Origin: a virus
Taxonomy: Duplodnaviria; Caudoviricetes
Length of the DNA stretch: 64,000 nucleotides
Virus record (IMG/VR): IMGVR_UViG_3300028591_000074
Coordinates: 32,001 to 96,000 of that record
Strand: one strand, 5' to 3'
Shown: positions 1-64,000 of the stretch, in pieces
How the letters are laid out: the number at the start of each line of letters is the position of its first letter
Numbering within the stretch: the stretch's first letter is position 1
Made by a program: the position numbers and the translations under genes
The notes under the pieces: model-generated
Database searches by the model: none
Told to the model about the DNA's origin: nothing
The model's input: the letters and a program-made list of their open reading frames with translations, nothing else

Positions 1-806
1 AAGTCAGAATCTGTATTTTTTGATGATGCAGCTATGATTTTCCCATAGACATCACCCTTTAATCGGAATGTACCAGATACACGTGCATTTACTGTATCAT
101 ATAGATGTTTCATATGTTCTTTTGCTAATGATATATCCTTTACACCAGACTTAGCAAAGTTAGTTTCATCCATCATGCAGCACCAGATCTGCATACCAAG
201 GAAATTAGATGCAGATGATCCAGCAATAATTTCTATATCACCATCAGGCATGTATATCTGATTTACAGTACCACGATTCATAGAACCATGTTCCATAAAC
301 CATTTGGAATGTTTTAATGCTTGGTTAAACTCTGTAAATGCAACTCCGGCGGCCAAGTCCTTTGTCAGATTAGCAAATGCTAATGTAAGTTTTGAATTTG
401 GTTGTAATCCAAAATATCCTTGTGGATCACGATAAAGCATCAATTTATATAACATATATGCCATAATCTTTACAGAGGTTGATGTTTTACCGATACGTGT
501 TGCTCCACTAAGTATAATTTCGTTATATTGATTTCCATGGTTGAATATATCCGTCAAAGTTTGTTTCCAAAATGGATATACCATTTCACCATTCTTAGTA
601 GTTTCTCCAAGATAATATGGATCACAGATAAATTGCTCTATGGATACAGGAACTTCCTTAAAATCTGCAAGCCACACATTTCTATAAGTTTCAGAATCCC
701 CTGTATCTACAATTTCTTGAAGAATCTGCCGAAGTATCATCTGTTCATCATAAGAACAGGTACTATATATATTTTGAATTCGCTCGATTACGGATTCATC
801 TATCAC
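1..806 (-). CDS. terL: Terminase large subunit, N-terminal ATPase part (runs off window start)
   Basis: Manual translation from GTG at 806 gives ...NEIILSGATRIGKTST (Walker A) and ...CCMMDETNF (Walker B), open to position 1. Absent from the ORF track because there is no stop in the window. The start overlaps the upstream stop (GTGA). Confidence 0.85.
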   Translation of the reverse strand, partial: MIDESVIERIQNIYSTCSYDEQMILRQILQEIVDTGDSETYRNVWLADFKEVPVSIEQFICDPYYLGETTKNGEMVYPFWKQTLTDIFNHGNQYNEIILSGATRIGKTSTSVKIMAYMLYKLMLYRDPQGYFGLQPNSKLTLAFANLTKDLAAGVAFTEFNQALKHSKWFMEHGSMNRGTVNQIYMPDGDIEIIAGSSASNFLGMQIWCCMMDETNFAKSGVKDISLAKEHMKHLYDTVNARVSGTFRLKGDVYGKIIAASSKNTDSD

Positions 807-1354
807 TTATTCTTCACCTTCTTCTTTGGTTCGGAGGATTCTGATTCTTCAACTTCCATAGGTCCAAGTATTGATAATACTTGTTGTGCGCTTGTACGTA
901 ACTTATCTCTAGATGATTTAGAAAGTATGCTTGCCCCATCCGGTGCAGATTGCACAGATGGAACTTCTTCAATAATGTATTCTTGAATATTAAGATATGG
1001 CTCAAGTATCTTGTGACTTTCTATCATATTCTTTTGTAGTTGTTCCTGCAATTTAAGGAGTGTAGCCCATGAAGTAATATTGTCGGTGTCAATCGTATCA
1101 AGTCTTCGTTCGATAGATTCATATAACTTCTCTTCTATACGATCCATCATATCCAAGTATCGTACAATTCTTGTAATCTGATGATATACACGCATCACGG
1201 TTATCCGTCGCATAGTCTGACTCACAGAATAAGAATCATCTGGACAACACAATAAGGACGTGCGCATTTTCGCCACGTCCTCACGTTGTTTCTGTATTAA
1301 TGGATCTGACATAATAGATGCCGGAAGAGTATCAACGGTTTTGACGTTCTTCAT
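803..1354 (-). CDS. Hypothetical helical protein, candidate terminase small subunit
   Basis: 183 aa, translationally coupled to terL; the function is inferred from position only. Confidence 0.4.
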   Translation of the reverse strand: MKNVKTVDTLPASIMSDPLIQKQREDVAKMRTSLLCCPDDSYSVSQTMRRITVMRVYHQITRIVRYLDMMDRIEEKLYESIERRLDTIDTDNITSWATLLKLQEQLQKNMIESHKILEPYLNIQEYIIEEVPSVQSAPDGASILSKSSRDKLRTSAQQVLSILGPMEVEESESSEPKKKVKNK

Positions 1355-1378
1355 TCTGTATTCTCCTTATATATGAAA

Positions 1379-1795
1379 TTATCCCATCCTTTGAAGATTT
1401 TGAAGATCAAGAAGGATTACACTAAGATCTGCAATTTCTTGCTTTGCATACTTATCACCATTATTTGCAGCATCACCTAATGCATCAATAGCGTTTTTAA
1501 CATGATTAGATGCAAGTGAGTAAAACTGCTTTGCAAGTCCAAGGTTCTTTTTTGCTTCAATATCTTCTGTAGAATCTTCTTCCAAATCATTAATATCTTC
1601 TACAGATTCTACGGATTCAGAAGATTCTACAGACTTTGTGGAATCACATTCTTCAATGGGAGTTTCTTTTGTTTCTTCTATTTCTTTAACTTCTTTCATC
1701 TGTTCAGATTCTTTTACTTCTGCATTGCATCCAGCATCTACACAATCTTTCTTTTTCTTTTCAATCTTCATTGAACCGTCTCCTTTACCATCCAA
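1379..1795 (-). CDS. Hypothetical acidic protein
   Basis: ORF within a tightly packed minus-strand operon. Confidence 0.6.
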   Translation of the reverse strand: MDGKGDGSMKIEKKKKDCVDAGCNAEVKESEQMKEVKEIEETKETPIEECDSTKSVESSESVESVEDINDLEEDSTEDIEAKKNLGLAKQFYSLASNHVKNAIDALGDAANNGDKYAKQEIADLSVILLDLQNLQRMG

Positions 1796-2064
1796 AGTTT
1801 TGCATATGGTGTATCATCACTGTTAATAAGTTCTTCAAATTTATCTAAAGCCTTAGCCAAATCTTCATCATAATATTCTACTTCTCTGGTATATAGACGA
1901 AGATTACTGAAAGCATTCCGAATACTATCTAAATCTTGACAAGTTTTATAAACCTCTATTTCTAAATCGGCTAATGCTTCTACTGCATCAAAATCCCAGA
2001 TATAATTTCTGATTTCTCTATATAGCCGATTATATTGATATTGAATTTTGGTACAATTTATCAT
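1768..2064 (-). CDS. Hypothetical protein
   Basis: Overlaps neighbouring genes; GAGG SD upstream. Confidence 0.65.
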   Translation of the reverse strand: MINCTKIQYQYNRLYREIRNYIWDFDAVEALADLEIEVYKTCQDLDSIRNAFSNLRLYTREVEYYDEDLAKALDKFEELINSDDTPYAKLWMVKETVQ

Positions 2065-2255
2065 AAACCGAATACCTCAATTTCTTTGTTGATAAGTTTG
2101 TTTATAACAGAAGAATCTACAATATTATTTCTTGTCATAGATGCTACTTCTGAATAGATATTCATATCCTGTATATCCATCACATAATACTGATAATACT
2201 CCTCAAAAGATATACAAGGTAAATCACAAATTGCCTGTTTCAGTGTTTCTAGCAT
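2061..2255 (-). CDS. Hypothetical protein
   Basis: 64 aa, coupled to the next gene. Confidence 0.5.
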   Translation of the reverse strand: MLETLKQAICDLPCISFEEYYQYYVMDIQDMNIYSEVASMTRNNIVDSSVINKLINKEIEVFGL

Positions 2256-2565
2256 AATAGATATCCTCTATCTTCTGTACGAGTTCCAATGATTCCTTTG
2301 GAACGTCAACAATCGTGTTTCTATTTGCTATGTGAATGTTATAAAACCATTGAAGTGCATCTATACTTGAAGATAATTGATCAGATGTTGGAATTGTTAT
2401 AGTTTCACCACCTGCATACTTACACAGTTTTAGCAAACTTTCATATCCAACAATAGAAAACAATTCCGGTAGCCATGCAAACTCTGGAACATTATGTAGC
2501 GGTAACATTAGTTCCAAAAGGTATGCAAAATCAAGTTCTTCTGTTATAGGAAGTTTATTTTTCAT
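2224..2565 (-). CDS. Mor/C-like transcription regulator (putative)
   Basis: LLKLCKYAGGETITIP resembles the Mor-family GGxxIxIP motif. Confidence 0.45.
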   Translation of the reverse strand: MKNKLPITEELDFAYLLELMLPLHNVPEFAWLPELFSIVGYESLLKLCKYAGGETITIPTSDQLSSSIDALQWFYNIHIANRNTIVDVPKESLELVQKIEDIYYARNTETGNL

Positions 2566-3307
2566 CAGATTCCTTAATTGGTTCTACTGGTTTAGTGGAT
2601 TGTGTAATATCAAATACAATGGCATTATCAGTACGTGCAAGTCGGTTAAAATCTAAATGACCATAATCTGCGGAATTAAGAGAAGCAATTGTGGGTTCCA
2701 TAACATTATTAAGATTGATAGAATCTTTATAATATACCCAAAGTTCGTTTTCTACTTTTACAGATACAAGTCGAACCCCAGATGTAGATTCCTGACTATT
2801 TAAAAATCCCATAATGGAATCTGTTTGGTCTGCAATAGTAACTACTGGGTTGGTCAGTGGAATTTCAGATGCCATAACAGGTTCAGCAGGTACATCTGTA
2901 GATTCAGATACCTCGGTAGTTTCTTCCTTAACTTCCGTAGTTTCAGTTTCTGCAACTGGTGGCTCACCACCTTCTCCTTCTTCTGCTCTCATCATATCAC
3001 TGAGATGATGGTCTGCACGATGTGGTGCAGATGGTGCAGATGATGGTGTCGAACTTACGTTCACATTTACATCAACATCTTCAGAATCTTCCGGTTTATT
3101 ATCAGTTTCCGGTTCAGAAGTTTCCTTGGGAGGTTCTTCCGATTGTGGATGTTTATATTCTTCATCAAGATATTCAGAAAGTTGCTGAACGAGTTCTACA
3201 TTGATTGGATCAGAAATAGCTGCACGAATAGCATCTTGTCTTTTACTTGATTTATAAAATTTACTAGCAAATATGGCTTGCATTTCAACGCCCTCCATAA
3301 TAGTCAT
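2555..3307 (-). CDS. Hypothetical protein with acidic low-complexity linker (possible virion protein)
   Basis: 250 aa with an E/T/P-rich centre; likely start is MQAIFAS. Confidence 0.6.
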   Translation of the reverse strand: MTIMEGVEMQAIFASKFYKSSKRQDAIRAAISDPINVELVQQLSEYLDEEYKHPQSEEPPKETSEPETDNKPEDSEDVDVNVNVSSTPSSAPSAPHRADHHLSDMMRAEEGEGGEPPVAETETTEVKEETTEVSESTDVPAEPVMASEIPLTNPVVTIADQTDSIMGFLNSQESTSGVRLVSVKVENELWVYYKDSINLNNVMEPTIASLNSADYGHLDFNRLARTDNAIVFDITQSTKPVEPIKESDEK

Positions 3308-3340
3308 AATCTAATCTGAAACGATCTATTCTATAGTACA

Positions 3341-3937
3341 TCACTTCGTCTCCAAATATTCTCTAGCAACCCCCATATAATAATATGGTTTATCCGGATT
3401 ATTGCTTTGGATTGTATATGCGAAGTAGAGTAAGCAAGTATCACCATTAAATGAATTTCTAAAAGACATTCTATACTGGTGATATCCAATTTCCATATTC
3501 AGCAATTCAGATCTAAATTTATACCAAACTCTATATGGTTCGTGCTCCCATGGAGTTTTCTTTTTAGAAGCGGTAGATTCTTCTGTGTCAGTGTCTGTAT
3601 CAGAATCAGTATCACTATCCGAATCGGAATCACTTTCTGTATCGGTATCTGTGTCACTATCTGTATCGGTATCCGATTCAGTATCGGAATCTGAATCACT
3701 ATCAGAATCTTCCAAAGGAATTGCTGTATCTGCTATTTCATCTACTTGATACAATTCATAATCGTGTGCAATATATGGTGGAATACGTATGAACAAATAT
3801 TCTTGAACCTGTTGTAAACTGAAAAGTTCACTTACCATTGCAACATCTTCATGAACTACCGCATCAAGTCGAAATGCAGGAAACTCTTTTTCTGGTGGTC
3901 GTCTATGACTTAATCCCATGAAATTGTCCAACACCAA
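3341..3937 (-). CDS. Hypothetical protein with internal Asp-Ser/Asp-Thr dipeptide repeat
   Basis: DSDSDSDTESDTDTDSDTD... tract. Confidence 0.7.
   Translation of the reverse strand: MVLDNFMGLSHRRPPEKEFPAFRLDAVVHEDVAMVSELFSLQQVQEYLFIRIPPYIAHDYELYQVDEIADTAIPLEDSDSDSDSDTESDTDTDSDTDTDTESDSDSDSDTDSDTDTDTEESTASKKKTPWEHEPYRVWYKFRSELLNMEIGYHQYRMSFRNSFNGDTCLLYFAYTIQSNNPDKPYYYMGVAREYLETK
3578..3710 (-). repeat. Degenerate 6-bp tandem repeat encoding a (DS/DT)n tract
   Basis: About 20 Asp-Ser/Thr dipeptides with synonymous codon variation. Confidence 0.85.
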
Positions 3938-4179
3938 TCAGGATTAGCTGCACGATCATTTTTATAAACCATATACCCCTTGGACTTCAAAAGTTCAACC
4001 ATAGCATCACTAAGTTCTCTGCTCCACCGTACTGAATATGCTCCAGTGTTTGCGGCATTATTGATTGCATGAGCTACAGATTGTTGTTCAAGGATAAATG
4101 GGGCTTCATCTGCTCTTTGTTTTGCTTCAGATGCAGTAACCAAATCAATTTGTTGATAAATAGGGGTTACGAAATCCAT
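3910..4179 (-). CDS. Hypothetical protein
   Basis: 89 aa with GGAGG SD. Confidence 0.7.
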   Translation of the reverse strand: MDFVTPIYQQIDLVTASEAKQRADEAPFILEQQSVAHAINNAANTGAYSVRWSRELSDAMVELLKSKGYMVYKNDRAANPDWCWTISWD

Positions 4180-4421
4180 GTTCAGTCCCTCCGAAAATTC
4201 GTTCTATATAATATAAAAGGTTGCATAGTAATTTTACCACACAACCTTTACAATTTCTATTCCTTTATTTTATTCTGATCTTGTTGTTTCTGTATCTGCC
4301 TTAACTTAAACTTGTAAGATGGGTTTACACATTTCGATAGTTTACAATATCCGGACTCATCTCTACAAGAACAAAATTTGTTATCACATTTTATCACTTC
4401 ATTCAGTTCATCATTCATAGA

Positions 4422-5231
4422 CTATTCACCAAACAAATTATATGTTTTTGTTACTTTCCGATTTAAAACTTTACCATCGGTTAGAATGATTTCTTCACCA
4501 TCAATACGCTTTTGCGCTATATCGAAATAATGTTCATCTAATTCTATACCGATAAAATTGCGGTTAAGGAATTTACATGCAACACCTGTTGTTCCGCTAC
4601 CCATGCAGTTATCTAATATAGTGTCACCTACATTTGTATAAGTTTCGACTAAATAAGAAATCAGTTCCACAGGTTTTTGAGTTGGATGCAATCGTTCCCT
4701 TGGATTATCACGATTTATACGCAACACCTGTGTTGGATATCTTGTACCATCATCACTATATTCAATCGGCTTTGTGGTCTGCTCATATCCAGACTGCGTA
4801 ACTGACCACTGAGCATTTTCACCAATCTTATTTGTAACACGCTTCCCAATATGTTCTGTCTTTTGTGGATGGTAAGTACATTGATTTTTATAGAATACCA
4901 TAACATTTTCAACTGTTTTACCAGGTCTGCGCTTTACCTGAAATATATTTGTAATTCGTTCTTTTTCCCAATACCAATCGTACTTATAATCGTTTATGTT
5001 ACTCATTCGAACATAAGTGGAAAATGGTTCTTGACCAAACAATATAATCACGCCATTCTGTTTTACAATTCTATTATACTGTTCCCATAGATTAGTAAAA
5101 TCTAATACATTATCCCAATCAATCGGTGTTGTACCATATGGTGGGTCACAAATTATTGCATCAATAGTGCTATCCGGTATATCTGACATAAGTTCTAGAC
5201 AATCACCTTGCCATAATGTAATATTACCCAT
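4422..5231 (-). CDS. DNA N6-adenine/N4-cytosine methyltransferase (beta class)
   Basis: GDCLELM, DPPY catalytic motif, HPTQKP, DNCMGSGTTG SAM-binding motif; start reassigned to MGNITLW. Confidence 0.92.
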   Translation of the reverse strand: MGNITLWQGDCLELMSDIPDSTIDAIICDPPYGTTPIDWDNVLDFTNLWEQYNRIVKQNGVIILFGQEPFSTYVRMSNINDYKYDWYWEKERITNIFQVKRRPGKTVENVMVFYKNQCTYHPQKTEHIGKRVTNKIGENAQWSVTQSGYEQTTKPIEYSDDGTRYPTQVLRINRDNPRERLHPTQKPVELISYLVETYTNVGDTILDNCMGSGTTGVACKFLNRNFIGIELDEHYFDIAQKRIDGEEIILTDGKVLNRKVTKTYNLFGE

Positions 5232-5232
5232 A

Positions 5233-6015
5233 TTAATCACCGTATTTGCAATTAAATAAAAACTTAGCCAAAGTTGCATGTGGTGCAATTCGACATACAT
5301 CAAGTTCACGGACACATTGTACTATGTATTTTTGTATGCGCTTATCGGTAAATACACTCATCATATAATTAAGTACAAACCGGATATCAGTTTCGGAACG
5401 ATCTTGGTAGTGCCCTAATTTCCACGAAAGATTTGATACACAGTCATTTAGCTTGAACTCAGATTTGAACTTCTTATAGTAATCCAAATACTCAGGTTTC
5501 ATCTTATATACATAATCAACATCTATGAGACTACGGACTCCTTTCCATACAGGTAATGATTTCATAGACTTATATTTTTCAGAATCTATAATTTTTGCAT
5601 ATTCATCTACATCAGACAGAATTGGTTGACCAATTGACACGCATGTACTTCGGCTTATGATTGTTTCAGGAATGTTATACCTGTTCCTACAAGTAACAAC
5701 TATATAAACATTTGATGTTGGTTCTTCCAGAAATAGAAGTAATGTATAGGATGCAGAAAGTACACCTAAATCAAGATTCTCTATACAGAATACGATTGGA
5801 CTTGTGATATCAACACTCCTATCCAAGGCTTCACGAATCGACTGTACGTTCGGTTGTACGAACGCAATATCGGAAATGTTCAGCATTTTTGCATATTGTC
5901 TTGCCAAATATGATTTTCCACATCCAATTGGACCTTCGATAAGTAAGCTATGCCTGTCAGATTCTGCAAGTTGCTTCAGTTCTTTCATTGGACTTTTCTG
6001 AAATCTAAGTTCCAT
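5233..6015 (-). CDS. holB: DNA polymerase III delta-prime-like clamp loader subunit
   Basis: GPIGCGKS P-loop; LLFLEEP...IPETIISRS matches the delta-prime LLKxLEEP...LPTIxSRC pattern. Confidence 0.7.
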   Translation of the reverse strand: MELRFQKSPMKELKQLAESDRHSLLIEGPIGCGKSYLARQYAKMLNISDIAFVQPNVQSIREALDRSVDITSPIVFCIENLDLGVLSASYTLLLFLEEPTSNVYIVVTCRNRYNIPETIISRSTCVSIGQPILSDVDEYAKIIDSEKYKSMKSLPVWKGVRSLIDVDYVYKMKPEYLDYYKKFKSEFKLNDCVSNLSWKLGHYQDRSETDIRFVLNYMMSVFTDKRIQKYIVQCVRELDVCRIAPHATLAKFLFNCKYGD

Positions 6016-6939
6016 CTATTCTTCCATCTCCATAAATTCCAAACTCGGAATATGCTTAAACCGCATCAGTCCAAACAGGTAAATTAAACTCAATTTTGCA
6101 TCTGTCGCATACGATCTAAGTTTTCGTATTTCTTCATATGTATTCATAAACATATTATAAATATCCGATTCAAACCAATACTTTGCATAATCCTTTAAAT
6201 TAGACTGAACATATTTACTATTGCTAAGTATCTTTTCCAATTCAACCATGGTAGATAATATTGTATAGAATATACTGTCATAGTCATCCACAGTTTCTAA
6301 GTAATTTACCAGATAATTGAAATTCTTTGTTGCTATAGCAATTTTTAAATCATCCACAGAATGACTTTTCTGTTTACCGAACAACGCAAGTATTTGTTTG
6401 TCGGACAATAGAAATATCCGTTCCACATCTACCATAGACATACTTCGGCACATATTCTTTGCGTCATTGTAGTCTGTTCCATACTGTGCAGCAAGATTAA
6501 TTAGTTTATCCGGTAATTTGGGAAAATCTGTATGCAAATACTTAATTTTGAAGTTAATTCCCACAGAATCAATTTTAACTGTATAATTTTGCAAAAATTT
6601 ATACAGTTTAGTCATATGTTTGTCTGATTCGTATATACAAACTACTGTTCCTATAATGTTTGCAGAATCAATTTGCTTTTCAGTTTGATCCGAAAGATTA
6701 GATACAAATGATTCATCATATCGAACAATATAAAGCATTGGTTCCAGCGGAATAATATGCATGGTGGACATAATTTTCAGAACGTCATTCACAGATTGAT
6801 ATTCTTCATATTTTCCATAATGTTCTTTCAAAATATCAAGATACTTACACTTGATACCATATTCCGATCCACCAAACACATAAAATTTTCTCGGAGTATT
6901 GCCAAGAATCTCCGTACCGACATCTTGAATAGTTAACAT
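6016..6939 (-). CDS. holA: DNA polymerase III delta-like clamp loader subunit
   Basis: N-terminal FYVFGGSEYG resembles HolA YLxxGxExY; 307 aa; adjacent to the holB-like gene. Confidence 0.55.
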   Translation of the reverse strand: MLTIQDVGTEILGNTPRKFYVFGGSEYGIKCKYLDILKEHYGKYEEYQSVNDVLKIMSTMHIIPLEPMLYIVRYDESFVSNLSDQTEKQIDSANIIGTVVCIYESDKHMTKLYKFLQNYTVKIDSVGINFKIKYLHTDFPKLPDKLINLAAQYGTDYNDAKNMCRSMSMVDVERIFLLSDKQILALFGKQKSHSVDDLKIAIATKNFNYLVNYLETVDDYDSIFYTILSTMVELEKILSNSKYVQSNLKDYAKYWFESDIYNMFMNTYEEIRKLRSYATDAKLSLIYLFGLMRFKHIPSLEFMEMEE

Positions 6940-7433
6940 GAAATAAGTTCCTCAAATGCAGATAGTTTCATCAATAATAAACGATTTCTCTTAATAGAAA
7001 TTTCATTTGACTTAGTATTAAATGCAAATAGGTATGCTGAATTGTAGTGATCCAATATAGAAAACAACATATCATCTGCGGCAAAGGACAAGGAATTCTT
7101 CACATCTTTTGGAAAATCAACAACAGTATAATCATTTGGAAGTTCACGTTCTGGTATAATAACCCAAGTATATTTTGCAAGCTGAGAACCGTTATCAGAA
7201 AAATACGCAGGATATTTAAATCTTGCTGTGGCTTCTTCCCAAATCTTCTTCCAAACCTGCTCTTTGAATACAACCCTATGATCTTCTACATGAGTTTTAC
7301 ATTCACCAAGCCAACCTTCACCAGATACATCACCTGGGAAGTTATTACGTGAGCCGCTACCAGTTACTTGTTTCCAACCGAGCAACTTGGCAACCATCTT
7401 TTCTTGTTTATCACTTGCTTCTTTCTTAGTCAT
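6933..7433 (-). CDS. Hjc-type Holliday junction resolvase (PD-(D/E)XK)
   Basis: E...GSGS...PGDV...ECK motif; start reassigned to MTKKEASD with GGAG SD. Confidence 0.7.
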   Translation of the reverse strand: MTKKEASDKQEKMVAKLLGWKQVTGSGSRNNFPGDVSGEGWLGECKTHVEDHRVVFKEQVWKKIWEEATARFKYPAYFSDNGSQLAKYTWVIIPERELPNDYTVVDFPKDVKNSLSFAADDMLFSILDHYNSAYLFAFNTKSNEISIKRNRLLLMKLSAFEELISC

Positions 7434-7464
7434 AACTAAAACATCTCCATAATATTCAATATTA

Positions 7465-8700
7465 TTAAACAACTTTAGTAAAACTTGTTATAAATCCGTT
7501 TCTGTTCTGTACTTTATCAATCTTTTTATAACTAATTTCCTTCTTAAAATCCTTATCTATTAAGTCTTTAATCTGAAAACTACCGCTCGTTCTTAGAGAA
7601 TTTACATAACATAACTTACTATTCCATCTAACAAGGTCATATCTATGAAATCCAAACATCTCATAAGAACATTGATTTCGTTTTACAATACCCTCTTTTA
7701 AGATTTTGTCTTTATAAATCTTTCTATTATGTCGCCTTACTTTCTTCTGATAATACACTGTACCACTTGTTTTAGCTAAGGGATTGCCACTTATGCATCT
7801 TGCATCGATGAAATGATCTTTAGGCAATCCATTCTTTATACGATTGTTTTTTGTAATATACCCAAAAGTCATATGAACATTCGGATAGTTCTTTTTTAAC
7901 TCACCGTAGAAAGTCCATCTCATAATACCCATAAATGCAGCATCTTTAAATGATGCACCACGCTTGATACTTTTAGGCAATATTACAGATCCTTTATGGT
8001 ATCCAGTATGACAAGTTTCACACAAAGTAATCAGATTATTAGGTGCATTGCCACCTGTCTTTCTGCTTTCAATGTGGTGTACATTTAATATCTTATCACC
8101 AGATTTACCTTTGCAACATTGGCAAGTATGGCTATCTCTCCATAACACGTATTCCCTTATATTCCAAAAATTTAATTGATCACCATGCTGATATTCTTCG
8201 CCTTGTATATCCGGATTCTTAATCTTCTGGATATCAAAACTTGCAGTTTCAACTGTAATCTTAAATACAGGAAGAATCTTATATACATCTCTAACTACTT
8301 GTAAGTGTGTTTCAATTTTCTGCCTTACAGAAGGGGCTAACCACCCCTCTTCTCTTTTTCGGTTATAAAATCTAGCCTTACGGTATCTTGTTTTTCTGTT
8401 TCTTCTTGTTCTTCTTGCTTCCCTTTTAGTAGAGATAAGATCAACAATATCATTCCTTAGTTCGACATCTGCTTCGTATAATACTTTATTTTCAGTAGTT
8501 GCCGATACACCAATATGCTTACTACCAGCATCAATACCTAAGCTGATAGGTTGTACGTTTTCTTCACAGTCAAACAAAAGCTGAATAGTAAAAGGTACCT
8601 TCTTAACAACTTTTGCTTTCTTGTCCCTTAACAGATGTCTTGCTTTAGCCTCTTTACAAGGCATTAACGGGTTTTCGTTCTTATTTATTACATACACCAT
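7465..8700 (-). CDS. iscB: IscB RNA-guided endonuclease (RRXRR/PLMP + split RuvC + HNH)
   Basis: PLMP, GIDAG (RuvC-I), Arg-rich bridge RRTRRNRKTRYRKARF, VET (RuvC-II), CQCC...HHI...CETCH HNH, DHFIDA (RuvC-III). Confidence 0.93.
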   Translation of the reverse strand: MVYVINKNENPLMPCKEAKARHLLRDKKAKVVKKVPFTIQLLFDCEENVQPISLGIDAGSKHIGVSATTENKVLYEADVELRNDIVDLISTKREARRTRRNRKTRYRKARFYNRKREEGWLAPSVRQKIETHLQVVRDVYKILPVFKITVETASFDIQKIKNPDIQGEEYQHGDQLNFWNIREYVLWRDSHTCQCCKGKSGDKILNVHHIESRKTGGNAPNNLITLCETCHTGYHKGSVILPKSIKRGASFKDAAFMGIMRWTFYGELKKNYPNVHMTFGYITKNNRIKNGLPKDHFIDARCISGNPLAKTSGTVYYQKKVRRHNRKIYKDKILKEGIVKRNQCSYEMFGFHRYDLVRWNSKLCYVNSLRTSGSFQIKDLIDKDFKKEISYKKIDKVQNRNGFITSFTKVV

Positions 8701-8935
8701 AATTTTAAATTCTCCTGTATGTTAGAGTAAAATCTCCCACGACAATGTTATCTTGAGGTTTTATGTCAGCAACACTGTTCCGACAATAACAGAACTGTTT
8801 AATCACTGCCCTTAGAGCTTCAGGCTGGAAGTACACCAAAAGGTAACTATGTATTCTCAAGTAACGTAGTTATTAAGATGCATTTTAATATTTCATCTTA
8901 GCAACTCAGTCTGATTATCCTGTTCCGTCCGGAGA
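8701..8935 (-). ncRNA. omegaRNA (HEARO-like) of IscB element 1
   Basis: Upstream non-coding stretch with typical blocks CAGACTGAG...CTACGTT...GCTCT...ATTAAACAG...AAAACC...ACATTGTCG; boundaries approximate. Confidence 0.75.
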
Positions 8936-8998
8936 ACATATTATATACAAATATCTTAATGATATTCAACCGTACATAATATTATTGTGGATAATAAG

Positions 8999-10168
8999 CT
9001 ATTCCTCAAAATCTTCAAGTGTATCGAATGATGTCATATTTGTATCACTTGTAATATACTTTTCAAGCATATCATAATATTCTTGATGACTATTCAGATA
9101 TTCATATACTTTAGCCATACCCTGAACCTTTAGAACTTTACCTGTTTCAGGATCATCCAGAATTTCACCAGTGAATGGGTTTGCAAATGTAAACCATGCA
9201 CCTGACTTTTTAATCAAATCATACTTAGTAAGTGCAGTCTGTGCAAGGTCAATATCTTTACGAATACCGGACTGAGCCATCAGATAATAAGATGCATTTT
9301 TCCTATCAAATGGTGCAGTTTTCTGTTTCGTAAGACGTACATTGATGATATATCCAGCAGGATTCTCAGACTTCTGTGGAAGTTCGTTTCCAAGGAAATC
9401 TACTGGATTCCCAATACTAAATTCAAGCATAAGTGATGAATAAAACTTAACTGCCTGACCACCTGGAGTATTTACTGCGTAGGGATTAATCAAGTTATCC
9501 CTATTCTGATTAATAAGAATCATAGTACAGTCATACCTATCGAGAAGCGGTACTGCCTTTACAAGAAAATCGGTCATAAGTCCAGCTAAGGCAGCTACAG
9601 TCTTTTCACCAAGTTTCTTTTTAAGTTTAGATTCAGGTATCAATGATGGAATACTATCAATAACCAATAATCCCATTTCACCAGTTTCAATCAACTCAAG
9701 TGCGGTATTCAAAATTTCCTCTGCAACTACATTTGGTGGTTGCATGATTTCAATATGCTCTGGATCTACACCAAGTTTTTCAGACCATTCTTCATCAAAC
9801 GTATGTTCCAAATCAATATATAATATTTTCTTTATGCCACGGTCTTTATACTCTTCTAGTTCCGCAGCAACTGACTTATTTTCAGTCAGTTTTTCCTGCA
9901 ACATAAGAATGTGGTCATTATATTCCTGTTCAAAAATATCATAAGCATTTTTACAAATATCAACACAAGTGGAAGTTTTTCCAGAACCATACTTCCCATA
10001 AAAATGAGATATTCTTCTTCGCGGAACTCCACCATAAGTTGCATAGTTTAACATTGGACTTGAAAACGGAATCTTTGGACTTCTTTTTGCCTTTGCACTA
10101 TCCATAAGTTCGGCACAATTCCAATCCTTTTTCTTCTTGTTAATAATTGATGCAAATGTTGCGGCCAT
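8999..10168 (-). CDS. recA: RecA/UvsX recombinase
   Basis: GKYGSGKT Walker A, YIDLEH, LLVIDSI, INQ.R, TPGGQAVKFYSS, KSGAWF. Confidence 0.93.
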   Translation of the reverse strand: MAATFASIINKKKKDWNCAELMDSAKAKRSPKIPFSSPMLNYATYGGVPRRRISHFYGKYGSGKTSTCVDICKNAYDIFEQEYNDHILMLQEKLTENKSVAAELEEYKDRGIKKILYIDLEHTFDEEWSEKLGVDPEHIEIMQPPNVVAEEILNTALELIETGEMGLLVIDSIPSLIPESKLKKKLGEKTVAALAGLMTDFLVKAVPLLDRYDCTMILINQNRDNLINPYAVNTPGGQAVKFYSSLMLEFSIGNPVDFLGNELPQKSENPAGYIINVRLTKQKTAPFDRKNASYYLMAQSGIRKDIDLAQTALTKYDLIKKSGAWFTFANPFTGEILDDPETGKVLKVQGMAKVYEYLNSHQEYYDMLEKYITSDTNMTSFDTLEDFEE

Positions 10169-10214
10169 TTAAACCTCGCATAAATTACAAACCGGAATGA
10201 TCCGGGGTTATATA

Positions 10215-10805
10215 CTATTTATCATATTCTGGTAAATCTTCTGGAACTACCATACCAACAGGGTTTGAAAGTTCAGAACTTCTACGTGCATCCCAAATCT
10301 TCTTCGCACCCATAATAAGTTCTTTGGAAAATGTCTGCTCATTTTCTACACGGGCAATTATAGAACTATAGGCAGCATGTAAAACCTCATATTCAACCAT
10401 CTTTTCTGCCACTACATGAGACACATGCTCATTTGTTTGTGTCTTGTTCAAACCATGAGCCGTAGCATCCGCTATAGCGTCATTGCGGATTTTCTCTAAA
10501 GTCTGCTTGTTCTTCAGTTTAACAACCTCACAGTTCAGACGAAGTTTATTCAACTTCTCTGCAACTGTAAACAATTCCATTGGGAATGTTGTTAAGATGT
10601 ATTCAAGTTCAGCATCTGTAATTGGATGTACTTTTGACTTCATCCGTTTATACAGTTCCCGAATTTCTGCAAAATTTTCTTCAAAAAACTGTGAATACAT
10701 ATCATCGCAAAATTCCTGAATAGCATCTAAATCGGTGGAATATTCTTCTATAACTTTGATAATGCTTTTCATTGTGTCTCCTTCTTCTTCGGTACAGGTA
10801 CGCAC
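10215..10805 (-). CDS. Coiled-coil hypothetical protein (possible recombination mediator)
   Basis: Helical protein between dnaX-like and recA; the function is a positional guess. Confidence 0.5.
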   Translation of the reverse strand: MRTCTEEEGDTMKSIIKVIEEYSTDLDAIQEFCDDMYSQFFEENFAEIRELYKRMKSKVHPITDAELEYILTTFPMELFTVAEKLNKLRLNCEVVKLKNKQTLEKIRNDAIADATAHGLNKTQTNEHVSHVVAEKMVEYEVLHAAYSSIIARVENEQTFSKELIMGAKKIWDARRSSELSNPVGMVVPEDLPEYDK

Positions 10806-11809
10806 AAGTATGTAAGTGCAACTTCCTGAAGATAAGATGTACTCTTAAGATCTGCAATCATCTTCAGCAATTTACTTGACAACTTCATACAAATTACAGA
10901 ATGTTTCACCCCATAATTAGACACCTTATCTGCATAATGTGCCGGAATCATAGTTGCAGTAATATCCTGCATAAATATGTACTTAGTTACATTAGTTACA
11001 AAGGAATGAAATCCTTCAAACCATTTTACGAAATTCACACCGGAATTATAAACTTTATTGATAAGTGTTGTAATAGATTCATTATCATGCTTTGCATAGG
11101 ATGCTAATAATGAAAAATAATCATCATATGCTGGAAGATTAAGGGCAACCATCAGATTTTCAGATGTAATATTTTCACTATAAGCCAATGCTTTATCAAG
11201 CAAAGTACAGGCATCACGAAGTCCACCATTTGCACTTTTTGCCAAAAATGAAATAGCATCTTCTGTATAGGTAATATTTCTACCTTCTTTGTTCTCACAA
11301 TCAATGATATACTTCAGACGTGAAATAATATTATCTACACTAATCTTAGACAACTGAAATACTTGAACTCTGGAAAGTATCGTAGCTGGAATCTTCTCAG
11401 GATTTGTAGTTGCCATAACAAATATGGTTTTAGCTGGATTTGCTTCCAATGTTGTCAGCAAGGCACTCCAGGCAGCCGAGGAAAACGCATGAACCTCATC
11501 GAGTAGCATGATTTTATAATTCGTACCAACTGGATAGGTATATGCCTGTTCAACAAGTTTACGAACATCTTCAGCACTACCATGAGATGCGGCATCCATA
11601 AAAGTGTACCCGCCCTTATTTTCATTTAAAGTGTTAGCAATGATATATGATAATGTGCTTTTTCCGCATCCAGCTGGACCAATCAAAAGAAAGTTCCGTA
11701 CATCCATATTCGGATTTTCACAAAACTTTCGTAGCATATCAACTATGATATCCTGTCCTTGCACATCATCAAAAACTTTCGGTCTGTATTTTTGTGCTAA
11801 ATTTGACAA
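10769..11809 (-). CDS. dnaX: DNA polymerase III gamma/tau-like clamp loader ATPase
   Basis: LAQKYRP, GPAGCGKST, LLDEVH, ATTNPEKIPATILSR, GGLRDA. Confidence 0.92.
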   Translation of the reverse strand: MSNLAQKYRPKVFDDVQGQDIIVDMLRKFCENPNMDVRNFLLIGPAGCGKSTLSYIIANTLNENKGGYTFMDAASHGSAEDVRKLVEQAYTYPVGTNYKIMLLDEVHAFSSAAWSALLTTLEANPAKTIFVMATTNPEKIPATILSRVQVFQLSKISVDNIISRLKYIIDCENKEGRNITYTEDAISFLAKSANGGLRDACTLLDKALAYSENITSENLMVALNLPAYDDYFSLLASYAKHDNESITTLINKVYNSGVNFVKWFEGFHSFVTNVTKYIFMQDITATMIPAHYADKVSNYGVKHSVICMKLSSKLLKMIADLKSTSYLQEVALTYLCVPVPKKKETQ

Positions 11810-11868
11810 TTTTAATACACCTCACTAAATCATTCCTACATATTATAACGATTTTCAACTACAAAATC

Positions 11869-12645
11869 TTAGTATTCCTTACACACATTAAAATACGGAC
11901 ACCTTGAAGGATTACACCAAGCATCACCCTTTGGAAGTGGATCTGGTGCCAAATTCTTCTTTACTAAGTCAAGTACGCGTTCAAATCTTTCTTTAACTTC
12001 CATCATATCTGGATAGGATATGGTTATTTCAAAACATTTAAGTCCACCATACTGCCTATCTTGATATAAAAATAAAACATTTGGTAGTTGTAAAAGTGTA
12101 GAATAGCATTTTACTTGATCTATATGATGTGGTTTTGGATCAGTCAAATTGTCCCAAGATGAATATTCAGAAGTTTTAATTTCCAAAAGATATTTCTTTC
12201 CATTCCGCTGAACAATTCCATCACAGGCAAATTTGATTGGTGGTTCTTCTATTTGAACCAGAGATTCGAAACCAGATTCATCCTCTTCCAATGTGTATTT
12301 ATATGGGAAATTGATGGATTCGATATGTTGTCTAACCGGAATCCAATCTGAACCAAGCATGTTCTTCAGATTACTTTGGATAATTCTATGACATGCAGTA
12401 CCAATATCTGCGGTAAAATTTAGAGATGGATCAACAACCTGTATTTCCTGTTTTGACCCCCTTATGCGGAACCAGCTCCATCTATCACAACGGAAAGATG
12501 AAGCTGCGAATGTCCGACTGGAAGGTTTCTCAGCCTCAGACTTAATCTTTTGTTCCACATAAGAATCATAGTCATCTAGGAAATCAGAACTTGTTGATGA
12601 ATTAAATTTCGTAAGATGTGATGCATCCCAAGTTCTAAAAGCCAT
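11869..12645 (-). CDS. Solo Cas4-like / RecB-family exonuclease
   Basis: GTACH, DGIV...LEIKT, QxxxY, and a 1+3 Cys arrangement (C...WCNPSRCPYFNVC). Confidence 0.8.
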   Translation of the reverse strand: MAFRTWDASHLTKFNSSTSSDFLDDYDSYVEQKIKSEAEKPSSRTFAASSFRCDRWSWFRIRGSKQEIQVVDPSLNFTADIGTACHRIIQSNLKNMLGSDWIPVRQHIESINFPYKYTLEEDESGFESLVQIEEPPIKFACDGIVQRNGKKYLLEIKTSEYSSWDNLTDPKPHHIDQVKCYSTLLQLPNVLFLYQDRQYGGLKCFEITISYPDMMEVKERFERVLDLVKKNLAPDPLPKGDAWCNPSRCPYFNVCKEY

Positions 12646-12649
12646 AATA

Positions 12650-13777
12650 CTATGCCATTACTCCTGCGCAAATTGTAGTAAGATCTTCATTCCAAATCAT
12701 GATGCCAACAATAGTACTTGTCGGATCTTTAGCATCATAGTACATAGGTCCAACTTCAATCCATCTATCCCCATAATTGGAAATGACCTGCTTAAGCGTA
12801 TCAAGACGGAAGTTTACTGCATATTCTAAAGATTCATCCCCGTCAACTTCTACCTGACCATTTACATTTTCATTATCCAAATACATAGCACCATCTTTTA
12901 CAGATAATTTGATAATAGATGAAGATGCAGAAAGAAGCGATGCCTGATTTAAAAGTTTTGTGATAAGTCCGGTAAATACCTTATTTGACTTCTCCGGATG
13001 ATTCAGTCTCTTAAAGATAATGTCAGATTTATAACTTCCAACTTCTTCATCAGATTCATATTGAGGTGTAAACTGGGTTACATAGTCATAAGCATCCTTA
13101 GAAAACTTTATAATATAGTCTGTTCCAAGTTTTGTCATCTGAGCAGATTCAGGAAGTGAATTAAACAGATTGATGATTGTATTGGAAAGCAAGCAAGTTG
13201 TACCAAGTGTACCCTTCTTAGAGTATGTAAACAGTGATGCATCAAAATCACCGACAAGAACATCACCATCCTCACTGATCCATGCCTTTGTATATACAGG
13301 CTTTACATAAGATTGAGATGCAGCAAACATCTGATTATCCTTAATAAATTTCCATGCTTCCTTATTTACTTCTACAAACTCCGCATCCTGTGCAGGTGTT
13401 GCAGGTGCTTTCAGTGAAAAATCATCAATACTTACAGCATCCCCAATACTGTTCCCAAGTGAAAACTTGGATCTACCGGACTGAAGTTTAATGCCATTTG
13501 CATCAAATTCAATAGAAACATTTGACTCAAAGGTATGAATAAGTTTCTTAAAAAGTGCAGCATCTACAAATGCTTTTGCAAATTCACCACCTTCTCCAAC
13601 ACCTTTAACGCGAATCTCTGTACAAATCATAGAAGATTCCACATTTACAGTAAGGGTATCCGTTGTAGCGGTAATCTGCGCAATACAACTTTTCTTATAG
13701 TAATTAGAAATGTTGGAATCAATGATTCCGAGATTCAAGGCTTCAGCCAATGGCTTTGTGTTTGTTGTAAACTTCAT
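12650..13777 (-). CDS. dnaN: Sliding clamp (DNA polymerase III beta-like)
   Basis: 375 aa, MKFT...L..AL start, IKLQSGRSKFSL; sits between the polymerase and clamp-loader genes. Confidence 0.7.
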   Translation of the reverse strand: MKFTTNTKPLAEALNLGIIDSNISNYYKKSCIAQITATTDTLTVNVESSMICTEIRVKGVGEGGEFAKAFVDAALFKKLIHTFESNVSIEFDANGIKLQSGRSKFSLGNSIGDAVSIDDFSLKAPATPAQDAEFVEVNKEAWKFIKDNQMFAASQSYVKPVYTKAWISEDGDVLVGDFDASLFTYSKKGTLGTTCLLSNTIINLFNSLPESAQMTKLGTDYIIKFSKDAYDYVTQFTPQYESDEEVGSYKSDIIFKRLNHPEKSNKVFTGLITKLLNQASLLSASSSIIKLSVKDGAMYLDNENVNGQVEVDGDESLEYAVNFRLDTLKQVISNYGDRWIEVGPMYYDAKDPTSTIVGIMIWNEDLTTICAGVMA

Positions 13778-13790
13778 ATTCTCTTCTCCT

Positions 13791-16700
13791 TTACTTTATA
13801 TAATTCACTACATAATTTTCTACTTTTTCAATAAAATCTTCATCGGATGTAGCATTAAGCTCCTGCTTACATTCCGCAATACATTGTAAGTATTCATCAC
13901 TAACAACACCATTTACACCTACAGATGCATCACCCTTTGGCTTTTCACCGTTTTCATCCTTGTAAACAGGAAGTACATATTCACATTCACAAAGATGATA
14001 TTGCACCCACTTAACTTCATCTTCTGTCAGATTTGTAAGTGATTTTGGCTTTGGATACTGACACGGGTATTCAAGACCTTTCCACCGGATAGATGTTGTA
14101 ACATCACACTTAGATGGGAATGGAAGAAAATCTGCGGCTTCACACATCATACTACTCAGTAATTCACCACCGCGCTTCACATGTTCCAATGGCACTTCTG
14201 CAATAATTTCATCATGTACTGGTACAAGCATCCTTCCACCTATGGCTTTCCACTCTTCGTTAGATTCAAGTTTCAACATTGCTAACTTCGACTGATCGGC
14301 AGCAGACCCCTGAACCACAGCATTAAGACATTGCCGTGTAGCCCTTGCAATCTTTGAACGATTATTCACAACCTGAATATGATATCTATCGTGTAATTCA
14401 CGCATCCTTTTATATACTTTGCCCCTACTTTTGAAACTACGAAATTCCTGTTGTAATGCTTGCTTAATCCTATCAGGAATCGCATCTTTGTTTTTCAAAG
14501 TAGATGGATCAAGTGGATCTACATCTGGATTTACATATCCATCCAATGGTACAAAATCATATTCCGGTAACTGCATATCTGGAAGATGTCTCCGTCTACC
14601 AAGTATAGTTTCTGTGTAACCATACTGTCTTGCTTTTTTCTGAGTAGCAATCATTATAGCACGTATGTTTGGAAATGCGTTAAGTACTGCATCATAAATC
14701 TTTTGTGCAGACTCAACCTTTTCATCTTCCGACATATCTTTATTCTTACCAAATAACTGCTCTGCTATAGACGGAACAGATCTTCCATAAGTTATTCCGA
14801 GCAAAATTTTCTTTGCTTCGTTTCGTCTTGCATATCCGTCTGCTTGATATTCACCTGTTTCTGGATGATGCTCAAGACATCGTTCATATGGTAGATTAAA
14901 TGATAAACTTGCTATACTTGCATAAACATCACGATTTTCTTGAAATGCCTTAATCATAGACTTTTCGTTTGCAACAAAAGCAGTAATCCGTGGTTCTTGG
15001 GCGCTGTAATCCGAAGAAATTATGGCATATCCTGGAGTTGCCCGAAAAATATGTCGTATATCCTCTGCATGGCTGGGAATATTTTGGAGATTTGGATTTC
15101 TTGAACTAAATCTTCCAGTGTTATGCGATATAATGCCATTGCTAATAAACGAATGTGTTTTTGGGACATGAAGATCATATACAGTGTTAGATGAATATGT
15201 AATGGATTTCACCTTTACTCGGAACGAATTGCCTATGCGTCTAGATTCGTATTGGTTCTTACAACTACATTTAGTATCTATATACTTTTTAGATTCAACA
15301 AATCCAATAACATCTCTAAACCTAATGTAATTATCTGCGTTGAACTTCATACGTGGAGATTTCCCATATTTATTATGATTCCAAAGTTTGCTGCAAATAA
15401 TCCCCTGAGATGCGAGGTGCATCTGAACAAATCTAGCATCTTCCTCATTGCAAATACTCAATTCAAATAATGCTCTACCAGCAGAATCCCTACATACTGT
15501 AGAATCTAAAGTCATACCACGAATATAACTATTAATTACACTCACTGGTGACTTAAATATAGACTCAGGGATCTTCTTATTCTGCTTACTATGTGATAAT
15601 ATCCTATCTAAATCTGCAATTCGAATACAATTTACACTAGATTCACCACCATAATGTTCTCTCGAATCATCATAATATGCAGACTTCAAGTTAAATAATT
15701 TAACACATAACCTATCAAATTCAGAAATAACTTCTGGATCATCGTTCGACATAATTAATCGAAATGTACCACATCGATTTTTAGTAGAGCCATCGGCATG
15801 ATACATGCCGAGTAAAAGTGCAAAATCTTCATCATAAAATTCTGGTAGTCTACAATCATTGTCTGTACGTCCACCGTATTTATATGGTGCAACTACTAAA
15901 CCTGTTTTCTGATATTCAGGTGTAATTTGCGATGAATAATTGCACGGCAATTCTACGTAATCACCAACTTTTATTTCTTCAAGTTTCTTAAAATGCCGTT
16001 CTTCCCAAAATCCAGATAATTCGTCACTACCTAATAGTACCCTGTCAGATGAAGTATATTTACTAACCATAATTGGATGGTTGTATGTACCTTCAAGTTC
16101 AAATCCAAATTCCGTAGTAATCTTAATAGTAGGGTAATCCGTATATTTAATTACGGATGCAACAGATTCCGGAATTTGATCTTTGTTAAGTATTACAACA
16201 TCATCAACTTCAACATGCTCAGACTCTATACAATTGTGGGAGTTACAAATATCACCTATACGGAAATAACCACTAGGTGTTGGTAGTATGGAACCACCAA
16301 CAATACAATCGGCCCCAATGCTTTTAAACTCTGCATGAATCCGACTATCTGGTGTAGTAGATTTAGGCAACTTATCTACAAATGTACTAATAAGTGTATC
16401 AAGACTTCGTACCTTAAGTATCTGATTTGTAACAGGTAGATTTAATTCACCAAGAACTTCTTTTCCTGTACTATCTGTACCATCGGGTTTGTCTAAAGCC
16501 ATTACAACATATAAAAGATATTTTACATGTGTATTTGAGTTAGGATTAAACTCTTTACCTGTAGTGAATGCTTTCTTCCCAAATGTTGGAATAGTTGTAG
16601 ATTTTTCAAGTTCCTTATCTACAATGTCTGCAAGTTTTTCAAGTTCATTATTATATCTATTTTTGTAGCGAATCATAAGTTTTCTTGCAACATCCTTATC

Positions 16701-17558
16701 TACGAACATTCCGGTTCTATGAAGATGTTGACAAACTTTTATAAGTGGCATTTCCACCTGCCAAATCAGATCTGCAAGTTTGCTAAGATTTGCTTTTTCA
16801 CATTTCGGATGACCTTTGGTAGCATATGGCAACTGCCACTTGAATAATTCATAAGTTATCTTTGCATCATTTGCAGCATAAAGTTTTGCAACTTCCGGCT
16901 TACTGTAAGGGAACAGCTGTGGAGTAAAGAAATCACTAAACTTCTTTGGATCCCCTTTACCATGTAAAACGTACTTATTGTAAAGAACCTTCAATGCGTT
17001 ATCTTTTTCGTTCTCCTTTAAGCATCTCCATGCCAAGATTACATCATAATAGCAGACATCACATAAATCTACATGCATATCTTTGTAAATCATAGATAAG
17101 TCGAAGTCTGCATTTGCAAAAATCAACTTAATATTTGAATCTGCTAATCGTTGAAATTCTTCACCAACATCCTCGTAGGATAATTGGTTTTTATATGGTT
17201 CATCAAATATTGGAACCAAATGGCGAATAGGAATATAACACTCAACACCACCGGGGTAGTATAAAGATGCACCTACAATTGTATCCTTTATACGATCAAG
17301 TCCGGTGGTCTCGGTGTCTATTCCAGCATAACCAGATTCTATTGCTTTCGTGACGTAATCATGGAGTTCTTCCTTAGATTGAATCAAAATTGCTTTTGAA
17401 TCTTTGAAGTATTCAATTACTTTTGCAGACATCTCAGCAAGTTGATCTGTAATACTGGATGCCTTACCGGATTGTTTCTTTGTGGAAGTTACAAGTTCTT
17501 TGCTTTTTGCTGCGATTCTGTTCACATCGGCTATTTGATCTTCTGTCCAGAATCCCAT
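13791..17558 (-). CDS. polA: Family A DNA polymerase with 3'-5' exonuclease, containing an intein
   Basis: DTETTG (ExoI), TGRFSSRNPNLQNIP, DYSAQEPR (motif A), RNEAKKILLGITYG (motif B), VHDEI (motif C). Confidence 0.95.
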   Translation of the reverse strand: MGFWTEDQIADVNRIAAKSKELVTSTKKQSGKASSITDQLAEMSAKVIEYFKDSKAILIQSKEELHDYVTKAIESGYAGIDTETTGLDRIKDTIVGASLYYPGGVECYIPIRHLVPIFDEPYKNQLSYEDVGEEFQRLADSNIKLIFANADFDLSMIYKDMHVDLCDVCYYDVILAWRCLKENEKDNALKVLYNKYVLHGKGDPKKFSDFFTPQLFPYSKPEVAKLYAANDAKITYELFKWQLPYATKGHPKCEKANLSKLADLIWQVEMPLIKVCQHLHRTGMFVDKDVARKLMIRYKNRYNNELEKLADIVDKELEKSTTIPTFGKKAFTTGKEFNPNSNTHVKYLLYVVMALDKPDGTDSTGKEVLGELNLPVTNQILKVRSLDTLISTFVDKLPKSTTPDSRIHAEFKSIGADCIVGGSILPTPSGYFRIGDICNSHNCIESEHVEVDDVVILNKDQIPESVASVIKYTDYPTIKITTEFGFELEGTYNHPIMVSKYTSSDRVLLGSDELSGFWEERHFKKLEEIKVGDYVELPCNYSSQITPEYQKTGLVVAPYKYGGRTDNDCRLPEFYDEDFALLLGMYHADGSTKNRCGTFRLIMSNDDPEVISEFDRLCVKLFNLKSAYYDDSREHYGGESSVNCIRIADLDRILSHSKQNKKIPESIFKSPVSVINSYIRGMTLDSTVCRDSAGRALFELSICNEEDARFVQMHLASQGIICSKLWNHNKYGKSPRMKFNADNYIRFRDVIGFVESKKYIDTKCSCKNQYESRRIGNSFRVKVKSITYSSNTVYDLHVPKTHSFISNGIISHNTGRFSSRNPNLQNIPSHAEDIRHIFRATPGYAIISSDYSAQEPRITAFVANEKSMIKAFQENRDVYASIASLSFNLPYERCLEHHPETGEYQADGYARRNEAKKILLGITYGRSVPSIAEQLFGKNKDMSEDEKVESAQKIYDAVLNAFPNIRAIMIATQKKARQYGYTETILGRRRHLPDMQLPEYDFVPLDGYVNPDVDPLDPSTLKNKDAIPDRIKQALQQEFRSFKSRGKVYKRMRELHDRYHIQVVNNRSKIARATRQCLNAVVQGSAADQSKLAMLKLESNEEWKAIGGRMLVPVHDEIIAEVPLEHVKRGGELLSSMMCEAADFLPFPSKCDVTTSIRWKGLEYPCQYPKPKSLTNLTEDEVKWVQYHLCECEYVLPVYKDENGEKPKGDASVGVNGVVSDEYLQCIAECKQELNATSDEDFIEKVENYVVNYIK
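15120..16307 (-). mobile_element. Intein (396 aa) with LAGLIDADG homing endonuclease in polA
   Basis: Junctions GAD|CIVGGSILP and IISHN|TGRF; block B GTYNHPI; LLGMYHADGS LAGLIDADG-like motif; block F VYDLHV. Confidence 0.93.
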
Positions 17559-17582
17559 ACATATAGCTCCTTCACACAAAAA

Positions 17583-17610
17583 TTAGGGTAGATGATTTAC
17601 ACCTACCCTA
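17583..17610. terminator. Hairpin terminator downstream of ssb
   Basis: TTAGGGTAG...CTACCCTAA inverted repeat with a T-run on the minus strand. Confidence 0.6.
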
Positions 17611-17616
17611 ACTGTT

Positions 17617-18312
17617 TTAAAAATCTACATCATCAATGTCACTATCCGATGGATCTTCACCAATGTCATCCAAAGATGCATCGACAGATACAGGATCATA
17701 GACTGGTGTAGATGCACCACCCGTTGTACGTGGTGTAACTGAATAGTCCGGAAGATCATCTTCAATAGAACTGCTTGTAGAATTTACAAACAGTGCCTGA
17801 AGTTCTTCCGAGGACATATCCTTGCAGATATTCTCATAGGAATCTGGCATCTTGATATTGAACTTCTCAAGAATTTCCTGATATGTCATAGGTGACTTAC
17901 TGTAAAGTTTAATATTATAAGTTGTGTTAATATCACCAGCAATACCTTCACGTGTTATACGGAATACGTAGTTGCTCGGATTGTCACACTTCTTAAATAC
18001 ATCACGATTCAGCTGCTTTTCAAAAGCTACACCTCTATCCCAAAACAGGAATTCATCTGTAGTCAGATTGTAAAGCGGAATAAACAGTTTATTCTGAACT
18101 TTAATCTTCCTACCGCATACCGGACAATTTCTCCCGATACACTGAACATATCCACTGTAGTCAGCAGACTTTACATAGTGGACATCTGCCAAGAGAACAT
18201 CATTGTAACTCTGGTACAGGAAAACTACATCTGCGAAATCGCCATTATCGGGCAGAATAAATTTTCCTTTGTACTTTTCTTCGTTGTACTGTGCTGCATT
18301 TTTAAATGCCAT
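17617..18312 (-). CDS. Single-stranded DNA-binding protein (gp32-like)
   Basis: H...C...CPVC zinc site, acidic C-terminus ending DDVDF, located in the replication block. Confidence 0.75.
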   Translation of the reverse strand: MAFKNAAQYNEEKYKGKFILPDNGDFADVVFLYQSYNDVLLADVHYVKSADYSGYVQCIGRNCPVCGRKIKVQNKLFIPLYNLTTDEFLFWDRGVAFEKQLNRDVFKKCDNPSNYVFRITREGIAGDINTTYNIKLYSKSPMTYQEILEKFNIKMPDSYENICKDMSSEELQALFVNSTSSSIEDDLPDYSVTPRTTGGASTPVYDPVSVDASLDDIGEDPSDSDIDDVDF

Positions 18313-18422
18313 GTCAAACCCCTCCTTTTGGATTTTCGATGTTATACATATATAATAACGATACACCGATTCAAAATCTCAAATCGATGCACCGTTAATA
18401 CCATATTGAAGATGCTATAACT

Positions 18423-19112
18423 TTATGCATACATAGCAACCTGTTCCGGTTCAAGCAGAGCCATAAGATCATCCTTCAAATCTTCAATAATCTCCATTCT
18501 CTTAGAATCACTGATTCGGTTGGATTCCCACTTTTTAAACTTTTTAATCATGTCCGGAGCATCCTGCTTATAAGTTGTCCAATCCATCTTGTCGCCAAGA
18601 AGTTCTGCAACAACTACAATAGTTTCTCTGCCCTTAGACTCAATCAAATCCCAAAATGCCTGACGATTTGCATCAACATCATAAGATTCATCTATGGATG
18701 AACCGATCATAGTATCAAAGATATCATGTTCATCATCAAACCCAGGAACTTCACTAATGTTACATTCGTTATCATTTCTTGACTTAAGACTTCCGGCACG
18801 AACCAAGCACTTAAGACAGTTTGAACATACAGTAAAAATATAGGACTTCTCAAATCTCTTCGGATTATTTTTTATGATCTCAACATTCTTACTAAGATAC
18901 TGAATAACAGTTTCTACTGCATCTGTATCAGATACATAACTTGCGTTATTCTTATACCATGCAAGTGTAATCTGCTCATAGAACTGAACAAAAAGAACCG
19001 CTGCCTTAAGATCATCAGATGTATTCATCCATTCGTCAAAAGACATCGGTTTCTTATAATTAACATACTCTGCGAAAAGTTTACGTGTAGCGACAAATTC
19101 GGTAGTAGTCAT
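18423..19112 (-). CDS. Sigma-factor-like protein (putative)
   Basis: DAVETVIQYL...FEKSYIFTVCSN resembles sigma region 2; has its own TTGACT-17-TATAAT promoter. Confidence 0.4.
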   Translation of the reverse strand: MTTTEFVATRKLFAEYVNYKKPMSFDEWMNTSDDLKAAVLFVQFYEQITLAWYKNNASYVSDTDAVETVIQYLSKNVEIIKNNPKRFEKSYIFTVCSNCLKCLVRAGSLKSRNDNECNISEVPGFDDEHDIFDTMIGSSIDESYDVDANRQAFWDLIESKGRETIVVVAELLGDKMDWTTYKQDAPDMIKKFKKWESNRISDSKRMEIIEDLKDDLMALLEPEQVAMYA

Positions 19113-19183
19113 AACTGTAATCCTCCGTTCATTCGAAATCTTGATATCTGTTGATTAGGTTTAAATTGTTGTTACTACGGTTC

Positions 19184-19213
19184 TATTATAGATAATACTA
19201 CATAAAAAGTCAA
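19184..19213 (-). promoter_or_regulatory. Sigma-A-type promoter
   Basis: Minus strand TTGACT-N17-TATAAT. Confidence 0.65.
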
Positions 19214-19295
19214 CTACTATTTTGGAAACATTAACTAAAAAATTATCATTATTATCTTGATGAAAATGAAGAATAACCTTCATAATCATCTATAT

Positions 19296-20285
19296 TTAAT
19301 CTCTGCTTTCGTATAACTGATCAAATTCATCTTTTGTGCAATCATTCAAATCTTTTCCATCTGGCATACGAATAGCCCAAACCATTGCTACAGACTTCAA
19401 TGCTTTCTTCAACTTCTCTGTAGCCTTATGCCCAGCTTCATCACCATCCATACATATCACAAAGTTCTGTGCACCAATTTCCTTCAACTGTTGAATCTGG
19501 TATCTGTTACCTGTTCCAAGCAATGCCACCGCATGATATCCATATACAGTTGCTGTTATTGCATTAATTGCACTCTCGCACACAACAACAGTTTTTACAC
19601 CTTTTGGCAACACATCCAATCCAAATACAGGCTTTGTTACACCTTCCGGATAGTTATATAATTTTCCCTTAACGCTTCTGCGACAAAAGAATAAAGTTCT
19701 ACCTTCACGGTCACGCACCGGAATTGTAATGCATGGTACAGGTTTCTTTCTTCCAGGTGGAATCCAATTGGCATCATATCCTATGTCAAACAATTCAATA
19801 ACTTCATCAGTCATCTTTCGCTCATACATATATGGGATTGTAAACCGATAGGATGCGAGTTCTTCTTCGGATATATATGTCTGCACTTTGTTTTCCTGTT
19901 CCTTGATATATTCCAACGCATACTTATTGGAAAGTGCATCCATAGTATCACGTGGTATAAGATATTCAAAGTCTGGATTTTCTTCATAGTCTGAAATATT
20001 CTCACTCAGCCATTCTTTTGCAGTTTTGTGTATTCCATGGGATTTTAGAATTTCATCGATACCACGTTCAAGACTTCTTGATCCACAGACAAAACAATTG
20101 AATGTTCCAGATTTATATGACATACCTCCAAGGGATGTTCCATGGATAGACACACCACAGGATGGTTTCTTCTCCTGTCCATTATTATGAAATGGACAGA
20201 AGATAGAATACCAATCACCCATGATACGGTTGGTTCGGATAAGTTTATGTGATTCTAAAGTTTCTACAACATTTATAATATCCAT
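19296..20285 (-). CDS. dnaG: DNA primase (DnaG-like)
   Basis: CPFH...CFVC zinc finger; TOPRIM motifs VCES...DGDEAG...KDLND. Confidence 0.9.
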   Translation of the reverse strand: MDIINVVETLESHKLIRTNRIMGDWYSIFCPFHNNGQEKKPSCGVSIHGTSLGGMSYKSGTFNCFVCGSRSLERGIDEILKSHGIHKTAKEWLSENISDYEENPDFEYLIPRDTMDALSNKYALEYIKEQENKVQTYISEEELASYRFTIPYMYERKMTDEVIELFDIGYDANWIPPGRKKPVPCITIPVRDREGRTLFFCRRSVKGKLYNYPEGVTKPVFGLDVLPKGVKTVVVCESAINAITATVYGYHAVALLGTGNRYQIQQLKEIGAQNFVICMDGDEAGHKATEKLKKALKSVAMVWAIRMPDGKDLNDCTKDEFDQLYESRD

Positions 20286-20299
20286 AATGTTTTACCTAC

Positions 20300-21649
20300 T
20301 TAGAACTCAACTTCTTCATCATCAGAGAAGTCATCCAAAATTGCGGCATCTGAATCCATAGTGTGTGGTGTACCTACGGAAATGTTTGGCGCATTTACAC
20401 CTGCCATTGGATCTTCTGTGTCATCACCCGGAAGATACTGCATATTACCAGTGTTAATATCCCAAGCATAACTTACAATCGGTCTTTGGTTATTTGCCAT
20501 ACGTGCTTTTTCAAGTCGGATATCGATTACATGTTTATCAAAAATCTGACGAAGTGCAAATGCCTGAGTACAAATACGAGCAGGATGGTCTGATGATTCA
20601 ATGTTATACAGATTCGGGAATGGTTCACCCTTATCATCTTTACTCTCACGTGTTTCACGGTTTGCCTGTACTGCTACAACAACTGCACATCCATAAAGTT
20701 TACTTAATCTGAAAAGATCGGCACAAATGTTTTTGTATTTAATATGGTCTGGTTCATTCTTCCCACCACTTGCATCTGACATATAAGAAAGACCATCAAT
20801 GATAACAAGTTTGATTCCATATTTCCGAACAAATCCAGTAATACCTGGTACATCCACTACACCTTCAGACATATTAGCATCTTCCAAGATAAATGCAGGG
20901 GCAATATCTTCCGGCAATTTACGAATATATTCTTCGTATTGATCTGTATACTTTCCTTGAAAAAGTTGGCTATTTTGGAAATGTCCTCTCCATGTATCAA
21001 ATCTTGTAGCAAGATAAGATGCTTGCATCTCCGGCGAATAGTAAAGTACTGGGAAACCATTGGCTTGTGCCGATTCCATCATCTTTGTACATATCCATGA
21101 CTTACCAGATCCAGTTCTTGCCAAAATCAGTAACAATTCTTCCACAGTCGATAATCCACCGTACATAAGTTTATCAATCTGTGGAAATCCAGTTGGAATA
21201 CGTTGTTGCTTTGCATATTCCTGAACCTGTTTTGCTCTGGCAGGTGCATCATGAATAATATCAGTTGGTTTAGAATCGGATAAGTCATAAGCCTTATCAC
21301 ACTGCATAGAAAGATATTTCCATGCATCAGACACATCACCATCACCTAAATCTTTCAACTTATTAAAAGTTTCACGAAGGAGAATAGTTTTCTTGTTCTT
21401 CTTAATCTCACGTGCAAGGTATGTAAATGGCTCATCTACCCTAACTAAGTTTACATCTGGAAACTTTGCCAAAAATGTAAATGCATCCGGTACAGTTTTA
21501 TATTTAGCAAAATGATCCAGAATAAACTGAATAGGTTGCTTGTATATAGCATAGTATGATTGATCAAAGGAGCAAAGTTCATTTAATTCCTGTTCATCAT
21601 TACTAGTGAGTATTCTTGATATAACTTGAATTTCAATTGCTGAAGTCAA
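20300..21649 (-). CDS. dnaB: Replicative DNA helicase (DnaB-like)
   Basis: IPTGF, LARTGSGKS, SPEM, IIDGL, QANR. Confidence 0.9.
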   Translation of the reverse strand: MTSAIEIQVISRILTSNDEQELNELCSFDQSYYAIYKQPIQFILDHFAKYKTVPDAFTFLAKFPDVNLVRVDEPFTYLAREIKKNKKTILLRETFNKLKDLGDGDVSDAWKYLSMQCDKAYDLSDSKPTDIIHDAPARAKQVQEYAKQQRIPTGFPQIDKLMYGGLSTVEELLLILARTGSGKSWICTKMMESAQANGFPVLYYSPEMQASYLATRFDTWRGHFQNSQLFQGKYTDQYEEYIRKLPEDIAPAFILEDANMSEGVVDVPGITGFVRKYGIKLVIIDGLSYMSDASGGKNEPDHIKYKNICADLFRLSKLYGCAVVVAVQANRETRESKDDKGEPFPNLYNIESSDHPARICTQAFALRQIFDKHVIDIRLEKARMANNQRPIVSYAWDINTGNMQYLPGDDTEDPMAGVNAPNISVGTPHTMDSDAAILDDFSDDEEVEF

Positions 21650-22275
21650 ACATTACCACCACCTTCCCCCGGCTTGATAATGTTATTCTTCATCATATTG
21701 ACAAGCATATCGAAAAATAGACTCTTCTTTCCACTTACAAGAGAACCTATCTGTGGTGATACAAGTATAGTAACTAAATTATTTGCCTGTCTCTGTTGAA
21801 TCAGATTCAACATTGTCTGTGATTCAAAATCTTTGAAGTCTACATAATCAAAATTAGATATAATCAGAACCTTTGCGGTTTCTGACCAAATCTTCATGTA
21901 CTGATAGTTGTCTGTTTCTGGGCCAGTCCATGTTTTCTTTGTTTCATCTATGAACTTAGAATACTTTAAATTATAAACATTGCAATGTAGCCTACTGCCC
22001 TTCCAATATTTGCAGATGGAACAATATGTAAGTAAATCTGCACTCTGTATAGTTGTATCACTGGAAGATACATATACACCTAATTTGCTGGAACGATTTT
22101 CTGCAACGGATAAAACACGTAACATATTTTGCACTTTATCTTCAGATGCAGAAAATACAGGATTGTTGAAGTTCAGATTATTTCTTTCCAACAGATAGGA
22201 TGTTTCCACCAATACAGGACAAGATTTGTCGCAGAAGGCTTCAGTACAATGTGCAGTAAAAATACAATTATGCAT
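21646..22275 (-). CDS. DnaC/IstB-like helicase loader (degenerate ATPase)
   Basis: N-terminal Cys cluster, AAA-like core with eroded Walker motifs, coupled to dnaB. Confidence 0.5.
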   Translation of the reverse strand: MHNCIFTAHCTEAFCDKSCPVLVETSYLLERNNLNFNNPVFSASEDKVQNMLRVLSVAENRSSKLGVYVSSSDTTIQSADLLTYCSICKYWKGSRLHCNVYNLKYSKFIDETKKTWTGPETDNYQYMKIWSETAKVLIISNFDYVDFKDFESQTMLNLIQQRQANNLVTILVSPQIGSLVSGKKSLFFDMLVNMMKNNIIKPGEGGGNV

Positions 22276-23470
22276 CTTTCAGCCTCCTTAATATTGGATT
22301 TCTGGACATCTTATAATTTACTCTGGCAGTAACACATTTCTTAGCCATCTGTAAAATGTTATCGTATCCCATATTCATATAGTCCGTTGGTGAAGTAAAT
22401 AGTGTGAGAAATGGATCTAATGTGCCGTAAAGTTTATACTTATGATCAATACCATTAATGTCACGTTCGAGTAGATACCGCCTTACAACATATTCTTTCA
22501 CGTATTCCTTTGTATATGGAATTAGATTAGATTCCGGTAAGGTATTCCAAACTTCTGATACCTTATGAAGTTCTCCATCAATCTCTATAGTTGAATAAAA
22601 ACTATCTAAGTTTCCATCGACTTGTTTTAACAATCTAAATATGTGCGGATACTTCACAATATTATCCACAAGCTGTGCCTTTGTATATCCATCAATCGGT
22701 AAGATTATCCCAAGTTTCGGATCAAGTAACAAATCACCATATGGTTCATACATACAAGCAGCGCGAGTTCGAATCAAGCAATTTGGATATAATTTCCGTA
22801 AATCAGTATCTGACATTTTACTTACATCCGTAGTCATAGAAATTTCATTCTGCTTTGTAGGTATGATTGGGTAACTTGGATAGATTACATACGCAGTATC
22901 ATCAATTATACCGGATCTCCATGGATGTGATATGTCGAATCTAGGAACCACAGGTGGTTGTATGTATAAATCGCTTTTATCGGTTGGAACTACAGCTGGA
23001 TTCGATGTATGTTGTGTTGAACCTGCCATAGTTGGGTTAACTGCAAACTGACGAATCGGTGTTTGCACTGCAACCGGTGCAACATTAGATACATTAACTG
23101 TGGAATCAATCAATGTTTGAGATTCAGAATCTGAATCGGATGACTGTTCCGGAACATTGGACCAATCAATATCCCTTGTGGAAATATATAAATCACCCAA
23201 TGTTTCTTCTAGTTCATCATCATCAGTATGTCGATATGTATGTATCGGATCTGTTTCATCCCAACTGAATGGCATAGAATCTGATGACATATACATATAA
23301 GTAACACAGTTAATTGCATGAACTACCTGCAATTTTTCAGTATGTTTCCCAGTAAATGTTTCGAGAAATTGATCAATCAAAGCTGCATGTACAGTTGATA
23401 ACTTACCACGGATAGATGGGGGATATGGCAATTTTGTAGTCAGTTGTAAAAAGTCTATAGACTTACGCAT
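22268..23470 (-). CDS. Hypothetical protein
   Basis: 400 aa ORF in the replication operon. Confidence 0.75.
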   Translation of the reverse strand: MRKSIDFLQLTTKLPYPPSIRGKLSTVHAALIDQFLETFTGKHTEKLQVVHAINCVTYMYMSSDSMPFSWDETDPIHTYRHTDDDELEETLGDLYISTRDIDWSNVPEQSSDSDSESQTLIDSTVNVSNVAPVAVQTPIRQFAVNPTMAGSTQHTSNPAVVPTDKSDLYIQPPVVPRFDISHPWRSGIIDDTAYVIYPSYPIIPTKQNEISMTTDVSKMSDTDLRKLYPNCLIRTRAACMYEPYGDLLLDPKLGIILPIDGYTKAQLVDNIVKYPHIFRLLKQVDGNLDSFYSTIEIDGELHKVSEVWNTLPESNLIPYTKEYVKEYVVRRYLLERDINGIDHKYKLYGTLDPFLTLFTSPTDYMNMGYDNILQMAKKCVTARVNYKMSRNPILRRLKDA

Positions 23471-24362
23471 GTTTTCTCACCTCCCATCCAAGCGTTGTAA
23501 AAACTTCAGGATGACTAGCATAATCTGTGTATGAATCCAAAACAGATGGATTCAATTCACTACACAAATCATAGACTGCCCCTTCACTAAGAAATAAATC
23601 ATCTGATGTATGTGTACAGAGTTCAGACAACCCATTGTCCAAAAGAATATCCCAAAGTACTGCGGCTTCCATTGTCATATCATCTGCACACATATCACGT
23701 TCAAATTGATACAAATCATACGGAATCGAATACAAATTAGGTGAATCAGATTCCGCAAGTAACCCATCAACCCAAGATCTTACATTTTTATCCAAGTCAA
23801 GATAGGTATTATCCCGAATGGCTTTTCCATACATAAGAACAATATCACGCACCCATACAGGAAACTTCTTCATGTTGTAACGAAACCCAGAGGTTCGTAC
23901 TGTCTGTCTAAACCGTACATCAAACCAATACCAAAGAAACTTAGCACACCTACTAACGTAGTCATACTTAAAGTCAACTGTGGCAATAGATTGAAGTACA
24001 TCCGTATATTTACGAAGCGCACCCTTCTTTGAATTTGTGAAAGTATTGGATGTGGAATTGGAACTTGATGTAGATTCGGAAGATACTCCGGCAAAACTCC
24101 GCAACTGATCCAACTGTGCTTGCATACTCTGAATTGCATTTGCAATATTCGGCATAGGTTCAGAATTAAACTCCACAATATCTTCCGCAAGAGCTTCATC
24201 CTGAATTACACTGGATATTACAGTAACAACTTCCATACAAGTATCCGCAAGTTCTTTTAATCTGTCACGGGACTTTTGATACATCCTTGGCTTAGATTCA
24301 GCCAAATCTTGAGCGTAGGCAAGAAGTTTCTTGATACTCTTTTCAGCACTATTGATATCCAT
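23463..24362 (-). CDS. Hypothetical protein
   Basis: 299 aa, first gene of the replication operon, GGGGGAG SD. Confidence 0.75.
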   Translation of the reverse strand: MDINSAEKSIKKLLAYAQDLAESKPRMYQKSRDRLKELADTCMEVVTVISSVIQDEALAEDIVEFNSEPMPNIANAIQSMQAQLDQLRSFAGVSSESTSSSNSTSNTFTNSKKGALRKYTDVLQSIATVDFKYDYVSRCAKFLWYWFDVRFRQTVRTSGFRYNMKKFPVWVRDIVLMYGKAIRDNTYLDLDKNVRSWVDGLLAESDSPNLYSIPYDLYQFERDMCADDMTMEAAVLWDILLDNGLSELCTHTSDDLFLSEGAVYDLCSELNPSVLDSYTDYASHPEVFTTLGWEVRKHA

Positions 24363-24426
24363 GAAACTCTCCCCCTCTTAGCATCCCATAGTGTCATAAT
24401 CTGAAAATTATAACGATTTTAGATAC

Positions 24427-24592
24427 AAAAAGTGCGACGTTGAAGTGTGAGCATCCTCTTTCCCAGCCGAACCATTCTGACACCATTTACCGCGGTATGG
24501 TCGAAGTTTCGTAAAGCGGAACTGTGTGGGGTTGTGGGTGCGGCCACTTATCCACCAGATAATCACACTTCAACGCCGCACTCGTTGTGTAA
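24427..24592 (-). ncRNA. Candidate small structured RNA (about 160 nt)
   Basis: 20-bp inverted repeat 24431-24450 / 24563-24582 whose single mismatch is a G-U pair on the minus strand; followed by a U-run; TTGCAA-17-TATATT upstream. Confidence 0.5.
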
Positions 24593-24649
24593 TCTGAATA
24601 TATCATACTGATTTACAGATTGCAAGCAGCAATTTTAAAAAGTTTCGTG

Positions 24650-24940
24650 TGAAGGGAAGGGGGTAGGGGGTTAGGATGTTGTAATGAGTGCGGGGTAGTA
24701 GATTTTTATTTCCCTTAAATTTTCTATTTCTAAATCCACCAAATTTTATTTATTTTATTTAGGATTTTAATGTTTTATTAATATATTTTATTAATATATA
24801 GGGGCAGAAAATAAGCAAATCTGCAAAAATTCATCATACATTTTTGTAATATTACAATTTTGTATATTTATAATTTTAAATAAATATGTAGGATTTATAA
24901 TTGACATTTTATTCAATTTGGATTATAATGAATAAAATAA
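24650..24940. other. Putative replication origin / divergent control region
   Basis: G-tract cluster, then a very AT-rich stretch of about 230 bp, at the coding-strand switch next to the replication operon. Confidence 0.4.
24901..24929 (+). promoter_or_regulatory. Sigma-A consensus promoter
   Basis: TTGACA-N17-TATAAT. Confidence 0.75.
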
Positions 24941-25075
24941 ATGTCGGATATTTGCAAAAATGTATTTATTACTGAATCTCAGATAATTCTCTACAAGTTT
25001 AGAATGTGCATGATTATAAATATTTGTAAAAATGCAAATATTCATAAAATAAAAATAAGGAGAAGTACAAGTATT

Positions 25076-25648
25076 ATGGAAGAATGGAAACAGATTAAAG
25101 GTTTGCCAAGTTGCTATGAAATTTCATCTGCTGGCAATATCCGAATTGATTGGGTAGATCATTATGAACCTGTAGAAACTAAGGATATTAAAACAGGGAC
25201 TGTTGCCTATATACTTAGTAACACCTATAAAGTTCATAGACTTGTTGCAGAAGCGTTTCTACCTAACCCTGAGGATAAGAAAATGGTACGTCACAAAGAT
25301 GGTAATCTACATAATAATGATGTATCAAACTTAGAATGGGTAAATCGATCCGAGGAATCTAAACGAATGATTTCATCTGGGAAAGTAAAAGGCAAACGGA
25401 TATATTGTAAAGAAACAGATAAGCTATATGCCACATTAACTACTGCATCAGCATGTACAGGAGTTCCAATCTGCGCGATTGAATTTGGGATTGCAAACAA
25501 TCAGAAAATGTTTGGTTATGAATTTACGGAAGTATCCGGTGATGTAAATTTTGATGAAAATATAGCATTTTTATCTAAGTCAGATATTATCAACCTTGGA
25601 GTTAATTATACATCTACAGAGATTTTGCATAATATAGAAAGGATGTGA
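25076..25648 (+). CDS. NUMOD4-HNH homing endonuclease
   Basis: EEWKQIKG...YEISSAGNI; VHRLVAEAF...HKDGNLHNNDVSNLEW; start reassigned using AAGGAG SD. Confidence 0.88.
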   Translation: MEEWKQIKGLPSCYEISSAGNIRIDWVDHYEPVETKDIKTGTVAYILSNTYKVHRLVAEAFLPNPEDKKMVRHKDGNLHNNDVSNLEWVNRSEESKRMISSGKVKGKRIYCKETDKLYATLTTASACTGVPICAIEFGIANNQKMFGYEFTEVSGDVNFDENIAFLSKSDIINLGVNYTSTEILHNIERM

Positions 25649-25652
25649 TTTT

Positions 25653-26816
25653 ATGACTCAGACGTATCCCCCGTTACAGATACTCAATGGATTTAGTAAA
25701 TATGGTGGTGGATTTGAATCGTTTAAGAATCTATTTAACTTTATCAGTGGTGTAGAAAATATAACTCGCCAAGATGTTATAGATTTCTTCACAAATCCAG
25801 AGTTTTTATGCAATCCACCGGATCATTTGGTAAAAGTTAGTAAACCTCCGTTCTCCGCTATAGAGTCTATAATGATTAACAATGGCTATTCATTATTTAA
25901 GATAGCAGGATATCCGCAGAAAGTATTAGAAGCAGATGACTTTAGTGTATCTGCTGAGATGCGAGATTTGTTCTTTACATCTATCTTGTGGGAGGAATGG
26001 AGTTTTACAAAACAAGTATTCAAGCCAGATATGTATTTTGCAGACTCACTGATTCATACAAACAACTTGCAAATATCAAAACATATGATACAACATCTGC
26101 CATGTAATATATTTTACTTAGATTTATCTGACTGTCCACAATTTGGTGCTATTTGTGGTGTATTAGTGTATATAAACAGTAAAGATACAGAATGTAGAGT
26201 CACAATGTATCTTGTATCAAATACACTTGGATTATACTCATTCTATATATCAAGTAAATATGATGAACGAAATTTACTTCAGATAAATGCAGATTCTATC
26301 AAATCCGTTGGTGAAAATCAGTTTACTGGATATAATTTGGATTCTGTATTTTCTGATAAAAATTCTACATATGATATTCCAAAGAAACTATATACAATGT
26401 CACGTGCAGAAATCCACTTGTTTGTGCTTCAAATGATTAGTTATTTATCTATAGATGAACCACAGATTACAGAATCAGATCTTACTAAACGTACATATAG
26501 GCCGCGTGCAGCTAGTTCTCCTATCCGTAACAAGTGGTCAGAAGTTAAAATTGACGATGTTGGTGTTGTTTATGGCAAATCGTTTAGAAAACAATTGGAA
26601 GAAATCAAGAAAGATACTACAGAAGAATCTGATTCAGATACGGATGAATCTAAACAAAGGAAGAGAAGGAAGTCACCTGCTCCGCATTTCCGGTCAGCAC
26701 ATTGGTCTAAATATTGGGTTGGTAAGGGAAGAACTGACCTTAAGGTAAATTGGATCGAGCCGACATTTGTAGGCGCAAAGCAGAGTAAAAATGTAGTAAT
26801 ACACACCGTGGAATAG
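25653..26816 (+). CDS. AcrVA2/FinQ-like protein (putative)
   Basis: W...KQVFKPD...LI.T...I...MIQHLPCNIFYLD block and C-terminal SPAPHFRSAHWSKYWVG...WIEPTFV motif resembling PHxRRAHWH. Confidence 0.55.
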   Translation: MTQTYPPLQILNGFSKYGGGFESFKNLFNFISGVENITRQDVIDFFTNPEFLCNPPDHLVKVSKPPFSAIESIMINNGYSLFKIAGYPQKVLEADDFSVSAEMRDLFFTSILWEEWSFTKQVFKPDMYFADSLIHTNNLQISKHMIQHLPCNIFYLDLSDCPQFGAICGVLVYINSKDTECRVTMYLVSNTLGLYSFYISSKYDERNLLQINADSIKSVGENQFTGYNLDSVFSDKNSTYDIPKKLYTMSRAEIHLFVLQMISYLSIDEPQITESDLTKRTYRPRAASSPIRNKWSEVKIDDVGVVYGKSFRKQLEEIKKDTTEESDSDTDESKQRKRRKSPAPHFRSAHWSKYWVGKGRTDLKVNWIEPTFVGAKQSKNVVIHTVE

Positions 26817-26843
26817 GATTTTCAAAAAATTTCAAATTAACTA

Positions 26844-26893
26844 TTGACACAAATAGTATCTTGTACTATACTGACAGTAGTACAAGATACTAT
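26844..26893 (+). promoter_or_regulatory. NAD operon promoter with two tandem NrtR operators
   Basis: TTGACA(26844)-N17-TATACT(26867); palindromes ATAGT-N7-ACTAT at 26853-26869 and GTAGT-N7-ACTAT at 26877-26893 fit the NrtR GT-N7-AC box. Confidence 0.8.
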
Positions 26894-26915
26894 TTTTAAG
26901 TTAAGGAGCAGTCAA

Positions 26916-27674
26916 ATGAATAATTACAAGTATTCTTCGGAAGAAGAAAAGCATTATCTTGAATCTTATGATGTGTCACAATATGAAAGACCATCTGTAA
27001 CAACAGATATTGTTATCTTCACCCTGGATAAAGATGATGATCTAAATATTCTACTGATAAAACGTGGATGTCACCCATATAAAAATCATTGGGCGATACC
27101 GGGTGGATTTCTAGAGGTGGGTAAGGAATCGTTGGATGATGCAGCTGCACGGGAACTGAAAGAGGAAACAAACATTGATAATGTATACCTAAAGCAATTA
27201 TATACATTTGGTGAACCAAATCGTGATCCAAGAACTACTGTAGTTTCTGTAGCATACACAGCATTAGTTCCAAAAGAATCATTAAATGTAAAGGCAGGAG
27301 ATGATGCGGAAGATGCACAACTGTTTAAGATTAAATATGATGTAAATGGAATTATCTTCTGCAATGATTCAATCAATATCACAGAAAATGATCTCGCATT
27401 TGACCATAATGAAATTATCCGAACCGCTATCACAAGACTCAGAAACCGTATTGATTATGAGGATGATGCGTTCAACCTACTTAAAGATAAAAGTTCATTC
27501 ACCATATCAGAACTCAAGCGGATTTATGATTCAATCAAGAATACTACATTAGATCTACCGAATTTCAGAAAGATGTTTTTAAGAGAATATGTTAAAACAA
27601 AAAAAGTAGTTGAATTAGATAAGACTATACTATCAAGAGGTTTACCTACTAAAACATACAAGTATGAGGGTTGA
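26916..27674 (+). CDS. nrtR: NrtR-family Nudix transcriptional regulator
   Basis: YERPSVTTDIVIF, WAIPGGF...ARELKEET, LKQLYTFG..NRDPR, LAFDH, and a C-terminal wHTH (FTISEL...NFRK). Confidence 0.9.
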   Translation: MNNYKYSSEEEKHYLESYDVSQYERPSVTTDIVIFTLDKDDDLNILLIKRGCHPYKNHWAIPGGFLEVGKESLDDAAARELKEETNIDNVYLKQLYTFGEPNRDPRTTVVSVAYTALVPKESLNVKAGDDAEDAQLFKIKYDVNGIIFCNDSINITENDLAFDHNEIIRTAITRLRNRIDYEDDAFNLLKDKSSFTISELKRIYDSIKNTTLDLPNFRKMFLREYVKTKKVVELDKTILSRGLPTKTYKYEG

Positions 27675-27677
27675 ATT

Positions 27678-28205
27678 ATGAATGCATTAAATGAAAAAAC
27701 AGCTAAAACAGAAAAGGTCATACATATTATGGTTACTTCATTATGTAATAGGAATTGTAAACATTGTTGTAATAAGCAATATAGTTTAAATGATATTCCC
27801 TATGTAACAGATGAAGAACTTAAAAATGCACATACAATTTGTTTGACAGGTGGGGAACCATTTTTATATGCTGAACCTGCTTCTATTGCTGAATATTACA
27901 AAAGACATTATAAAAATGTCAAAAATATTTATGTATATACTAATGCAAAGGAATTAGCTGATTATTTGAAGAATGATCATTTGATGAATTATATTGATGG
28001 TGTCAATGTTTCTATCAAAACAAAGGCAGATTTAATTGCATTTGATAATATAGTAAAGGATGAACAAATCAATAGAATGACAAGTAATTTGTTATATGTA
28101 TTCAATGATTTACTGCCAGAAAATAAGGGTAATTTTACAGTAGTTAATAGAGAATGGCAAAAGGATTTTAAACCTGCTGATGATAGTATTTTTAGAAGAA
28201 TTTAA
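27678..28205 (+). CDS. Small radical SAM protein
   Basis: CNRNCKHC (CxxxCxxC), LTGGEP, YTN. Confidence 0.85.
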   Translation: MNALNEKTAKTEKVIHIMVTSLCNRNCKHCCNKQYSLNDIPYVTDEELKNAHTICLTGGEPFLYAEPASIAEYYKRHYKNVKNIYVYTNAKELADYLKNDHLMNYIDGVNVSIKTKADLIAFDNIVKDEQINRMTSNLLYVFNDLLPENKGNFTVVNREWQKDFKPADDSIFRRI

Positions 28206-28207
28206 AG

Positions 28208-28702
28208 GTGGTGATATTATTGATTGTAGGATTTTATGGCGGTAAGTTTTTACCAATGCACAAAGGACATCTATATTGCATTGATACCGCTGCTAGACAA
28301 TGTGATCATGTAGTAGTCATCATGTTTATCAATGGGGATGATGAACTTAGGATCATGAAAACAAATCACAGTGAAGAACTTAGTATAGAATCACGGACAA
28401 AACAGGTACAAAGAGTTTGTACACTTTACAACAATGTAGAGTTCCATATTGTAGATGTTATGGATCTAAAGAATCCTGATGGCACAGAAGATTGGGATGC
28501 GGAAACCCCATTAGTTAGAAAATATGTACCTAAAATGGACTATGTATTTTCAAGTGAACCACAATATGGCGAATACTTCAAAAGGGCGTATCCAGAAGCA
28601 ACCCATATAATTGTGGATGCAGAAAGAAAAACATATCCAATCAGTAGCACGATGATTAGAGCGATGAAATTAGTAAAGGAGAAAGAATTATGGATGGTAT
28701 GA
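28208..28702 (+). CDS. NadR-type NMN adenylyltransferase domain protein
   Basis: GGKFLPMHKGH, FSSEPQYG, PISSTMIR; no kinase domain. Confidence 0.85.
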   Translation: MVILLIVGFYGGKFLPMHKGHLYCIDTAARQCDHVVVIMFINGDDELRIMKTNHSEELSIESRTKQVQRVCTLYNNVEFHIVDVMDLKNPDGTEDWDAETPLVRKYVPKMDYVFSSEPQYGEYFKRAYPEATHIIVDAERKTYPISSTMIRAMKLVKEKELWMV

Positions 28703-29490
28703 TGAAAACGATGAATGATGTTGTAGTTACTGAAGAACCGAGTTTTATCGGAAAGATTGGAAAAGCATTTAAAAGTCTGAAGTGGTATGAAATTCTAATG
28801 TGCATAGTGATGCTTGGAATCTCCATCTACTATGCGATTCAACCTCAGGAAGGAACCCCACAATGGCTTGCAATTATCAATTTCATTTCCGGTCTTTGCG
28901 GAATTATCTGTGTATTCTTTTGTGCAAAGGCAAACCGAATGAACTTCCCATTTGCAGTAATCAATACAACTGTGTTTATGATTTATCTTGCATACTTTGG
29001 TATTTGGGCAACCTTTTGGCTGGAAGCAATTGTATATTTCCCAATGAATATAATTTCTTGGGTGAACTGGTACAAGCACAAAGATGAGGAAGATAAACTT
29101 CTGGCGAAATCTAAGAAACTTACCATAGTGCAAAATATACTTGTTACACTAATTATTGTTGCAGTAACAGTATTCGTACACTTTGTACTTCAGTTTCTTG
29201 CTGGAGATACTTGGATGAAGTTTGCAACACAGTTTGGCTGGAATGTAGAAGTTATGAAGTGGCTTGATTCTGCAATCTTCGCAATCGGTGTTGTAGCGGT
29301 AGTTCTTGAAGCACTCAGATACAAAGAACAGTATGTATGGTGGATCATTACAGATGTAATTGCAGTAGCACAGTATGCTATCAAAAAAGATCCTGTATAT
29401 GTAACTAAAAAGGGAATCTATCTGATTGAAGCCGTTATTGGTATCAAGAATTGGCACAAGCTGTCTAAAAAGAATGAAACTAATGAATAA
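28690..29490 (+). CDS. pnuC: Nicotinamide riboside transporter PnuC
   Basis: Multi-TM membrane protein; WLDS...EQYVWWIITDV motif. Confidence 0.88.
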   Translation: MDGMMKTMNDVVVTEEPSFIGKIGKAFKSLKWYEILMCIVMLGISIYYAIQPQEGTPQWLAIINFISGLCGIICVFFCAKANRMNFPFAVINTTVFMIYLAYFGIWATFWLEAIVYFPMNIISWVNWYKHKDEEDKLLAKSKKLTIVQNILVTLIIVAVTVFVHFVLQFLAGDTWMKFATQFGWNVEVMKWLDSAIFAIGVVAVVLEALRYKEQYVWWIITDVIAVAQYAIKKDPVYVTKKGIYLIEAVIGIKNWHKLSKKNETNE

Positions 29491-29503
29491 GGAATCTTAG
29501 AAT

Positions 29504-30031
29504 ATGGCTAACTTCTATTTAATATGTGGCATTAGTGGCGGTGGTAAAACTGTATTAAGCCATAAAATAAATGAACTAAATCCAAATATAAAAATATATG
29601 ATGTGGATGAATATTATGCAAAAATAAATGGAGATGAATGTATCCACGAAAACTTCTTTGACGTATGGATAACATTGTGGAGAGATTTGCATAATAGTGA
29701 ATTGAATGGTGAAGATGTGCTACTTACGACTAATGCACTTATAGTTAGTCAAAGACGACAATTTATTGAATGGTTTCCGACATTTAATCATCATTTGGTT
29801 TGGGTGACTGCCCCAAAGGAAAAGTGTTTTGAGGGTAATAGAAATCGTAAAAGGAAAGTGCCGGAAGAAAAACTTATTAAGGATTGGGAACAAATGGAAT
29901 TCCCAAATGCACATGAATCTGGATGGGATACAATATGTCAGATTACAAATTGTTGGGATGGTGAAAACTACATCATCTTTAATCTAAAAGGTAATATAGA
30001 AGATTTAATTAAAATACATAAAGGAGTGTGA
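29504..30031 (+). CDS. P-loop kinase (AAA_33-like), candidate ribosylnicotinamide kinase
   Basis: YLICGISGGGKT, RNRKRKVPEE lid; located in the NAD operon. Confidence 0.7.
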   Translation: MANFYLICGISGGGKTVLSHKINELNPNIKIYDVDEYYAKINGDECIHENFFDVWITLWRDLHNSELNGEDVLLTTNALIVSQRRQFIEWFPTFNHHLVWVTAPKEKCFEGNRNRKRKVPEEKLIKDWEQMEFPNAHESGWDTICQITNCWDGENYIIFNLKGNIEDLIKIHKGV

Positions 30032-30035
30032 TTTT

Positions 30036-30548
30036 ATGAAGAAATTGCTGATTGTAGTAGATATGCAGAATGATTTTATTGATGGAGTGCTTGGTACACC
30101 GGAAGCACAGAAGATTGTACCAGAGGTTGATAAATATATTAAGATTTTTAATGGTGACGTAGTATTTACACAAGATACACATTTTGATGATTATATGACT
30201 ACACAAGAGGGTAAAAATCTTCCTGTAAAACATTGTATTAAAGGTTCTGATGGTTGGAAGATTACTGATAAGATTTATATGCCTGTTGATAGTGAAGTAT
30301 TTGAAAAATACACCTTTGGAAGTACAGATTTGGGTAATTTTATCAAACTGAATACTAACTATTATGATGAGGTATATATTTGTGGAGTATGCACTGATAT
30401 TTGTGTAATTAGTAATGCTTTATTGATTAAATCATTTTGCCCCGAAATGCCGATTAAAGTTATTGAAAGATTATGCGCAGGTGTTACTGTGGAATCTCAC
30501 AATAATGCTATTAATGCTATGAAAATGTGTCAAATTGAAGTGATATGA
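30036..30548 (+). CDS. pncA: Nicotinamidase (isochorismatase family)
   Basis: VVDMQNDF, TQDTH, HC, FEK, GVCTDICV. Confidence 0.9.
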   Translation: MKKLLIVVDMQNDFIDGVLGTPEAQKIVPEVDKYIKIFNGDVVFTQDTHFDDYMTTQEGKNLPVKHCIKGSDGWKITDKIYMPVDSEVFEKYTFGSTDLGNFIKLNTNYYDEVYICGVCTDICVISNALLIKSFCPEMPIKVIERLCAGVTVESHNNAINAMKMCQIEVI

Positions 30549-31051
30549 AAATAGGAATTGTATTCGGATGTTTTATTCCGTTACACTCCGGTCATGTGAG
30601 TTTAATTAACCGATCTTTATCGGAAAATGATAAAACAATTATTGGAGTATGCGGAAAGGACACAGACAGGGGCAAGGACTTTATCCCATTCAGAGTAAGA
30701 TTAAAACTCATGCGGCAGAAGTATCAAAATGATAATATCGTTGTAGTGCCTATAGATGATGAGAAACTTAAACTGGATGGAACATTCACACATGACAATT
30801 GGGTTAAATGGGGAAATGAATTATTTCAAAATGCAAATATTGACCCATTTGATCCGAATGTAGAATTCACTTGGTACACAGGTGAACCAAGTTACAAAGA
30901 AAAACTTGGAAACATCTATCAGAAACATAAAATCGTTCTTATAGATAGAAATATCAACACTGTATCAGGAACAAAAATAAGGAATAATGTAGAAATGTAT
31001 AAGGACGAAATTGACAAAGATTTTTTAGATTATATTAGAGGGACAAAATAA
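30545..31051 (+). CDS. Second HxGH nucleotidyltransferase (NadM/NadR-like; candidate NaMN adenylyltransferase)
   Basis: FGCFIPLHSGH, VSGTKIR. Confidence 0.8.
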   Translation: MKIGIVFGCFIPLHSGHVSLINRSLSENDKTIIGVCGKDTDRGKDFIPFRVRLKLMRQKYQNDNIVVVPIDDEKLKLDGTFTHDNWVKWGNELFQNANIDPFDPNVEFTWYTGEPSYKEKLGNIYQKHKIVLIDRNINTVSGTKIRNNVEMYKDEIDKDFLDYIRGTK

Positions 31052-31067
31052 TGAAAGGAGGATTTAA

Positions 31068-31847
31068 TTGAAATACGCAATATATGTCATAAAGAATGAC
31101 ATAAATAATAAATGCTATATTGGGCAACATATTGTCAAAAACGAAAGTGCACGAGCATATATGGGTAAAGGTATTGGAATACAGGAAGCCTACAAAACTT
31201 ATGGAAGACATCACTTTTACAAAGAACTATTAGAAATTATTGAAGATAATACAGAAAATCGAGTAATAGCATCTGAACGAGAAAAGTATTGGATTAATAC
31301 GTTGAACACACTTGAACCTAATGGATATAATAGACACCCTGGCGGTATTGGTGGATGTACTAAGAAATCCGGACAAAAAGGTGCAAGAACTCGAAAATTA
31401 AATGGGTATAAACATACACAACAAACAAAAACTAAAATAAGCAATAGCAATAAAGGAAAAACCTTGTCAAAAGATCACAAAAAACATCTATCTGAGAACC
31501 ATCATTTAATCAAAACTTGGATTTTAGTACATGAAAATGGTACTGAAACTACATATACTGGAAGTTTACATGCGTTAATTAGACAGGAAAATTTGGGATC
31601 GTTTAATTCTATAATACGACATTCGTATAAGAAAGAATTTGTTAATGGCATATACATCAAAGATATACGCAAAGAAGATTATGCTATATTACGAAACCAT
31701 AATAGTTCTAAATCAACATTGAGTTGTTATGATCCGATACTTTGTGAAATTTGTACATATAAAAATTTATATCAAAGAAAACGAAGAAACAAGGAGCTCT
31801 ATAAGGATGTAATAGTGGATAAACAAATTATTAAGGAGGATAAATAA
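31068..31847 (+). CDS. GIY-YIG homing endonuclease with NUMOD3-like repeats
   Basis: AIYVIKN...CYIGQH, EREKYWI...PNGYN, HTQQTKTKIS. Confidence 0.85.
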   Translation: MKYAIYVIKNDINNKCYIGQHIVKNESARAYMGKGIGIQEAYKTYGRHHFYKELLEIIEDNTENRVIASEREKYWINTLNTLEPNGYNRHPGGIGGCTKKSGQKGARTRKLNGYKHTQQTKTKISNSNKGKTLSKDHKKHLSENHHLIKTWILVHENGTETTYTGSLHALIRQENLGSFNSIIRHSYKKEFVNGIYIKDIRKEDYAILRNHNSSKSTLSCYDPILCEICTYKNLYQRKRRNKELYKDVIVDKQIIKEDK

Positions 31848-33061
31848 TGAAATTTAACAGAATTATCAACAATCTATTAACTCAAGATTTATATAAATTT
31901 TCAATGACTCAGGCAATCTATCATCAGTTCCCGGCATATAAAACCACATGGACGTTTAAGTGCCGTAATACAGATGTAAAATTTACACCAGAAATGGTTG
32001 AAGAAATTAAGGAACAGATTCAGGCATATTGTCAGTTACAGTTTACAGAAGATGAATTGGGATATCTAGATAGTATACCTTGGCTGAAAGGAAGTTACAT
32101 TGATTTTCTTCGTTTGTGGAGACCAAGGTATGAAGATTTTGAAATTACTACAGATGCTGAATGCGGTCTTTCCATTGAAACAAGAGGTACATGGCTGAAC
32201 ACATCTATGTACGAAATCCCTACACTTGCTATTGTAAATGAAGTATATTTCCGGATGGCTTACAATTATGATGAACTTCTAGCAAGTTTTAAGGAACGAT
32301 TGGATGAAAAGTATAATAAGTTGCATAAGTCTATCTGGTATGCAGGTACCTTTTCGGAGTTTGGACTTCGGCGTAGACTTTCCGCAGAAGCACAGGAAAT
32401 GGCTGTTGATAAGTTTTCACATCTGAATGACACTATGCACGCATCTTCTAAGTTCATCGGAACTTCTAATGTATACCTTGCAAAGAAATTTGGTGTAAAG
32501 CCTGTAGGAACTATGGCACACGAATGGATCATGTGTACAGGTCAGGGAAATCACAAACATAATCCAGCATATTCTAACTGGTATGCACTGGATGCCTGGG
32601 TTAAGGAATATGGTGTGCTAAATGGTATTGCGCTTACGGATACTATCACAACAGATTGCTTCCTTAAGGATTTCCAGCTTACATATGCTACTTTATTTTC
32701 TGGTGTACGGCATGATTCTGGAGACCCATATGCTTGGGGTGATAAGATCATCAAGCATTATGAATCACTCGGTATTGATCCGAAGACTAAGACCCTTCTG
32801 TTCTCTGACAGTCTTGATTTTGAACGTGCAGACAAACTCTTCCGCTACTTTAATCCGAAAACAAATGTAGCATTCGGCATTGGAACATATCTTGCAAATG
32901 ATACGTGTGTTCCTCCGCTGAATATTGTTATGAAGACAACTCTGTGCAACGGACAGCCGATAGCTAAATTGTCCGATGTAGACGGAAAGGGTATGTGCAA
33001 AGATGCAGAATATGTAGATTATCTCAAAAGAACAATTCAGTGGCGTATTGATCATGAGTGA
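31847..33061 (+). CDS. pncB: Nicotinate phosphoribosyltransferase
   Basis: DLYKFSM, EFGLRRR, GTSN, GTMAHEW, GVRHDSGDP, FSDSLD, FGIGT, KLSD..GK. Confidence 0.95.
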   Translation: MKFNRIINNLLTQDLYKFSMTQAIYHQFPAYKTTWTFKCRNTDVKFTPEMVEEIKEQIQAYCQLQFTEDELGYLDSIPWLKGSYIDFLRLWRPRYEDFEITTDAECGLSIETRGTWLNTSMYEIPTLAIVNEVYFRMAYNYDELLASFKERLDEKYNKLHKSIWYAGTFSEFGLRRRLSAEAQEMAVDKFSHLNDTMHASSKFIGTSNVYLAKKFGVKPVGTMAHEWIMCTGQGNHKHNPAYSNWYALDAWVKEYGVLNGIALTDTITTDCFLKDFQLTYATLFSGVRHDSGDPYAWGDKIIKHYESLGIDPKTKTLLFSDSLDFERADKLFRYFNPKTNVAFGIGTYLANDTCVPPLNIVMKTTLCNGQPIAKLSDVDGKGMCKDAEYVDYLKRTIQWRIDHE

Positions 33062-33069
33062 GGTGCTAT

Positions 33070-33807
33070 ATGGAAGATTACAATAAACTGAAAGATGATA
33101 TAATTAAAAATATCAGAGATTGGTTTGATAAAAATGGTTCAACAGCAACCGCAGTTATCGGTATATCCGGTGGTAAAGATTCTACTGTGGCAGCGGCATT
33201 ACTGGAAGAAGCTCTTGGAAAAGATAGAGTATTAGGTGTTATGATGCCAAATGGTATTCAGCCGGATATATCGGATTCTGAACGAGTGATAAAGATTTTA
33301 GGTATTCGCAGTATAACAGAAAACATCAATACCATTTATGCCACCTTTATACAACAACTTATGATGACAGGAATCAATGTTAGTAAAGATACTACAATAA
33401 ATCTTCCACCTAGATTGCGAATGGCTACACTATATGCAATTGCACAAAGTTTACCTGAGGGTGGCAGAGTTATCAATACTTGCAACTACTCAGAGGACTA
33501 CGTGGGGTATAGTACAAAATATGGTGATTCCGCTGGGGATATTTCTATTCTTGGAAATTGCTTTGTCAGTGAAGTCATAGGAATTGGTGATGCACTTGGA
33601 CTTCCGTATGATCTTGTACATAAAGCACCATCGGATGGACTTTGTGGTAAAACAGATGAAGATAGGTTCGGATTCACCTATGATGACATAGAAACATATG
33701 TTCTAACCGGAACAACAGGAAATGCGGAAATTGATGCTAAAATCTTGAAAATGCACAAGGCATCCAGACATAAATATACTGAAATGTACAATTGCACACA
33801 GAGATAA
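33070..33807 (+). CDS. nadE: NH3-dependent NAD+ synthetase
   Basis: GISGGKDS, N..PRLRM, GYSTKYGD, KAPSDGL..KTDE. Confidence 0.95.
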   Translation: MEDYNKLKDDIIKNIRDWFDKNGSTATAVIGISGGKDSTVAAALLEEALGKDRVLGVMMPNGIQPDISDSERVIKILGIRSITENINTIYATFIQQLMMTGINVSKDTTINLPPRLRMATLYAIAQSLPEGGRVINTCNYSEDYVGYSTKYGDSAGDISILGNCFVSEVIGIGDALGLPYDLVHKAPSDGLCGKTDEDRFGFTYDDIETYVLTGTTGNAEIDAKILKMHKASRHKYTEMYNCTQR

Positions 33808-33808
33808 T

Positions 33809-33851
33809 TTATGCGCAGTGGTAAAAATATCGACATTTTGCTACTGCGCAT
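33809..33851 (+). terminator. Hairpin ending the NAD operon
   Basis: TATGCGCAGTGG...GCTACTGCGCATA inverted repeat. Confidence 0.6.
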
Positions 33852-34061
33852 ATTCTATATCGTGTATCAGATTTTTGAACAATCACAAGATTGTGTGTGA
33901 TTTTTGTAGAAAATATATAAATTTTCTGACAATTTTATTGACTTTTGGTAAAAATCGTTGCTATAATGGAAATGTCTGATATAAGGTTAGATTTTTGTAT
34001 AACCACGCACAGGATTCCGAACAGGTGTGCGTGTCTTTACATTTTGGGGGATAAACCTTAA

Positions 34062-34826
34062 ATGACTAAGAACGAACAAATTAAGCAACGAACCAGAGAA
34101 TTATATCTTTCGTTGCCACAGGATAAAGCGGCTCGGATGGCAAGAACTGATGTACGAGATGAAGTTCTTCAACTGAATTATACTTTCTTTGGATTTGTGG
34201 CATCACATACATTCGTAAACAATTCTTCTATTTCTTATGAAGATAAATTCCAATCAGCATGTATGCATTTTTGTGAAATATGGTGGCAGTATCTTTGGCA
34301 GGGTGATGAAACCCATAGGGGATATCGTCAGGATCTTTCTTTTAGTGTGTTTTTCAAACCAAGAATAGGCGAAATGATAGGACGGGAGTTGAATACAGTC
34401 AAATATTCAATTCGCCGTTCTTTGTGTATGGAAGTAGGAAAAATGGTTGGAAAACATTGGGGTAAGGTTACTTATGAAGATTTATTTGATCCAAGGGTAC
34501 AACTTCCACCGGATAAGATGGCATCGCTAAAAACAATCTTCTGCACACTTTGTCCAGCAGACATTGAAGATTACATGATATTTATAGAATCACCCAAAGT
34601 AGATACTACTATGGATTCCCTACTCACAGATGATTATGATTCTATCGAAGAATTACTTATTCAGGAAATGTTAGAAACAGAAGAACGTATGACAGAAGAT
34701 AAATTGAAAGAGATGGCTGAAATATATCAGGTAAATATACAACAACTTCGTGATGCATTACCAGAAGCAGAAGCAACCCTGCATAAAAGATTACATGATA
34801 GTATGGATTTGCACTTTGATGAGTGA
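34062..34826 (+). CDS. Phage RNA polymerase sigma factor (putative)
   Basis: RDEVLQLNY...YEDKFQSA...SFSVFFKPRIGEMI resembles sigma region 2; C-terminal HTH-like segment. Confidence 0.65.
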   Translation: MTKNEQIKQRTRELYLSLPQDKAARMARTDVRDEVLQLNYTFFGFVASHTFVNNSSISYEDKFQSACMHFCEIWWQYLWQGDETHRGYRQDLSFSVFFKPRIGEMIGRELNTVKYSIRRSLCMEVGKMVGKHWGKVTYEDLFDPRVQLPPDKMASLKTIFCTLCPADIEDYMIFIESPKVDTTMDSLLTDDYDSIEELLIQEMLETEERMTEDKLKEMAEIYQVNIQQLRDALPEAEATLHKRLHDSMDLHFDE

Positions 34827-34899
34827 GAAAATGCCCTGCAATCAGAAAGGGGGTGAACTGACTACAGGGCGAAGGGTAAAATATGGAATAAGAAAAGCT

Positions 34900-35292
34900 C
34901 TAATTACTTAATGAATCATATAATTCCTGAGTTTCACATCTATCGTGGATTTGATATCCATTATGTTTTCTACCATCGTACATAGGATCTATGATTTTAT
35001 ATCCATCATCAATATAATCCTGTAATGCAAAATAAGTATCTACTGGACCATAATATGGCGCATAGATTGGATTTGATCGAATATACTTTTGAAACTTGCA
35101 CGGTATATAAACAGGATCGTCAAAAACGCCATATAAAACTATATAACCTCTGAAGGAATCAGATTCTACAGGATATTCTTTATAGTTTCTTGCTTCCCAA
35201 TCAATTTGCTCCCACAGATCGATGTCTTCCTGTGACCATCCATCAAATTCCTTATACATTGAACTTTTAATATATCTTTTCATAATAGACAT
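34900..35292 (-). CDS. Hypothetical protein with MKRYIKSS N-terminus
   Basis: ORF track; AGGAG SD. Confidence 0.7.
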   Translation of the reverse strand: MSIMKRYIKSSMYKEFDGWSQEDIDLWEQIDWEARNYKEYPVESDSFRGYIVLYGVFDDPVYIPCKFQKYIRSNPIYAPYYGPVDTYFALQDYIDDGYKIIDPMYDGRKHNGYQIHDRCETQELYDSLSN

Positions 35293-35349
35293 CTCACTCC
35301 TATCTTGTTACATGTATATGTAATTCCATTATATGCATGTGAATCTTAA

Positions 35350-35556
35350 TTACCTAATAAGTTCCCCATCAACATAGTTTTCATCAGTAATTCCCCAATA
35401 TTCCAGAAGTTCACCACAACTATCCTGCCAGTTCCCAAGTTTCTCAATACACTCTTGTTCGGAATCTCCAGAAGCTAGACGAGTTCCGCCATTTGCATAT
35501 TTACCGCAGAAATAGTACGGAAATAAAAGTTCTGATGATTTAATATATCTTTTCAT
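35350..35556 (-). CDS. Hypothetical protein with MKRYIKSS N-terminus
   Basis: ORF track; GAGG SD. Confidence 0.7.
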   Translation of the reverse strand: MKRYIKSSELLFPYYFCGKYANGGTRLASGDSEQECIEKLGNWQDSCGELLEYWGITDENYVDGELIR

Positions 35557-35594
35557 AATAAATTCCTCACTATCTATCTTGATTAAAAACTACA

Positions 35595-35987
35595 TTATGG
35601 TGAATTAACTCCACCCTTCTGTTTAGTTCTCTTATCACCTGTCAGTTTTGCAAACGTATATTTTCCACGGATGTATTGCCAGAAAAAATGTCCTTTGGAT
35701 GGACTCGTATGCCACTTCTGATATATCTTTGTGGGAACGTCATAAAAAACATACACATCCCCGGGTCCACCCTTTCTCCCTTTAAATTGCACATATACAT
35801 CACCAACCCTATCTTGATTTCCTTTGACATTGATGTTATATGCCCAAATATTAGAAGATTTAACACGAACCATATTCTTCGTAATATCTCTGGAAGAAAT
35901 GGCAGCGGTGATAACTTCCCTACGATCCGTAGGGTGCATACACATTTGTATAATTGTTGTTGGAATTGTTCTGTGTATAATACGCAT
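35595..35987 (-). CDS. KTSC-domain protein
   Basis: VKSSNI..Y...VQFK...YVFYDVP...Y......SKGHFF...IR. Confidence 0.8.
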   Translation of the reverse strand: MRIIHRTIPTTIIQMCMHPTDRREVITAAISSRDITKNMVRVKSSNIWAYNINVKGNQDRVGDVYVQFKGRKGGPGDVYVFYDVPTKIYQKWHTSPSKGHFFWQYIRGKYTFAKLTGDKRTKQKGGVNSP

Positions 35988-36019
35988 TTAAATAAAACCC
36001 CATCTAAAGATAGTCTTAC

Positions 36020-36262
36020 TTATAGATAAGGTTTTAATTCTTTTCGATATTTCTTAGAATACTTTTTGAGTATAGCAGATACAATTTCTGTATTCGCTTG
36101 TGATTTTCCACAGGAGTATGAGATGTACCAATCCTTTGGAAGTAAGTAATCCGCAAGAAATTGAATCGCAGTATCACTATCCATCCCTGGTGGAAATATG
36201 TTATTAGAATCCTGATTTTTATTTAACCAGTCGGTAAAAGATGTAGTGTCTATATCTTTCAT
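36020..36262 (-). CDS. Hypothetical protein
   Basis: AGGAGG SD, 80 aa. Confidence 0.7.
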   Translation of the reverse strand: MKDIDTTSFTDWLNKNQDSNNIFPPGMDSDTAIQFLADYLLPKDWYISYSCGKSQANTEIVSAILKKYSKKYRKELKPYL

Positions 36263-36290
36263 AGCAACACCTCCTGTAATAAGTATAAAA

Positions 36291-36371
36291 TGCGGATAGA
36301 GGGACTCGAACCCTCACGAGTTTCCCCAATAGATCCTAGGTCTATCATGTCTTCCGTTCCACCATATCCGT
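36291..36371 (-). tRNA. tRNA-Leu(UAG)
   Basis: Cloverleaf with long variable arm; ATAGA-CCTAGGA-TCTAT anticodon arm (C33); GGTTCGAGTCC T-loop. Confidence 0.85.
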
Positions 36372-36378
36372 GATTATA

Positions 36379-36807
36379 TTACATACCGTACTCAAAAGCA
36401 TCTATTTCAGGATTTCCTGTAATTTCTGCGATATGGTAATGATGATCTACAACAATATCGTATCTACTACTATATAGTTCAAATGCATCAATTATCTTCT
36501 TCAAAGTATCTAAATCTTTTGAAACAGTTTTGCTACAAACAATTTCGTAACACATAGTCCTAATATTATAGACAACTCTACCACGTTCAATGGACTTGTA
36601 TCCCTTTGGTATTTGATCTCCTGCACCAAAGTCATTCATCAGTCTTCGCCATTCTGTAAGATGATTCTTAAATGCATCATAATGAATGAACGATCCGTCA
36701 TTATATCCATTGTCAAGTGATACTAAATCTGCAATCACTTCTGAATTGTATATCCACCATATACCTACATATCCGGAAGTCATACCACCTTTTATGTATC
36801 TCTTCAA
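36379..36807 (-). CDS. Hypothetical protein (starts KRYIKGG)
   Basis: 142 aa; TTG start with AGGTG SD. Confidence 0.7.
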   Translation of the reverse strand: MKRYIKGGMTSGYVGIWWIYNSEVIADLVSLDNGYNDGSFIHYDAFKNHLTEWRRLMNDFGAGDQIPKGYKSIERGRVVYNIRTMCYEIVCSKTVSKDLDTLKKIIDAFELYSSRYDIVVDHHYHIAEITGNPEIDAFEYGM

Positions 36808-36828
36808 TGTACATCACCTACCTTTCTT

Positions 36829-36878
36829 CAGGATATTGAACGCTCATCCTGCGTGTCTGCCAATTTCACCATATCCGC
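36829..36878 (-). pseudogene. 5' half of a tRNA-Leu-like gene
   Basis: GCGGATATGGTGAAATTGGCAGACACGCAGGA...TCCTG; no T-arm or 3' acceptor strand. Confidence 0.6.
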
Positions 36879-37213
36879 AAACATATGAATAATCTCGCCT
36901 TACGCAAATCTACTTTACGCCTAGACACTGTTAGTTGGTCTGCGTAGCCACTCCTAAACCTATCCCCTCAATCGCTGTAATTTGAGATTATTCATCTGTT
37001 ACCTACATTATCTCCTGAGATTCATGCTGACAGTTCACTAAGAGGGTACAGACTCTCTATCTCAGTAACTTCCTGTAGGGTTTTCAGTAGTATCTGCAGC
37101 AAGCAATTAGCCCACCCATCTGTACTTACCCCGATTTATCGTATCGGTAGGATCGAATAACGTATCTACTGTGACTCCTTGGTATATATCGTTTCAACCT
37201 TGGCAGTAGATAA

Positions 37214-37286
37214 TCGGAAGGGTGAGAGTCGAACTCACGGCAACAGGTTTATAAGACCTGCCCCATCACCGCTTGGGTACCTTCCG
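37214..37286 (-). tRNA. tRNA-Ile(UAU)
   Basis: CAGGT-CTTATAA-ACCTG anticodon arm; GTTCGACTC T-loop; CGGAAGG/CCTTCCG acceptor stem. Confidence 0.85.
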
Positions 37287-37295
37287 TGCAATGAT

Positions 37296-37631
37296 TTATA
37301 TAGCATCTAAATCATCAATATTAGATTCGTTCAGCTCTATCAACATATTGATAGTCCTGTACAGTTTCTTTAACTTGCTATCTACGATCAATTTTCGAGC
37401 TTTCTCATCATCTCGTTCAAATGAAAATACATGCGACCCAATCTGTGACCACGTATCACGCAGTATGATTTCTTGGGAACCAAAATCAGAATGATGGAGT
37501 GTGCAGTAATCTCCTCTCCATTCAACCTCTCTAGTTTTATGTTCAATCTTCATGGGATGGCTGAACGAATTCAGATTATAATCATGTACGTGTGTAACAA
37601 CTTTCTGTACCATAATAGCCCCTCCTTCCAT
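37296..37631 (-). CDS. Hypothetical protein
   Basis: ORF downstream of a TTGACA-17-TATACT promoter (about 37671-37699). Confidence 0.6.
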   Translation of the reverse strand: MEGGAIMVQKVVTHVHDYNLNSFSHPMKIEHKTREVEWRGDYCTLHHSDFGSQEIILRDTWSQIGSHVFSFERDDEKARKLIVDSKLKKLYRTINMLIELNESNIDDLDAI

Positions 37632-37771
37632 GCTCTTGCACTATTGATACATGTTTCTATCTGTATATAAGTATATACTATATTGATAAGATTGTCAATA
37701 AAAATTTTAGTAGGATTTTTCTTTATGTTATATAAATTTAACTCCTCTTATACTTCAATTATTATAACGAT

Positions 37772-37954
37772 TTATCCATTTAGTATTTTATTACAAAATG
37801 CCTTAACTTCCTTAAAGGATTCAAATCTGGCACCTTCCGGTGTTACTACTGAGTATACATAATATGCATCCTTAAAACCAGAAGAATCAATTACAATATC
37901 AATTCCAAGTTCCTTATATTTCTTAATTACAGATTTCTCAAACAAACATATCAC
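37772..37954 (-). CDS. Hypothetical protein
   Basis: GAGGTG SD. Confidence 0.55.
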   Translation of the reverse strand: MICLFEKSVIKKYKELGIDIVIDSSGFKDAYYVYSVVTPEGARFESFKEVKAFCNKILNG

Positions 37955-38006
37955 CTCAAATCAAAAATGTAAGTGCCGGATGATTATTCCGGCACTTAAT
38001 TGTATG

Positions 38007-38240
38007 TTACTCTGTTGGTTTTGTAAAGTGTCCTAAAATCTCTGTCAGAAGTTTCAACTTATACTCTTCAATAGATTCCAGGTGTTCAATTCCTTCATCA
38101 TCGAATACTAAGGAATTAAAACCCTTCATCCGATAAAGTCTTTTTGGTGTAAGATCATCATCTGCGGAAGATACATAGATTTCTTCAACTTCGACTATAA
38201 ACTTAGAACCTACCCGTGCTATTGGTTGCATACAATTCAC
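38007..38240 (-). CDS. Hypothetical protein
   Basis: Followed by the hairpin TAAGTGCCGGA...TCCGGCACTTA at about 37969-37998. Confidence 0.6.
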   Translation of the reverse strand: MNCMQPIARVGSKFIVEVEEIYVSSADDDLTPKRLYRMKGFNSLVFDDEGIEHLESIEEYKLKLLTEILGHFTKPTE

Positions 38241-38247
38241 TCACTTT

Positions 38248-39549
38248 CTAGAAGAAACTTTCCTCATTCGGATTGGATAAAATCTTTTGCTTATTTTCGA
38301 CAAATTCACGGTCTGTTACATAACCGTCCTTATCAAAGTGATAATCAATTCCACGAATCTTTACTGTACGGTTTTTAGCAATCCATCCATGATCGTCCTT
38401 GAACCACCACTTACTTCCATCTTTATTCTTATGCCAGCTTGCCGGATATTGATAATCAAATCTACCTGTCTTACCAACATGCCAATAGCCCTTATCCGGC
38501 TTTTCTGGATGGTCATCATATATCCAACCGTCCTTTGCTAAACTACCATCAGCAAAACACCAGTACCAATGCCCATTTGAATGCTTTGTCCATCCAGTAG
38601 TCATCTTACCACTCTTATCAAAATGATACTTCTCTTTCTTCCAAGTGATCCACTTATTAGATACCATTGCACCATTCTTTCCGAAGTAGTACCAATCTTT
38701 CTTAATCTGATACCAGTAGGTAGCCATCTTTCCATTGGACTTCAGATAGTAGCGGTTTCCATCATCCTTCAACCAGCCTGTTTGCATTGTGCCATTCTTA
38801 TTGAAGTAGTACCACTCTTTATCAATCTTCTTCCAACCTGTTGCAAGTTTGCCATTGGCAAGATAGTAGCACCAAGTACCATCATAATTTTTAACCCATC
38901 CACGTTTTGTCATAAGTTCATAAACATCGTTACGAACATCTGTCATATCTTTTCCAATCAGGGATGGGAACCAATCGTAAATATCATCGTGATTTGATCC
39001 AAGTCCGAGTTTGTAGGAATCATAATGACACAAAATATTTGGTACGATTACACCATTCTTTTTATGTGTACCCTTAGGATCAATTTTGTATTTTTCGCAC
39101 AACCAAGCGGTGCATTTCACGGCTTCGTCATAAACTTTCTGAGCATATACTTTATCATTCTTCGCATCTTGACAGATTTCGAATTGAATCGCACAATCAT
39201 TTTCAGATCCATATTTTCCGGATCCACACCCCCATGGTCGCATATCCCACGGAAGAACCTGACACGTCAGCACATTTCCATCCTTGTCAACCCCAATGAA
39301 AGCATTCACACCGGCTTGTCTGTCAGAATGATTCCAATCATTCCCATTTGGGTTTTTGCCAATGATATTGATAATTTTCTGATAGTCCTTATCGGAAGTC
39401 AACGGTTGTACGTATCGTCTGATATTTCTGTTATTGCATCCCGTATCATGCCAGAGAACGGATTTAGGGTCATCCTTCATCCTATAGCTCTTTTTGTAGC
39501 AGGTAGAGTTTGTCATAATACATTTTAAATATTTCCAATCAATTGCCAT
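38248..39549 (-). CDS. Endolysin: N-acetylmuramoyl-L-alanine amidase plus cell-wall-binding repeats
   Basis: VLWHDTG, QFEIC, ILCH, HDD zinc-amidase motifs; repeated (M/L)xTGWxKxxxxWYYF units. Confidence 0.9.
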   Translation of the reverse strand: MAIDWKYLKCIMTNSTCYKKSYRMKDDPKSVLWHDTGCNNRNIRRYVQPLTSDKDYQKIINIIGKNPNGNDWNHSDRQAGVNAFIGVDKDGNVLTCQVLPWDMRPWGCGSGKYGSENDCAIQFEICQDAKNDKVYAQKVYDEAVKCTAWLCEKYKIDPKGTHKKNGVIVPNILCHYDSYKLGLGSNHDDIYDWFPSLIGKDMTDVRNDVYELMTKRGWVKNYDGTWCYYLANGKLATGWKKIDKEWYYFNKNGTMQTGWLKDDGNRYYLKSNGKMATYWYQIKKDWYYFGKNGAMVSNKWITWKKEKYHFDKSGKMTTGWTKHSNGHWYWCFADGSLAKDGWIYDDHPEKPDKGYWHVGKTGRFDYQYPASWHKNKDGSKWWFKDDHGWIAKNRTVKIRGIDYHFDKDGYVTDREFVENKQKILSNPNEESFF

Positions 39550-39567
39550 AATAAATTACCTCCGACA

Positions 39568-39954
39568 TTAGAATAAGAATTCGTAATCTTCAAATCTCTT
39601 TGTAATTCGTTTCCTAACCTTTGTCATGATAAGTTCAAGGGCTTTATTCAGATCCTGTAACTTTTCAGGTGGGAATAAATCAAACCCAAGAGTTTGTTCT
39701 TCCGGTGTAACTTCAATCGTATCAACACGAATCTTATTTTGATAAGTTGTAATATTGATATTGATAGTCATCTCATTTAACTTCGTAAATTCAGGTGCAG
39801 TAAGATTATATGTTTTTCTTATATGCTCTGGAATTTCATAAACAACAATAAAATATACATCATACATATTTGTTGTCTTTTTGAACTTAAATGCACCATC
39901 AATATGACGATATAAGTAATTTCCTACTTTGTTTACTAATTGATTTGCTTCCAT
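39568..39954 (-). CDS. Hypothetical protein
   Basis: GGAGG SD. Confidence 0.7.
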   Translation of the reverse strand: MEANQLVNKVGNYLYRHIDGAFKFKKTTNMYDVYFIVVYEIPEHIRKTYNLTAPEFTKLNEMTININITTYQNKIRVDTIEVTPEEQTLGFDLFPPEKLQDLNKALELIMTKVRKRITKRFEDYEFLF

Positions 39955-39979
39955 ATATCCCTCCGAAGTTTAAATGTAG

Positions 39980-42340
39980 TTATGTCGGTGATTCTAAATA
40001 TTCCGCAGATTCAACCTGTTGGCGAATTGGTTCGACATTAGTATATGCTGAATGGACGTTATCATATGGATCACCAAAATATCCAATAGCAATTATATCA
40101 AATGCAGTAGTTGAACATCTATTAAGGATTTGAATGTATTCAGTTCTTGTATCATTGGTTGAAACTGATCCAGAATAATGTGCACGAATAATCAATTTTC
40201 CCCCGCAATCATTTGGATTACTTATTGATGGATTTTCTGATAGAGAATGTAAAGTGCAGGCACCTGCCCACCTATCAATCAGCGCAACTAAATGAGCTTT
40301 TACATACTGAGATGTTTGATCACCGGGTACATCACTCCTATGAATAATTAAAATTCCATGTCGCATAAATATATCCTTACAATTATAAAGTAGTTCATCT
40401 GAATCCCCTGATCCAGCTATGGATGTAGTATACATTCTATACTGATTTGCAAAATGCCACCTACGTTTGCCATCCACAAGTTTTAAAACATATGAAATAT
40501 TATTATCGGCATTACCATCTACAATGGCATAATCAAATTGAGACGCATTTGAAGTATATGGAAGATTATACCCAAGATATAATTTGTTCTGAGTATTGGA
40601 TCCAAAAGAGATATATGCCCTTCCTACAGAACTATCATAGTCATCAGTATCAATCTCTTTCTGATTCATATTTGTTACAGGTTTAGTCAAACTGTATTTG
40701 AGTTGTTTTAGCTTATTTCCAAGCAAATTTATAGACTTATCTTCGATTAGCGCATTTAGTAATGTTGACCATGCTAAGTTATCATCAGGTGTGTATGTAG
40801 TAGAATCGTGAGTTGTTGAATGTGTAACATTCAGTGAACTTGAAGGTACTGCACTAATTGTATATGGTGTTGGGCTAGATGCGGCACCATTACTGCTAAG
40901 CATAAGTCCATACCCCTTTGTAGATCCTACCTGAACCTGCATCATCCTTGGGTGATTACTAGATGCATCATATGTTTTAAATGGTGTATCAAACACTGTA
41001 TTGTTGTTGGTTAACTTTACGCTTGATACAGACATATCCCCTTGATTAGCAAGTGTAACAAACTGAGGATTCTCTGGATCAGAATCATCAAGTATCTGAA
41101 TATGATTATCATTTGTATGATTCATAGCCCATGTTCCAGGAAATCCCATTTGATAATCTTGTAGTACCCCTTCATTCATGTTATTGAACATTTTAATTGT
41201 TCCAGGCGCAACTACGTCTAATGGATATAAAGAAGTATTACCTGTAGATGTAATACGTGTACCCCAAAGAGCGGGAGGATAGTAATCGTTTTTACTAAGT
41301 ACTGTAAGTGACGCAGACGCTGCTCCAGAAGGATGCACAAGTTCAGATACATAAATAGGATACTTAGGGTTCATTATTTCTACGTCACTAGACCCTGGAA
41401 TTGGATATGTAACCGGATGGTATATTGACCACTTAAATGTATTGTAATCTTCGTAGAAATCTTTCGGATCGGTATCAACCATGTCAATGATCGCGTTATC
41501 CTTAACTTCAGCGGAATCATGGATAGTCCGAACATATTTAGTATCTAGATTATATTGCAGAAAACTATTAGGTACCGAAAATACTATCTTAGCAGCCCAA
41601 GGAAACTCCGCAGGTCCAAGAAAATCACCATTTTCTGGATGTGCGGTATTTGTTGAACCTTCTGTACCAACACAACCGGAAAGTACACTGTTAAGTGTGA
41701 AACCTGTTAAAAGAACAAGCGGATTAGAGTTGATATTACCTCTAACTAGGAGACGAACACGAGGGTATGTATCAGTTAAGTCAGGTTTAAAATCTTTTGC
41801 AGGAGGATACGATGAATTTTCAGACCAATTTCCGGGTTGGATAACTACACCATCAATGATGTGCATATAATCTCGAATTTTGTCTAAGTTCCTATCATAT
41901 AGTACTTGAGTTGGCATACCCGTTGTATACGATGCTTCCGGTCCAACATATCCGGTATCTGGGCTGTCTATCGAGTTGTTAGATATTAGCACCCCATAAT
42001 CTGTGATCTTTGTAGCCCACATAGAATCACTTGAATGTTCTGGGTCATATGCTGGAAATTCTGCGAATCCCTCGAAATAACTTGCAACTATGGTATTTGC
42101 TGCGGCAAGATTTGAATTGCGAGGTAGCTTGATATCTAAACAGGTTAGACGAGTTTCTGGCATACCTCCGACAGAAGGAACCTTGAGCACCATAGACGCA
42201 CCCATAGCCAAACTAGATGCAAGCCATTCTTTTTCTGTTGCAGGAGGACTATTTGGATCTTCCGCAAGATGTTGTTTCACGTATATTTCGTAAGCACTTT
42301 CGCCTACAACTCGACCCTCATTCCATATTTCTCTAGGCAT
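39980..42340 (-). CDS. Large putative tail/structural protein
   Basis: 786 aa, S/T/N/P-rich; N-terminal GESAYEIY...TEKEWLASS is seen in tail-fibre-associated proteins. Confidence 0.55.
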   Translation of the reverse strand: MPREIWNEGRVVGESAYEIYVKQHLAEDPNSPPATEKEWLASSLAMGASMVLKVPSVGGMPETRLTCLDIKLPRNSNLAAANTIVASYFEGFAEFPAYDPEHSSDSMWATKITDYGVLISNNSIDSPDTGYVGPEASYTTGMPTQVLYDRNLDKIRDYMHIIDGVVIQPGNWSENSSYPPAKDFKPDLTDTYPRVRLLVRGNINSNPLVLLTGFTLNSVLSGCVGTEGSTNTAHPENGDFLGPAEFPWAAKIVFSVPNSFLQYNLDTKYVRTIHDSAEVKDNAIIDMVDTDPKDFYEDYNTFKWSIYHPVTYPIPGSSDVEIMNPKYPIYVSELVHPSGAASASLTVLSKNDYYPPALWGTRITSTGNTSLYPLDVVAPGTIKMFNNMNEGVLQDYQMGFPGTWAMNHTNDNHIQILDDSDPENPQFVTLANQGDMSVSSVKLTNNNTVFDTPFKTYDASSNHPRMMQVQVGSTKGYGLMLSSNGAASSPTPYTISAVPSSSLNVTHSTTHDSTTYTPDDNLAWSTLLNALIEDKSINLLGNKLKQLKYSLTKPVTNMNQKEIDTDDYDSSVGRAYISFGSNTQNKLYLGYNLPYTSNASQFDYAIVDGNADNNISYVLKLVDGKRRWHFANQYRMYTTSIAGSGDSDELLYNCKDIFMRHGILIIHRSDVPGDQTSQYVKAHLVALIDRWAGACTLHSLSENPSISNPNDCGGKLIIRAHYSGSVSTNDTRTEYIQILNRCSTTAFDIIAIGYFGDPYDNVHSAYTNVEPIRQQVESAEYLESPT

Positions 42341-42350
42341 GTACTATACC

Positions 42351-43268
42351 TCACTTTCCACCAAATTCAGAAATTAACCATTTAATAACATTTTGAATAC
42401 ACGTCTTTTTATTTGTACTTGAAGTAGCAGATGCCAACATATCATCTGCATAGGCATTAAATGATATCTGACCATCATCTGTATAAATAATCAATTTTAT
42501 TTTATCTAACGTATCATAATCGTTACTATCCATCTGTACTGAGATTGATCCACCCCAATATTGTTTTGCGTATTCGGATAATGCTATATCTAAAATCTCA
42601 TCTATTTCATCAGCAATCTCAGAATAAAATTCTATATCATAGGGGGATATTGACCATTCCGGATTTGATAATTCTGTATGAATTGTACCATGGAACTTCG
42701 AACTTTTCAAAGTAGATAACTTCCCAAGTCTACGTTCCGCTGCTTTCTGAACAGATGGATCTTCATCCTGTACCAATTTTTCTAAAACATCTTTATCTGT
42801 TGTTTTTTCAGCCACAATCTTTCTAACCTCAGGAGATTCATCATCCGATGCTAAGCTAATCATATCTCTATCATTTACACGGTTTATAATATTGATACGA
42901 ACTTGTTCATCATCATCAAATAGCATATTTTCAAGAACAGTTTGATCTTGACATTTTGTAGAAACAATTCTACGTATTCTAACATCTTCATCTTGAGATA
43001 ATACATCCCAAACCTTTGGATCAGAAGTTACTCTTGCTACTGCCATACGGATCCTAGGATCATCATCTTGTGCAAGTCTGCGCCTATCAGATTCCTTTGT
43101 AGCAAGATTTCTTGCAGTTGCTTGACGAACTAATTTTGAATCATCATAAGAAAATCTAGAAAGTTTTGATCGGTCATTAGAACTTCTTGCAAGTTTAGCA
43201 CGTTCAAAACTATCCATATGAGCTGCATAAATCAATTTCTTCATCAACATATCCCCATTATGATACAT
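42351..43268 (-). CDS. HEAT/LRV-repeat protein
   Basis: About seven repeats of L..D.D..VR..VA. Confidence 0.8.
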   Translation of the reverse strand: MYHNGDMLMKKLIYAAHMDSFERAKLARSSNDRSKLSRFSYDDSKLVRQATARNLATKESDRRRLAQDDDPRIRMAVARVTSDPKVWDVLSQDEDVRIRRIVSTKCQDQTVLENMLFDDDEQVRINIINRVNDRDMISLASDDESPEVRKIVAEKTTDKDVLEKLVQDEDPSVQKAAERRLGKLSTLKSSKFHGTIHTELSNPEWSISPYDIEFYSEIADEIDEILDIALSEYAKQYWGGSISVQMDSNDYDTLDKIKLIIYTDDGQISFNAYADDMLASATSSTNKKTCIQNVIKWLISEFGGK

Positions 43269-43560
43269 AAACTATATTTCCACAGGTTGCTCTAATCCAA
43301 CCTAATTCATTTCGTATCCATAAATCATTATTATCATCATGCGTGAATGATTTACAAAATACACCGCTACCGGGTGATAATGTAGATACAATCGTTGCAT
43401 CATCTAAAGTTTTTACTCTAATCTCCAAAGGTGTTAAGGATGTTACTAAATAGGTTTTACCTTTTTCGTAGCACATAATTTCCTTTCTGTAACCCCAAAA
43501 GAAAAGCACACCCCATATAAGATATATAAGGTGTGCTAAATTAAATCTATTCCGAATCAC
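43258..43560 (-). CDS. Small SH3-like protein
   Basis: L.IR......IV..L..G.....W.....GWI pattern; true start probably internal (MCYEKGK). Confidence 0.45.
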   Translation of the reverse strand: MIRNRFNLAHLIYLIWGVLFFWGYRKEIMCYEKGKTYLVTSLTPLEIRVKTLDDATIVSTLSPGSGVFCKSFTHDDNNDLWIRNELGWIRATCGNIVYVS

Positions 43561-44719
43561 TATCTGAATCTGGATCGATTACTGCCCATCTTGGGAGTTG
43601 AGATACTTTAGCAATTGTAGTATCATCTTCTACAACTTGTTGAATCTCAGCAGTCAAATCCCTATCAGATACACCAACGGTATGTCCAAACTTATCTACA
43701 AGAATCCCATCAATAACTGGAACACCTTGTGATGTAGGTGTATAAGTATGTTCCTCACCAGTTCCAGTATCACCATGATGTATTGTTACATCATCTGCAA
43801 GTGTTCCACCACCTTTGATACCTTCACCTGCAACAATGTTACGTTCCTCAAATACAAAGTTAACATCTACCCACTTATGTTCATTGATTGACCAAGCATA
43901 GTATTCCGGCTTTCCATCAACATCATTGACACGAACTAATTTACCATCTGGTGTTTGTCTTGGATTCAGCTTATCGCGTTCTTCAATTGTTGGGAATGTT
44001 ACAAATGCGCTTTTAACCTGATATGGTATAATTTCATCATCTGGTGCAACTGGTGGGAAGATTGGACCGTGCGGACCATCCGTGGAACTTGGTGCTACTA
44101 CATAATCAGATGATTGATAAGTTTCATTTGTAATATCTGTTTGAGTTACTTTAATAGGAAGTACATTCGGATAATTCTGATCAAGATTGTTCGTCTTAGT
44201 TGATACAACAACCATTCCATCAATTTCTTGCGGAATTACAGGTCTTACAGATTTATCTGTAAGCGATGTAAGATACCAACCATTAAATAGACGATTATCC
44301 CATGTATACCAACCTTTATGCAGAATCCAATTTGTGTTCGGTATTGTTTCAATAGAAACAATATTTCCATCTACAAGTTTTAGGGTATTCTTCTCAGATA
44401 CCGGAAAATAGGTATCATTCAAATATTCTGTTGGTTCATATGGTTCCGGTGGATTCTCAGGATCAACTGGTAATGTTGGTCCTTCCAGATCAGATGATGT
44501 AGATAATACTACAACTTCATCTAAATCTGATTCTATAGCAGGAACAAGTTCATCGCCCATTAAAGATGAAAAATACCAACCTTTATAGTATTTACTTTCA
44601 AAATTAAACCAACCGTATCTTACAATCCACTTCTTATCTGGAAACCGTTTTAATGCAATGATGTTCCCCTCATAGAGTTTAATACCAAGGCTGGCTATAA
44701 GTAAGTAATCATAATTCAT
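43547..44719 (-). CDS. Putative tail-associated protein with duplicated Trp-rich domain
   Basis: Two copies of WI...GW(F/Y)...GWY; IVAGEGIKGGGTLADDVTI..G and VDKFGH tail-fibre-like motifs. Confidence 0.55.
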   Translation of the reverse strand: MNYDYLLIASLGIKLYEGNIIALKRFPDKKWIVRYGWFNFESKYYKGWYFSSLMGDELVPAIESDLDEVVVLSTSSDLEGPTLPVDPENPPEPYEPTEYLNDTYFPVSEKNTLKLVDGNIVSIETIPNTNWILHKGWYTWDNRLFNGWYLTSLTDKSVRPVIPQEIDGMVVVSTKTNNLDQNYPNVLPIKVTQTDITNETYQSSDYVVAPSSTDGPHGPIFPPVAPDDEIIPYQVKSAFVTFPTIEERDKLNPRQTPDGKLVRVNDVDGKPEYYAWSINEHKWVDVNFVFEERNIVAGEGIKGGGTLADDVTIHHGDTGTGEEHTYTPTSQGVPVIDGILVDKFGHTVGVSDRDLTAEIQQVVEDDTTIAKVSQLPRWAVIDPDSDSDSE

Positions 44720-44731
44720 AGCACCACCGCC

Positions 44732-44962
44732 TTAGGTTTCTATCAGATAAATATCATCAAGATCCGTTCTGTATAATGGTTTTAAATCACTGACATCTTT
44801 TATATTGGTAAGATACCATCCACAAACTTCACGATTTCCACCCCAAGAATACCAACCGTAGGAAAGAATCCATGTAATAATATCAAATCTTCCCAACTTT
44901 ACACGGCAACCTGGTGTAAGTGTTATATTAAATTCAGGTATTTCAATGAGTAAATCTGTCAC
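44732..44962 (-). CDS. Single-domain paralog of the Trp-rich repeat in 43547..44719
   Basis: WILSYGWYSWGGNREVCGWYLT. Confidence 0.65.
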   Translation of the reverse strand: MTDLLIEIPEFNITLTPGCRVKLGRFDIITWILSYGWYSWGGNREVCGWYLTNIKDVSDLKPLYRTDLDDIYLIET

Positions 44963-45048
44963 GATAACACCACCATTTCATCAACTATCAAGTATTACTA
45001 ATATAAAAGGTTTTGGGTGCAGTTATAGATTAACCACACCCAAACGAA

Positions 45049-45285
45049 TTATGAGCCCATATTATTTGACTCCGCATCAGTTTCCCAATCTTCTTCTTCC
45101 TCACCGGAATCAAGTTCCAAAATCTCACTTTTCAGAAGTTGCAATTCTGATTTTATAGATTCCCGTCTTTTGTTGAGTTCCGGATTATCACCTACAGATG
45201 TAAGTAACTGATCACAAATGCTTCTAAACTCTGATTCCTTTTCAATGAGTTGCTTTTTAAGTGCTTCTAAATCTGCCATACACAT
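45049..45285 (-). CDS. Hypothetical coiled-coil protein
   Basis: ORF track. Confidence 0.55.
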   Translation of the reverse strand: MCMADLEALKKQLIEKESEFRSICDQLLTSVGDNPELNKRRESIKSELQLLKSEILELDSGEEEEDWETDAESNNMGS

Positions 45286-45295
45286 CCACCATCCT

Positions 45296-45538
45296 TTACC
45301 ATTTTATTGATTTTATCACTACGATCTTAGGTTCACTATCTCCCCAATCGTAAAATGTGCCACAATTATCACAAGCATTATCAGATTTGTATCCACTGAT
45401 ACTTCTCCCACAAGTTGGGCAATAGTATTTAATAATATCCAAAGTTCTCCATCCGTCATCATTGTGCGCTTCTGAAATCATAGCCCTTGGCCGAATCTTC
45501 TCTACCACTATATTACACCCTTTCCATAATATAATCAA
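45296..45538 (-). CDS. Zinc-ribbon protein
   Basis: CPTC...CDNCG...DW. Confidence 0.65.
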   Translation of the reverse strand: MIILWKGCNIVVEKIRPRAMISEAHNDDGWRTLDIIKYYCPTCGRSISGYKSDNACDNCGTFYDWGDSEPKIVVIKSIKW

Positions 45539-45711
45539 TTAAATGATGCCTACCTATCCATGGTAGGCAATCCACATATCTTTTCGTAACAACGTGGACA
45601 ACATATCCACGTGTCTGCATTTCAGACCACCCATACTTATTTCTCTGCCACTTAATGTCAGGAATAATATCAGTCAAGGCTTCTGTATATATGTCATTCA
45701 GTTCTTTTGGA

Positions 45712-46038
45712 CTAATCTTCATACATAATCTCCAGTCCATAGAATTCTGCTGTCTGATGTTCAATTACGCAACCACGTGCCTGATCCCATCCTTTGCAAC
45801 AGTAGATAGCATCACACATACTCATAACTTTCAGGGATTCAGACAGGTAGAAGATACCGAGATTACTGTATCCAAAACTCTTAAGTTTATCCTCAGAATA
45901 GTCGAAAAATGAATTCATCACAGAATATCCTTTTGACTCCAAAACCTGCTTAACTTCTTCCCGCTTTGTCTTAATCTCATCATCAGACAATCCATTCATC
46001 GGCTGAACAATCATTGCTTTCTTCATAAATGGCACCAC
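45712..46038 (-). CDS. DUF4406-like (nucleoside deoxyribosyltransferase-like fold) protein
   Basis: QPMNGL...CDAIY...GW..ARGC.IEH..A. Confidence 0.7.
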   Translation of the reverse strand: MVPFMKKAMIVQPMNGLSDDEIKTKREEVKQVLESKGYSVMNSFFDYSEDKLKSFGYSNLGIFYLSESLKVMSMCDAIYCCKGWDQARGCVIEHQTAEFYGLEIMYED

Positions 46039-46658
46039 ACATCCTTTCTAAGTTTATCTAATTCAGAATCTTGTAAAAACCAATCGCTAAAATTTGGTTT
46101 ATATGCAAGATTTAAATTGTGCATTTCAGTTTTTGTAGTTATGACAGGGACAGAAATTCCACAACATTTATTAGTTCCTAAAGGGTAGATGTTAAATTCC
46201 CTACAAATGTATGCACTTAATGCAACCATAGAGTTGTATACTCCACGGCAATATGATTGGTAATAGTAATCAAGTTCTACATATGGGTGTAAAACCATAA
46301 TCTGAATCCACCCATCATTTCCAGATCCTACACGACCCTGACCGCATCCCCATCCACGATAATTTAGTGGAAGTGTCTGTATGACACCTACAGAATCATG
46401 TTCAAATCGACCAATCCAAAATGTATAACCTTCCTGTTTATTTGTATGATTATAGTCATCATCACATTGGTTCTTACCAATGATATGCATAAGGTTTTCG
46501 TAATTCGGATCATCCTCTGAGGGCTGAACAAATCTACGCAGCCTAGAATGACCGATAGTAGTTGTACAAAAACAAATGCCTTTAACTTCCATAGGCTTAC
46601 TATTTTTATAACATGTGCTATTTTCCATAATGCACTGTAAAGGATTATAATCTCCCAT
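46023..46658 (-). CDS. Degenerate paralog of the endolysin amidase domain
   Basis: Colinear with the endolysin N-terminus (CIMENSTCYK, RRFVQP, IIGKN, WGCG) but zinc ligands are replaced and there are no binding repeats. Confidence 0.75.
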   Translation of the reverse strand: MGDYNPLQCIMENSTCYKNSKPMEVKGICFCTTTIGHSRLRRFVQPSEDDPNYENLMHIIGKNQCDDDYNHTNKQEGYTFWIGRFEHDSVGVIQTLPLNYRGWGCGQGRVGSGNDGWIQIMVLHPYVELDYYYQSYCRGVYNSMVALSAYICREFNIYPLGTNKCCGISVPVITTKTEMHNLNLAYKPNFSDWFLQDSELDKLRKDVWCHL

Positions 46659-47143
46659 ATTATCTACTCCACCGATTTATATGATATCTGTTAGAAATAT
46701 GTATCTTAGACTTCCGCTTATTCTGTTTTGCCAAAAGTTCTGATGTCTTAGTGAATTCATCTTTAAGTTCTTTGAATCTATCAATGATTTCATAATTACT
46801 ATGCTCTTTTACCTTGTGAATAATCTGCATACCGATCTATCTCCCATATAACCGTATAATCTGACAACTTTCATCATCTGTAGTCTTATGCAGCATAAAA
46901 TCATCTCAATTCCACATATCTTGATATTCTTCTTGCCCCCTCATACGGAGTTCCATGTTGCTTGGCTTTTCATCCGCAGGATCATAACCATAGCACTCAC
47001 CGTTATCAATCTTCTTTCCTTTGTAATGACAGTATGGTGAATTTGAACCGGCATATCCACCGTACTCCATAGTATAGAAATATTTACATGATTCGCATTT
47101 CCTACGATCAAATTTCATTCTCACCATATCACAATCCCACCCA

Positions 47144-47509
47144 CTAATATCCGTAATGTAGAACTACCAGATCACTCCATTCATTCGGATTAAATCCCTT
47201 CAGAAGTCCCAGGAATGGGTAGTATCTACGATAGTAATCTTCGTTGTGAATTACCTTGTCCATAATATTCACCATATCAGCAATCGGAATTTCTATCATA
47301 TCAGCACCATATGCATCTTTATTGATTACTGTATTACCATCATCTGCATAGATATACACATCTGTTTTAGGATATTCACGTATCCGGTCATACACCATTG
47401 GAGCCTTGCAAAGATCAAACATTGCTATTACTTGCCCCCAATATCTCTTACCATCAAGACTCTTCTGCGTAGTCTTATTCACCACATAAAATCTGCTTTC
47501 GTATCCCAT
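47144..47509 (-). CDS. Hypothetical protein
   Basis: AAAGGAG SD; MGYES...VLHYGY. Confidence 0.7.
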   Translation of the reverse strand: MGYESRFYVVNKTTQKSLDGKRYWGQVIAMFDLCKAPMVYDRIREYPKTDVYIYADDGNTVINKDAYGADMIEIPIADMVNIMDKVIHNEDYYRRYYPFLGLLKGFNPNEWSDLVVLHYGY

Positions 47510-47735
47510 AATTTTCTCCTTTCTGGATTATTGATATTATTTATAATCATCTGGATTATAGTTATTCATCCAATCAGAAACAATCTCACATGCATCATTA
47601 TCAGTAAGATCAAATGCATCTTTCAAGTATGATGCAGAACCAAACATATTAACGGCTCCAGATCTGCGCAACTGCTCAAGGTAAAGCCAATACTTATTGT
47701 CCGTCATACTATTACCTCCTATATAATCCACAAGT

Positions 47736-48395
47736 CTAATATCCAACTTCTTTCAGAAGTCCACGCATTTCATAATACAAGGAGGTATTGCTTCCTGCTT
47801 CTTCCCTAACCTTGTCCATAATGGAATCTACGGAAGATTTTACATAATCGTAAAGTGCGTCCAACTTAGCCAACTGTTCCTGATACTCAACAATCTTTTC
47901 TTTGTACCTATCAATAGTAATCTGGATGTATTCCATAACCTGTGCAGGAGTCATATAGAAATACGGTTCATAGAAGGATTCCTTAATAATCTGATCTTCC
48001 GCAGGAATAATTCTACTATATTTCACAACTTGCTTAATGCTTATACTATCGCACACATACTTTCCATCAATACGGATGGAATAGTCACTCACACAGATTT
48101 CAAAATCATCTGAACAGATGCGTCCACGTTCGATCTTAGCATTCGCAAAATTTTTAGCAAAACTCTGAAAATCTGAACCGTCCTTCTTAGTAACCCTCTT
48201 TACATTCGACCAAAGACGAATCTTCGCCTCGTAGTCAAGGATATAGTCTTCAAACTTATTTCTGATATCTTCTTTCTTTTTCATAACTGATCCTCCGATT
48301 CTTAATCCATATCCTGTGATTGCACCTACAAGGCTATGATGCCTTGTAGGTAAACTTCTTATAGCTGCTTTCCTTGCTGTACTTTGCATATACAT
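47736..48395 (-). CDS. Hypothetical protein
   Basis: Likely start MKKKEDIRN after GGAGG. Confidence 0.65.
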   Translation of the reverse strand: MYMQSTARKAAIRSLPTRHHSLVGAITGYGLRIGGSVMKKKEDIRNKFEDYILDYEAKIRLWSNVKRVTKKDGSDFQSFAKNFANAKIERGRICSDDFEICVSDYSIRIDGKYVCDSISIKQVVKYSRIIPAEDQIIKESFYEPYFYMTPAQVMEYIQITIDRYKEKIVEYQEQLAKLDALYDYVKSSVDSIMDKVREEAGSNTSLYYEMRGLLKEVGY

Positions 48396-48618
48396 CCGGA
48401 AGATCTGACTTCAGAGAAGTGCTATCCAGTCGCTTCTGAGAAACAAGTTTGTAGCGGATTACATAGGAACCAGTGTTATACTCATCCTCATTCTTTTCTT
48501 CCAGATCGGCCTTGACTTCATCCTTTACAGATTCAAGCTGTTTCTCAAGAGCCTTGATCTGAGCCTCAAGTTCCTCTAACTTCTTCATTCTGTTATCAAG
48601 CTGTCTGTTTGTCATCAT
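48334..48618 (-). CDS. Small coiled-coil phage protein (early gene)
   Basis: AAAGGAG SD; TTGACA-17-TAATAT promoter at about 48661-48689. Confidence 0.7.
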   Translation of the reverse strand: MMTNRQLDNRMKKLEELEAQIKALEKQLESVKDEVKADLEEKNEDEYNTGSYVIRYKLVSQKRLDSTSLKSDLPDVYAKYSKESSYKKFTYKAS

Positions 48619-49184
48619 AGTGATTCTCCTTTCTGGATAATTGATGTTCTCTATGGTTTAATATTATCACATATAAGATAACATGTCAATACATATTTGA
48701 TAATTTTTATAATAAAATTATCTTTATATAAATTATACCTTACACATATTATAACGATTTACAAAACAAAAGTCCGACATATAGGATAACAGGAAACCTA
48801 TATGCCGGACAGTGCTTTGGGTTTGTGAGCCAAAGAAGAGGTATATATTGCAAACTGAGAAAATGGGTAACTCAGTAATGCTCATATGTGTAATCTGTAG
48901 GTAAGAACTTCTGTCGCGGAGAAGAGACCCTTGCAGTTGTCTTTTCCATGGAGGTTCATCAGTGTCAAGCACCGACTTATGAAAAAATATGACGATAACC
49001 TGTGTACAAAACCATTTCTGGGAGACTTCCACAGGAAGTCTTTAATTAGGAGAAAAAACGATGCCAAAAATGACAATGTATTTATTATATTAAAGGTTGA
49101 TGTACAAGAACTCGTTTCTGAGAGACTTCCACCATAGTCTTTTATGATTTGTGAAAAGGGAAAGGTATCCTAAAAGACACCAAA

Positions 49185-49257
49185 TCGGAGTGACACGACT
49201 TGAACGTGCGCCCTCTTCGGCCCAAACGAAGCGGTCTACCAACTGACCTACACCCCG
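49185..49257 (-). tRNA. tRNA-Pro(UGG)
   Basis: CGGGGTG acceptor; CTTCG-TTTGGGC-CGAAG anticodon arm; GTTCAAGTC T-loop. Confidence 0.88.
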
Positions 49258-49537
49258 GTTATACTGCAATTACCACTATCATCCCCACATACTACTTACA
49301 AGTATAATTCCACCGATCAAATGTATTCTCTACATGCTTTCTATATGGTCTTAGGCTTATTGCAGGGTTGCAGAGTTTTACAAGAATCACAACCGTACTT
49401 GGCTTTTTCAGTTGTCCGTACAGAGGTGGTAGAATCAACTACATTCAACATGATAACGTCAGAGCTGGAGTTTCGCATCTCATATGGAAATTCACATATT
49501 CTGCAGCATATGTTAGGTATCCAATTATTACCTATAG

Positions 49538-49604
49538 ACGCTATCGTGGGAATCGAACCCACCCCTTCCCGCCGGATGTGCTTGCCCAGGACACCTGATA
49601 GCTC
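49538..49604 (-). ncRNA. tRNA-like RNA lacking a normal anticodon arm
   Basis: GCTATC/GATAGC acceptor, D-like arm, GTGGG-TTCGATT-CCCAC T-arm; only a tiny TCC-GGC-GGGA stub in place of the anticodon arm. Confidence 0.6.
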
Positions 49605-49963
49605 ATACATTCGTAATAGTACATTTACCTGTCCAGATTATTATGCTTTTGCATAAATCCTACCACCTACCACTAAATGTTTTCCACTCAGTAAGACTAT
49701 CCTTGATGTATGCCAGTGGCATTTCATGCTATGCCACAAGTGAATACAACGGTAGGTACTCCATAGAAGGTGTGCAGTCACCATTAATGTCACTATAGAA
49801 TATCTGCATCCTACCAATTGCATAACCCCACATTCGGTTACGATCCGAATCTTCCTCGCTCTATCAGGTGTGCTGCCATTAACACTATGCAGGGTGTCAT
49901 CACATGTTATTACAGAAGTTGATCCGACTTCATGCAGTGGCGAGCTCTTACCACACATGTAAG

Positions 49964-50037
49964 TAGCGGAGGCAGGATTTGAACCTGCGACCTTCAGGTT
50001 ATGAGCCTGACGAGCTTCCGGGCTGCTCTACTCCGCG
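49964..50037 (-). tRNA. tRNA-Met(CAU), initiator-like
   Basis: CGCGGAG start with 1:72 mismatch; TCAGG-CTCATAA-CCTGA; GGTTCAAATCC. Confidence 0.9.
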
Positions 50038-50090
50038 TTAGTGTTACGCAGATATTTGATCTTAAAAATATCTGCGTAACTATGTTAGGT

Positions 50091-51596
50091 TTACTCAACA
50101 GTTATAGCTTCATATCGTTCAGAGTTGATGACTTTCATCATCATCTCTACTGGTGTCATTCCGATACACTTCATCAGCTGCTTGAACGTTGTTGCTGAAC
50201 TACCAGATACGAGCTGAACACCTTTACGATCCTTATCAGCATGGAATACATCATGTCTTGAATTGACATTCCAGAATACTACGTTCGGGATCTTGTATCC
50301 TGCTTTCTTAAACTCGTGTCGCATCTCTTCGTAGAATGACCACTTATCCTTCCGATATCCCCAATCAGATGTTGCTTGATCAATCTCCATATCTGAAATC
50401 ACGATAATGGACTTAACCATATCCTCATCTGCAATATGATTCTTTACAGCAACATCAAGAATTGTCTGGAACGCAGATTCAAGATTTGTGGAACCACAGT
50501 AGCCATTACCAGATTTAACAACAGAACGGATTTTCTGAGCAAGTGTGTCACCCTTAATCTCAACGATATGAGATTCACTTGAGAATGGGATAAACATATT
50601 ATGGAAATCACCATGATTTCTTTCAGCGAAGTAAATTGCAAGTCCAATCGAATTCGCCATAGGAAGTCCATTATTGCATGTCATAGATCCGGAAAGATCA
50701 GATACAACAATTGCATTAGTGTTTTCTTCCACGTAATTCGGAAGCTGTCTCCACTGGGCTTCTACAGTATCATCATTACCTACAGAAATACCAAATCCCA
50801 TATGGCAGATTTTACGAATAAGATCATAAGGATATAGAGTAGATGAGTTGATCTTCTCTTCTCCAGTAAGTGCTTTTGCTGTGAACTCTTCGAATCTAAC
50901 TGTATCATGACGCGTAAAAGCATTTCTGTAGATCATCATGGCTCTGGATGGAACTGCTGAATACTTAATCTTATCCCATTCTCCGGCAGACATGAGACTT
51001 TCAACAACACCAATCTGCTTACGAAGTTTACGAAGAATTCTCTTGAAATTGTAAACAGGATATCCAAGTTTCTGTGCAGTAAGAATACCAAGTTTTCTTG
51101 TATTCTCCGATGATGCATCCGGTGTCTTGATCCATTTAGCGAGAAGAGATACTGCATTATCTTTATGAAGATTCTGTACATCCTCTTCAAACTGATCCTT
51201 CATCACTTTCCACATATCATCTTCAAGTGGTGTTCCAATAAGAGAATACAGATCATCATATCTTCCATATACGCCAATCAGATCAATGTTTGGTCTGATG
51301 GATTCCGGATGATATTTAGCAAGATACTTGATCAAGTCTCTGAAGACTTTACGTTCACCACAGCCTTCTCGGATGTCACGGCTATAGAAAAGTATCTTAG
51401 TTGCAAGCAACGGATCTTCTGCATATGCTTCTTCAAACAATCGCTGAACATCGACTTCATCTCTTGAACGAAGTGCTCCGATTGTTCCGAAAAGATCGAG
51501 ACATGCATCGCCGGAAGTATTCTTTGCTCTTGCACCATTCTCAGTAAAAGTTTTAGTAGCTTCGTTTCTCATTGCATCTGAAAGTTTCATTTGCAT
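50091..51596 (-). CDS. TROVE-like (DUF2828-type) plus vWA protein, Ro60-related
   Basis: TENGA...CLDLF...FYSRDIREGCGER, YGRYDDL, SLLAKW; vWA MIDAS DLSGSM, GSTNL, VISDMEID, VFWNV. Confidence 0.85.
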   Translation of the reverse strand: MQMKLSDAMRNEATKTFTENGARAKNTSGDACLDLFGTIGALRSRDEVDVQRLFEEAYAEDPLLATKILFYSRDIREGCGERKVFRDLIKYLAKYHPESIRPNIDLIGVYGRYDDLYSLIGTPLEDDMWKVMKDQFEEDVQNLHKDNAVSLLAKWIKTPDASSENTRKLGILTAQKLGYPVYNFKRILRKLRKQIGVVESLMSAGEWDKIKYSAVPSRAMMIYRNAFTRHDTVRFEEFTAKALTGEEKINSSTLYPYDLIRKICHMGFGISVGNDDTVEAQWRQLPNYVEENTNAIVVSDLSGSMTCNNGLPMANSIGLAIYFAERNHGDFHNMFIPFSSESHIVEIKGDTLAQKIRSVVKSGNGYCGSTNLESAFQTILDVAVKNHIADEDMVKSIIVISDMEIDQATSDWGYRKDKWSFYEEMRHEFKKAGYKIPNVVFWNVNSRHDVFHADKDRKGVQLVSGSSATTFKQLMKCIGMTPVEMMMKVINSERYEAITVE

Positions 51597-51644
51597 TTAC
51601 CACCTTTCGTAAAATTTTGATTTTCTTTGATACCGAAAGGGTAT

Positions 51645-51705
51645 CAGGACACCAAATATAGAAATGAGTGGAAGTCATTTGTTTTATATTTGCTGTAGGT
51701 GTCCC
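51645..51705 (-). ncRNA. TROVE-associated RNA A (stand-alone stem-loop)
   Basis: GGACACC-T-ACAGCAA...AAATGA-CTTCCAC-TCATTT...GGTGTCC. Confidence 0.65.
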
Positions 51706-51709
51706 ATAA

Positions 51710-51823
51710 CGACAAGAACAGGAGTCGAACCTATACCACGCCTTGAACAGAGGAAAAAGAATCGCTGTTAACACCACAGGCATGATGTATTGAATTCGTG
51801 TGCTACCGTTACACCATCTTGTC
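51710..51823 (-). ncRNA. TROVE-associated RNA B (tRNA scaffold with insert)
   Basis: GACAAGA/TCTTGTC acceptor, D- and T-arms; insert with hairpin-TA-ACAGCGA and CCT-CTGTTCA-AGG. Confidence 0.7.
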
Positions 51824-51830
51824 AAAAGTT

Positions 51831-51900
51831 CAGGACGCATTCTTTGTTGGGTTACAGATTACAATTCTATTCCAAAAGATGTTTTGCTGTATGCGTCCCT
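51831..51900 (-). ncRNA. TROVE-associated RNA C (stand-alone stem-loop)
   Basis: GGACGCAT-ACAGCAA...ATAGA-ATTGTAA-TCTGT...ATGCGTCC. Confidence 0.65.
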
Positions 51901-51903
51901 TAG

Positions 51904-52021
51904 TCGGCAAGGATGGACTTGAACCACCAACCCTCAGATCCCATTCAAAGTAAGTTGCGGTTTATATCCCAAACAGGATACAATAAAAAATTCTGATGCT
52001 CTACCGTTGAGCTACCTGCCG
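51904..52021 (-). ncRNA. TROVE-associated RNA D (tRNA scaffold with insert)
   Basis: CGGCAGG/CTTGCCG acceptor, GCTC-AACGGTA-GAGC D-arm, TCAGA/TCTGA stem enclosing hairpin-AA-ACCGCAA and CTTA-CTTTGAA-TGGG. Confidence 0.7.
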
Positions 52022-52038
52022 AAATATTAAATTGATTC

Positions 52039-52118
52039 ATGACACTGCGAAATGGTGGATAATCGTGCAAAATTCATTGCTTGATTGCCTAACATATTGA
52101 TATTGCTGCTAGTGTCAC
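52039..52118 (-). ncRNA. TROVE-associated RNA E (stand-alone stem-loop)
   Basis: TGACACT-A-GCAGCAA...TTTGCAC...AGTGTCA. Confidence 0.6.
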
Positions 52119-52122
52119 GTAG

Positions 52123-52240
52123 TGGACGGGACTGGATTCGAACCAGTGACCTAAGATTTTACAGATCTTCGCAAAAATTGGCTGTAAGAATCACATACAT
52201 GATTCATTTGCATTACGCTCTACCACTGAGCTACCCGCCC
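52123..52240 (-). ncRNA. TROVE-associated RNA F (tRNA scaffold with insert)
   Basis: GGGCGGG/CCCGTCC acceptor, canonical D- and T-arms; insert with hairpin-TT-ACAGCCA before AAGAT-CTGTAAA-ATCTT. Confidence 0.7.
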
Positions 52241-52257
52241 TTATTTTCATTTCATAT

Positions 52258-52270
52258 ATTATAACGATTT
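52258..52270 (-). promoter_or_regulatory. Recurrent AAATCGTTATAAT promoter-like motif upstream of the RNA array and TROVE gene
   Basis: Same motif occurs at about eight intergenic sites on the coding strand. Confidence 0.7.
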
Positions 52271-52399
52271 ACAGTTTCAAAAATATCCGATCTCTAACCA
52301 ACCTACTCAATCAGATCCGTACCTAGTCTGAAAAAAATTGGCATTAAAAAGAACTAGGCTTGCAGAGCATCCAAAACATCTCTGCTAGTTCCAATATAG

Positions 52400-52768
52400 T
52401 TAATGTTCACGTATCATGAATCCCGCGATTCCTTTTTGATACTTATAATCGTCCGTTAATTCACGAATGATCTTAACATTTGTAAGTAAAGGTTCTCCAC
52501 AGGATCCTACTTCCTCAAGTTCTTCACCTGTGACAAGATACACACGTTTATTTCCCCATAAGTAGCTGATATAATCTTGTACCGCGCACTCATTAGGATT
52601 TTCAGGTAGAATAGGATAGTAAACATTGTTAGCAATAGCAGAGTTCCATACAGATAAACCTTTTTCTTGTTTTACAATTTCATCACCACGATGAACACTA
52701 GACACTCCGCTCTCTGGAATTCTGCCGAACCGTATGTAGTATTTAGTTGATGAACAACTTTCCATATG
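52400..52768 (-). CDS. Hypothetical protein
   Basis: YIRFGRIP...EKGLSVW...G.CGEPLL; start trimmed to MESCSS because the longer ORF overlaps a tRNA-like gene. Confidence 0.65.
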   Translation of the reverse strand, partial: HMESCSSTKYYIRFGRIPESGVSSVHRGDEIVKQEKGLSVWNSAIANNVYYPILPENPNECAVQDYISYLWGNKRVYLVTGEELEEVGSCGEPLLTNVKIIRELTDDYKYQKGIAGFMIREH

Positions 52769-52798
52769 ATTTTCCTTCGTGTACAAGATATGCGAAGA

Positions 52799-52884
52799 GA
52801 GCCAAAGGAGGGCTCGAACCTCCATCTCCTGTCTCATACTAACAGGTATTTTACCACACCAACAAGGCTTTAAACTACTAGGCT
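52799..52884 (-). ncRNA. Atypical tRNA / pseudo-tRNA (expanded D-loop, 9-nt anticodon loop)
   Basis: AGCCTAG/TTTGGCT acceptor, CCTGT-TAGTATGAG-ACAGG, GGAGG-TTCGAGC-CCTCC. Confidence 0.55.
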
Positions 52885-53120
52885 AAATGTGTTTCCTTGA
52901 ACCAACCTACTCAGGAAACGGTAGTAGCCCAAATCCGGTGCTACAAGTTCCATCTAATTTGCCCATGTACAATGCTTTCTTAATCACAGATCGTTGTGAT
53001 AAGGTTGATTGTACGCTCCTGTCGATGTAGGGCCGACACCCGCTATCGCTAACCGGGACAGCTACGGCTCCATATATGTATAGCAGTTCTGCTATCGGTA
53101 CCGTAACATATATGAAGACT

Positions 53121-53252
53121 GTCATCAACTGAAGATTCGAACTTCAGACAGCTACCATTTTGCAGATGGTATTATTGCATCGCAGAAGTCTGCAAACTTG
53201 ATGGTCATTCTCCATCTTGCTGCGAATACACTTGCCTCGTGCGTATTGATGA
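53121..53252 (-). ncRNA. tRNA-Cys(GCA)-like scaffold with about 60-nt structured insert after the D-arm
   Basis: TCATCAA/TTGATGA acceptor, ACCAT-CTGCAAA-ATGGT, TGAAG-TTCGAAT-CTTCA; the insert begins TTCGCAGCAA. Confidence 0.6.
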
Positions 53253-53393
53253 TAATACATGCCGCTGCTCCCTCAACCTAGCTTCATACTCTTGGGAGGT
53301 TGAACCCGCTAAGATTCTTCTTGATGTGCCGGAAGGGACTTAGCGTAGGATGGCATACCCTTCTATCATTATTCACATCAACAGAAGCATGAT

Positions 53394-53465
53394 CAGAGGT
53401 ACTAGGACTCGAACCTAGTCATTCGGGATCAAAACCCGATGCGCTACCGAATACGCTATACCCCT
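53394..53465 (-). tRNA. tRNA-Gln(UUG)
   Basis: TCGGG-TTTTGAT-CCCGA; CTAGG-TTCGAGT-CCTAG. Confidence 0.85.
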
Positions 53466-53500
53466 GTGTTACTTAACAATCTCATAACTGATGATAAGCG

Positions 53501-53564
53501 ATGCTAAGGTAGGACTCGAACCTACAACAACCCGTCGGCATTCTTCCAATTGAATTACTTAGCA
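53501..53564 (-). ncRNA. Mini tRNA-like RNA without an anticodon arm
   Basis: TGCTAAG/CTTAGCA acceptor, ATTC-AATTGGAA-GAAT D-arm, CCGACGG stub, GTAGG-TTCGAGT-CCTAC. Confidence 0.65.
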
Positions 53565-53789
53565 CCTGGCAACCTTTCTAAAACACTCAACCAACTTCTC
53601 TACTCCGTGTAGTTATCTCTGTTCCGCTCTTCCTCAGTAACAGCTTCAAGTAAATCGAATTCAAAACTCTATTTGCCTGTTGTAGTTTTGATAGGAACTA
53701 TAGATGATACACTTTTGCGGCCAAGCAAGAATATCAAGTTCCGTCTGCTTTCACCGCTTGGCGAAAGCGATATTTACCTTACATAACCA

Positions 53790-53818
53790 ATTATATACTA
53801 CAAAATCATAATTGTCAA
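53790..53818 (-). promoter_or_regulatory. Perfect sigma-A promoter driving the ncRNA/tRNA cluster
   Basis: TTGACA-N17-TATAAT on the minus strand. Confidence 0.75.
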
Positions 53819-54059
53819 TAACTTTTTGATAATTTTTTTAATATATTTATCTTAATGGTACGAATTGGATTCGAACCAATTCATTATGACCAATATTTTA
53901 TGGCGGTTTTAGGTAAGCCGCCAAACCGCACATAGCCACCAATGACCTGATTTTCAGCCAATAATGTAAATACTATATCTCAGGTCTGTCCGGTACAGTA
54001 ATTACACTACCAACTTACTCAGCATTGAGCCTGTGGTCCATTTGCTACATCGGCTCGCA

Positions 54060-54127
54060 TGGCAGGTAGGGAATCGAACCACTACGAAAGTTCCACACAA
54101 TAAGGAGGTTTGTGTTAACTTCTACCA
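54060..54127 (-). ncRNA. tRNA-like RNA with anti-Shine-Dalgarno loop
   Basis: TGGTAG/CTGCCA acceptor-like stem, GGTTCGATTCC T-loop, CACAA-ACCTCCTTA-TTGTG hairpin. Confidence 0.55.
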
Positions 54128-54169
54128 CCTTTGTTTGAGAAAGGACAATCTATATGAAATAGACAACAG

Positions 54170-54463
54170 TTATGAAACCCTGTCGATTTCATTCACAAGA
54201 ATGGCCATAGCCATCTTCAGGCGCACTTCATATTTATCTCTTAGTGCATCTAATTGTGCATTATACTCACTACGGACTACATCTACCAAATCTAATGCTT
54301 TCTGAACGTCTTTCGGAATTTCAACGTCTGGATTAAATCCATATTCCATACACTTATCACGAACAGATTCATTCGCATTTGCTAATACGGAATCAAACAT
54401 AGACATTAAAAATTCCTTCTTGTATTCAGATTCAATAGATTTATAGTCAGCCATAAGTACCAC
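54170..54463 (-). CDS. Hypothetical protein
   Basis: ORF track. Confidence 0.6.
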   Translation of the reverse strand: MVLMADYKSIESEYKKEFLMSMFDSVLANANESVRDKCMEYGFNPDVEIPKDVQKALDLVDVVRSEYNAQLDALRDKYEVRLKMAMAILVNEIDRVS

Positions 54464-54829
54464 CTATTTGTGTTTCTTTTTCTTTTTGGAATACTTACCA
54501 CTACTAATCCGATCTTTGTACCGAATATCTTTCTCATTCGGTGGATAATCATTTAAAAGTTCTTCAAACGATTTTCCATCACAAGATTCATATCGGTCAA
54601 TTTCAGATTGACGGATAGTAAGTTCCACAGATTTAACTTTTCCTGGAATAGCATATACTTCAATCTGTTCACCAACATTCATAAATTCTTCAATGTTTTG
54701 AACAAATGTATCAGATATATGTGAGATATGTAGCATCTGTGTAGATTCATCCTTAAATTGGATCACTGCACCAAATGGCTTTATCTCAGTAATTGTACCA
54801 ATATATTTCTCACCTATGTTTAAACGCAT
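54464..54829 (-). CDS. S1 RNA-binding domain protein (YugI/GSP13-like)
   Basis: G.ITEIKPFGA.I......MLHISHIS..FV..I...M.VGE; basic tail. Confidence 0.85.
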   Translation of the reverse strand: MRLNIGEKYIGTITEIKPFGAVIQFKDESTQMLHISHISDTFVQNIEEFMNVGEQIEVYAIPGKVKSVELTIRQSEIDRYESCDGKSFEELLNDYPPNEKDIRYKDRISSGKYSKKKKKHK

Positions 54830-54851
54830 TTTATTACTACACCCCCAGCAA

Positions 54852-55280
54852 CTACTCTTCTATAAGATCAAATATAGCCAAAAGTGCATCAGATGGAATC
54901 CCTGCGTTCATGATATCCTCTGCCTTGAACTTTGTGAGTTCGATATTTGCATCATCATTCAAAATAGAATTAACATCCTTTTGGAAAGATTCAACAGTAC
55001 CTTGAAACTTCTTTAAAGCTGCATCATAATCCTTGTCAGATTCAAAAGACTTTCTTTCTGGTTCGAAAATACCCATTGAACCATCTTCTCTCTTCTCTGC
55101 ATATTTCTGAAGAATCTCTTCACGCATCTGCTGAAAATTCTGTACTACAGGTTCAAACTGCTTGCGCATATTCAAAAACCGGAATTTAATCTTGACATCC
55201 ATATTAGTGTTATCAATCAGATTCTTCATTGTGTCATCATACTGCAAAATTTCATTAACCTTCATTTTCATTCTCCTCAT
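54852..55280 (-). CDS. Hypothetical protein
   Basis: ORF track. Confidence 0.65.
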   Translation of the reverse strand: MRRMKMKVNEILQYDDTMKNLIDNTNMDVKIKFRFLNMRKQFEPVVQNFQQMREEILQKYAEKREDGSMGIFEPERKSFESDKDYDAALKKFQGTVESFQKDVNSILNDDANIELTKFKAEDIMNAGIPSDALLAIFDLIEE

Positions 55281-55361
55281 ACATTAAAGTTTAGAACAAG
55301 TTACCATAAATCAATAGTAGCACATAGGTTCGAAAATGTCTATTGTAGGTTTTAGATAATT

Positions 55362-55769
55362 TTACAAATTGGATGGATCAAATGCAACTTCTGACCAATC
55401 AATTCCATATTTCTGAATAATAACCTTAAAATCTTCAAGATCATGTGGTCGAATTACAAACTTATCCTCTTCAATTCCAATATGAAGTAATTCGTGAAAA
55501 ATTAGAATCTTCAACTGTTCATCATTGAAATCAACAATATTTGGTTCAAAAATTGTAATTGTGAAGTCACATGGGATTCCCCATTTATATTTCTCAGGAA
55601 TTTTCTCACACTGACCAAATACAAGTTTCCCACCACTTTGCTTCGTATGTTCAGATGCAAGATATACAATCTGCACATCTGCAAGTTTAAGTTCCTGCAA
55701 TTCAGGCATTTCTTCAATCAGTTGTCTACCTATTTCTGTATATTCTTCCGATATTCGTCTCGAATCCAT
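55362..55769 (-). CDS. Putative phage metallopeptidase
   Basis: IFHELLHIG (HExxH) followed by PHDLEDF. Confidence 0.8.
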   Translation of the reverse strand: MDSRRISEEYTEIGRQLIEEMPELQELKLADVQIVYLASEHTKQSGGKLVFGQCEKIPEKYKWGIPCDFTITIFEPNIVDFNDEQLKILIFHELLHIGIEEDKFVIRPHDLEDFKVIIQKYGIDWSEVAFDPSNL

Positions 55770-56064
55770 CTTTATAACCTACCTAACAAATAATATTTCC
55801 ATCATGCAAATGTTTCTGAATAATATATAGTGCAGCATCCATACCCTGTGCATAATCTTTTGCTCCGCATTTTCTGAAAAACTCAATCTTATCTGACAAT
55901 TCGGAAATAACACCATCCCATGCAATCAAACTATCTAATGCAATGGATGTAGCACTATCCAATGAATCCACACATTGCAATTGGTCTATTGCTTCTTTTC
56001 TGTCCATAAGAACATCCTCCTACTTATATATATATTATATATAAAGTGGAAGATATGAATGAAG

Positions 56065-56673
56065 TTAACCAATCCTTCTCTGATTGGATTTATTCTGAAA
56101 CTTACGTTCCCTTTCCTGAAGCAGTTTAAGAATATCTTCATCTAAACCCTTAATCTTAATCAGACGATTTTCAATCTGTTCCAGAATGTAATTTGTAGAT
56201 TTCTGATATGCAATCTGATCATTCAGAAGTTTATTCTGTGTAATCAAAAGATCTACAACTGGACCAAGGTCGATTTCCGGAAGTTCAGCAATAACTTTAA
56301 TCGGTTCAGCCGATTTCGAAGATTCAACAGGATCTACAGATTCTGTTGACGATTCATTCTGTGTATCTGTGGAATCTTCCAACACAGTATCTGACGGAAC
56401 AGGTTTTACAGTTTCTTCCACAGCTTCAGGCTCTTCAACCTTAATCGGTTCAGGAAGAATATAGTCCTTTGCCTTAAGTCTATAGAATTTACATACCCTG
56501 CGAAGTGCATCTTCTGAAATCGTATTCTTCTTAAGGCAATTGAAATAATAAGTATTTCCCTTGCCCATAACGATGGCACCTACATTTGTACCACTGTACC
56601 TATCCCCATCAATTTCGCGGATAATATCATCTAATTTCTTTGCATCATAAAATACATTTGGTTTCCTTGCCAT
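56065..56673 (-). CDS. Hypothetical protein (possible N-terminal HTH, acidic linker, coiled coil)
   Basis: ORF with AAGGAG SD. Confidence 0.65.
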   Translation of the reverse strand: MARKPNVFYDAKKLDDIIREIDGDRYSGTNVGAIVMGKGNTYYFNCLKKNTISEDALRRVCKFYRLKAKDYILPEPIKVEEPEAVEETVKPVPSDTVLEDSTDTQNESSTESVDPVESSKSAEPIKVIAELPEIDLGPVVDLLITQNKLLNDQIAYQKSTNYILEQIENRLIKIKGLDEDILKLLQERERKFQNKSNQRRIG

Positions 56674-57009
56674 AATAACTCCTTCCTTTTTAGAATATTG
56701 ATTAGTGATTAGTTTTGGCTCTTACTATTTTTATCATCATCTTTAAACATGTAGTCTGCTAGTTTTGTTACTTTATCAGATGTTTCAGTACCACTTTACA
56801 TCATGATTTATAAATTTACTTCTTAATGACTTCTTCTATAGTATCTAAAGTATCGCGAACACCTTTCCAATACAATGTATCTTTACTATTAGATTTAAAA
56901 GATTTTTCGATATCCATTATTTTTGAAAGTAATTTTATATATTTACACGAAATATTATTTGCAGCATCTAACTCAGAAATGAGTTCTTTCCCATCAATAC
57001 CATAAGACA

Positions 57010-57303
57010 TTACAATTCACCTCGCATCTTCTTGACTTCAATAGTGTTATCAAGTCCATTGTATTTAACATATGTGTACTTTGCATAAGCTGCATCTGCA
57101 CCATATCTTGTCTTGGTATTACACATCACGGTACGGATATCATATCCTCGCTTACGTAACCGAAAGATAATCGATGAAAGTCTTGTAGCACCGAACTTGT
57201 TAATCGCTTCCAGACTTGTAATACTACGATGCTTTTTGAGATGCTTCAAAACTTCGTTTGTCTGTGTCTGAATAGAATCATTTGACTTCATGTAACCCTC
57301 CAA
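57010..57303 (-). CDS. Winged helix-turn-helix protein
   Basis: VLKHL....SITSLEA...FGATRLSSIIFRLRKRGYDI. Confidence 0.75.
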   Translation of the reverse strand: MEGYMKSNDSIQTQTNEVLKHLKKHRSITSLEAINKFGATRLSSIIFRLRKRGYDIRTVMCNTKTRYGADAAYAKYTYVKYNGLDNTIEVKKMRGEL

Positions 57304-57365
57304 TCGAAAACAAATACTTTATCTATGTAACCTTACAGTTATAATAACGATTTACAAATTGAAAA

Positions 57366-57959
57366 CTATTCAATTTGAGAACTATCTTCATCCCATTCCG
57401 GCAACATAAATGCAAGTTCACACATCCATGCATCTACTTCTTCTGCCGTATCTTTAAGTAATTTACGAATAGATTCACACTTTTCATTTACACCGGAAAA
57501 TGTAAGTGGATACTTCAAATTATCAATCATTTTATCAAGTGAATAATGAATTGACTTTATAGGTATGCTTGGAATCGGATCATCCATCAAATCTTGAATA
57601 TTCTGATCAAACATTTCTTCTGCATTTCTCCATGCCTTATAGTCCTTGTCCAGCCCAGTGATTGTATATCGATCATGCAATTTTGTTATCCAAGCACCCT
57701 TTAAAGATAATGCGGGGTGGATGATATACACATCTTCAGTAGAATCTTTCAAGGCTTCCCTGACTACTTTATGACTCGAAGTGAATACTACATATCCCTG
57801 TTTAGAAAGGTGTTCTGCAATATTTGCATAAATGGACGCCCAATTATCGTCACGTTTTCCGTCTACCCAAAAGTTACCAGATTCCAAATCAATATATCTT
57901 CCGGAACCCTTATTACAAAGTGTACTTTTACCAATTCCCTGATAGCCGATAATAATCAT
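57366..57959 (-). CDS. P-loop NTPase/kinase-like protein
   Basis: IIIGYQGIGKST...IDLES. Confidence 0.7.
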   Translation of the reverse strand: MIIIGYQGIGKSTLCNKGSGRYIDLESGNFWVDGKRDDNWASIYANIAEHLSKQGYVVFTSSHKVVREALKDSTEDVYIIHPALSLKGAWITKLHDRYTITGLDKDYKAWRNAEEMFDQNIQDLMDDPIPSIPIKSIHYSLDKMIDNLKYPLTFSGVNEKCESIRKLLKDTAEEVDAWMCELAFMLPEWDEDSSQIE

Positions 57960-58330
57960 TTGAATACCTCCGTATTATGAATGGTCTCTGTAATAAATTC
58001 ATGTACCCAACTAAGATATTTTAATAAGGAATCTGCATCGTTCTCCGGTAATTCTACAACACCATGATCATGAATGCATCCTGCAATCTTATCAAGATGA
58101 TCCAGACATTCGCTTTGTTTGTCAAATAGTTCACTTATCTTCATTTTCCTTCTCCTTTTCTGCAAGTTTCCTTAAATATTCAATCTGCTCTTCATCATCT
58201 TTTTGTCTTTCCTGTGGGCTTTTATTTGCAAATAAACTTGCAAGTAGTACCCCAAAAGCAACTCCACAAAAAGCTACACCAATGTATCCCAACATAATCT
58301 CACCATCCTAAATAATTTATTTTTTAATAT

Positions 58331-58654
58331 TTAATGTTCCTTATTGCTAATCCATCTCAATGTTTCTATCAGCTCATCCACATCCTCTTCCGGATCATAT
58401 TTAGCAATAGACTTACGAAGATAGGATTCATCTTCTTCAGTCATCTTTTGATGTCTTTCAACAATATCCTGCATAAGCATTTTGTATTTTACAGTATCTA
58501 TAGTTTCAGCCATAACACCAGTTGTGATAGATTCCAAAGATGTGTTAAATTCATCTTCAGTGATTAACTTCTTATGCAAAAGCAATACATATAGCGCATT
58601 AAACTTTGCATCTACTTCAACAATTGCGTTCAACAATCGAAAATCTACATCCAT
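58331..58654 (-). CDS. Hypothetical protein
   Basis: AGGAGG SD. Confidence 0.6.
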   Translation of the reverse strand: MDVDFRLLNAIVEVDAKFNALYVLLLHKKLITEDEFNTSLESITTGVMAETIDTVKYKMLMQDIVERHQKMTEEDESYLRKSIAKYDPEEDVDELIETLRWISNKEH

Positions 58655-58714
58655 CGCATTTATTACCTCCTATATAAATTGTTATCATTTATGTATAAAT
58701 ATACTTAAATGTGT

Positions 58715-59965
58715 TTATGTTACATTATCTAACCAATATATCTTTGAATATTTCCAAAGTAGCTTACACTTTTTAGCATTTACTTTCTTACAATGCTTTG
58801 TTAGACTTTGGAAATTCAATGCATTTAATTCTGGATAAAGAGCTGTTACATAACCTCTATGTGTTTCTCCATTCCTAAACGTATATTCAACTAAATCTCT
58901 ATGCTTTATTCCAAGTACATTATCTGTTTTTGCTTTACTCTGTCTACGCATAGGTTTAATAGTCCATTCTTTTACTTCCGTAGTATCCGGTTTCAAATCT
59001 GTAATACAAATTGCATCATTTGAATGAGATTTTTCTATATCCCAGTCAATACGTTTATTTGATGTATCACCACCAGAAGTTAAATGCAAGATGCCCAATT
59101 CTGATAATTGCTCTCTTAACCAATGTTTTCCTATCATTACATGACTTGCGTAGTTAAGGTTTTTGGTATCAGAAGAATTGAGCAGATCAAAATAGTGCTG
59201 CATATATTGTTCTTCTTTGCCTTCGGTCTTTTGATGGCATTTTTTGCAAAGACTTATCAAATTCCCTAACGTATTAGAGCCATTCCTTCTGCGTGGGTTT
59301 ATATGATGTACTTCTAATTTTGTATTTGTCTTTCCGCATTCCATACATTTACATCCATCACGCAGAATTACAGCTTTACGTATGTTCTCATCTAAACGAT
59401 TTGATTTTTGATACTGCCAATTATAAGGCTTATAGTCATCCGTTAAGGCCCTTATATCTATTGCAACATCTTCAAGCCAATAATTTGTAGTGTTAATCCA
59501 CTTGTTTAAGTGATATATTACTCGCATAGTGGCTTGTCGTTTTTGTAAGATACTTGGTGCTATTCTGCCTTTTCGCATAGATGAAGATCGGTTATTAAAC
59601 CTTGCTTTACGATGTCTCTTTTGTTGTCTGTGGTATCTGCGATAACTTTTACGAACATCCATAAGATACTTTATGTCATTACGCTGCTCTATTGTTCCTT
59701 TGAAAAGCACTTTATTTTTGGTCTGACATTTTTGTACAAGGGCAATACCCGTATGTAAACCTCCATCATCAATGCCACATCTTACTTCATCTTTACACAA
59801 TTCATCATCTGAAATTACTCGGTTAAGCTGTATCACCATTGGGTATTTTGCTACAAGTTTGGCTTTACCCTTGCGTATCATATACCACGCTTTTGTTTCT
59901 TTCGTTGGACTTAACGGTTTACCGTTAGCATCCAACACAAATGAATAATTTGTCATTTCTGACAC
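58715..59965 (-). CDS. iscB: IscB RNA-guided endonuclease (second, divergent copy)
   Basis: PLSP, GIDDG, RRYHR...[15 protein letters not shown]...HHI...CKKCH, SHSNDA. Confidence 0.92.
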
Positions 59966-60240
59966 CTTCCTTTTGGAGAATTGCTCCTCGTGCCAATGAC
60001 AGAGAGAAGTATATATGTTTCGCTGTTTTCACCGCAGGACATTAGCGGTGTTTCTTGCTTGGCAATCACAGAGCAACGGACTGAGAATACATCCGATGGT
60101 GTGTCTTTAACTTATCTCTCTATCGTAGTTCATCGTGCAGAATAACTTTCGTCATCAGCACTCACTTAGGCTCGAAACCTGCTGTTAAGTCCATACTTAA
60201 AAGGCTAATGTGTCCACTTTTTAGTATGTTTGAACATATA
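59966..60240 (-). ncRNA. omegaRNA of IscB element 2
   Basis: GAGCCTAAGTGAG...CTACGAT...CTCAGTCCGTTGCTCTG...CATTGGCACGAGG blocks upstream of iscB; boundaries approximate. Confidence 0.7.
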
Positions 60241-60259
60241 TAACTATGTTTTTAGTTAC

Positions 60260-60574
60260 TTAACAGTGAGTCCCCCAACTTATATCAAATATTGCAACTT
60301 GTCGGTTATTTTCATAAAAACGATCTAAATTTACTTCTTCGCACTTTCTAATAAATTCTGCGTTATAACCATCATCACACAATTTATCTATTACATCTTG
60401 ATAATGGATATATGTACGAATTTTATATTTTCCATGATTTATAGCTTCATGAATCTGTCCATAAATGTGATTTAACTCATCCATTGCATCTTTATTGTCA
60501 ATAACACCATTTGTATTATCTGTAAGTTGTTTAGCTTCATCTGCCTTAATTGGTCTAAACGTCATTTTATTCAT
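60260..60574 (-). CDS. Hypothetical protein
   Basis: Similar pattern to 3910..4179 (A.EAK...I..A...G.Y...ISW). Confidence 0.6.
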   Translation of the reverse strand: MNKMTFRPIKADEAKQLTDNTNGVIDNKDAMDELNHIYGQIHEAINHGKYKIRTYIHYQDVIDKLCDDGYNAEFIRKCEEVNLDRFYENNRQVAIFDISWGTHC

Positions 60575-60576
60575 AA

Positions 60577-60996
60577 TTACTTCTCCAATTCTTCTGAAAT
60601 TTCATCAACTGTAATAGTTCCAGTGGTGTAATAGATTATATGTCTTTTTCCACTTTCATCATCGAATAAAACTTTATCTGCATCATGTTCAACATCAAAT
60701 TTTCCACGGTAAGTAACTATTACATCACCATTCATATCATATACATTTACTTCCCGTGTAATACCACCATTGAAATTAGATTCTTGTGACTTCATTGCAC
60801 GTTTGCCACGTTCTGTGTGATTGTAGTACCAATTCCCACCAATCCATACGCCAACAATACCAACAATAAAAATTATGATTATTGACAACCCCTTTAACAT
60901 ATCGCCATCATCAATTATACACGCAAATCCATATACAATACATATTGCAAATATTAACGTCAATGACACACATAGAATTATTCCACCAACTGTCAT
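60577..60996 (-). CDS. Membrane protein (two TM segments plus soluble C-terminal domain)
   Basis: Two hydrophobic N-terminal segments; GGAGG SD. Confidence 0.7.
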   Translation of the reverse strand: MTVGGIILCVSLTLIFAICIVYGFACIIDDGDMLKGLSIIIIFIVGIVGVWIGGNWYYNHTERGKRAMKSQESNFNGGITREVNVYDMNGDVIVTYRGKFDVEHDADKVLFDDESGKRHIIYYTTGTITVDEISEELEK

Positions 60997-61045
60997 TTCA
61001 TAAATCCTCCAACTGTACTATTTATCTTAGTGACTACAAAACGCT

Positions 61046-61297
61046 TTAAATCCAGTAAATAACTGTTTTCACCACCAAAGCATGACTGGAATCAAATTTT
61101 GATATATTATCAACTTTAAATCCTAAACTTCTGAAATGCTCTATTGATTTAGATGATATCTGATCCAGCTCAACAAAATTTTCACCGTGTTTCGCTGCCG
61201 ACATAATTTCAGATTCGATATGTTCTACTTCAACATTACACCAATAGTCTTTATTTTCTTCGGTCACTTTTCCAACAGTAGTTGATATATCAAACAA
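61046..61297 (-). CDS. Hypothetical protein
   Basis: ORF downstream of the recurrent promoter motif. Confidence 0.55.
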   Translation of the reverse strand: MFDISTTVGKVTEENKDYWCNVEVEHIESEIMSAAKHGENFVELDQISSKSIEHFRSLGFKVDNISKFDSSHALVVKTVIYWI

Positions 61298-61390
61298 AAA
61301 ATACCACCCCCAACATAAATTATAACGATTTTAATTGCAAAAACAGATTGCATAGATTCAATTTGGAACGTATGCAATCTGTTTTAATCA

Positions 61391-63316
61391 TTACGCAAGT
61401 TCGACAACAAAATCACCGGATATATCTTTTACACCAGCAAAAATCATCTGAACATTATCAATAGTCATCAGTTGTTTAAATAGCTTAATCATATTTACAT
61501 TATCCAAGTGATCCATTAAATCGTCCACCATAACAATCTTCAATGGTGAATTTGATTTATCAACCAAACTAATCATCAGTGACAATGTATAGAGACATTT
61601 TTCACCACTTGAAAGAAGATTAAACGGAATATAAGAACCGCCTCTCTCAATGCCAAAACTGAAACTATTTGCTTTTGCTTCCAGATTAAATTTAGATTTT
61701 ACAGATTCACCAAACACAGTTTGAATATACGTATTCATCTGTTCTGAAAGATCTGTAAACGGCTTTGTTGCTGAATCATCATTCTGTAATCCATTAACAC
61801 CTGTAAGGTTGATCCAAGATTTATATGCAGCAATCTCACCCTCAGCCTTAAACTTTTCAGATGTCAAAGAATCAATAAGTTCATTGTATCTCTTATTGGC
61901 TTCAATCTTTATAAGGATATCTCGTTTCTCCTTAATCAATGAGTCATAATCTGCATCCGGTTCTTCCACAACAGGTTCTAATCCAACGGATTCCTTTAAT
62001 GTATTGAATTTTTCGTACCTTACACGAATCTTTGCCTGATCTTCCTGCGCACTATAAATATTTTGTTTTATTTTTGTAATATCATCCGAAATCTTACGTG
62101 ATTCCTCTGCAAAAGAATTTAACTCCTTAGTAAGGTCAATTATGGATTCCTCTGCTTCTTTGATATGTTTATTATACTCATCTAATTGCTCTTTATATGA
62201 TTTCAATTTAGATGATATTGTATCACAGGATGTAGATGTAAATGGACACATGCCGTTACTATCAACAATGTCCTGAATGACTTTTTTGGATGCAGTAAGT
62301 TCACTAATATATGACTTCTTTTCTGAAATATCATCTTTGTATGCATCTGAATTGGTTGCAATATTGTGCAACTGGTCTATCTGATTGTCATAGTCCGATT
62401 TAAGCTTATCAACAATATTACTAAATTCAATAAACTTTGGATCGGCTTCTGCACAGCCATGGGAACAATCAGAATATTCATCCAATTTATGTTTTGCAGA
62501 TTCATATTTTTCCAATCGATCAATAGCATCCAAATGGAATTTCCGTTTTTGTTCCAGATCATCAATCTGACTACGAACTTCTGATTCATCCATAGCAACA
62601 TCAATATCGTCATAAAATACTAAAGACTGAACTGTAGATTGCAGACGCTCTAATTCCTTCTTCTTGAAAGATAAGGCATTTTTGAAATATTCATTTGCTT
62701 TCCGAACTTCATCAACACCCGATAACCCATACGAAGTAATTTCCTCTGCACAGGTCTCAATCAAATCTTCATCAATATTATGCAATCCGGACTTAATCAA
62801 ATCTTCTTTAAGCACGATTTTCCAATCAATTTCCATTTCGGAAGATGGAAGAAAATTGATAAACCAATCCTTCAGTTTATTTGCAGTCATATCTACAAAT
62901 TCACTGAAATTAAATATTGGAAGTTCGAGTTCTGATATGATTTCTGCAATATCGTACCCATCCGGTGTAATTTCTACAATGGAATTGATCGTAGATCCAG
63001 ATCCTGTCCAGATTCTGCGAATGGATACACCATCACTTAAATTAAGAGTAACTGCCATAGTATGATTATTCGCATGACGGAATAATTCCGCTTTCGTTTT
63101 AGCAGTACCGGGGATATATCCAAGTAGTGCAAGCTGAATTGCTTGCATAACTGTAGACTTACCAACACCATTTGGACCATGCAAATATGTAAGATTAGAA
63201 ATATCATATGTCTTACGAACTACATTATGCATCCCTTCGATTGTAACAGATACTATTTTCATAAAATCTCCCCCAATCTGTAAATTAGTCATCTTCTGAC
63301 GTAGAATCTGATTCAT
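61391..63316 (-). CDS. SMC/Rad50/SbcC-like ATPase
   Basis: GPNGVGKST, coiled coil with CPFT...C hook, LSSGEK signature, VMVDD..DHLD; likely start MKIVSV at 63262. Confidence 0.88.
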   Translation of the reverse strand: MNQILRQKMTNLQIGGDFMKIVSVTIEGMHNVVRKTYDISNLTYLHGPNGVGKSTVMQAIQLALLGYIPGTAKTKAELFRHANNHTMAVTLNLSDGVSIRRIWTGSGSTINSIVEITPDGYDIAEIISELELPIFNFSEFVDMTANKLKDWFINFLPSSEMEIDWKIVLKEDLIKSGLHNIDEDLIETCAEEITSYGLSGVDEVRKANEYFKNALSFKKKELERLQSTVQSLVFYDDIDVAMDESEVRSQIDDLEQKRKFHLDAIDRLEKYESAKHKLDEYSDCSHGCAEADPKFIEFSNIVDKLKSDYDNQIDQLHNIATNSDAYKDDISEKKSYISELTASKKVIQDIVDSNGMCPFTSTSCDTISSKLKSYKEQLDEYNKHIKEAEESIIDLTKELNSFAEESRKISDDITKIKQNIYSAQEDQAKIRVRYEKFNTLKESVGLEPVVEEPDADYDSLIKEKRDILIKIEANKRYNELIDSLTSEKFKAEGEIAAYKSWINLTGVNGLQNDDSATKPFTDLSEQMNTYIQTVFGESVKSKFNLEAKANSFSFGIERGGSYIPFNLLSSGEKCLYTLSLMISLVDKSNSPLKIVMVDDLMDHLDNVNMIKLFKQLMTIDNVQMIFAGVKDISGDFVVELA

Positions 63317-63569
63317 CAGTTCTTAATGATTCTGTCGAATCATTATCAGTTTCCTCAGAAATTCTCTGCGCAAGTTCTCCATCATCTAAAAATAGTGCAA
63401 CATATTTTTCTTTCGTAATAGTAATCAGATATTTATTGTCTGTATCAGATTCAAGGCATCTATGCACCATACCAGTAGGAATCTTGTTATTATTGAATAG
63501 CGCAACCTTTTCAATAACCTTATCACCTACCTGTAAATTAAATGGTAAAACTTCAATGTGGCTTCTCAT
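63285..63569 (-). CDS. Hypothetical protein
   Basis: AGGAG SD. Confidence 0.55.
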   Translation of the reverse strand: MRSHIEVLPFNLQVGDKVIEKVALFNNNKIPTGMVHRCLESDTDNKYLITITKEKYVALFLDDGELAQRISEETDNDSTESLRTDESDSTSEDD

Positions 63570-63591
63570 AATATATATACTCCTTTATAAA

Positions 63592-64000
63592 TTATTGTTC
63601 ACCAAATAGATTGAATGTCTTTGGTTTCGTTTTATCTGGTTTACTTAATTTTACAGAATTATCATCTTCAATACTAATATCCGCAGTCATAGCATAGTCA
63701 ATTCTCGCTTTAGAAATCTCAAGATATTCTTCCGACAAATCAATACCAATATATTTATAATTTTTATGTTTTGTACGGTTTTCTAACATAATAGCCTTTC
63801 CGGTACTACCGGAACCGTTGAATGGGTCTAAAATGGTACTTCCTTTGGGCGATACAAGACGAACTAAGTAAGTCATAAGCGAAGTCGGCTTAACTGTAGG
63901 ATGTGTATTCTTTCGTGCTTTTGAACTTCTATTAAATGGAACATCCGCAGAATAACAATCTGGGTTTCTATCACAATCGATTCTTGGGTCAAATACATCC
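63592..64000 (-). CDS. DNA methyltransferase, C-terminal part (starts beyond window end)
   Basis: NTHPTVKPTSLMTYLVRLV...ILDPFNGSGSTG; frame open to the window end. Confidence 0.88.
   Translation of the reverse strand, partial: DVFDPRIDCDRNPDCYSADVPFNRSSKARKNTHPTVKPTSLMTYLVRLVSPKGSTILDPFNGSGSTGKAIMLENRTKHKNYKYIGIDLSEEYLEISKARIDYAMTADISIEDDNSVKLSKPDKTKPKTFNLFGEQ

Follow-up and report, generated by a model that had tools for sequence, protein, structure and literature searches.

Depletion of NAD+ is a common immune strategy in bacteria, and three pathways by which phages rebuild NAD+ have been proven so far. To our knowledge, no proven phage NAD+ pathway has been reported to be switched on by the damage itself.

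With nicotinamide as the starting compound, NARP1 (Adps and Namat) and NARP2 (Nampt and Nmnat) restore NAD+ in the infected cell (Osterman et al., bioRxiv 10.1101/2024.02.11.579819). NARP3, published in Sci Adv in August 2026, consists of the PnuC-like Bas30_87 and the NadR-like Bas30_86 (PMC13464706); nicotinamide riboside is imported by PnuC and is then phosphorylated and adenylylated to NAD+. In gut jumbo phages, pncB-nadD-nadE and pnuC-nadR-nadM clusters were reported in 2024 (Li et al., PMC11662467). The regulation has its closest parallel in bacteria, where a Nudix and winged-helix repressor, NrtR, heads NAD salvage genes and palindromic operators lie over the promoter; the published consensus palindrome is 21 bp long and has GT-N7-AC at its core (Rodionov et al. 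2008, PMC2330246).

The locus described here lies in a window of 64,000 nucleotides, positions 32,001 to 96,000 of IMG/VR record IMGVR_UViG_3300028591_000074, to which all coordinates refer. With a probability of roughly 0.7, it is an autoregulated NAD+ salvage operon of bacterial-type genes in the genome of a lytic-type rumen jumbo phage. Its purpose would be that of NARP1 and NARP2, but the phage genome has neither a PRPS-like gene nor a second NAPRTase-family gene, and the predicted chemistry proceeds via nicotinate and NaAD, with ADP-ribose at most sensed and not recycled. The riboside half is predicted to follow the steps of NARP3, whereas the bifunctional NMNAT-RNK enzyme is missing: the adenylyltransferase domain is separate, the kinase is of another class, and the genes are part of a ten-gene regulated operon in a phage whose putative host is a Firmicute rather than NARP3's enterobacterium. 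Like the 'NAD-jumbo phages' of Li et al., the carrier is a gut/rumen phage of more than 200 kb with clustered Preiss-Handler and riboside salvage genes, and it may belong to that population, although NadD is replaced here by a NadR-type domain. The words 'Nudix' and 'NrtR' do not occur in that paper, which reports no operators or host-derived promoter cassette (PMC11662467). Bacterial NrtR regulons employ the same enzymes; in contrast to them, the phage version is virus-borne, places riboside and deamidating sets under one cassette, has a pair of NadR-type adenylyltransferase domains in place of NadD or a full NadR, and adds a polynucleotide-kinase-like kinase.

An earlier note on this DNA had set the pathway apart from NARP1 and NARP2. 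The gene content bears this out, but the jumbo-phage clusters had already been reported; likewise, both of the NAD+ routes that it named are encoded, but the riboside route has since appeared in print as NARP3. The enzymes belong to known kinds, and the phage-borne NrtR switch is the part for which no published report was found.

The phage genome and the operon

The carrier of the operon is a phage, as the earlier note had supposed. The 253,527-bp single contig is classed as virus in the IMG/VR record, is 100% complete according to CheckV, and encodes phage hallmarks (major head, protease, tail and replisome genes) as well as 37 tRNAs. Genes for phage DNA polymerase, primase, helicase and lysin are neighbours of the operon, while the head and tail genes lie elsewhere in the contig. 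A host-chromosome origin of the stretch, or a mis-assembled island of bacterial DNA, would agree with the bacterial type of the genes and with a near-syntenic contig of 8.6 kb (L012) that was binned in a bacterial MAG. However, not only is the operon enclosed by phage replication and lysin genes within a complete virus contig, but a second viral contig (L002), with 84% identity, has the same operon between the same phage flanks (an HNH gene and orf387), which leaves this explanation with a negligible probability.

Positions 26844-33852 of the plus strand form one tight ten-gene operon with its promoter, operators and closing hairpin (Table 1). Intergenic gaps are 2 to 16 nt, and overlaps reach 13 nt. 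The features that the earlier note had listed are all present: nrtR, the tandem operators and the promoter at the coordinates it gave, and pnuC, the kinase, pncA, pncB, nadE and the two HxGH transferases by profile matches and motifs. Its gene order has been corrected to nrtR, radical SAM gene, NMNAT1, pnuC, kinase, pncA, NMNAT2, GIY-YIG gene, pncB and nadE, thus including two genes it had omitted.

Table 1. Features of the NAD+ salvage operon (positions in the window)
Feature	Position	Strand	Remark
Sigma-70-type promoter, TTGACA-17-TATACT	26844..26872	+	11/12 consensus positions
NrtR operator 1 (putative), TAGTA-N5-TACTA	26854..26868	.	within promoter spacer, overlapping -10 box
NrtR operator 2 (putative)	26878..26892	.	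exact reverse complement of operator 1
nrtR, Nudix-related repressor with C-terminal winged helix, 252 aa	26916..27674	+	PF00293, PF21906
Mini radical SAM protein, CxxxCxxC, 175 aa	27678..28205	+	probably passenger
NMNAT-like 1, stand-alone NadR-type adenylyltransferase domain, 164 aa	28208..28702	+	TIGR01526 domain match
pnuC, nicotinamide riboside transporter	28690..29490	+	PF04973, 107 bits
Small P-loop kinase, AAA_33, polynucleotide-kinase-like fold	29504..30031	+	candidate riboside kinase
pncA, nicotinamidase	30036..30548	+	PF00857, 86.7 bits
NMNAT-like 2, NadR-type adenylyltransferase domain, HSGH motif	30545..31051	+	predicted substrate NaMN
Free-standing GIY-YIG/NUMOD3 homing endonuclease	31068..31847	+	mobile insertion
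pncB, nicotinate phosphoribosyltransferase	31847..33061	+	NF003704, 477 bits (cut-off 379)
nadE, NAD+ synthetase, 249 aa	33058..33807	+	TIGR00552, 149.5 bits (cut-off 63.65)
17-bp stem-loop	33810..33852	+	directly 3' of nadE; probable operon end

The two added genes are most likely passengers. Homologues of the radical SAM protein were found in 72 viral loci, only four of which have NAD genes nearby; the protein itself gives weak fold matches only, and the phage genome has no NrdD. As for the GIY-YIG gene, positions 31056-31825 are missing from the 84%-identical relative, and a copy with 47% identity also sits directly before pncB in another locus (L088).

At the far end, the nadE-distal hairpin is stable (-35.5 kcal/mol and z -5.4 for the fold of 33805-33912), and the next promoter follows at 33938. 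The genes compared with the second viral contig are under purifying selection: dN/dS is 0.04-0.30 in all ten, a set made up of orf387 and nine operon genes, with the GIY-YIG gene left out. No PRPP synthetase (TIGR01251) is encoded in the whole 253-kb genome, which extends what had been noted for the window, and the PRPP for PncB must be supplied by the host.

The NrtR switch

Translation of nrtR starts at the ATG at 26916, which an AAGGAG ribosome-binding site precedes, and not at the TTG at 26844. The protein matches PF00293 (63.8 bits, cut-off 21.1) and the winged-helix family PF21906, NrtR_WHD (28.7 bits, cut-off 27), while its score of 135.7 bits against the NCBIfam equivalog NF050029 is below the cut-off of 400. 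It is a member of the family and not an equivalog of the proteins behind that model. The nearest solved structures are, in order, 2FML, AraR (5BS6) and 3GZ5. NrtRs of rumen Clostridia are 55-77% identical to it, those in the closest rumen genomes 71-77%, and the winged-helix segment is almost invariant between phage and bacteria. The dN/dS of nrtR is 0.10. In its Nudix box, one residue is inserted and the last position is Asn in place of Gly, but REUxEE is retained, so that the protein could also hydrolyse its ligand.

Both operators are exact 15-bp palindromes with a GT-N7-AC core, in agreement with the published consensus (PMC2330246); the window has no further exact match. The centre of operator 2 is 24 bp downstream of that of operator 1, over the probable transcription start. 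In the whole genome, strict matches number three against about 2.2 by chance, and two of the three are the pair at the nrtR promoter. The operators are kept in two close phage relatives (L002 and L003), where the linker between them varies. The comparison covered 30 nrtR loci, mostly from rumen Clostridia genomes with NrtRs in the 55-77% identity range. The layout of TTGACA, operator, 5 nt and operator occurs in 27 of them, from rumen Clostridia and related phages; the gap between the operator 19-mers is 5 nt in all 27, where anything from 1 to 12 nt was permitted. Other large phages have the arrangement as well (L183-L188), with tandem operators followed by nrtR, pncA, NMNAT2, pncB and nadE. 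A further independent phage case (L107) encodes an NrtR of another type, with 34% identity, and two blocks of NAD genes there are preceded by matching sites, ATAGTC-N5-GACTAT. Predicted control of the operon by NrtR through these operators is thus strongly backed by comparison.

In rumen Clostridia genomes, nrtR-NMNAT-pnuC and nrtR-pncA-pncB(-nadE) are separate NrtR operons; the phage joins both gene sets behind one promoter-operator cassette. All operon genes other than the kinase and radical SAM genes have rumen Clostridia counterparts with 54-85% identity and the same promoter cassette.

By sequence, the single sigma-70 promoter that the operators overlap drives all ten genes; by the precedent of the family, NrtR would occupy both operators. 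Incoming phage DNA could even be pre-bound by host NrtR, for which the same operator is predicted. Repression may nevertheless be leaky or act as a roadblock, since a perfect-consensus promoter lies at 24901 and no terminator separates it from 26844, making read-through into the operon possible. ADP-ribose releases repressors of this family from DNA in vitro (PMC2330246), and by this precedent rising ADP-ribose may be sensed by the phage NrtR and free it from its sites.

That the phage repressor acts mainly on host operators would agree with a DNA-binding segment that hardly differs from the one in host NrtRs, with shared operator half-sites, and with the leading position of nrtR after an early-type promoter. 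Expressed early, the repressor would then reset or clamp the nrtR-NMNAT-pnuC and nrtR-pncA-pncB-nadE regulon, and the phage operon would be a secondary target. This is very improbable. The only operator pair of the phage genome not expected by chance is that of nrtR's own operon, the layout is one of classic autoregulation, identical to bacterial loci, and added repression of host salvage would oppose the carrying of salvage genes.

The two salvage routes

The deamidating (Preiss-Handler) route is predicted from sequence to be complete, in four genes. PncA would convert nicotinamide to nicotinate, PncB would form NaMN, NMNAT-like 2 would form NaAD, and NadE would yield NAD+. In PncA, all six residues of the Asp-Lys-Cys triad and of the metal site (Asp, His, His) align to P. 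horikoshii PncA (1IM5). pncB is the sole NAPRTase-family gene of the genome. NadE lacks a glutaminase domain and is, judged by its size, of the ammonia-dependent type. None of the NadD-family scores reaches the cut-off, and NMNAT-like 2 probably stands in for NadD by adenylylating NaMN. This assignment comes from gene context: in tblastn searches with the operon proteins, it was the only adenylyltransferase in the L183-L188 operons, and it is located with NAD genes in three further loci (L086, L088 and L089).

For the riboside route, PnuC (89.3 bits against TIGR01528, cut-off 42.45) would import nicotinamide riboside, the kinase should produce NMN, and from this NMNAT-like 1 would form NAD+. 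NMNAT-like 1 has HKGH and ISST motifs and is always paired with pnuC. Among solved structures it best matches the NMNAT domain of Bas30_86 from NARP3 (9X6F, E 9.5e-15), with the alignment restricted to residues 10-154 of that enzyme; it is probably an NMN adenylyltransferase. Gene context suggests that the two adenylyltransferases divide NMN and NaMN between them.

The kinase is a candidate for the riboside kinase. It is present as the earlier note had reported, and it appears not to be a member of the NadR-RNK or Nrk1 families. The match is to AAA_33 only, and AAA_28, the NadR-type kinase domain, has no Pfam match in the kinase or anywhere in the genome. Its model (pLDDT 94) is closest to 4GP6 (Z 17) and T4 PNK (Z 14.4); polynucleotide kinases score Z 14-17, as against 10.2 for human NRK1 (2P0E). 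NadR is absent among the 50 structure matches listed, and only the P-loop fold is shared. Given this polynucleotide-kinase-like character, the label of riboside kinase derives from gene context alone. In several jumbo-phage contigs the gene has NAD genes as neighbours; some homologues accompany pncB and pncA where no pnuC is close by. A sample of 306 Clostridia genomes yielded no such kinase.

A role during infection

Cleavage of NAD+ yields ADP-ribose, and the operon would therefore fire during NAD+ destruction, for instance when SIR2- or TIR-type defences act. Since the operators match the sites predicted for host NrtR, it would stay silent until a flood of ADP-ribose. The operon may thus have a role against NADase immunity. 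In its full form, this reading is a damage-triggered counter-defence that waits for ADP-ribose from the host NADase and then rebuilds NAD+ by two routes, among them a deamidating 'NARP4' so far unproven in phages and a new riboside kinase family that would be derived from polynucleotide kinases and is so far mainly found in phages. It is tentatively put forward, at less than even probability. One of the NrtRs closest to the phage NrtR is encoded by a Clostridiales MAG, and of 301 genomes sampled from the order of that MAG, 17 have SIR2_2 proteins of ThsA and DSR size.

ADP-ribose is also a product of normal NAD+ turnover. The operon could be an ordinary auxiliary metabolic module, in which host NAD salvage operons were copied together with their switch for the upkeep of NAD+ over a large and long replication cycle, with NrtR acting homeostatically and no special link to anti-phage NADases. 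The close counterparts in rumen Clostridia are consistent with this, as are the complete NAD pathways reported for about a quarter of gut jumbo phages (PMC11662467). However, searches for two families, NAD-dependent ligases and macro-domain proteins, found neither in the phage genome, so that no phage NAD+ consumer came to light in them, and PnuC and NadR-like pairs and other phage NAD pathways counter SIR2-HerA and DSR experimentally (PMC13464706; bioRxiv 10.1101/2024.02.11.579819). A purely metabolic role appears rather unlikely. The metabolic and counter-defence readings are compatible and not mutually exclusive.

The locus shows how two operon types that are separate in the likely host lineages are held behind one bacterial-type regulatory cassette, and it draws attention to a phage-associated kinase family that accompanies NAD genes. 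It offers a compact case that can be tested directly, since it involves a single repressor, a single small-molecule ligand and an operator region of 50 bp. If the counter-defence reading is true, the phage senses the product of NADase immunity, and the Preiss-Handler route works as a counter-defence.

The phage genome and its operon

The window lies within a single 253,527-bp contig, which IMG/VR lists as a virus and CheckV scores as 100% complete. This contig carries 37 tRNA genes, replication genes for a family A polymerase, a primase and a DnaB helicase, and a gene for a choline-binding amidase. Matches to PHROG families place a major head protein, a head protease and a tail fibre elsewhere in the genome, and these settle its phage identity; the Pfam families Terminase_6C and Phage_sheath_1 have no match in the genome, which is uninformative on this point. 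Across the operon and the phage flanks, another viral contig (L002) shows 84% identity. An origin from a host chromosome is rejected on the strength of the virus record, the phage genes and the same operon and flanks in L002, and the earlier note was right to treat the contig as phage. A megablast search of 50,697 phage records with the operon as query gave no match, and a protein search of the phage records gave distant matches only.

Outside the window, the contig's two ends (G000:C1:1-17000 and 236000-253527) have about 17 kb in common, as collinear blocks of only 75-98% identity (mostly 88-92%) with some pieces rearranged. A block of five tRNA genes is duplicated as part of this region. 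The similarity stems either from a long terminal repeat that has diverged or from the assembly of two strain variants.

The operon is one plus-strand gene block in a region that is mostly on the minus strand. Between adjacent genes there is a gap of 2-16 nt or an overlap of at most 13 nt. Gene identities were taken from Pfam and NCBIfam scans, which bear out every gene named in the earlier note, add a radical SAM and a GIY-YIG gene that it omitted, and correct its gene order. The nrtR start is the ATG at 26916, which is preceded by AAGGAG; a TTG at 26844, which opens the long ORF, was rejected as the start since it is the -35 box of the promoter. PncA retains every catalytic and metal residue of P. 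horikoshii PncA, and both NMNAT-like proteins retain the HxGH and ISxT motifs.

Features of the NAD+ salvage operon and its surroundings
Feature	Window position	Strand	Characteristics
Upstream promoter	24901		12/12 consensus; drives HNH endonuclease and 387-aa protein (phrog_6160)
HNH/phrog_6160 gene stretch	24901-26843		the two genes end 27 nt upstream of NrtR promoter
Operon block	26844-33852	+
NrtR promoter	26844-26872		TTGACA-17-TATACT
First palindrome	26854-26868		within promoter spacer, overlapping -10 box
Second palindrome	26878-26892		covers probable transcription start
Gene 1, NrtR		+	Nudix and NrtR winged helix
Gene 2, radical SAM protein	27678-28205	+	175 aa
Gene 3, NMNAT-like 1		+	NadR-type NMNAT domain
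Gene 4, PnuC		+
Gene 5, kinase		+	AAA_33 P-loop kinase, 175 aa
Gene 6, PncA	30036-30548	+	isochorismatase-family nicotinamidase
Gene 7, NMNAT-like 2		+	second NadR-type NMNAT domain
Gene 8, homing endonuclease	31068-31847	+	GIY-YIG/NUMOD3
Gene 9, PncB		+	477 bits against a cut-off of 379
Gene 10, NadE		+	249 aa, lacks glutaminase domain
Stem-loop			17 bp, immediately 3' of nadE (z -5.4)
First downstream promoter	33938

Predicted control by NrtR

Both palindromes upstream of nrtR are exact 15-bp copies of TAGTA-N5-TACTA, and both contain the GT-N7-AC core defined for NrtR operators by Rodionov et al. (PMC2330246). The strict operator motif occurs three times genome-wide against about 2.2 expected by chance, two of the three being the tandem pair. 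The decisive evidence for the predicted switch is comparative conservation. In 27 of the 30 loci checked, TTGACA lies upstream of nrtR and is followed by two operators spaced exactly 5 nt apart, under a search pattern that permitted a gap of 1-12 nt; in the matching loci, flanking positions left free by the pattern hardly vary, in contrast to the variable 5-nt centres. Close phage relatives retain the operators, with a different linker between them.

In the Nudix box of NrtR, one residue is inserted and Asn replaces the final Gly, but REUxEE is retained; the bacterial homologues are alike in this. Membership of the NrtR family suggests that the phage protein may sense ADP-ribose. No terminator was found between the upstream promoter at 24901 and position 26844, so transcripts started there could extend into the NAD operon, and control of the operon could be leaky.

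Bacterial and viral relatives

NrtRs of rumen Clostridia (such as Saccharofermentans, Ruminococcaceae and Lachnospiraceae) share 55-77% identity with the phage NrtR, with an almost invariant winged-helix segment. In the NrtR tree, the phage proteins are nested in a rumen Bacillota radiation; the tree does not give the direction or number of transfers. Bacterial nrtR loci are of three kinds: nrtR alone, nrtR-NMNAT1-pnuC (71-85% identical to the phage proteins) and nrtR-pncA-pncB(-nadE) (54-81%). The phage has both gene sets under one cassette, with NMNAT-like 2, the kinase and the radical SAM gene in addition.

In about a dozen rumen Clostridia genomes, the retrieved stretch around an autoregulated nrtR holds no homologue of the phage NAD genes. 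In one such locus (L010:8731-11833), nrtR is followed by genes for a leucine-rich-repeat protein and an ECF-type sigma factor. A contig binned to a spirochaete ('Treponema sp.' MAG, L024) carries a Clostridia-type nrtR-NMNAT1-pnuC, 67-81% identical and with the same tandem operators, due to either horizontal transfer or mis-binning.

NrtR-headed NAD salvage is recurrent in large phages, because three sets of viral contigs carry NrtR with NAD genes. In the first, six contigs of 79-235 kb (L183-L188), a terminator, TTGACA and tandem operators precede nrtR, pncA, NMNAT2, pncB and nadE. NMNAT-like 2 probably performs the NaMN step, since it is the only adenylyltransferase found with the operon queries in these contigs; this context is the best evidence for the assignment. 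The second is a 230-kb phage, L107, whose NrtR is a different one (34% identical). Two ATAGTC-N5-GACTAT copies lie directly 3' of TGTATAAT boxes, one upstream of rSAM-nadE-cinA-orf327-(deoxyribosyltransferase-like/Nudix)-nrtR-GNAT-kinase and the other upstream of pncB-pncA. Additional contigs pair an NrtR at 36-38% identity with pncB and nadE.

The L107 cluster (L107:8580-13663) belongs to an unrelated phage lineage, with all genes behind the ATAGTC-N5-GACTAT sites. It encodes a CinA/PncC-domain protein and a fusion of nucleoside deoxyribosyltransferase-like and Nudix domains, and has a GNAT acetyltransferase gene directly after nrtR.

Ten genes (orf387, upstream of the operon, and nine operon genes, GIY-YIG excluded) were compared with L002. 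For nine of them dN/dS is 0.04-0.16, the exception being pncA at 0.30. The pncA allele has been swapped (52% amino-acid identity to L002:7767-8282) between flanking genes that are 93-98% identical, and dS along the operon alternates between about 0.2 and about 1.0. Together, the swap and the dS jumps point to module-level recombination among related phages, with exchange of genes or modules inside the operon. The GIY-YIG gene is a mobile insertion: the segment 31056-31825, between NMNAT-like 2 and pncB, is missing from L002. In another phage contig (L088:3039-3794), a 47%-identical copy occupies the same place directly 5' of pncB, suggesting that the 5' end of pncB holds a homing site.

Accessory genes and possible counter-defence

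The family of the radical SAM gene has members in 72 viral loci (the window gene and L101-L171); its proteins are about 175 aa long and have CxxxCxxC, an invariant TGGEPF and, at the C-terminus, a DSIFR motif. NAD genes are present in only four of these loci, no conserved partner emerged when the neighbours at 71 viral loci were clustered, and Foldseek gave no fold match below E 0.001. A role as an NrdG-type activase in a phage-internal pair was rejected, as the genome has no NrdD. The gene is treated here as a passenger, despite being the first gene behind an NrtR-type site in L107.

AAA_33 is the only family match of the kinase, and a NadR-type kinase domain is absent from the genome. Sequence searches found no solved relative, and a protein atlas gave only 'AAA_33/Zeta/KTI12' viral clusters. 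The structure model (pLDDT 94) has polynucleotide kinases as its closest folds (4GP6, Z 17; T4 PNK, Z 14.4, rmsd 2.0), with PSTK, PFK-2 and zeta toxins also among the closest; human NRK1 reaches only Z 10.2. Homologues occur in viral contigs, including jumbo phages. None was found with the query used in 306 Clostridia genomes (five with a close NrtR and 301 of the order of one of these), and the ORF after pnuC in a host locus (L014) was rejected as a kinase, since it lacks a P-loop and any Pfam match. Nine contigs hold a homologue of at least 60% identity, and in six of them NAD genes lie within 8 kb. In L002 and L090 pnuC is directly upstream, while some others have pncB and pncA without pnuC. 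A candidate riboside 5'-kinase is the most economical reading; nicotinate riboside, NAD+ and nucleic acid ends are possible alternative substrates.

Phage pathways that rebuild NAD+ have been described. NARP1 and NARP2 were reported in a study that already pointed out phage nadR-pnuC operons (bioRxiv 10.1101/2024.02.11.579819). The earlier note saw no PRPP synthetase in the window, and this absence extends to the whole genome, which also has no second NAPRTase-family gene, other Nudix gene, NAD-dependent ligase or macro domain. The pathway is neither NARP1 nor NARP2, in line with the earlier note, because both the PRPP synthetase and the second NAPRTase-family gene are missing. PncB depends on PRPP of the host, and the two family searches (NAD-dependent ligase and macro domain) found no NAD+ consumer in the phage. 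NARP3, published in August 2026, consists of PnuC and a NadR-like enzyme and counters SIR2-HerA and DSR1 (PMC13464706); among solved structures, NMNAT-like 1 is best matched by the NARP3 crystal structure, 9X6F.

Of 301 genomes sampled in the order of a Clostridiales MAG whose NrtR is among the closest, 17 encode SIR2_2 proteins of ThsA-like (about 480-500 aa) and DSR-like (about 1140-1215 aa) size, so NADase defences exist in that order. According to Li et al. (2024), 174 out of 668 jumbo phages from animal guts have complete, clustered pathways of the salvage or Preiss-Handler type; the authors proposed a counter-defence role without a test (PMC11662467). The enzymes and both routes are of known kinds, and their occurrence in jumbo phages is already published. 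Full-text literature searches found no paper on a phage-encoded NrtR or on operators at a phage NAD operon. Relative to the literature searched, what is new is a phage-borne switch of a bacterial-type NrtR and tandem operators, the union behind it of two operon types that are separate in rumen Clostridia, and the combination of two stand-alone NadR-type adenylyltransferase domains with a phage-associated, polynucleotide-kinase-like kinase.

What the first reader, a model, noticed from the sequence alone, without database searches (positions are those of the whole stretch)
51645..52240. Each array RNA displays a different anticodon-like stem-loop: a possible decoy panel for anticodon nucleases
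Seen: downstream of the shared motif each unit has a 7-nt loop shaped like an anticodon loop (N-U-NNN-A/C-N). A: CU-UCC-AC (Gly). B: CU-GUU-CA (Asn). C: AU-UGU-AA (Thr). D: CU-UUG-AA (Gln). E: UU-UGC-AC (Ala, imperfect stem). F: CU-GUA-AA (Tyr). In most units the geometry cannot function in decoding. Established: many defence toxins (PrrC, RloC, VapC, PARIS AriB) cut tRNA anticodon loops. Inference: the TROVE-bound RNAs present a library of anticodon baits that titrate or sense such nucleases, or sequester synthetases or modification enzymes.
Basis: partly seen in the sequence, partly recalled or inferred. Interest (0 to 1): 0.85.

Follow-up and report, generated by a model that had tools for sequence, protein, structure and literature searches.

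The report
Anticodon-loop display on phage Ro60-partner RNAs
A giant gut-type phage encodes six small RNAs in front of a Ro60-shaped RNA-binding protein; half of them, and about a third of their relatives in other phages and gut bacteria, show a tRNA anticodon loop whose three coding letters change while the rest of the loop stays fixed, which suggests they are baits or docking handles for enzymes that read tRNA anticodons, though no such function is shown.

Summary
All six loops are at the stated places on the minus strand, but only A (Gly), C (Thr) and F (Tyr) are convincing anticodon stem-loops. B has C37 and a 3-bp stem, D a weak G-U stem, and E folds differently and is lost in 93-94% relatives. 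In 206 non-redundant homologous units, YU-NNN-AA loops on 5-bp or longer stems occur 26 times against about 0.7 in shuffles. A34 is avoided (2/44 against 28%). One orthologous scaffold carries nine different triplets with U33 and A37 invariant and compensatory stem changes. Only about 32% of units carry a clean loop. The neighbouring DUF2828/DUF7788 protein folds like Ro60/Rsr. A seventh unit with a Lys-UUU loop lies in the phage's main tRNA cluster. Anticodon mimicry under selection is likely (about 0.8). The one phenotyped homolog, Bas63 gp130, counters a DNA exonuclease without its RNAs. The scan has noted this RNA-protein family on many other genomes; I found no paper describing it.

The parts
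52123..52240 (-). Unit F: complete tRNA body (acceptor, D, T arms) with a 46-nt insert after position 26 holding the handle hairpin plus ACAGCCAA, followed by a 5-bp anticodon stem-loop
   Evidence: Rfam tRNA 49.4 bits; sequence; folds
52158..52164 (-). F loop CU-GUA-AA (Tyr-like); GGA in relatives L267, L268, L274
52038..52118 (-). Unit E: free unit, closing stem plus GCAGCAA; proposed Ala loop 52071-52065 is out of register and not conserved
51904..52021 (-). Unit D: tRNA body with handle hairpin plus ACCGCAA in the anticodon arm; weak loop CU-UUG-AA at 51950-51944
   Evidence: Rfam tRNA 52 bits
51831..51900 (-). Unit C: free unit, 9-bp closing stem plus ACAGCAA, 5-bp anticodon stem-loop
   Evidence: fold z -3.1
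51859..51865 (-). C loop AU-UGU-AA (Thr-like; the same loop with A32 occurs in five distinct ARAGORN-called tRNA-Thr genes of these loci); GCU or GCG in relatives
51710..51823 (-). Unit B: tRNA body with handle hairpin plus ACAGCGA; weak loop CU-GUU-CA (C37, 3 bp) at 51750-51744
   Evidence: Rfam tRNA 39.4 bits
51645..51706 (-). Unit A: free unit, 8-bp closing stem plus ACAGCAA, 6-bp anticodon stem-loop
   Evidence: fold z -3.6; weak Dictyostelium Class I RNA hit, 23.4 bits, below cut-off
51668..51674 (-). A loop CU-UCC-AC (Gly-like), triplet conserved in relatives
50091..51596 (-). DUF2828/DUF7788 protein, 501 aa, predicted Ro60/Rsr-like HEAT plus vWA ring; presumed binder of the handle
   Evidence: Pfam, PHROG 850 RNA-binding protein, model pLDDT 81, the 13 best PDB hits are all Ro60 family
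52255..52269 (-). Conserved element containing a TATAAT hexamer 17 nt before unit F; possible promoter of the array (inference)
   Evidence: conserved in L101, L267-L269, L272, L274, L275; not called by the sigma-70 scan

Best explanation
The array is a set of Y-RNA-like partner RNAs of the adjacent Ro60-like protein. Each RNA has a constant handle (6-9 bp helix plus unpaired ACAGCAA) and an exchangeable tRNA-derived cargo: a whole tRNA body, D plus anticodon plus T arms, a permuted YrlA-type body, or just an anticodon stem-loop. SHOWN by comparison: the handle travels with the gene, and in about a third of units the cargo is kept as a canonical anticodon stem-loop whose triplet is switched while loop identity is preserved. 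INFERRED: the array is transcribed as one RNA and cut at the tRNA bodies by host RNase P/Z, freeing six RNAs; the protein binds the handle; the loop is presented to proteins that read anticodon loops. The most likely readers are tRNA anticodon nucleases of host defence or toxin-antitoxin systems. The particle would then hold, divert or report them, with each phage carrying a small non-redundant set, rather than soak them up in bulk. B, D and E would be decaying or cleavage-resistant members.
For: Handle enrichment: 418 sense against 0 antisense ACAGCAA within 250 nt upstream of 249 homologous genes. Loop enrichment with T-loops excluded: YU-NNN-AA on 5 bp or more, 26 observed against about 0.7 shuffled; 7-nt loops 83 against 33, while 4-, 5-, 6- and 8-nt loops are 44-50 against 34-37; A34 2/44 against 28%. 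Also enriched in distant isolate phages, 7/44 against 2.0, p 0.002. Scaffolds selected without regard to the loop: S1 has 9 distinct loops with U33 9/9, purine-37 9/9 and nine triplets; S2 10/12 and 12/12; S3 5/7 and 7/7. S1 stem is 100% paired with 3 of 5 pairs changed on both sides (rows were chosen by a stem pattern). C38 goes with C36 as in real Asp/Gly loops, 7/12 against 13/98, p 0.001. No locus repeats a triplet, 0/29 against 2.7 expected, p about 0.05. A seventh unit with CU-UUU-AA sits between the phage's two tRNA-Lys genes; tRNA-Lys is the PARIS AriB target (PMC11455837). The genome encodes a kinase-phosphatase-ligase and RlaP. Ro60/Y-RNA operons respond to damaged tRNA (PMC7790460).
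Against: Three of six window loops are poor, and about 68% of family units have no clean loop. Felixounavirus units often lack U33. There is no binding, expression or cleavage data. Bas63 gp130 rescues T7 on Ppl without its RNAs, and Ppl is a DNA exonuclease (PMC11482910, PMC12904381). Catalytic nucleases are hard to titrate against abundant host tRNA, and many need modified bases (own knowledge). RtcB is near only 14 of 260 loci and absent from this genome. Units are related by descent, so the p-values overstate independence.
Confidence: 0.4

Rival explanations
1. RYPER-like tether. The tRNA-derived cargo docks the Ro60-like ring on a housekeeping RNA machine (PNPase, another RNase, a ligase or the ribosome). 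The anticodon loop is a generic tRNA-shape handle, possibly needing host modification, and the triplet is of secondary importance.
For: YrlA tethers Rsr to PNPase through a tRNA-like domain (PMC4201824). Thermus phage phiLo Ro60 with Yrl RNAs binds and attenuates host PNPase (PMC12135203). YrlA-type permuted bodies carry this same handle in mycobacteriophage, Enterococcus, Bacillus and Felix-like phages. Many units have a T arm or no anticodon loop. The system occurs on bacterial assemblies, sometimes next to rtcB.
Against: It does not explain triplet switching restricted to valid anticodons, C38 tracking C36, or non-repeating triplets within a locus.
Confidence: 0.27
2. Vestige. Handles are repeatedly grafted onto neighbouring tRNA genes, which then erode. 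The loops look like anticodons only because of recent origin, and the protein's function needs only the handle.
For: There is a gradient from whole tRNA to bare hairpin. B, D and E are degenerate. Most units lack a clean loop. gp130 works without RNA.
Against: Loops persist after the whole tRNA body is lost (23 of 122 free units without a T arm at 5 bp or more, against 1.7). In S1 the triplet changed to nine states while U33 and A37 never changed and the stem changed compensatorily. A 7-nt change inside an unchanged stem is too short for ordinary recombination (inference).
Confidence: 0.15
3. Cis-acting sensor. The array is the leader of the Ro60-like mRNA. The protein represses its own translation by binding the last handle, and cleavage of an anticodon loop by a host nuclease switches expression.
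For: The last unit ends a median 11 nt before the start codon in homologs.
Against: Units lie downstream of the gene or scattered among tRNA genes in Felix-like, mycobacterial and staphylococcal phages. The seventh unit here is about 64 kb from the gene. In this window a 50-nt spacer with a hairpin separates unit A from the start.
Confidence: 0.12
4. F, D and B are intron-containing tRNA genes that are spliced to decoding tRNAs, and A, C, E are spacers.
For: Deleting 46 nt from F leaves a textbook cloverleaf. ARAGORN in intron mode calls all three.
Against: The insert lies at position 26/27 and is too short for a group I intron. No tRNA splicing endonuclease is encoded. F has a short variable arm whether its triplet is Tyr or Ser, both long-arm tRNAs in bacteria, and the phage's own tRNA-Tyr has a long arm. 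The same handle occurs in free units. Normal tRNAs for all six triplets exist elsewhere in the genome.
Confidence: 0.04

Closest known systems
Bacterial and phage Ro60 (Rsr) with YrlA/YrlB Y RNAs (Rfam RF02553; Chen et al. 2014, PMC4201824; Salmonella rsr-yrlBA-rtcBA, PMC7790460)
   Same: Ro60-like ring; RNAs encoded next to the gene on the same strand; a terminal protein-binding helix with an adjacent conserved motif; tRNA-like cargo; occasional rtcB linkage.
   Different: Motif is ACAGCAA, not GNCGAA(N)G. The protein is DUF2828/DUF7788 with 11-14% identity to Ro60 structures and no TROVE Pfam hit. YrlA has no anticodon loop because the Ro stem takes its place, whereas these keep a 7-nt U33 loop. 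The window's tRNA bodies are not permuted and have free acceptor ends. Six or seven RNAs occur rather than two.
Thermus phage phiLo Ro60 with Yrl1/Yrl2 (PMC12135203; PDB 9KOP, 9L5Y)
   Same: Phage-encoded Ro60 ring with small RNAs directly upstream; second and third best structural hits.
   Different: CGAA motif; the word anticodon does not occur in that paper; shown partner is PNPase.
Bas63 (Felixounavirus) gp130, counter to Ppl (PMC11482910)
   Same: Same protein family (33% identity over 490 aa, E 6e-80); four ACAGCAA-type units lie downstream among its tRNA genes. The authors guessed that Y RNAs exist there.
   Different: The phenotype is against an ssDNA exonuclease and needs no RNA. Its loops mostly lack U33. 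The RNAs were not identified in the paper.
Nuclease-resistant phage tRNAs (T5 tRNA-Lys against PARIS; van den Berg 2023, PMC10264068; PMC11455837)
   Same: Phage tRNA-derived RNA used against anticodon nucleases.
   Different: Those are functional tRNAs mutated to avoid cleavage. These are non-decoding and mostly keep the host-like loop.
Dictyostelium Class I RNAs (Rfam RF01414; 10.1101/2020.04.05.026054)
   Same: Short stem joining the 5' and 3' ends, a conserved unpaired motif next to the 5' strand, variable interior; weak Rfam hit exactly on unit A.
   Different: 23.4 bits against a cut-off of 41.5; eukaryotic; reported binder is an RRM protein; no anticodon loops reported in the passages read.

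Membership tests
Ro60/Rsr-Y RNA (YrlA class) | Partner protein is a HEAT-repeat plus vWA Ro60 ring | tested here: met
   All 13 PDB hits with E up to 0.001 are Ro60/Rsr, TM 0.36-0.55. By fold only: no TROVE Pfam hit and no sequence hit in PDB
Ro60/Rsr-Y RNA (YrlA class) | RNA genes within about 4 kb of the gene, same strand | tested here: met
   Array ends 50 nt before the start; strand-specific enrichment in homologs
Ro60/Rsr-Y RNA (YrlA class) | GNCGAA(N)G Ro-binding motif | tested here: not met
   Absent from the six units on reading the sequence; ACAGCAA instead
Ro60/Rsr-Y RNA (YrlA class) | Match to Rfam YrlA or Y_RNA at gathering score | tested here: not met
Ro60/Rsr-Y RNA (YrlA class) | Permuted tRNA-like domain (T arm, capped acceptor, D arm) | tested here: not met
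   Window bodies are unpermuted; the permuted form with the same handle occurs in L011, L012, L019, L261, L285, L288
Ro60/Rsr-Y RNA (YrlA class) | RNA is expressed and bound by the protein | not testable with these tools
Anticodon-nuclease decoy (proposed class) | U33 and purine-37 conserved while the triplet varies in orthologous units | tested here: met
Anticodon-nuclease decoy (proposed class) | Every unit presents a stable 7-nt loop | tested here: not met
   3 of 6 in the window; 210 of 662 in the family
Anticodon-nuclease decoy (proposed class) | Triplets enriched for known nuclease targets | tested here: inconclusive
   Lys UUU, Asn GUU, Ser GCU, Asp GUC, Cys GCA and Tyr GUA lead, but about 20 triplets occur, AT bias explains part (U/A36 35/44 against 65%, p 0.03), and nearly every tRNA has some known nuclease (own knowledge)
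Anticodon-nuclease decoy (proposed class) | Bound or cut by a nuclease and protective in vivo | not testable with these tools
   needs experiment
Intron-containing tRNA | Intron at 37/38 or self-splicing, with a splicing enzyme and matching identity elements | tested here: not met
   Insert at 26/27, 46 nt; no PF01974 in the genome; short variable arm with Tyr/Ser triplets
Dictyostelium Class I RNA | Terminal stem plus 11-nt motif scoring above the family cut-off | tested here: inconclusive
   Unit A 23.4 bits, E 0.61, cut-off 41.5; architecture as described

The most novel reading that the evidence does not exclude
DUF2828 (Ro60-like) proteins and their ACAGCAA-handle RNAs form a programmable counter-defence particle. 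The RNA's anticodon loop is a swappable bait that selects which host tRNA nuclease (or other anticodon reader) is captured or sensed, and each phage carries a non-redundant panel that is re-tuned by changing the triplet.
Probability: 0.3. Interest if true: 0.9.

Novelty: new variant of a known kind. Interest (0 to 1): 0.66.

Why it matters
The protein family is present in 710 phage records, including lab models (Felix O1 relatives, Listeria P100, mycobacteriophage cluster L, Campylobacter CP81), and in Lachnospiraceae genomes, yet I found no description of its RNA partners. Known Y RNAs mimic the tRNA elbow. These add an anticodon loop that appears to be under selection while its triplet switches. 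If the loops engage anticodon nucleases, this is a new RNA-based route by which phages meet tRNA-cutting immunity, distinct from resistant tRNAs and from repair ligases. It is directly testable in E. coli with Bas63, for which a knockout library exists.

Tried and rejected
First enrichment count was inflated by T-loops (UUCRA), which fit the anticodon pattern; it was redone without them. The flank-permutation test of exact loop matches (67 against 36) is confounded by chance hairpins and is not relied on. PDB sequence search found nothing. RtcB, CCA-adding enzyme, Rnl2-type ligase and tRNA splicing endonuclease were not found in the genome. One collection-wide pattern was rejected for syntax and the next was too narrow (3 hits); neither was used. 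Literature searches for DUF2828, ACAGCAA and Ro60 with phage, anticodon or decoy found no description of these RNAs; the library lacks most subscription papers. The ARAGORN intron calls (Gly, Pro, Trp) are artefacts of forcing an intron. The 95-aa ORF at 51553-51840 over the array was not tested directly and is taken as a chance frame.

Full report
Setting. The window is part of a 253.5-kb virus record. The closest genome-collection homologs of the neighbouring gene are on Lachnospiraceae assemblies, so the host is probably a rumen or gut Bacillota (inference). The finding covers a 600-nt gene-free stretch on the minus strand just upstream of a 501-aa ORF (50091-51596) with DUF2828 and DUF7788 domains. 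Its predicted structure (pLDDT 81) matches only Ro60/Rsr proteins at E up to 0.001, at 11-14% identity.

Anatomy. Six units alternate. F, D and B are whole tRNA bodies (Rfam tRNA 49, 52 and 39 bits) with about 45 extra nucleotides in the anticodon arm. E, C and A are free units. Each has a short helix followed by an unpaired ACAGCAA-like motif. In free units the helix joins the two ends. In tRNA-bodied units it is a hairpin inserted after the D arm, a circular permutation of the same handle. The handle is family-wide: 418 sense and 0 antisense copies lie within 250 nt upstream of 249 homologous genes, and it recurs in Bacillus, Listeria, Enterococcus, Staphylococcus, Mycobacterium, Campylobacter, Aeromonas, Klebsiella, Synechococcus and Felix-like phages.

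The six loops. All are in the sequence as written. A and C fold as 7-nt loops on 6- and 5-bp stems with high probability. F has a perfect stem at the canonical place but competes with another pairing about 4 kcal/mol better in a naive fold. B (3 bp, C37), D (two G-U pairs) and E (out of register) are weak. In relatives with 83-94% identical protein, A, B and D keep their triplets, F switches GUA to GGA, C switches among UGU, GCU and GCG on an unchanged stem, and E is rewritten.

Family test. I extracted 662 handle-bearing units from about 260 loci without looking at their cargo and reduced them to 208 non-redundant ones, 206 long enough to test. With T-loops removed, YU-NNN-AA loops on stems of 5 bp or more number 26 against about 0.7 in dinucleotide shuffles. 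Seven-nucleotide loops are the most enriched size (83 against 33; 9-nt loops follow at 61 against 29). C32, U33, A37 and A38 dominate, and A34 is avoided, as in bacterial tRNA. Distant isolate phages show the effect too (7/44 against 2.0). In scaffold S1, three of five stem pairs change compensatorily and none breaks (rows were picked by a stem pattern, so this leans in favour). Position 38 follows the triplet as in real Asp and Gly tRNAs (p 0.001). No locus repeats a triplet (0/29, expected 2.7, p about 0.05). Limits: the units share ancestry, only 32% have a clean loop, 61 of 239 loci have none, and Felix-like units keep a 7-nt loop but often not U33.

Not decoding tRNAs. The free units have no acceptor stem. 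The bodies have inserts at 26/27 with no splicing enzyme in the genome. F keeps a short variable arm with Tyr or Ser triplets. The phage has ordinary tRNAs for all six triplets. A seventh free unit with a perfect Lys-UUU loop lies at genome positions 18112-18174, between the two tRNA-Lys genes and about 64 kb from the protein gene, which favours action in trans.

Mechanism. Shown: linkage of handle and gene; Ro60-like predicted fold; selection-like conservation of anticodon-loop form with triplet switching (my estimate 0.8 that this is functional mimicry). Inferred: expression, processing at the tRNA bodies, binding, and the identity of the loop reader. Anticodon nucleases are the best single guess. 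Bacterial Ro60/Y-RNA operons are switched on by broken tRNAs (PMC7790460), phages counter tRNA nucleases with their own tRNAs (PMC10264068, PMC11455837), these genes often sit in phage tRNA clusters, and this genome carries a kinase-phosphatase-ligase and RlaP near its main tRNA cluster. Simple titration is unlikely against a catalytic enzyme and abundant host tRNA (own knowledge), so capture or sensing on the ring is the more plausible form. Against: Bas63 gp130 is a homolog whose known effect is on Ppl, an ssDNA exonuclease, and it works without the RNAs. Known Y RNAs tether Ro60 to PNPase (PMC4201824, PMC12135203). Many bacterial loci have no tRNA cluster nearby (63 of 80; their neighbours were not formally annotated).

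Comparison and verdict. It works like a Ro60/Y-RNA particle but fails the YrlA membership tests for motif, Rfam score and topology, so it is a new variant, not a member. I found no paper on these RNAs or on anticodon display by Y RNAs. The scan's own notes record the family on many other genomes, two of them remarking on anticodon loops; these are unchecked and add no independent weight. Interest 0.66: the loop conservation is real, unexpected for Y-like RNAs and testable in a model phage, but the decoy function is a hypothesis and half of this window's loops are weak.

Noticed in passing
G000:C1:18112-18174 (minus strand; locus L293), outside the window: Seventh free handle unit with a perfect CU-UUU-AA (Lys) stem-loop, between tRNA-Lys(CUU) and tRNA-Lys(UUU) in the main tRNA cluster.
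   Followed up: yes
window 53118-53256 (-): tRNA-shaped RNA with a Cys-like CU-GCA-AA stem-loop and an insert of about 60 nt after the D arm that begins with GCAGCAA but lacks a clear handle helix; possible further member (fold z -1.9).
   Followed up: partly
window 51628-51646 (-): Small hairpin directly after unit A, conserved in position in relatives L101, L267-L272 and L274-L277; no U-run, so a processing or stability signal rather than a terminator.
   Followed up: no
window 53790-53818 (-): Perfect sigma-70 consensus promoter (12/12) heading the 1.5-kb non-coding island upstream of the array.
   Followed up: no
window 53501-53564 (-): tRNA-like RNA lacking an anticodon arm (Rfam 44.4 bits).
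   Followed up: no
L261:12080-12900 (Bas63, MZ501086): Four ACAGCAA-type units among the tRNA genes behind gp130, one a complete YrlA-type permuted tRNA with a CC-GGU-AA loop (CU-GGU-AA in SUSP2); the first unit's 7-nt loop differs among Felix relatives (GUA, CGA, GUU triplets). Two annotated hypothetical CDS on the opposite strand overlap them.
   Followed up: partly
L263:216-3492 (-) (G000 about 6.8-10.1 kb): Kinase-phosphatase-RNA ligase fusion (741 aa) next to an RlaP nucleotidyltransferase; a second, diverged copy of the ligase gene is near 244-246 kb, and the contig ends repeat five tRNA genes.
   Followed up: partly
L198:4541-5734, L145, L189, L258 and others: rtcB-like gene next to the DUF2828 gene in some bacterial loci (14 of 260 loci have one within the fetched flank), echoing the Salmonella rsr-yrl-rtcBA layout.
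   Followed up: partly
L113, L199, L089, L118: Some units display a UCA triplet (reads the stop codon UGA).
   Followed up: no
window 8727-8963 (-): HEARO RNA match above the Rfam cut-off.
   Followed up: no

Follow-up and report, generated by a model that had tools for sequence, protein, structure and literature searches.

What is a short RNA that has the top half of a tRNA, no D arm and a loop matching the 3' tail of 16S rRNA, and is that match the point of the RNA? The question arises in the window, a 64,000-nt stretch (positions 32,001 to 96,000) of the virus record IMGVR_UViG_3300028591_000074, which as a whole comprises 253,527 nt at 36% GC. Among the public runs that contain the region, gut metagenomes of sheep, goat and cattle predominate, judged by the run records. 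A sequence-only reading had proposed that the loop masks Shine-Dalgarno (SD) sequences globally, or that it decoys a nuclease that cuts the 16S tail.

Architecture and setting of the tRNA-like unit

Folding of the minus strand reproduces the structure described in that reading: a canonical T-loop, with the D and anticodon region replaced by a hairpin that ends in a 9-nt loop. The tRNA-like shape is real; its limits, given earlier as 54060-54127, had to be widened to 54058-54128 (Table 1). The acceptor stem comprises 7 bp (54128-54122 with 54065-54059), and the CCA tail is not encoded. The hairpin consists of a 5-bp lower stem, a 1x2 internal loop, a 6-bp upper stem and the 9-nt loop; it stacks directly on the acceptor stem, and a 2-nt link then leads to the T stem. 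The stretch originally described folds at -17.6 kcal/mol (z -2.5, reached by 3 of 200 shuffles), the full 71-nt element has a z of -2.86, and all four homologs fold better than their shuffles, with z between -2.3 and -2.9. Neither ARAGORN nor Rfam makes a call on the 71-nt element.

Two other registers were rejected. A CCA at 54062-54060 lies inside the acceptor stem and is not a 3' tail, the register being set by pairing in the homologs; GUGGUAGA is not the D-loop of a longer cloverleaf, as the 3' acceptor strand finds no pairing partner upstream.

Table 1. Features of the locus; positions refer to the window unless a homologous locus is named
Feature	Position	Strand	Basis
D-armless tRNA-like unit, 71 nt, single copy in the 253-kb genome	54058..54128	-	genome covariance-model search
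Acceptor stem, 5' strand, GUGGUAG, invariant in four homologs	54122..54128	-	
Acceptor stem, 3' strand, three variants, pairing kept in all	54059..54065	-	homologs
Discriminator G	54058	-	
Hairpin in place of the D and anticodon arms	54088..54121	-	folds, homologs
9-nt loop ACCUCCUUA, 16S-tail match, variable among homologs	54101..54109	-	
T arm, 6-bp stem with one bulged U	54066..54085	-	
T-loop UUCGAUU	54072..54078	-	
Conserved structured RNA of ~155 nt, directly behind the unit, proposed processing product	53906..54057	-	
Copies of the ~155-nt RNA	L011 6391-6551; L014 6772-6924; L026 3249-3409; L007 6446-6598; L001 6475-6626		
Paralog of the ~155-nt RNA	L011 8047-8169; L014 8195-8325		E 2e-5; E 0.0016
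Long tRNA-like RNAs	L001 6322-6469; L007 6325-6440; L008 6324-6430; L026 3101-3245		
Leader antisense to RBS plus AUG (CAU...UCCUUUC)	54139..54156	-	between the 94-aa stop and the unit
94-aa gene, function unknown, upstream syntenic anchor	54170..54454	-	
Single S1-domain protein gene, 121 aa	54464..54829	-	PF00575, E 8e-8
DUF2828 gene (PHROG 850, RNA-binding)	50091..51596		

In a 340-nt context, the acceptor stem has a probability of 0.4-0.76 in the window and in locus L012, and of at most 0.04 in loci L014 and L011. Contigs from RNA runs X8 and X21 cover neighbouring parts of the island and none lies over 53912-54179; this gap counts neither way, because standard RNA-seq contigs cannot show a 71-nt RNA.

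At C1 16.3-20.1 kb, the phage genome has a tRNA cluster of the ordinary kind that is nearly complete. A second island, at 49-54 kb of the window, holds unusual tRNA-like RNAs around the DUF2828 gene, whose domain is often taken to be Ro/TROVE-like; a literature search found no description of DUF2828 in phages. The D-armless unit is the first of this island on the minus strand and lies about 40 nt past the stop of the 94-aa gene, which itself follows the S1-domain gene. Five other remodelled tRNA bodies lie near the DUF2828 gene on the minus strand (51710-51823, 51904-52021, 52123-52240, 52799-52884 and 53501-53564), three with 45-60-nt inserts in the anticodon region, one with an enlarged D-loop and one with an anticodon stub. 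Elsewhere in the window there is a HEARO RNA match (90 bits; 8727-8963, minus strand) and, separate from it, a gene for an RRXRR-HNH (IscB-like) protein at 58715-59965 (minus strand). A Ser-Tyr-Ser-His-Glu tRNA block, together with the genes preceding it, is present in slightly divergent copies at the two ends of the record (G000, C1 16354-16804 and 252961-253411), which points to a long but imperfect terminal repeat or to a mosaic of strains.

Conserved stems and a variable loop

Homologous loci were reached through relatives of the 94-aa and S1 proteins and then through synteny. Three distinct syntenic loci contain the same mini form, L012 (99% identical), L014 (81%) and L011 (67%). All 13 acceptor and T pairs are kept across the four homologs (52 of 52 cells paired, against 40-62% in slid controls), with two double, compensatory changes, both in the T arm, and three one-sided ones. 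The pair scores were reached by 29 of 500 shuffles, a figure that rests on four related rows of which two are 99% identical. Two DNA runs of close strains add a change at 54063 that turns an acceptor U-G pair into U-A. The hairpin stems are likewise paired in every homolog, with changed pairs, as counted on hand-set segments, the MAFFT alignment A6 misregistering the hairpin. Judged by this small sample of sequences, the element is a genuine tRNA-shaped structure under selection.

Exact patterns, degenerate patterns and protein queries against viral contigs gave no homologs, the matches being ordinary tRNA-His genes, chance matches in coding DNA or covariance-model failures; locus L096 (20.5 bits, no T-loop) was rejected. 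Genome contigs gave only ordinary tRNAs, mostly archaeal tRNA-His, and chance matches, and blastn against GenBank phages gave nothing. A metagenome scan added one locus, L027, with a tRNA-Ser in the slot of the unit; the tRNA-like unit is missing from the slot in L017, L021 and L027-L029. A literature search found no description of a D-armless tRNA-like element of this kind. The element is a D-armless tRNA-like unit, so far uncatalogued, that belongs to a small clade of phages.

Conservation does not extend to the loop. The 9-mer ACCUCCUUA occurs in this strain only; L012 and the close strains of DNA runs X2/X3 have ACCUCCUGA, L014 has (A)UCUCCUGC(U) and keeps only CUCCU, and L011 has GUCAUG, with the anti-SD match gone. 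The window and L014 agree at 6/9 loop positions, a lower identity than that of the whole element (81%) or of the downstream RNA (74%). Loop size ranges from 6 to 10 nt, on an interrupted stem of 9-11 bp. The match itself is common enough: ACCTCCT occurs five times in the window against 3.95 expected, this 7-mer turns up in 1.3% of 71-mer shuffles (a post hoc figure), and 8% of the shuffled versions of the 2.6-kb island contain some 8-mer of the 16S tail. Taken alone, the anti-SD match exceeds chance only modestly. Downstream of TAAGGAGGT on the plus strand come TTG-TGT-TAA (2 codons) and a GTG ORF of 8 codons, in agreement with the earlier judgement that this sequence is not a real RBS.

It is very unlikely that the loop serves as a mask for SD sequences or as a nuclease decoy, or more narrowly that the unit is a C-rich-loop sRNA with a small number of specific targets. 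The loop of the window is predicted to be open (unpaired probability 0.89-1.0) and its duplex with an SD sequence reaches about -13 kcal/mol, yet this weakens to -9 or -10 kcal/mol in L014, and in relatives a G in the loop can form a C-G pair and so make the loop narrower. RNAcofold net energies were left out, because the method cannot model binding into a closed loop. CUCCU is kept in three of the four homolog types (window, L012, L014), although the probability of keeping five given bases at 74-81% identity is 0.2-0.3, and the loop is absent from L011 and from the long forms described below. Nucleases that cut the anti-SD exist, such as MazF-mt3 with its site UCCUU (PMC5408214), but UCCUU is private to this strain. 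An S1-domain gene lies two genes upstream of the unit; S1-bearing huge phages, however, rarely have SDs (PMC7162821), whereas this phage, with its single-S1-domain protein, has kept canonical SD sites. A canonical 5-mer SD precedes 91 of its 173 long ORFs, against 11 for internal-ATG controls. Global SD masking by the loop is unlikely, because the phage's own genes depend on SD sites and a mask would block them.

Comparison of the homologs does not support a function for the anti-SD loop. A loop that is not conserved was among the outcomes by which the sequence-only reading would be refuted, and the homologs largely show it; a weaker form of the idea is conceivable because CUCCU survives in most homolog types. 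The loops of L012, L014, L011 and X2/X3 share U-C-N-U-G, and the core may be better written in this way, as an anticodon-like loop with CCU or CAU. The loop of the window, ACCUCCUUA, can also be read as an anticodon-like CU-CCU-NA, and CU-CCU would be complementary to AGGAG by nature. From these sequences, likeness to the anti-SD is probably not the point of the RNA.

A conserved RNA behind the unit and other occupants of the slot

The ~155-nt RNA begins 1-5 nt after the discriminator of the tRNA-like unit. It has covarying helices (18 of 34 predicted pairs) and the invariant motifs CAAAU, AGUARGU, UGAA and AUGUGYGGU, has no Rfam match, and is a candidate new family. A tRNA-like unit precedes it in every locus that has it, and the five loci that lack the unit also lack this RNA. 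In L011 and L014, its paralog comes immediately after another, different tRNA-like unit that is also non-decoding, and before a tRNA-Gln. That second unit, near-identical in the two loci (L011 7953-8033, L014 8103-8183), carries an insert in its D-loop, and its anticodon arm is short.

In L001, L007, L008 and L026, the slot is occupied by tRNA-like RNAs of 108-150 nt whose middles are mutually unrelated. Their interiors are hypervariable and multi-hairpin, some with extra T-arm-like hairpins, and the forms of L001, L007 and L008 fold with a 7+6 top half like that of the mini form. These long RNAs were missed by ARAGORN, and by Rfam at the gathering threshold.

Further observations concern the region behind the ~155-nt RNA. 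A lone T-arm-like hairpin follows it at 53862-53885 (minus strand), and 34 nt at 53867-53902 are missing from a close strain (run X2). A ROOL RNA (RF03087, ~280 bits) lies about 310-370 nt downstream of the homologous unit in L011 (6761-7352) and L014 (7080-7670); no ROOL match was found in the window.

Possible roles of the unit

Among known RNAs, D-armless mitochondrial tRNA-Ser also lacks the D arm. It decodes, and has a normal anticodon arm and a D-replacement loop; unlike it, the phage unit has a hairpin that stacks straight on the acceptor stem and ends in a loop of 6-10 nt. The C-rich-loop sRNAs RsaE and RoxS expose, like the unit, a C-rich loop complementary to the SD. The seed is their most conserved part, whereas the loop is the least conserved part of the phage unit, for which Rfam gave no match and neither a promoter nor a terminator of its own was found. 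With the bacterial Y RNA YrlA (RF02553) the unit shares tRNA mimicry with a T-like loop and a DUF2828 RNA-binding gene nearby; it differs in its open-ended acceptor stem and has no evident Ro-binding stem, and RF02553 gave no match at 54058-54128 down to E 5. Canonical and phage tRNAs (RF00005; the arrays of huge phages, PMC7162821) share with it the 7-bp acceptor stem and discriminator, a T-loop that fits UUCRANY (UUCGAUU or UUCGAGU) and the position in a phage tRNA island. Unlike them, the unit has no D arm, its hairpin starting right after position 7, has a 6-bp T stem, lacks the 5-bp anticodon stem with a 7-nt loop, and escapes ARAGORN and the Rfam tRNA model. By these features, the unit falls outside the tRNAs, the Y RNAs and the C-rich-seed sRNAs.

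The closest parallels are mascRNA/menRNA and plant mitochondrial t-elements (PMC4919922), which are likewise short, non-decoding, without an encoded CCA and embedded in a longer transcript. They have an intact acceptor stem and T arm, as does the phage unit, which also shares with such processing elements a non-decoding interior and a place at the boundary of another conserved RNA. They are eukaryotic and their cleavage has been shown, whereas cleavage of the phage unit is inferred; the phage unit also differs in lacking a D hairpin and in having one long hairpin and a 7+6 top half. By this analogy, it most plausibly works as punctuation in the manner of mascRNA or a t-element.

The explanation that we prefer, tentatively and at somewhat less than an even chance, is that this remodelled, non-decoding tRNA body punctuates a phage ncRNA island as a signal for RNase P and RNase Z. 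mascRNA plays such a processing role for MALAT1. Because no terminator-like site was found within 53000-55500, the unit would be co-transcribed with the S1 operon. Host RNase P would cut its 5' end at 54128 and RNase Z would cut after the discriminator at 54058, and the two cuts would trim the 3' end of the mRNA and release the ~155-nt RNA with a defined 5' end. The conserved part is a coaxial helix of acceptor and T stems (7+6 bp) that carries a normal T-loop and has neither a D arm nor a CCA; the middle hairpin would be an exchangeable insert. The anti-SD likeness would come mostly from a CU-CCU-type anticodon-like loop complementary to AGGAG, with one strain-private G>U change lengthening the 16S-tail match. 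A full ordinary tRNA set elsewhere in the phage makes the unit dispensable for decoding. Bacterial RNase P accepts tRNAs that are extensively truncated and also cuts tRNA-like substrates that are not tRNAs, and RNase P and RNase Z together make mascRNA and menRNA (PMC4919922); precursors without a CCA are substrates of RNase Z (PMC4810234).

The punctuation reading has its weak points. RNase Z grips the D/T elbow (PMC4810234), and its cleavage is the weak step because a D-armless RNA is without that elbow. Adjacency to the ~155-nt RNA is weak evidence, because a tRNA island puts nearly everything beside tRNA-like units. The predicted loss of the acceptor stem in the long-context folds of L011 and L014 is a further caveat, and punctuation alone leaves the conserved hairpin stems and an invariant UGUGGA unaccounted for.

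Those conserved hairpin stems, together with the U-C-N-U-G common to the loops, would suit a released stable tRNA mimic, acting as a decoy for host anticodon nucleases or as a ligand of the phage DUF2828 protein, with an anticodon-like loop U-CCU-G in most strains and U-CAU-G in L011. The many other non-decoding tRNA bodies of the island and the nearby DUF2828 gene are consistent with this, but the loop, at 6-10 nt, is unlike a 7-nt anticodon loop, no DUF2828 gene was called within the 6 kb fetched downstream in L011 and L014, and the host nuclease is only putative. Such a mimic is rather unlikely; it would be compatible with the processing model, adding a job for the released piece. If the unit and the ~155-nt RNA were instead never separated, the unit would be the uncleaved 5' domain of one RNA of ~225 nt (54128-53906), its top half protecting or folding the RNA. 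The two are never apart at the slot, no promoter-like site lies between them, and in-context folds suggest pairings between the two parts; these cross-pairings differ among homologs, however, and unrelated tRNA-like bodies have been swapped in at the 5' side while the 3' RNA stayed constant, which leaves this alternative unlikely.

That the unit is a decaying pseudogene of a tRNA, perhaps tRNA-His, with no function today is very improbable. The absence of the unit from the slot in five loci would suit decay, the invariant UGUGGA and the stem strand after it resemble a His anticodon loop, and the pattern search gave three tRNA-His genes; but no stem pair is broken at 67-81% identity, and His ancestry found no support among unselected tRNAs, where His did not rank first.

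If the punctuation reading is right, large gut phages would mark the cuts that set uncatalogued RNAs free with pared-down tRNA bodies that tRNA finders miss, and the locus would point to the new ~155-nt family. It would also offer a natural test of the minimal size of bacterial RNase P and RNase Z substrates. Host shut-off would carry more weight, but comparison of the homologs speaks against it.

The leader between the 94-aa gene and the unit invites another view. Its UGUCCUUUC part is invariant in the four mini-form homologs, and its UCCUUUC matches the 16S end of Firmicutes. All eight loci with a tRNA-like unit have a leader with this anti-RBS and anti-AUG property; the loci listed for the leader slot are L001, L007, L008, L011, L012, L014, L017 and L026. 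There are at least three unrelated sequence versions, among them those of L001/L007/L008, of L026 (weaker, with a purine run) and of L017. Of the 267 other stop codons in the genome, just 4 are followed by a loose form of the pattern, which was noticed post hoc. The ORFs antisense to the leader have 2-43 codons (2 in the window) and no common peptide. No target was found in the phage genome, where the best other match is 13 nt; the complement of the L011/L014 leader gave eight matches at gene starts, all in unrelated genes, and no target recurred among the 301 genomes searched, from the class of a Christensenellaceae MAG.

The leader is the basis of a reading that is quite unlikely, if conceivable: the cassette would make anti-initiation RNAs, with an anti-AUG and anti-SD tail on the upstream transcript and an exchangeable seed loop on the mini-tRNA. 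The RNase P cut would then leave an upstream transcript that ends like the 16S 3' end, and the released mini-tRNA would show its seed loop, anti-SD in most strains and anti-AUG in L011. Were this so, leader, mini-tRNA and the neighbouring S1-domain protein could tune the translation of chosen host or phage mRNAs. About 50-70 nt ahead of the main tRNA cluster (C1 20147) there is an element similar to the leader.
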